The position numbers and the translations under genes are program-made. This document shows positions 1-20,000 of a DNA stretch of 20,000 bases, piece by piece. The DNA comes from Gonapodya sp. JEL0774. Lineage: Eukaryota. The stretch is from positions 116,278 through 136,277 of the forward strand of contig JADIIX010000059.1 in NCBI GenBank assembly GCA_027604505.1, given 5' to 3'. The notes beneath the pieces were generated by a model, which ran no database searches, had not been told where the DNA came from, and saw only the letters and a program-made list of their open reading frames with translations. Numbering within the stretch: position 1 is the stretch's first letter; every line of letters starts with the position of its first letter.

Positions 1-65
1 GCTTTTCACACTCATTTATTCGCTGCAACGATGCTGATATGAAAAACTATACCAACATATCGCAG

Positions 66-1933
66 TGGAGCCCAAAGGAACGCAGGCATTACGGGAGCCA
101 TCCCAGCTGGCGTTTTCAAGCTTGCCAATCTTCAGAGCCTTCTCTTAAGCGACGATTCCCTGTCCGGTCCCTTAGGGTCGGGGTTGAGTGACATGGTCCA
201 GCTAGTCACTCTGTACTTGGATGGAAACACAAACTTAAACGGAACAATGTGGGTTACGATTGATGCTTAGTGGTGACTAGACCGTAGCAACGATTCGTTG
301 CGGCTTCGTATATGCTGAGGTATTGTTTCGCTTCTCGGATATGCACCACTCCCCCTTTTCAGACCGGACTTGTCCAAGCTCACAAAACTAACCGCTCTGT
401 GAGATCTTCGCGATGTCCATAGATGAAAACTTGCTTGCATGAGCTTATACAGTGTATTCTTGTAGGGATGTTTCCAGCACCGGTCTGAGTGGAGGTATCA
501 GTCTCGCATCGTCAGTGCTTTGTTTTGTTTTCTCCAACACTATGGTGCAGTGAATGCTAACATACAGCCTCCGCTTCCACCCTACGACACTCCTTCAACA
601 GAACAGCTGCAAGCGACTTTTGCTCTCTCGCCAATACCAACCTCTGTCTTGTTGGTGGTAATGTCAACTCTCTTCCGTCGAGATGTCAGACTGGTGGCGG
701 AAGAAGTCTCCCGGCATGTTCGTCGAGCGCCAGTACGGCAACGTCGAAGAGTTCTGGTACCGGGACCGCGTCAGCGTCGTCGACGGCAACAGCAGGCGGA
801 CAAAGCTCCAGTGATACCGGCAGCGGTGGGAGTTCCCTGGGGCCGATAATTGGAGGTGTCGTCGGTGGGTGTTCAGCACAAAACCGATGTATGTTGATTT
901 TTAGACAGAGTACAATCTGACAATTTTAGGTGGAGTTGCTGGTCTTGGCCTTCTGGGCGGCCTTGCGTGGTACTTTGGTCGCCATCGCGGAGCCAAAGAT
1001 AACTCCACAAGTGGCTCGGCTGCAGTTGCGGCGACACCCAACCAAACATACCCTCCTGCAAATGGTCAACCCCAGCTCTACGCTCCACAGTATGGTAACG
1101 CGGTTCCACAAATGGCCGGGATCACGTACTCGAACCAGCCCAATTCCCCCAATACTGTCATGTCCAACGTCCCACAACAAGGGATCTCCCAGCCTAACAG
1201 CGACTCCACCTACAGTGTGGGACAGTACGGCTTTGGTGCTAATCTCTTGGCTGCTCCTGGCTCGATGGCAACCCTCGGATCCTCTCTCTCATCCGGGAGC
1301 ACGAAAGTCAATGAGGTGTACGTGGTCGCTCAGCCATTCTGGGCCACTCAAGAGGACGAAATGACGTGCCAGCAGGGCCAAAAGGTTTTCGTGAGCGATG
1401 TTTTCCCGGACAACTGGTGCAAGGCGTTGAATTTAGAGTCAATGCAGTCTGGTGAGTTCCTATGCCGGTTTCTGAAAGCAATAAAGCTGATATGCCCTTC
1501 ACAAACATCGACGTGTATTTTTTTTTATGTCGATGCACATATGCAGGTATCGTTCCCTTGGCCGTGCTTGTACCAGCAAGCCAGCCCACACTGGTCCAAT
1601 CCCGTATGGCCTCTGGGTCGGTGTTCCAACCTCTTGCCAGGGGCCAGAGCATCGGAGCAGGAAGCGCCATTGTGACTGGAGATCAAGGTATTTCGTTGTG
1701 TTCTGGAGGGCTTTGGACTGCTATGATGAACTTACGTCGTACCACCCCCCGCGCTTCCCACCATGCACCCCTCCACCCCCGAAGCTCTCGTCTCGCTTCG
1801 CAATTACTTGGACATGGGAATTATTAACTCTCAGCAGTATATGACTGGGAGCATGGCCCTGGGTAGCAGCACAGCGATTGGAATGCACGGCGATGTTAAG
1901 GGACCAGGGACACCAATCGACTCCAAAAAATGA
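66..1933 (+). CDS. LRR-TM-SH3 receptor-like protein, copy A (5' part lies upstream of the window)
   Basis: Exons 66-248, 363-398, 466-510, 602-864, 930-1451, 1547-1687, 1785-1933, all with GT-AG boundaries at positions matching copy B. Translation gives LRRs (GITGAIPAGVFKLANLQSLLLSDDSLSGPL; LVTLYLDGN; IPDLSKLTKLTALDVSSTGLSG), Cys cap DFCSLANTNLC, S/T stalk, TM IIGGVVGGVAGLGLLGGLAWYF, SH3 VYVVAQPF..QEDEMTCQQGQKVFVSDVFPDNWCKALNLESMQSGIVPLAVL and tail ALVSLRNYLDMGIINSQQY...HGDVKGPGTPIDSKK*. Confidence 0.88.
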
Positions 1934-2946
1934 TCGGCGCAATCATCTAATTATGATCTGGGTTATTTTTGGACTGGAGAGGGTGAGCACAATGCATTGA
2001 TCGCTGTTGCATGGAATTATCAGAAAGTGAAGCAACCGGAGTGTTGCTGGAGTGAGAACAACTAAATTGGATAAGCACAACGCAAAAGTGAACATGTACA
2101 TGATATCACTACACTGCAACCCGAACGGATATGCACGTACGATTTTCTACTCTCGCTCGCGGATTCATCATGCAATGAGAACCACTTAGCCAATTTGCTG
2201 GTGTAATCCACTTCGCAAATTTCACACAACCGTTCAGCATCTGGGTGATGAGTTCTACAAAGCGCTTTTTTGCCGCGATACAGATACCTTCGACAGCTGA
2301 TCTCTCGGCCAAGTGTGCGGTGCCACTTCCGGAAGCACCGGGTGCACCAGCCTTCCAATACGTAACGGTCATGGTGACCACGTCTCTCATCGAATTCTTC
2401 CCATTACTACATGTAATTGAATTAGCACATAGAAATGAGATTACACCTAAGCTCCTCTATCATTTGGGTCTTGTATCGGCTTCGAATCATTTATGAATCT
2501 TCGTTCATTGTCATATTGTTTCATGTTCATCCCACTTCCTACACCGCCTGGCACCTCAGCGAAGAATGTCCAAGCAAGCATTTGCAGGACGCGGTGCAAA
2601 ACACAGATTGGCGGAATTGACACTTTTGCACTTTCGAAGGATCTTTGCTCCCAGACAAACATTCGACTGTATCTGAGAGCACATTAGCAATGTGATTCAT
2701 AATATTTCTCAATGGTGCACTCCGTAAATCATACAACTTGCGGTGTGTGTGAGCGGTGGGGTCGTGAAAAGTCACACATCAGGCAGGACAGCTGTGGCGT
2801 GGGGAGGCTCAATAAATGAAGGGCGCCGTTGTTTGTTGCCTCAACACCGGGTGGGAAAAAAAGGAAACCAAGTTATTCCTTTCCAACCTTGGACTTTTAT
2901 TGGCACAAGGGCCGGTCCACCGTTCCCACACCCCAAATTCGAAGAG

Positions 2947-5900
2947 ATGCGTACTTCTATCGGGCTTCTGCTTGTTGCGATCGCTGTTGTTGGTGTTCGC
3001 GCACAAGCACCGGCGGACTGCGTTTCCATTTTCGCTGCCTTCCGTGCAGGAAACGTGACTATCACACCGGCAGCGGCGGCAACGGACTGTTGCGAGTTTC
3101 TGGCGCCGAATGGGCCAGATAAAAATGCGGACGGTTATTTGTAAGTGGCGTCGATGAGCTCAACAAGTTAGTTTGTTCTATTCACACTCACATTTTTTTG
3201 AATACATATCTGTTCGCTCAGTGAGAACTTTGTGGAATGCGCGGGAGGCAGAGTCACACGCATTCAGCTCATTGGATACAATATCGACTCTCTTAGGTGT
3301 GTAAGCTCAATCCATTTTCGATTGTCCCCTCCAGGTCGGGTCTCGAATGAGGAAACGGTGATCAATTTTGTAAAAAGATGTGCAACTGTGCCTGCTATAT
3401 GTCATGTTTTCTGACGACCTGTTCCCTTACAGTTATTTCAGCAATCTCACCGCGCTTACCCTTCTCACCGTGCACGATAATCTCATTGCCGAACCGCTGC
3501 CCTCTTGGCTGCCGAACCTCGTCAACCTAGAGAAACTCAATCTCAATGACAACTTCATAACAGGAACTACTGGGGTGCTGGGTCAGCTCAGGAAAACGAC
3601 GTACATGTGAGTTTTCTGGAGCGACTGGAATCCGTGGATGACCAGTCGAGATTTCTTTGCCTGTTTCCACAACTTTCCACTCAATTTCAGTGACGTTTCC
3701 GGCAATCTTTTGACTGGCAACCCTTCCTGGCTTGCGACCTCCACACAGCTGTCGACGATGTAAGGACATTGAGTTTGACATACTTCCATAATTATATCGG
3801 TAATCATCTTGCTGGGGATTCTCTATCAAAGCATCCTCGAAAAGAATCAGCTTGTAGGTCTACCCTTCTTTCACCACCAGAACATGGAAGACCATGCATT
3901 CTTGGAAACTAACGCGATGCTGTCTCCTTCAGTCTGGCACATTCCCTGATATATCTGGGCTCACGAACCTCACATCGCTGCGAATCGGTGACAACCAGTT
4001 CACAGGAGCCTTGCCCAGTACCACAAGTTTCCCAGCGCTTCTTACATAGTGAGTTGAGTTTTAATCGGTGGCCGCTGGAGGAATCACGAGTCCCTTTCAG
4101 AATTCCGGTGGGGTAGCTGACCGGAATCCTCAACTCGCAATCGTTTTCGGGTGAAATTCCTAGCTCCGTGTACTCAAACAAGTTCACAGGTGAGATCTCT
4201 GCGATTACCCAATCCGCGCTCTTGCAATTTTGACCAAACATTGTCTGTGCAGGCGCGATTCCCGCCCTCACGAATAACCCACTTCTCATAACTGTGAGTA
4301 ATTCTAGGCACCCTTGTGAAGTTAGCTGCGACACTATCTGCTCTGAACCCTTTGCACCACGCACTGTTTCTGATAGTTCAACGTGAACAACAATTCTCTC
4401 ACGGGATCGTTGCCCGACCCCTCGAACTGCCCCAAGCTGACGTACTAGTGAGTTTCTGCGTCTTAATTGTATCTCGCTCATCGTGTTCAAATCGTTATCT
4501 AACGGCAATCACGTCTCCTCCCTGGTCGCAGTGGAGCGCAAAAGAACATAGGCATCACGGGTACTATCCCAGCTGGTGTTTTCAAACTTGCCAACTTGCA
4601 GACCCTTGTGCTCTCCGATGACTCACTGTCCGGTCCCCTGGGTTCCGGGTTGAGTGACATGGTCCAGTTAAGCACTCTGTACTTGGATGGAAACACAAAA
4701 CTAAACGGAACAATGTGAGTTGGAATTGATGCTTCGTGCTATCAGGCTGTGCCAGCGATTTCGCTTTGGCTATGTGCCATGCTGAGATGTCGTTCCTGTT
4801 CCCAATGTCCACAATCCCCGCATATTAGCCCTGACTTGTCGAAGCTCACAAAATTAACTGCACTGTGAGATCTTGGCGAGTCACATAGATGGGACTGATT
4901 GTTTGAGTTTACATTCGATTCTTGCAGGGATTTGTCCGACACCGGCCTGAGTGGAGGTATCAGTCTCGCATCGTCAGTACATCGTTTTGGTCTCTAACAC
5001 CTGGTGAAGTGAACGCTGACATGCACCCTCCTCTTCCGCCCCATCAATCCTCGTCAACAGGACTGCTGGTACTGATTTCTGCTCTCTCGCGAATACCAAC
5101 CTCTGTCTTGTTGGCGGTAATGTCAACTCTATTCCGTCGCGGTGTCAGACTGGTGGCGGTAAAAGTCTCGCGGCATGTTCGTCGAGCGCCGGTACCGCAA
5201 CGTCGAAGAGTTCTGGCACCGGGACCGCGTCAGCATCGTCGACGGCAACAGCAGGCGGGCAAAGCTCTAGTGATACCGGCAGCGGTGGGAGTTCCCTGGG
5301 GCCGATAATTGGAGGTGTCGTCGGTGAGTTTTCAGCAAGGATCCGCTGTGTTTGAGCTTCCAGAAAAAACTATCCCAATTTTAGGTGGAATTGCTGCGCT
5401 TGGGCTTATTGGTGGACTTGCATGGTACTTTGGTCGCCGCCGTGGAACCAAAGAGGCTAATTCACCTCCCTCTACGGCACCTGGAGGACCGCCCAGCCAG
5501 CCTTACGCTCCCTTGGATGGTCAATCCCAGTTCTATGCTCCCCAGTACGGCCAGCCCGTTCCACAAATGCCTCCAGTCTCGTACGCAAACTCCCCTTACT
5601 CTCAAGGTTCTATGTTATCAAATGTCCCACAGCATGGCTCGCCGCAAAACAGTGGGTCTCTTTACAATATGGGACAATATGGCTCCCAAGTTCATCTGAT
5701 GGCTGCTCCTGGCTCGATGGGCACCCTGGGATCCTCAATTTCATCCACGAGTACAAAGGTTAACGAGGTTTATGTTGTCGCGCAGCCATTCTTGGCATCG
5801 CAAGAGGATGAGATGACGTGTGAACAAGGTCAGAAGGTGTTTGTGAGCGATGTGTTCCCCGACAACTGGTGCAAAGCGTTGAATTTGGAGTCGATGCAGT

Positions 5901-6362
5901 CTGGTGAGACTATTGGCGTTGACCAAACGCAATGAAGGAACCATATGATAACAGCCAAACCATCACAATGCATTCACACGGTGTAGGTGTGGTTCCACTT
6001 GCTGTGCTCGTACCAGCTAACCAGCCCGGTATGGTTCAATCACGAATGCTGTCTGGGTCCATGTACCAACCTCAGGCGCGAGGTCAGAGTATCGGAGCAG
6101 GAAGCACTATTGTGTCAGGAGATCAAGGTAATCACTGAGTTTACCCATAACTTGATGTGTGTTTGTGCCTCTTAAACCCCCAACCTTCCGCTATTCGCCA
6201 TCTGAATTTTCAGCCCTTCTGTCTCTCCGCAACTACTTAGACATGGGAATCATCAATTCTCAGCAGTACATGTCTGGTAGCACAGTCCTTGGTAACAGTG
6301 CGGCGATTGGAATGCATGGAGATGTGAAGGGTCCCGGGGCACCAAGCGAGTCAAAAGAATGA
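2947..6362 (+). CDS. LRR-TM-SH3 receptor-like protein, copy B (complete, 16 exons, ~707 aa)
   Basis: Exons 2947-3140, 3222-3296, 3433-3606, 3691-3759, 3832-3853, 3933-4048, 4164-4189, 4253-4293, 4377-4447, 4532-4714, 4829-4864, 4928-4972, 5061-5323, 5385-5903, 5987-6127, 6214-6362. They sum to 2124 nt in one open frame with GT-AG introns. Signal peptide MRTSIGLLLVAIAVVGVRA; N-cap DCC..VECAGGRVTRIQL; LRRs such as LPNLVNLEKLNLNDNFITG and ISGLTNLTSLRIGDNQFTGALP; TM IIGGVVGGIAALGLIGGLAWYF followed by GRRR; SH3 at about 5765-6012. Confidence 0.9.
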
Positions 6363-6722
6363 TCGGTCCTGTCGTGCGTGGTTATTAGGACGTTGGAAAG
6401 GAGAGTGTTTTGAGGTACAGAGCAACGGACACAAATTTGGACCACATTTTCTATGTTCCAGTAAATATTACAATATCGGAACACCCACTTGTAGTCCTCC
6501 ATCATACTGGTAGCCCAAGCGTTACCTGCTTCTTCGGACATCTTGTGTATAACATTACAAGATTAAGATCACTCAAAGAATCATATATCTGCATATGTAC
6601 TAGGGTTCGGGTATCAAACCAACGAATCCAGCTCCATGACATAAAGAGATTTCATAAATGCTTCATAGAAAAGGACGAATCATCTTCAAACCTCAGGCGA
6701 AGTATCCTTTCACGCTACCTTC

Positions 6723-7550
6723 CTATCCTGTTACAGACTCCAAAGCCTCCCGGGGCACTAATCCGACACGTCCTTTTGTAAGATTTGCCACCTTCACCCA
6801 AGGCTCTGAAATGTCACTATCGTAGCTTAATGCAACGCGGTCACCGATATCCAGTTTCACGTGCCTCCTTCTTCTGGGAGTAAAGGCCAGAATAGCAACG
6901 TGTGTTGGGACGTGAGGGAATATAGACGGCTCGCCTGCGTTTGCGCGGTTATCATACTCCTCGTCTGATGTCGTGATTGGGTCTGGTGTGACAACTTGCA
7001 CGACCGGCCGGCGGAACTCGGTGAGCGATGGGGTTGTGACATAAATGATGGAGCTGCTACGCCCCCGGTCAGACCCCGTAGATATGATGGAACTCCTTGT
7101 GGGAGATCGGGGAGTGCTGTCGTCCTCCGCCGGGCTCACATCCCCAGTGGTGGATTGAAGCGTTAAAGAAGGGGTGTGAGATGAAGTGGGGACCGAGGAG
7201 TTTCCAAAGAGAGTGGAACTCCGGCTATTGGGACGGGAATCGGGGGGTCCGCTTGTCGGTGATGTTGGTGTGGTGGTCGTGGGTCGTTTGAGATGTTTGA
7301 GATTGTTGTGCCCATTATCCAGGGTCGCTGCCGGCTCATCGACATTCTCCGGCGAGAGAACCGCCGTTGTTTGAAGCGCAGTTCTTTCTACATCTCCTTC
7401 TGGGGGTCCACTGGAGTCTCTTGCTCGCTTTCTTCGAAGCAAACAACGGTAAAGTCCAAACAACGCAAGACAAACGAATAGTCCAATCGCCAACGGCAAT
7501 AAGATGGTGAGTCCAGTTGAATTGTTTTCTGAACGCGTTGACTCGTCCAT
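6723..7550 (-). CDS. Single-pass membrane protein with a C-terminal SH3-like domain (intronless, ~275 aa)
   Basis: The listed ORF opens at TTG 7613; the first ATG is at 7550 (MDESTRSENNSTG). It is followed by hydrophobic helix LTILLPLAIGLFVCLALFGLY, a basic stop-transfer RRKRAR, a long S/T/P-rich region and the SH3 pattern HVAILAFTPRRRRHVKLDIGDRVAL...PWVKVANLTKGRVGLVPREAL. An additional upstream exon cannot be excluded. Confidence 0.78.
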   Translation of the reverse strand: MDESTRSENNSTGLTILLPLAIGLFVCLALFGLYRCLLRRKRARDSSGPPEGDVERTALQTTAVLSPENVDEPAATLDNGHNNLKHLKRPTTTTPTSPTSGPPDSRPNSRSSTLFGNSSVPTSSHTPSLTLQSTTGDVSPAEDDSTPRSPTRSSIISTGSDRGRSSSIIYVTTPSLTEFRRPVVQVVTPDPITTSDEEYDNRANAGEPSIFPHVPTHVAILAFTPRRRRHVKLDIGDRVALSYDSDISEPWVKVANLTKGRVGLVPREALESVTG

Positions 7551-7788
7551 CTTTGAGAGTGCCAATGCTGCGATCGAGATCAAGTCTGGGTCACGGTTGT
7601 TATGGGGGGACAAAACTGCCTCCTGAAATTGCCGCCAGGTATGAGAAATGTGTCAGGCCCATTGAAACCCATCATTTTTGTGACTTTGTTTATATGTAAT
7701 TGAATTACAGAATTTCAATAGATAAGATTGATGGATCTGGGTCTGAATTACACACATCTCATCATCCCTTCTTTATCCAAGCTGAAGG

Positions 7789-10700
7789 TTAATATTGTCC
7801 AACTGGTGCACCAGGTCCTTTCACATCCCCGTGTCCCATTGCAAATGAGCTGTTACCGAGGACCCTGCTCCCTGTCATGTACTGCTGAGAGTTGATGATG
7901 CCCATGTCCAAGTAGTTCCTGAGGGAAGCAAGAGCTTGTTCTCCGGTGACAATAGTACTACCAGCTCCAACACTTTGACCTCTTGCATTGGGTTGATACA
8001 GTGACCCAGACATCATACGCGATTGTACTATTGATGGCTGGTTAGCAGGTGCAAGCACTGTCATGGGAACAATTCCTATCGACGGGGAACCGACAAGGCC
8101 AACAAAGTCAAAATTAACGCGCGAATCGACAGGATTGTTCACAAAAAGAAAACATTTCAGGTCAGCGTACCAGACTGCATGGTCTCCAAATTCAACGCCT
8201 TGCACCAATCGTCCGCAAACACATCACTAACGAACACTTTTTGTCCTTGCTGACAAGTCATTTCATCCTGCTGCGATGCGAAGAATGGCTGCGCCACCAC
8301 GTACACCTCGTTAACCTTCGTGCTCCCGCTTGAAGTTGACGACCCTACGGTGCCCAATGAACCGGGAGGAGCCAAGAGGCGAGCTCCGGAGCCATATTGC
8401 CCGGTGCTATAAAGGGAGCCACTGTTCTGAGAGGAACTTCCTTGCGGTGGAATGCTGGATCCCAATGAACCCTGAGAGTAGGGAGAGTTTGGGTACGAGA
8501 CCGGTGCCATTTGCGGAACGGGGTTATTGTACTGTGGAGCATAGTACTGGGTTTGGCCATTTGGAGGAGGGTAAGTTGGGTTGAGTGGTGCTGAAGTCGA
8601 GGCACCCGAAGGGGTATCCTTTGAAGCTCCACGACGGCGACCGAAGTACCACGCGAGGCCTGCGATGATTCCAAGAGCAGCGATTCCACCTGAGCAATAT
8701 TCGAATGGCAATGGTGAGAAGCCAAAACATTGATGCGGGACTGCACAAATAAGCAGATGCGGGAACACCAAACTTACCAACGACACCGCCAACAATGGCA
8801 CCAGTCGAACTTCCACCCCCAGAATTCGGAGTTCCACCCGCAGGACCCTCGGAGCCAGACGCAGCTGCTGTCGCTGTTGCCGATGATGACGATGTCTTGG
8901 CGCTTGTCACTGAAGTGCTTTCAACTTTTGCAGTGGAAGTTCCGGAACTTGCAGTCGTTGCGGCGCACGCAGGAAGGCTAAGCCCGCCTCCCGTTCGACA
9001 AGATGATGGAATAGTGCTAATACTGCCACCAACAAGGCAAAGGTTGGTGTTGGCAAGAGAGCAGAAATCGCCACCAACGTTTCTGGACATGGGCAATACA
9101 CATCGAAGATTCAACTCATGTCAGTTCTCGGATCCGATAGAAGTCTGCGCCCGCCCTAGTACTCACGACGCAAGTAGAATTCCACCACTGAGGCTCGTGT
9201 TGGACAGGTCCCTGAACAAAAAGGAGAAAGGTTGATGAGGCGGCGATCATGCGACAACCTCGCATCAAAGGATTTCTCACAGTGAGGTCAGCTTTGTCAG
9301 CTTAGACAAGTCCGGACTGAAGAAAGGACGGTTTTAGGGTGTAAAGGGAACAAAACGAGTGTTCAGCGCAGACCCCAACTGCAGGCATGGTCCCTGATGA
9401 TTCATGACCAAAAACCCACATTGGTCCGTTAAGCCCAGTGTTTCCATCCAACCATAAAGTTACCAGTTGTGTCATATCACCCAGACCTGATGGGAGAGGT
9501 CCCGACAGCGAGTCGCGGGACAGGGCAATAGTCTTCAAGTTCGAGAGAGTAAAGAGACCAGGCGGGATCGAGCCAGTAACGCCCGAGTTGCGTTGAGCTC
9601 CACTACAAAATGCAAGATGTGGTGTGAGTGGATTAGGCGTTCAGCAGATTCAGAGGCACATGTCCAGGTAGTTCCATAGACCAAAAAATGGGGCCAAAAC
9701 CCACTAGTACGTCAATTTAGGGCAGCCTCCGGGATCAGGCAAAGAACCCGTCATAGAATTGTTGTTGACATTGAACTGTCGAAAGCAACGTTAATCCGAC
9801 GACGTTGGAGCAAACCTGAATGAAATCAGGTAAGACCTAACGGCACTCACTGAAATAAGAAGCGGATTACTGGAGAGAGAGGGAATAGCACCTGTTGAGG
9901 CAATCGTGAACATCAAGTAAGATGTAAGTACCGCAGGACAGAGTCCGAGGTGGGCTCACCAGTAAATCCGTTCGAATACATGGAGCTTCGAAAAGTCAAT
10001 GCGGAAGCGGACACGGTATTAGTCACCACCAACGATTTGCCATAGGGCGCCAGAAGAAGAGAGAGTTTCTTCCCTCTAACAGCAACCTCTCCAACTCACT
10101 ATGCAACGAGGGCTGGGAAGTTGGTGGTGCTGGGCACCGGCCCAGTAAACCCGTTCTGACCAACATCAATATAGCTGAGGTTTCTCAGTTGCGAAATGTC
10201 CGGGAAGGTCCCAGACTGGAGGTGAGGAAGCAAGTCACAATGAAATTCTGGTGCAGGTTGTTTTATCGCCCGAGTCATACACTACTTACGAACTGGTTGA
10301 CGTCTAGGTAGCTGCATGATTGAGAGGGATCAGAGATATGGCCACAAAACACATGCAACGATATCTTACATCGTCGATAGCTGGGTGGAGGTTGAGAGCC
10401 AAGCCGGATTACCGGTAAAGCCGTTGTTGGACAGGGAGCTACGAAAGAATAATACAAAATAAATTGATTCAACCAATGAGCGCACCGCTTCGACTGCGTA
10501 CTCACACGTAGCTCAATTTCGGCAGAGTGCCTAAAACCTCTGTGGTGCCTGTCATTCTGTTGTTGTCGAGCACCAATTTGTTCAAGTTCGTCCAAGTCGA
10601 CAGCCACGAAGGAAGTGGTTCTGCGATGAGATTATTACGAACATTGAGGAAAGTGACAGCGGTGAGATTGGCGAAATAACTGAAGGGGGGTGGGTGTGGT

Positions 10701-11105
10701 GAGTGTGCGATGGAACGACTCAAATCGGCTGATAAACGAACAAGGCAACCTGGCACGAACCTGAGTGAAGTAAAATTAAAGTTTATGAACTGGATTGTCG
10801 TTATTCTGCCACCCTCGCATTCCACAAAGTTCTGGCTTTTGAGGGAGTAAATCATGAGTGCAAATTCTCCATCACACCCCTTCATTGTTGAATAGGACGT
10901 ACTAGTATCCATCGGCCGTTGAATCAGGTCCACTTGAATACAAAAAGTTACAGCAGTCTGTCGCAGCGGAAGCTGGAGTGATTGCGACGTTTGAGGCCCG
11001 CAAACCGGCGAGAATGGCGACACAGTCCGTGGGGGCCTGAGCTCGAACCAATGAGACCACCAGGGTCGCAGCAAGGAACAGAGCGGGAGCGACTCCGCGC
11101 ATCAT
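7789..11105 (-). CDS. LRR-TM-SH3 receptor-like protein, copy C (complete, 15 exons, ~723 aa)
   Basis: Exons 11105-10903, 10835-10761, 10679-10506, 10438-10370, 10311-10290, 10215-10100, 9985-9960, 9891-9851, 9775-9705, 9602-9420, 9316-9281, 9211-9167, 9082-8778, 8689-8171, 8075-7789. They sum to 2172 nt in frame. Exons 2-12 have the same lengths as in copy B (75,174,69,22,116,26,41,71,183,36,45). Signal peptide MMRGVAPALFLAATLVVSLVRA; same domain order; ends HGDVKGPGAPVGQY*. Confidence 0.9.
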
Positions 11106-11700
11106 CGCCTTCAAGGTTCAAGAAACAGTGGTCAACTTTGCAAAGTTGCCCTCAAATGCCAGGGGGAGAATTGGGTTCCTCATGTGGCGAGGGACCCTGA
11201 GCAACACTTAGTAGCAGAAAAACCACCTGTCCCATTTCCAACCAGCCGGAGTTTCAGATCCCCATGAGCGTTCAGATTAACAAAGAAATACAGCTTTCTT
11301 CTAACGCCTTATCCGGGGTGTGCGTGACATACAAGTACACATGTTTGGCGTGAACTATATAGTACTGGCTCCGGGATGACGCTTCGTGAAACTCATCTTG
11401 AATAGAAAATAGTTGTCGCACCTACGAATATTGCCCGCGAATCTCGAGTCTTCCAAGTGATGCGCTCTGGACTGTAAAATGGCTTCTGAGGGCAACCGCG
11501 CCACAAACTCAAATCTTCCCCCCATCGAATTCAAATCTTATGTCTGTGCTGTACGAGCAACACCATATATGTGCTGCGCCGAGTTGTGGATCGCAAAAGA
11601 TTCAATTTGGCACGGGTACCCTCACTCTCTTCCTGGTAACGTCTAGGTGTAGATTGCAAGTATTTGCATCATAAGATTATGATAAGCTAATTAAGGTGCT

Positions 11701-13133
11701 TCAACTTGAAGTTGGTGGAGGTGTGATCTAGAAAAGGACAGCTCCGCATCGACTAACAAAACATTGGTATCAGAATTGACCAGCCACTCACCAAATGAGC
11801 ATACGGCCATCCGTTCAACATGTTGCACCATCCTCCATCGACAACAACACCTTATTGATAAGAATATTGTATCAAGGAGTTCACAGAAGATTGTATACAA
11901 TGAAAGCGAACTCACTCTGCCCATTCACATATGTCAATGCCGGCAAGCACAGCACATAAGCGAGTTGCGCCACGTCTTCTGGTTCAGCAGCACGGCCACT
12001 AGGCACCTGCGTGCCCAGGGCAACGAACATATCGTCGGCCATTGAGGTTAGTGGAGTCCGAACGAGGCCCTTTACCCACAAAGAAAACCACAACGTTCGC
12101 ATGACATGAAGTGAGTCTCCAATCCTTGTACCGGATATTGCGACAAGAGACGAACTTACTGGACACAGTGCATTCACAGTGATCCCTTTTGGTCCAAGTT
12201 GCGCACACGCTGCCTTGGTAATGCCAAGTACACCGTGTTTGCTTGTGTCGTATCCCAAGCTGGCTGTCGTGTACAGACCGGCGGAAGAAGAGATGTTGAT
12301 GATACGAGATGTGGTGGTAAGGTTTGTCGCATGGTCGGAGCCTGCAGTGAGCGACGCTGCCGCGGAGCTAATCAGGTGAGGAGTGCAGGCTTTAATAAAT
12401 CGCATAGTGCCGTTGAGGTTAATCTGGAGTTTCAGTGGTCAAAAGTTGATCTCCATTGCGAAGCGGGAGAGACTCGACCGTCACCTACATCCAGGGTCCC
12501 GTCATAATTTTTGAAAAATGTCTCGTCATCACTATGGATGTTGTATGGCCCTGTGATTGCTCCCACTCCGGCTTTGCAAAAGAGAATGTCAGAGGTCCGT
12601 CCGGGTCATTGGTTGTCCACCTCTGCCACCCTTACCAGAGTTGATCAGAATATCAATTTGTCCGAAGTGCGCGGCTACCTAGGGAAGAATCGATGTGACA
12701 GTGTTATCTAAGTACTGTAGCGATCTCCCCCAACAGTCATCACAAGAGCTGAATCGTTCAAGCTCACCTCTTCAACGACTGCTTTAACCCTTTCTCCATC
12801 CTTTACATCACAAACCCACCCTTTCACATTTGCCTCTCCGTGCACTTCACGAATCTCCGCCACGGCTTTATCCACTCTTTCGCTTCCAATGTCCACCACA
12901 GCCACCTTTGCTCCCGCATCTGCGAGAACGTGCGCGCAGGCGCGACCAATGCCGGATGCACCTCCTTAGCATGTTCGAAGCAATATATTTATGACGAGCA
13001 GTTTTTCGTTTGGAAATCAGTTCGGATCGGCCGCATAGTCATGGGTTACACAGAGCACCGTACCGGTCACGATCGCGACCCTGCCTTCAATAGATTGGCT
13101 CATCTTGGAGAGACGTCTGCGAGGAGCTGCCAT
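11701..13133 (-). CDS. Classical short-chain dehydrogenase/reductase (NAD(P)-binding Rossmann fold, FabG-like), ~298 aa
   Basis: Exons 13133-13064, 12964-12768, 12678-12636, 12571-12489, 12423-12160, 12069-11916, 11850-11792, 11727-11701 (897 nt). Motifs: GRVAIVTGGASGIG (TGxxxGIG), VVD (acidic residue suggests NAD), IDILINSAG, IINISS, catalytic YDTSK, GITVNALCPG and YVNGQSVVVDGG. The last micro-exon is less certain. Confidence 0.92.
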
Positions 13134-13462
13134 GGTGGAAACGAGAGGTGGATGGTTGTATGGAACGCAATTGATCGGTGCGGAATCGGCAGCGAGGAGC
13201 CGAATAGTTAGTCGGTGTTATGTTCACCCCACGGCACTCGTCTTTCGCTACTCTCAGCTTTTGTAAATGCTGTATAAAATGGAACTAATTTCCAATTAAA
13301 ATCTGTGATATGACGATAAAACAAAAAAGCTGTGGTATCCCTTGGTTTCATCTCAAGCTTGAAGATTTTCACTCCGATTCAAACTATACGTGTATACCAT
13401 ACCTGCGTGTTTCATTACCAAACCGTCACCGTCAAATACGCTGGATGCCGCCACAGCTTTAT

Positions 13463-16400
13463 TTACCAAAGCGGGGACCAAACTGCATAATCCCCTGGAA
13501 ACGTCAAGGCCACAAAGTCGGTCCTGACTGTCCTTGACTCCTTCCGTGAGTGGCCGTGTCCTTTCCCCGTTCTCTTCGATGTCCCCTCTCTCAATTCTCC
13601 CCCATGCGTCGAACCAGGCTCCCCGACTCTCGACGGCCGGCCCACGTTCACCGCCCCGCGGGACTGAGAACTGCTCCCTGTCGGATCTTCCTCGTCGTCC
13701 CCCTCCCCGACCACTTCTGAGGACCCCCTCCCGCCAGACGTGCCCACCCCGAGTAGCCGCTCCACCAACCTCGCCACCGCGCTCCCGCCTGACCCCACAG
13801 TCTCTGTAAACAAGTCCTCGTACCCTTTGTGTCCCATCACTGTTCTGCTGGGACCCCCAGGCGTCCCTGCGGACGAATCCAAACTCGTAATCGCACTCGA
13901 TGCTGCCTCCCCGTATCCCTCCAGTCCTTGCTCCAAGTCTAAATCTCCATTGAGGTACAGCGGGTCCACCCTGTACGGCGTGACGGTACTGCGCGGAAGT
14001 TTTCCTCGTGCCCATTCCGACGTCGTAGGGGGTTGGTGGGCAGGGTAAGCGGAACTGGAAGAAACGTTGAAGGAAGATGAGGTGTTGCGAGGATTGGTGG
14101 CTGGGTGGAGTAGAACGTTATTTGTGAAACATCCGACATAAATACAGCTGCAGCTTACTTTGCCCATCGCTACGGATGTACGTGTACACTCACCTCCTTC
14201 AACCCCACCAATTCCACCACTTGGACGTGTCCCCGCACCCCATTCAACCAGTTCTTTATCCACCCCAACCACCACCCTCACCACCCCTCCGACCACTTCC
14301 ACCCAGTCCCCGTCTCCATTCACCAGCTTGCCCCCGCTACCGCCGTCACTCGTGGCTTCTCCAGCCCCGACCACCGTCCCTCCAAACCCCTCCACGTCCA
14401 CCCCACTTCCAGTCCCGGCACGCACACCAGGTCCACTTCCGTTCACATGCACACTCATGCTCCCATCCAGCCTCACCACCCACCTCGTTGGCGCCCTACT
14501 TTCTAGTACACGCGCCCGCCATGCCTGCGCGACCTGGCTCACCACGATCCGCCTGGCATAATGCCATGCCGCCGTAACCGGCACGGGGAACCGCCGATCT
14601 ACTCGGACTGCGCGGTCAGCGGGAGGAGGAGGTTTGCCTGCGGTCGCCGAAGAATGCGGGTACAGGGCAGGGAGGCGGAACGCCAGTATGCGAGAAGAGG
14701 AGTCTTGGTCGGCGAGGACGAGGGAGACAAGCAAGTGTCGCTCCGTGTGCGGGTCAGGGGAGACATGGGTGAGCGGGGATATGGGCAGAATGGGTGGTTC
14801 GGCGGTTGAAGAGACGGTGGACGACATGGATGAGGATGAGGCGGCTGCGGCGGCAGCGGCTGCGGCTGCAGATGCACGGCGACTGTGCCGGCCTGCATGC
14901 ATCGGGAACCGCGCGACTTGGGACGCGGAGATATGAATGAGCCGGGTCACCGGGGGTCGCCGGAGACGGCCATGCCCTCTACCCGCGTCTTCTTCTTTGT
15001 CGGTATCGGACTCGGACCTATCACCATCGTCGTAGCTCGACTCCGCATCTGCGAGGGCCAGCTCAAAGTCTCGGTGGGTGAGGTGGACCTGCGGTGACGC
15101 TGCCGGCGCAAGCGCGGCCGTTGACGCAGTCGCAGAAGCAGGCGCAACCGGGGACGCGGAGGACACTTGCCCGCGTTTCGCAGCGCGAGTCAATGCCGGG
15201 TGGAGGAGATTCACCGCCACCACATCGATGGCCGCGTACCCCGCCGTGTGGTCCACCGTCGCGGACCCTGCCTTCCACGGCTCCCCCCGAACGATAAGAA
15301 CGTGGTCGGGCAAGGTGTGGAGGAAAAAGTGCTCCTGCGAGACGTGGAGGCGGGCGATAAAGACGGGCACTGGAGTGGCCGTGGCGGCTGCCAAACTGGC
15401 CTTGCCGGGCGCGATGGCCCCACCACCGGTCGCGCCCGTGCGGAACACGCCCACCTCTGCGTCCCCTCCGCGGCCCCAACGGCGGACCACGGCGAGCCAC
15501 TTCCCGCATGGGGAGAGTTGGGCGCGGTGGATCTGCTCGAAGAGGCCTATGAGGGAGCTGGAGATCGGTGGTGTTTGGGAGGGGGACGCGAACGGGGATG
15601 TGAGGGATGTGGAGATGGGCGGGGTTTGGGACGTGAGTGGGGATTGGAATGATGGTGGTGCCGGGGAGGGGGATGGTGAGAAGGATGTGGATGTGGACGT
15701 GGACGTGGACGCGGCAGAGGCCGTGGAGGCTGCTCTGGTGGACCTCGACGACGAGTCCAAGGACGCGACAAAGAGTGCCATTGACGGGAGTAACGGCGAG
15801 AACGACACATGGTTCGACAAGAGCATGTAGGGCGACGGAGCCGCCCCTTGCGGTGGGAACGTGAACGAAGTGGGCGGGGAGGGCACTGGGAACCCTGGGA
15901 ACGCCGGCGGGCGGGCTGGGGGCACCGTGATCTGGACCAGGTCGGTTCCGTCGACGAAGCAGGAGAAGAGGCGGTTGTCGGTGGAGCGGTAGAAGATGCG
16001 GAGGCCGCAGGGGGAGAAGAAGATGCGGGGGTCGGTGGGCGGGGGGAGGGGCGCGTGGAGGGGTGGGCGGCGGGGGCGACCGTGGGCGGTGGTGGTGGTC
16101 GTGGACGCCCGGCGGGACAGGTGTGGGGACGCGGACAAGAGTGTCGAGTTCCCTTCCCTGACCACGCCGTCGGATCCAGTCGCGCCCCCGCCATCCTCCT
16201 CCTCACCCTGTCCGTCTTCCTGCCCGAGCGCCGGTCCAGACCCCACCCCCACCCCCGCCCCCCCCGCCCCCTCCATCCCCTCGGTGCCCCCGAGACCTCC
16301 CGCCCGCACCACACTCCTCACGGCGGCCGTTCTGGGCTCGATGAGGAATATGGACCCGTCGCGGACCGAGGAGATGAGCAGGGCCCGGCGGGACGTGGCG

Positions 16401-16654
16401 CGGAGGCGTTCGCGGCGGAGGAAAGCGAGCTTGTAAAGGGAGGCGGGGGCGGGGGCGGTGTGCAGGTTGGGGGGCGGGTGTGTGGAGGTGGAGGTGGTGG
16501 TGGTGGACGGGACCGGCAACGCGGCACCGTGGTCGAGTTGTGGACCGGGCGGGGTCGTGTTCGTGTTCGTGTTCCCGCCCACCGCCGGCGCCAAGGACGA
16601 CAAGACCGAGGACGCGGCCGAGGATAGGGCGGAGGACGCGGCGAGGGCGATCAT
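13463..16654 (-). CDS. Large low-complexity protein with TolB/PD40-like beta-propeller motifs; probable in-frame intron at 14193-14101
   Basis: 1063-codon open frame. Ordered islands IFFSPCGLRIFYRSTDNRLFSCFVDGTDLVQIT, AQLSPCGKWLAVV and terminal GDYAVWSPLW* resemble the [FW]SPDG blade motif of TolB/WD40-like propellers, separated by S/T/P/A/G-rich inserts. The start codon is uncertain because the frame stays open upstream to about 16960. Confidence 0.62.
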   Translation of the reverse strand: MIALAASSALSSAASSVLSSLAPAVGGNTNTNTTPPGPQLDHGAALPVPSTTTTSTSTHPPPNLHTAPAPASLYKLAFLRRERLRATSRRALLISSVRDGSIFLIEPRTAAVRSVVRAGGLGGTEGMEGAGGAGVGVGSGPALGQEDGQGEEEDGGGATGSDGVVREGNSTLLSASPHLSRRASTTTTTAHGRPRRPPLHAPLPPPTDPRIFFSPCGLRIFYRSTDNRLFSCFVDGTDLVQITVPPARPPAFPGFPVPSPPTSFTFPPQGAAPSPYMLLSNHVSFSPLLPSMALFVASLDSSSRSTRAASTASAASTSTSTSTSFSPSPSPAPPSFQSPLTSQTPPISTSLTSPFASPSQTPPISSSLIGLFEQIHRAQLSPCGKWLAVVRRWGRGGDAEVGVFRTGATGGGAIAPGKASLAAATATPVPVFIARLHVSQEHFFLHTLPDHVLIVRGEPWKAGSATVDHTAGYAAIDVVAVNLLHPALTRAAKRGQVSSASPVAPASATASTAALAPAASPQVHLTHRDFELALADAESSYDDGDRSESDTDKEEDAGRGHGRLRRPPVTRLIHISASQVARFPMHAGRHSRRASAAAAAAAAAASSSSMSSTVSSTAEPPILPISPLTHVSPDPHTERHLLVSLVLADQDSSSRILAFRLPALYPHSSATAGKPPPPADRAVRVDRRFPVPVTAAWHYARRIVVSQVAQAWRARVLESRAPTRWVVRLDGSMSVHVNGSGPGVRAGTGSGVDVEGFGGTVVGAGEATSDGGSGGKLVNGDGDWVEVVGGVVRVVVGVDKELVEWGAGTRPSGGIGGVEGGECTRTSVAMGKVSCSCIYVGCFTNNVLLHPATNPRNTSSSFNVSSSSAYPAHQPPTTSEWARGKLPRSTVTPYRVDPLYLNGDLDLEQGLEGYGEAASSAITSLDSSAGTPGGPSRTVMGHKGYEDLFTETVGSGGSAVARLVERLLGVGTSGGRGSSEVVGEGDDEEDPTGSSSQSRGAVNVGRPSRVGEPGSTHGGELREGTSKRTGKGHGHSRKESRTVRTDFVALTFPGDYAVWSPLW

Positions 16655-16669
16655 GGCTGAGATGGACGG

Positions 16670-16900
16670 GGTGCGGCGGGAGCGGGGCGGGGTGGGGGTG
16701 GGCGGGGGAGGGTCGGCGGGGTCGGCGGGGGAGGTGAAGGGGGTGGACGTGGAGGGGGGGAAAGAGGACGGGGACGGGGAGGCGGAGCGGCGGGCGTGGT
16801 GGGGGCGGGAGTGGGATTGGCGGTGGGGTGGTGGGGCTGGAGGGGCGGTGAGGGGGAGGTGGGAGGGCGGGGGGCGGCCGGGGGCGGGAGGAGGTTGGGG
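16670..16900. repeat. G-run low-complexity tract (similar tracts at about 17880-18075 and 19915-19990)
   Basis: Dense G3-G6 runs with short spacers on the + strand, which accounts for the many overlapping spurious ORFs. Confidence 0.7.
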
Positions 16901-16955
16901 TACACAATAGAGGTGTTGTAACCATCCGCGATGCGATGCGCCAGAACCGACGGGG

Positions 16956-18005
16956 TCAGGTCAGGACACCCAAAGCGAAATTAAGGCCCCCCAAGCAAGC
17001 AGGCGGGACACCCCAACTCCACTCCCACCGGTACCGGCACCGCAGCCACGCGCCGCAATACAGTCGCACGGGTGGGGTGGCATGTTGGCATGGTTCGCAG
17101 AGTTCAGGTCCGCTTGTTGAGCAAATATCCCGATACTCGCGCTGGGTAAGGGGGCCACGTGCGGCGGGGTCTTGTCCCATCCCCACAACCCACGTCCACA
17201 CCCACCCCCACCACTCGGTTCCCCCGTTCCCCCCCCCCGTTCCACCCCCAGTCCCAGTCCCCGCGTCGCAGTTCCCCGACCGCAACGAACCGAGCTCACC
17301 TTGACCGTGACCTTGCCCTGTCCCGATCGGACCTGGTGGGGACCCGTTTGTCGGTGCGAGGGAGGGGGTGGGAGGGGATGGGGACAGGGTGGACGGGGTT
17401 GGGAGGGAGTTGGAGTTTGGGGCGGGGGCGGGGGCGGGGGCGACAGCTGTGAGGGGGAGGGTGGCGGGAGCGGGAGGGGGATCCCCGTGGACATGGACAT
17501 GTCCACGAGAGGGACGGGGGCCACGATTGCCAAGGGGAAGGGTCCCGCCCTCTCCCACTCCCACTCCCACTCCACCACGGCCGGGTGCACCCGACCCGCC
17601 CGCGCCAGCGCCGTTCCCTGTCCGGCCCGTCCCACCCCCACCCCCACCCGCACCCCCCAACCCACCCCCGTTGGCCTCTCCGCCCCCTGTGGCCCCCGTT
17701 CCCGGCCCACCCCCATCCCACCCCCACCCCCACCCAACCTCCCTCCCCACCACGTCCAACAGCCTGGGCACGGTCTGGGCGGCCCACAAGTCGGGGTACA
17801 GACCCTCGGCCACGGCGTTCCAGGCGCGGGAGACTTTGAGGAAGGAGGCGAGCGAGGGGGGGTGGGCGGTGGCGGCGCGGAGGAGGATGAGGCGGAGGAG
17901 TTCGGGGGGGAGGGGGGGTGTGCGGGGGCGGGGGCGGGCGGGGCGGGGAGGGGGGGGGGAGGACCAAGGGGGCCAGGGGGAGTTGTTGGTGGGGGTGGGA
18001 GACAT
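16956..18005 (-). CDS. F-box-like domain protein (boundaries uncertain)
   Basis: Inside ORF 16956-18287, PPLPPELLRLILLRAA...LASFLKVSRAWNAVA..LYPDLW fits the F-box consensus LPxELLxxI...L..VSrxW. ATG 18005 is a plausible start. The remainder is G/P-rich with a CEPC motif near the end, and splicing at either end is unresolved. Confidence 0.55.
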   Translation of the reverse strand: MSPTPTNNSPWPPWSSPPPPRPARPRPRTPPLPPELLRLILLRAATAHPPSLASFLKVSRAWNAVAEGLYPDLWAAQTVPRLLDVVGREVGWGWGWDGGGPGTGATGGGEANGGGLGGAGGGGGGTGRTGNGAGAGGSGAPGRGGVGVGVGEGGTLPLGNRGPRPSRGHVHVHGDPPPAPATLPLTAVAPAPAPAPNSNSLPTPSTLSPSPPTPSLAPTNGSPPGPIGTGQGHGQGELGSLRSGNCDAGTGTGGGTGGGNGGTEWWGWVWTWVVGMGQDPAARGPLTQREYRDICSTSGPELCEPCQHATPPVRLYCGAWLRCRYRWEWSWGVPPACLGGLNFALGVLT

Positions 18006-19295
18006 GGGGGGCTGGTGTGTGGGGAGTGGTGTGTGTGGGGTAGGTGGAATGGGTGTGTGGGGTGACTGGGGGACACCATCGTGTGGTGGGTAGGAAATTG
18101 GCCAACTTCCCCCCCCATTTCCCCCATCCCCCATTTCCGGTACTCGGGTACGGCGCCCCCGCAAACCGCAAACCGCGACTTCATCGTGTCGCTCGACAGC
18201 TCCCGCGTCCACGACGGTCACCAGATCGAGTCCTTCCCCGCGCCCGCGTTCCGTTCCTGTCTCCCGACAGACGCTCCCGGCTCTCACCAGACAACCCCTC
18301 TGCCTGCCCCATCACCATCGCCCAGGGCTTGCCCGTGTCCCCGCTTCCAGTTTTCCTCCGGGGACGCAGGTTCAGCACCCCCACCCCACCACACCAACAC
18401 CAACCCACCAACACCCCGAGCCGCTCACCTTTTTTCACTTGTGTCCACGCTTTTTTGCCCTTTTCCCCTCCTTTGTTCGAGCTCGCACTGGTGCCGTCCT
18501 CGGCTCTTTGGTTGTTTGGTCCTCTTGTTTCAATTTACACACGAAGCATCCAGGATCGGCCGGTCGGCTCAACCTGTCCACCCGCGCGGACCAACCCCAT
18601 TCCACCTCTTGTCCAGACAGACACATCAAGAATAAGAAAATAGCAACGGAAAGCTTCCATTATTACGCACCCTATTACATCAATAGTACATAGTACCTTC
18701 AGCATTTCTCCGTTCTCTGGTGTCTGCGGGGGTTTGACCAAGTCTCTTGACATAATGGGGACAAAAGTAGCAATAAGGAACGAAATTCGAAAATACAGTA
18801 AATTTATCCAGTCGTTTTTGGCAATTGCGCTCGGGATGCAAGGTATGAAGCTGTGCCACCCGCTGTGCCACGGCGCCGGGCTGTTGCCCGCACTCATCCA
18901 TCACCCAGTCACCCAGTGCTGTTGCCCCTTCACACACGGTCCCTTCCGTTGCATTTCACTGCGGCCACACCAAGGGACACGCATCGCAAACCCCCTTTTT
19001 TCCGCCACTCGCACACGCCTCCCACCAACCACATCACTCGGCCCCTCCCCACTCGCCGCCTCCCCCGCACTCCCCCTGACACCCTGTCTCCCACTCTCCT
19101 CCTCCCCTCTCCCAAATGGTGCGTCCCCTCCCCCCATCCCCCATCCCGCTCGCTCTGTCTCCCGCCAACCAACCAACCCCTCTCTTCTCTCCACCCGAGG
19201 GCCCCGCGCCCCCAGTGACCCCACCCCCCCCCCCCCCCCCACCCACACACGCAGGAACAAAGAGTCACCGAGCTCACAGGAGGGGGGGAGTGGTG

Positions 19296-19305
19296 NNNNN
19301 NNNNN
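19296..19305. other. Assembly gap (10 N)
   Basis: Run of n characters. It cuts off the 5' part of the dynein light chain gene, and the true gap size is unknown. Confidence 0.99.
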
Positions 19306-19885
19306 AACAAAACCCCGCTGAAGCATCCGTCGTCAAACTCATCGGTTCCCAGCCAGTCTTCCTCACTAAAATGGACGCCGGACTCTCGGTGCTCGTCAAT
19401 GTCGAGTGAGTTTTCACCCTTTGTTTGCCACCGTCGCGTCATGGACAGTCTGAGTTGGAGGTTTAGTGGGGTTTTGGAGACCGTGTCCCTCACCTCACGA
19501 ACAACTCACCTGCCGCCTCGGTCCTTGTCCCCCCTGTGCCCCGTCCTCTCTTCTCCCCTTGTCCCCCTCCCGTTCCCCACCACCTTGCGCCCTCCATTCC
19601 CCGTCCCCCTTTTCCCCACCTCCCTCAAGACAACTCTCCCTCTCCACCAACATGCTCGACAAAATATCCAGCCTACAAGGCCTCACCAAACTCCGCATCC
19701 TCTCCCTCGGCCGCAACATGATCAAGAAGATCGAGGCCCTCGAGCCCGTCGCGGACACTTTGGAGGAGCTCTGGATCTCTTACAACTCCATCGAACGCTT
19801 GAGCGGCGTCGAAATGTGCAAGAAACTCAAGGTGCTCTACGCATCCAACAACAAGATCAAGGCCATGGACGGCGTGGCTGCCATC
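19306..19885 (+). CDS. DNAL1: Axonemal outer-arm dynein light chain 1 (LC1, SDS22-type LRR), partial
   Basis: Exon from the gap edge to 19405 ([33 protein letters not shown]), intron 19406-19629 (GTGAGT..AG), exon 19630-19885 ([77 protein letters not shown]), then donor [27 protein letters not shown] and [11 protein letters not shown] are hallmark LC1/DNAL1 strings. The gene continues beyond the window. Confidence 0.93.
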
Positions 19886-20000
19886 GTGAGTCGTGGGAGC
19901 GGTGTGAAGGCGCGGGCGGGGGGGGGGGCGGGGGGGGGGGCCAGGGGGACGGTGGGGGTGGGGGCCGGGGTAGGGCGGGGGGAGGGTGTGAAATTGGGAG

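What the first reader, a model, noticed from the sequence alone, without database searches (positions are those of the whole stretch)
66..11105. Cluster of kinase-less LRR-TM-SH3 cell-surface receptors in a probable zoosporic fungus
Seen: three paralogs; the complete copies splice to signal peptide, Cys N-cap, ~11 LRRs of the LxxLxxLxLxxNxLtGxiP type, Cys C-cap (NTNLC), S/T stalk, TM, SH3 and a conserved tail, with no kinase or TIR domain. Established: this LRR consensus and capping style is characteristic of plant LRR-RLK/RLP ectodomains. Animal TLRs signal through TIR, plant receptors through kinases, and well-studied fungi are generally described as lacking LRR surface pattern-recognition receptors. 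Inference: this may be a distinct receptor class that couples an LRR sensor to an SH3 output, for non-self, substrate or mate sensing. I do not know of a characterised protein with this architecture, but I cannot exclude unstudied database entries.
Basis: partly seen in the sequence, partly recalled or inferred. Interest (0 to 1): 0.9.

Follow-up and report, generated by a model that had tools for sequence, protein, structure and literature searches.

The report
Fungal LRR surface receptors with SH3
Three neighbouring genes of the water mould-like fungus Gonapodya encode predicted cell-surface proteins that join a plant-style leucine-rich-repeat domain outside to an SH3 docking domain inside, with no kinase; they are likely receptors of a kind that fungi are usually said to lack, but no ligand or function has been tested.

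Summary
Observation confirmed. Three paralogs (A partial, B 707 aa, C 723 aa) splice through 35 GT-AG introns of 58-136 nt whose positions and phases match between copies. Order: signal peptide, Cys N-cap, 11 LRRs (mostly 23 aa), Cys C-cap, S/T stalk, one TM, low-complexity linker, SH3, conserved tail; no kinase or TIR. Database matches place them in Gonapodya; G. prolifera has six more LRR+SH3 members, named only 'L domain-like protein'. The LRR folds like plant receptor ectodomains, the SH3 like SH3s. New here: the SH3 lacks two to three of the aromatic PxxP-binding residues, as yeast Fus1 does; it is followed by a conserved R-x-Q-S-hydrophobic motif, echoing Rx[ST]S-hydrophobic motifs behind 58 of 79 related chytrid SH3s; the tail is a SHOCT-like helical hairpin (weak). 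Likely mechanism: ligand-driven clustering with SH3 docking, not catalysis; this is inferred. My paper searches found no LRR-TM-SH3 protein, but chytrid LRR-TM proteins are in print, and I found a chytrid LRR-TM-SAM protein. A new variant of a known kind.

The parts
66..1933 (+). Copy A, 5'-truncated by the window edge: last 4 LRRs, C-cap, stalk, TM (840-982), SH3 (1313-1575), RGQSI motif (1639-1653), hairpin (1687-1870). Exons 66-248, 363-398, 466-510, 602-864, 930-1451, 1547-1687, 1785-1933
   Evidence: 79% identical to B
2947..6362 (+). Copy B, complete, 707 aa, 16 exons: 2947-3140, 3222-3296, 3433-3606, 3691-3759, 3832-3853, 3933-4048, 4164-4189, 4253-4293, 4377-4447, 4532-4714, 4829-4864, 4928-4972, 5061-5323, 5385-5903, 5987-6127, 6214-6362
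2947..3003 (+). B: predicted signal peptide (residues 1-19)
   Evidence: hydropathy; inferred, SignalP not available
3004..3454 (+). B: N-cap with 4 conserved Cys (C25, C48, C49, C71), specific to this family
3455..4972 (+). B: 11 LRRs with the N-x-L/F-T/S-G-x-x-P signature, spacing 24, 23x6, 25, 24, 24
5074..5184 (+). B: C-cap with 4 conserved Cys
5185..5298 (+). B: Ser/Thr/Gly-rich stalk
   Evidence: sequence; pLDDT under 50
5299..5437 (+). B: single TM helix with GxxxG motifs, split by a phase-1 intron, followed by RRR
5765..6015 (+). B: SH3 domain with a non-canonical peptide-binding surface, split by a phase-1 intron
6079..6093 (+). B: conserved R-G-Q-S-I motif 24 residues behind the SH3
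6127..6299 (+). B: predicted two-helix hairpin, SHOCT-like
7789..11105 (-). Copy C, complete, 723 aa, 15 exons; TM 8802-8637, SH3 8309-8047, RGQSV motif 7983-7969, hairpin 7935-7849
   Evidence: 67% identical to B
6723..7550 (-). Intronless 275-aa ORF between B and C: short N-terminus, one TM, S/T/P-rich linker with two R-S-S-x-hydrophobic motifs, C-terminal divergent SH3; candidate partner (speculative)
   Evidence: SH3 E 2e-4 to 4e-4, under cut-off; exact sequence not in the protein collection

Best explanation
These are intact genes for predicted single-pass plasma-membrane proteins that likely act as receptors: a capped LRR solenoid outside would bind a protein or peptide ligand, and a non-catalytic SH3 module inside would pass the signal by docking. 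Shown: gene structure, domain order, conservation in two species, purifying selection. Predicted: LRR and SH3 folds, tail hairpin. Inferred steps: (1) ligand binds the concave LRR face, the most variable LRR surface; (2) binding clusters receptors, helped by the GxxxG TM and perhaps the hairpin; (3) the SH3, which lacks the usual PxxP pocket, binds R-x-[QST]-S-hydrophobic motifs as yeast Fus1 SH3 does; at rest it would hold the receptor's own motif, and clustering or phosphorylation of the Ser would free it for neighbours or for polarity/actin proteins. For the ligand I favour foreign (microbial or substrate-borne) proteins, about 45%, over gamete or self signals, about 30%.
For: Intron conservation and open frames. 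Six G. prolifera proteins carry LRR plus SH3_1 at 30-56% identity to the window copies. B vs C dN 0.23, dS about 2.1 (near saturation); SH3 and TM most constrained (dN 0.08); SH3 is the best-conserved region over 8 members (0.61 vs 0.47 for LRR). Concave x positions: pN 0.34 vs 0.19 for the rest of the repeat. LRR model pLDDT 73-97 over residues 71-360, top Foldseek hits plant MIK2, RGFR1, ERL1, FLS2 ectodomains (E 9e-13 onward). SH3 model pLDDT 86-91, rmsd 1.1-1.6 A to solved SH3s (VIA Z 8.4, rmsd 1.6, 63 aligned). Against Sla1 SH3-3 and the surface-I positions in PMC5823434 (section 12 and passages): W36 and P51 kept, F10 aromatic, but Q8, C37, V54 (numbering transferred by me); Fus1 has Cys at 37 and 54 and binds R[ST][ST]SL / Rx[ST]SL (PMC5823434, PMC5417721, passages). 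In the 20 other SH3 proteins, 58 of 79 pattern-detected SH3 ends are followed within 45 residues by Rx[ST]S[LIMV], against 0.9% in shuffles; 13 of 19 checked have a TM before the SH3s. R and S of the motif are nearly invariant in the family; R-x-Q-S-hydrophobic in 7 of 9 members.
Against: No ligand, location or partner is known. The family motif has Gln where Fus1's consensus has Ser/Thr: the strict form occurs in 0 of 9 members, and I added Q to the pattern after seeing the sequences. The 79 chytrid SH3s are tandem repeats in related proteins, so not independent. The monomer model leaves the motif region uncertain (pLDDT 58 and 47 for residues 261-280), and the full-length model did not fold the SH3 at all (pLDDT under 50 for 426-633). 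Concave-face variation stays under dN/dS 1 (0.46/0.87) and is only modestly above other exposed positions, so positive selection is not shown. About ten members is small for an immune repertoire (genome-wide count not possible). SHOCT match is weak (E 0.035 and 0.083 in 2 of 8 tails, none in window copies), and a test in PMC3581485 (abstract, passages) did not support SHOCT oligomerisation.
Confidence: 0.6

Rival explanations
1. Gamete or cell-fusion proteins, working like yeast Fus1 with an added LRR recognition domain: LRRs recognise a partner cell and the SH3 organises actin and vesicles at the contact. Monoblepharids fertilise eggs with motile sperm (recalled).
For: Fus1-like layout (S/T stalk, one TM, non-canonical SH3; PMC5823434). 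Small family; SH3 and TM strongly conserved.
Against: No expression data. Species-specific duplication (all four JEL0774 members form one clade, 99/98) fits recognition of variable ligands as well. Fus1 orthology was not tested.
Confidence: 0.25
2. Adhesins or wall-membrane anchors that stick to the substrate and link to the cytoskeleton through the SH3, without regulated signalling.
For: No catalytic domain; mucin-like stalk; related chytrid TM proteins carry up to 10 SH3s, a scaffold-like design.
Against: A conserved Ser motif behind the SH3 and a conserved hairpin suggest a switch (inference).
Confidence: 0.15
3. Receptor-like proteins in the plant sense: they need a separate kinase co-receptor bound through the GxxxG TM (as RLPs use SOBIR1, recalled), and the SH3 only sorts or recycles the complex.
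For: GxxxG motifs and a highly conserved TM in the window copies; LRR kinase-like orthogroups reported in chytrids (PMC13618815, passages).
Against: The TM motif is absent from P0014 and P0015 while the SH3 is kept; a 250-residue tail is unlike plant RLPs; no genome was available to look for a partner kinase.
Confidence: 0.12
4. Annotation artefact: an LRR gene and a TM-SH3 gene lie side by side and are not one transcript.
For: Two NCBI models (P0003, P0006) hold only TM-SH3, and NCBI models here are error-prone (P0002 is fused to an SDR gene).
Against: C-cap, stalk and half the TM share one exon; all introns are short and conserved in three copies; six G. prolifera models are LRR+SH3 over 629-735 aa; A's LRR exons lie in the window, upstream of P0003's start.
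Confidence: 0.03

Closest known systems
Plant LRR receptor-like proteins (RLPs such as TMM, RXEG1, CLV2) and LRR-RLK ectodomains (MIK2, RGFR1, FLS2)
   Same: Signal peptide, capped LRR solenoid with the LxxLxLxxNxL[TS]GxxP signature, one TM with GxxxG, no kinase as in RLPs; top sequence and fold matches.
   Different: Mostly 23-aa repeats (under 20% of spacings in 93 of 115 other hits), family-specific caps, no island, and a 250-residue tail with SH3 and hairpin instead of a short tail or kinase.
Yeast Fus1 (type I membrane protein with cytoplasmic SH3; layout recalled)
   Same: S/T stalk, one TM, SH3 with altered surface I including Cys37; Fus1 SH3 binds Rx[ST]SL (PMC5823434, PMC5417721).
   Different: Fus1 has no LRR; position 54 is aliphatic here, Cys in Fus1; the motif here is R-x-Q-S; homology to Fus1 not tested.
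Chytrid Cys-rich-ectodomain TM multi-SH3 proteins (auto-named 'Sorbin and SH3 domain-containing protein 2')
   Same: Nearest SH3 relatives found; TM before SH3; each SH3 followed by an RxSS-hydrophobic motif.
   Different: 3-10 SH3s, no LRR, no hairpin hit; themselves uncharacterised.
Animal Toll-like receptors
   Same: LRR outside, one TM, non-catalytic adaptor-recruiting domain inside.
   Different: TIR replaced by SH3; LRRs match plant receptors far better than animal proteins.
Fungal LRR-TM proteins noted by Soanes and Talbot 2010 (PMC2939053)
   Same: LRR plus one TM in a chytrid, two zygomycetes and Postia.
   Different: Those five had no other predicted domain; SH3 does not occur in the paper (0 occurrences).

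Membership tests
Plant LRR-RLP | Signal peptide and single TM, LRR outside | tested here: met
   Hydropathy and basic residues after the TM; prediction only
Plant LRR-RLP | Plant-type LRR signature and solenoid fold | tested here: met
   repeats mostly 23 aa instead of 24
Plant LRR-RLP | Plant N-cap (Pfam LRRNT_2) | tested here: not met
   No hit on exon 1 at E 0.5 or on 4 full G. prolifera members at E 0.1; family N-cap profile hits no outside protein
Plant LRR-RLP | Short cytoplasmic tail without a folded domain | tested here: not met
   About 250 residues with SH3
Plant LRR-RLP | Signals through SOBIR1/BAK1-type kinase partners (recalled) | not testable with these tools
   No genome held; needs pull-downs
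LRR receptor kinase | Cytoplasmic kinase domain | tested here: not met
Toll-like receptor | Cytoplasmic TIR domain | tested here: not met
   cytoplasmic model shows SH3 plus helices
SH3 domain | Pfam SH3_1 cut-off and five-strand barrel | tested here: met
   26.2 and 27.6 bits against 22.9
SH3 domain, canonical PxxP-binding | Aromatic residues at 8, 10, 37, 54 with W36 and P51 | tested here: not met
   Q8, F10, W36, C37, P51, V54 by alignment to Sla1 SH3-3 and PMC5823434 section 12
Fus1 family | Cys at SH3 positions 37 and 54 | tested here: not met
   C37 yes, position 54 V/I/L; the chytrid relatives mostly have Cys there
Fus1 family | SH3 binds R[ST][ST]SL peptides | not testable with these tools
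   Needs a binding assay
Fus1 family | Orthology to Fus1; induction during mating | not tested
   No Fus1 sequence came up in any search
SHOCT domain (PF09851) | C-terminal two-helix hairpin reaching the Pfam cut-off (27 bits) | tested here: inconclusive
   Hairpin predicted, pLDDT 74-84; 14.3 and 13.1 bits in 2 of 8 tails, no hit in the other 6

The most novel reading that the evidence does not exclude
Early-diverging fungi have a third class of LRR surface receptor beside plant kinases and animal TLRs: LRR sensors mounted on a fungal 'TM + non-canonical SH3 + RxxS motif' chassis (SH3-hairpin in Gonapodya, SAM in Blyttiomyces, SH3 reportedly in Basidiobolus) that signal by phospho-gated clustering and detect foreign organisms. 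They would be the missing fungal surface pattern-recognition receptors.
Probability: 0.3. Interest if true: 0.9.

Novelty: new variant of a known kind. Interest (0 to 1): 0.68.

Why it matters
Reviews still state that fungi do not seem to have extracellular LRR pattern-recognition receptors (PMC9119436, passage; PMC2939053). A conserved, duplicating LRR-TM family with an adaptor tail is a concrete exception and gives defined proteins to test how zoosporic fungi sense microbes, substrates or mates. The SH3-plus-RxxS module shared with chytrid multi-SH3 membrane proteins offers a cheap biochemical test and may explain a large mis-annotated group.

Tried and rejected
No whole genome held, so no genome-wide count. 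No RNA holder listed; no evidence either way on expression or splicing. Complex prediction of the SH3 (P0003 185-252) with the motif segment (255-285): no answer, score 0.01 against a mark of 0.34, alignment not used, controls not folded; no evidence for or against. Metagenome scan with the SH3 exon gave one chance match inside a bacterial histidine-kinase ORF. Full-length profile search: SH3 among the listed domains in 5 of the 120 best hits, all Gonapodya; weak as evidence of absence, since only 7,997 candidates were scored, 120 of 479 hits were listed, and 3 of the 7 query proteins were not among them. ESM Atlas gave only generic LRR or SH3 clusters, all under 0.9. Tail profile: no PDB match under E 0.39, nothing relevant in NCBIfam; no SHOCT set could be obtained for a profile-profile test; the VIA list was filled by SH3s, so the hairpin fold is untested. 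Horizontal transfer of the LRR: 23-aa repeats dominate in 8 of 115 outside hits, two named as bacterial, and the best BLAST scores outside the family were such proteins (131-123 bits vs 105 for the best plant hit), but profile scores mixed plant and other hits, so no donor can be named. Positive selection not shown. Paper searches without a relevant LRR-TM-SH3 hit: (listings; one hit read in passages); one search found nothing on LRR transfer. The library lacks most subscription journals; Kim et al. 2008 on Fus1 was seen only as cited by others. Tables S3-S4 of PMC2939053 were not read. The 2 supplement files of PMC13618815 held no LRR or SH3 text, so the architecture of its LRR orthogroups is unknown.

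Full report
Observation. I rebuilt the three genes by coordinates from six-frame translations. Copy B (2947-6362, +) has 16 exons and 707 codons; copy C (11105-7789, -) has 15 exons and 723; copy A (66-1933, +) is cut by the window edge and gives 445. All 35 introns are GT-AG and 58-136 nt. Every intron of C (14 of 14) and A (6 of 6) sits at the same column and phase as in B, and C lacks the last intron with the frame intact. NCBI's own models agree over most of the length: P0002 from C residue 69 on, P0001 except 31 residues, P0003 from A residue 176 on. The copies are 67-79% identical. B vs C gives dN 0.23 and dS about 2.1, with dN 0.08 in TM and SH3. These are real genes under purifying selection. 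Splicing itself has no transcript support here.

Organism and family. The cytoplasmic exon of B matches at 100% a protein named from Gonapodya sp. JEL0774; Gonapodya is a monoblepharid fungus. Searches of the word index and of all 1.84 billion representatives with the SH3 region (27 hits) gave ten family members: the three here, one more truncated JEL0774 model (P0006) and six from G. prolifera JEL478. All six carry LRR and SH3_1 (P0014 just under the cut-off) and one TM. They are named only 'L domain-like protein' or 'hypothetical'. In a midpoint-drawn tree of all 10 rows, the four JEL0774 members form one clade (99/98), so duplication continued after the species split (P0006 fills 29% of columns). 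No LRR+SH3 protein outside Gonapodya came up, but these searches are not an architecture census (see Tried and rejected). Two earlier AI notes describe an LRR-TM-SH3 gene in Basidiobolus (e1-9749233, e1-7322153). I could not check them; if right, the layout is not confined to Gonapodya.

Outside. After a signal-like N-terminus comes a 4-Cys cap, 11 repeats and a 4-Cys cap. Profiles of both caps hit only family members among the fetched proteins, and Pfam's plant N-cap is not found. Six repeats are 23 aa; that spacing makes up under 20% of spacings in 93 of 115 outside hits and at least 40% in 8. AlphaFold on P0001 with 7 sequences gives pLDDT 73-97 over residues 71-360, and Foldseek ranks plant receptor ectodomains first, as does the sequence profile. 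So 'plant-type' holds for signature and fold, but not for caps or exact period, and no transfer from plants is shown. Concave-face positions differ more than the rest of the repeat (pN 0.34 vs 0.19) without exceeding dN/dS 1.

Inside. A Pro/Gln/Ser/Tyr-rich linker of about 110 residues leads to an SH3. It folded with pLDDT 86-91 in the P0003 model though not in the full-length one, and matches solved SH3s at 1.1-1.6 A. By alignment to Sla1 SH3-3 it keeps W36 and P51 but has Q8, C37 and V54 where most SH3s have aromatic residues (PMC5823434, section 12 and passages). That paper names Fus1 as a domain with such changes, and Fus1 binds R[ST][ST]SL or Rx[ST]SL instead of PxxP (PMC5417721, passages). 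Of the 21 non-family hits, 20 carry SH3s. I looked up 16 of these: 13 are named chytrid proteins, 1 is G. prolifera, 2 are unnamed. In them, 58 of 79 pattern-detected SH3 ends (none detected in 2 proteins) are followed within 45 residues by Rx[ST]S[LIMV], against 0.9% in shuffles. The Gonapodya receptors have R-x-Q-S-hydrophobic at the matching place in 7 of 9 members, and R and S are kept in the other two; the strict Fus1 form occurs in 0 of 9. The pattern was chosen after inspection and the repeats are related, so this is a strong lead, not a measured probability. Last comes a predicted two-helix hairpin (pLDDT 74-84) with weak SHOCT hits in 2 of 8 tails. SHOCT function is unknown; one test did not support oligomerisation (PMC3581485, abstract and passages).

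Mechanism. Shown: genes, domain order, conservation. Predicted: folds and topology. Inferred: ligand on the concave LRR face clusters the receptors; the SH3 exchanges the receptor's own RxQS motif for those of neighbours or effectors, possibly gated by Ser phosphorylation (R-x-x-S is a basophilic kinase site, recalled); output goes to polarity, actin or MAPK scaffolds as with Fus1 (recalled). I put 0.6 on docking-type receptor signalling and about 0.35 on the specific self-motif switch. Rivals are gamete fusion, plain adhesion, a kinase co-receptor, and artefact.

What is known. Soanes and Talbot found LRR receptors absent from 45 of 49 fungal genomes, with five exceptions bearing no other domain (PMC2939053; part 1 of 5 and passages). 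A 2022 review repeats that fungi seem to lack them (PMC9119436, passages); a 2023 review mentions LRR only for NLRs (PMC10197012, passages). A 2026 paper reports high-copy LRR-RLK orthogroups shared among chytrids, with no mention of SH3 (PMC13618815, passages and 2 supplement files). Six searches found no LRR-TM-SH3 protein in this library. The proteins work like a TLR or RLP in layout and like Fus1 inside, but fail membership of each on a tested feature.

Verdict. A real, uncharacterised domain combination built from known parts: new variant of a known kind, interest 0.68.

Noticed in passing
window 6723-7550 (-): Intronless TM + SH3 ORF (275 aa) between copies B and C, apparently unannotated (flanking locus tags are consecutive; exact sequence absent). 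Its linker has RSSTL and RSSSI; two or more such motifs arose in 1.8% of shuffles.
   Followed up: partly
window about 11750-13130 (-): Short-chain dehydrogenase gene; the NCBI model P0002 fuses it to copy C through a 683-nt intron (11791-11109, read), far longer than the 58-136 nt of the 35 receptor introns; likely an annotation error.
   Followed up: partly
P0095 (Blyttiomyces sp.): Chytrid protein with many plant-type LRRs, S/T stalk, one TM at 931 and a weak C-terminal SAM domain (E 8e-4): a kinase-less LRR-TM-SAM layout. An internal cap has a similar Cys pattern by eye, but the family N-cap profile did not list it.
   Followed up: partly
P0005, P0007, P0009-P0011, P0016, P0017, P0019, P0020, P0022, P0025: Chytrid membrane proteins with a Cys-rich outer part, one TM (two in P0019) and 3-10 SH3s, nearly each followed by an RxSS-hydrophobic motif; many are auto-named 'Sorbin and SH3 domain-containing protein 2'.
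   Followed up: partly
window 602-982 vs 5061-5437: A and B are closer at synonymous sites in C-cap, stalk and TM (pS 0.16-0.33) than in the cytoplasmic part (0.53-0.78); possible gene conversion, few codons.
   Followed up: no
P0004 and P0031: Both lie on a contig of the same length (1,043,345), so G. prolifera may have a tandem pair too.
   Followed up: no
window 13463-18311 (-): GC-rich region (mostly 0.62-0.76) with long low-complexity ORFs: 13463-16960 has no Pfam hit, 16956-18311 a weak F-box-like hit (E 0.008).
   Followed up: no
window 19454-19999 (+): Open-ended ORF with LRR_4 repeats (E 2e-15); resembles axonemal dynein light chain 1 (recalled, not tested). A short run of N lies near 19310.
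   Followed up: no
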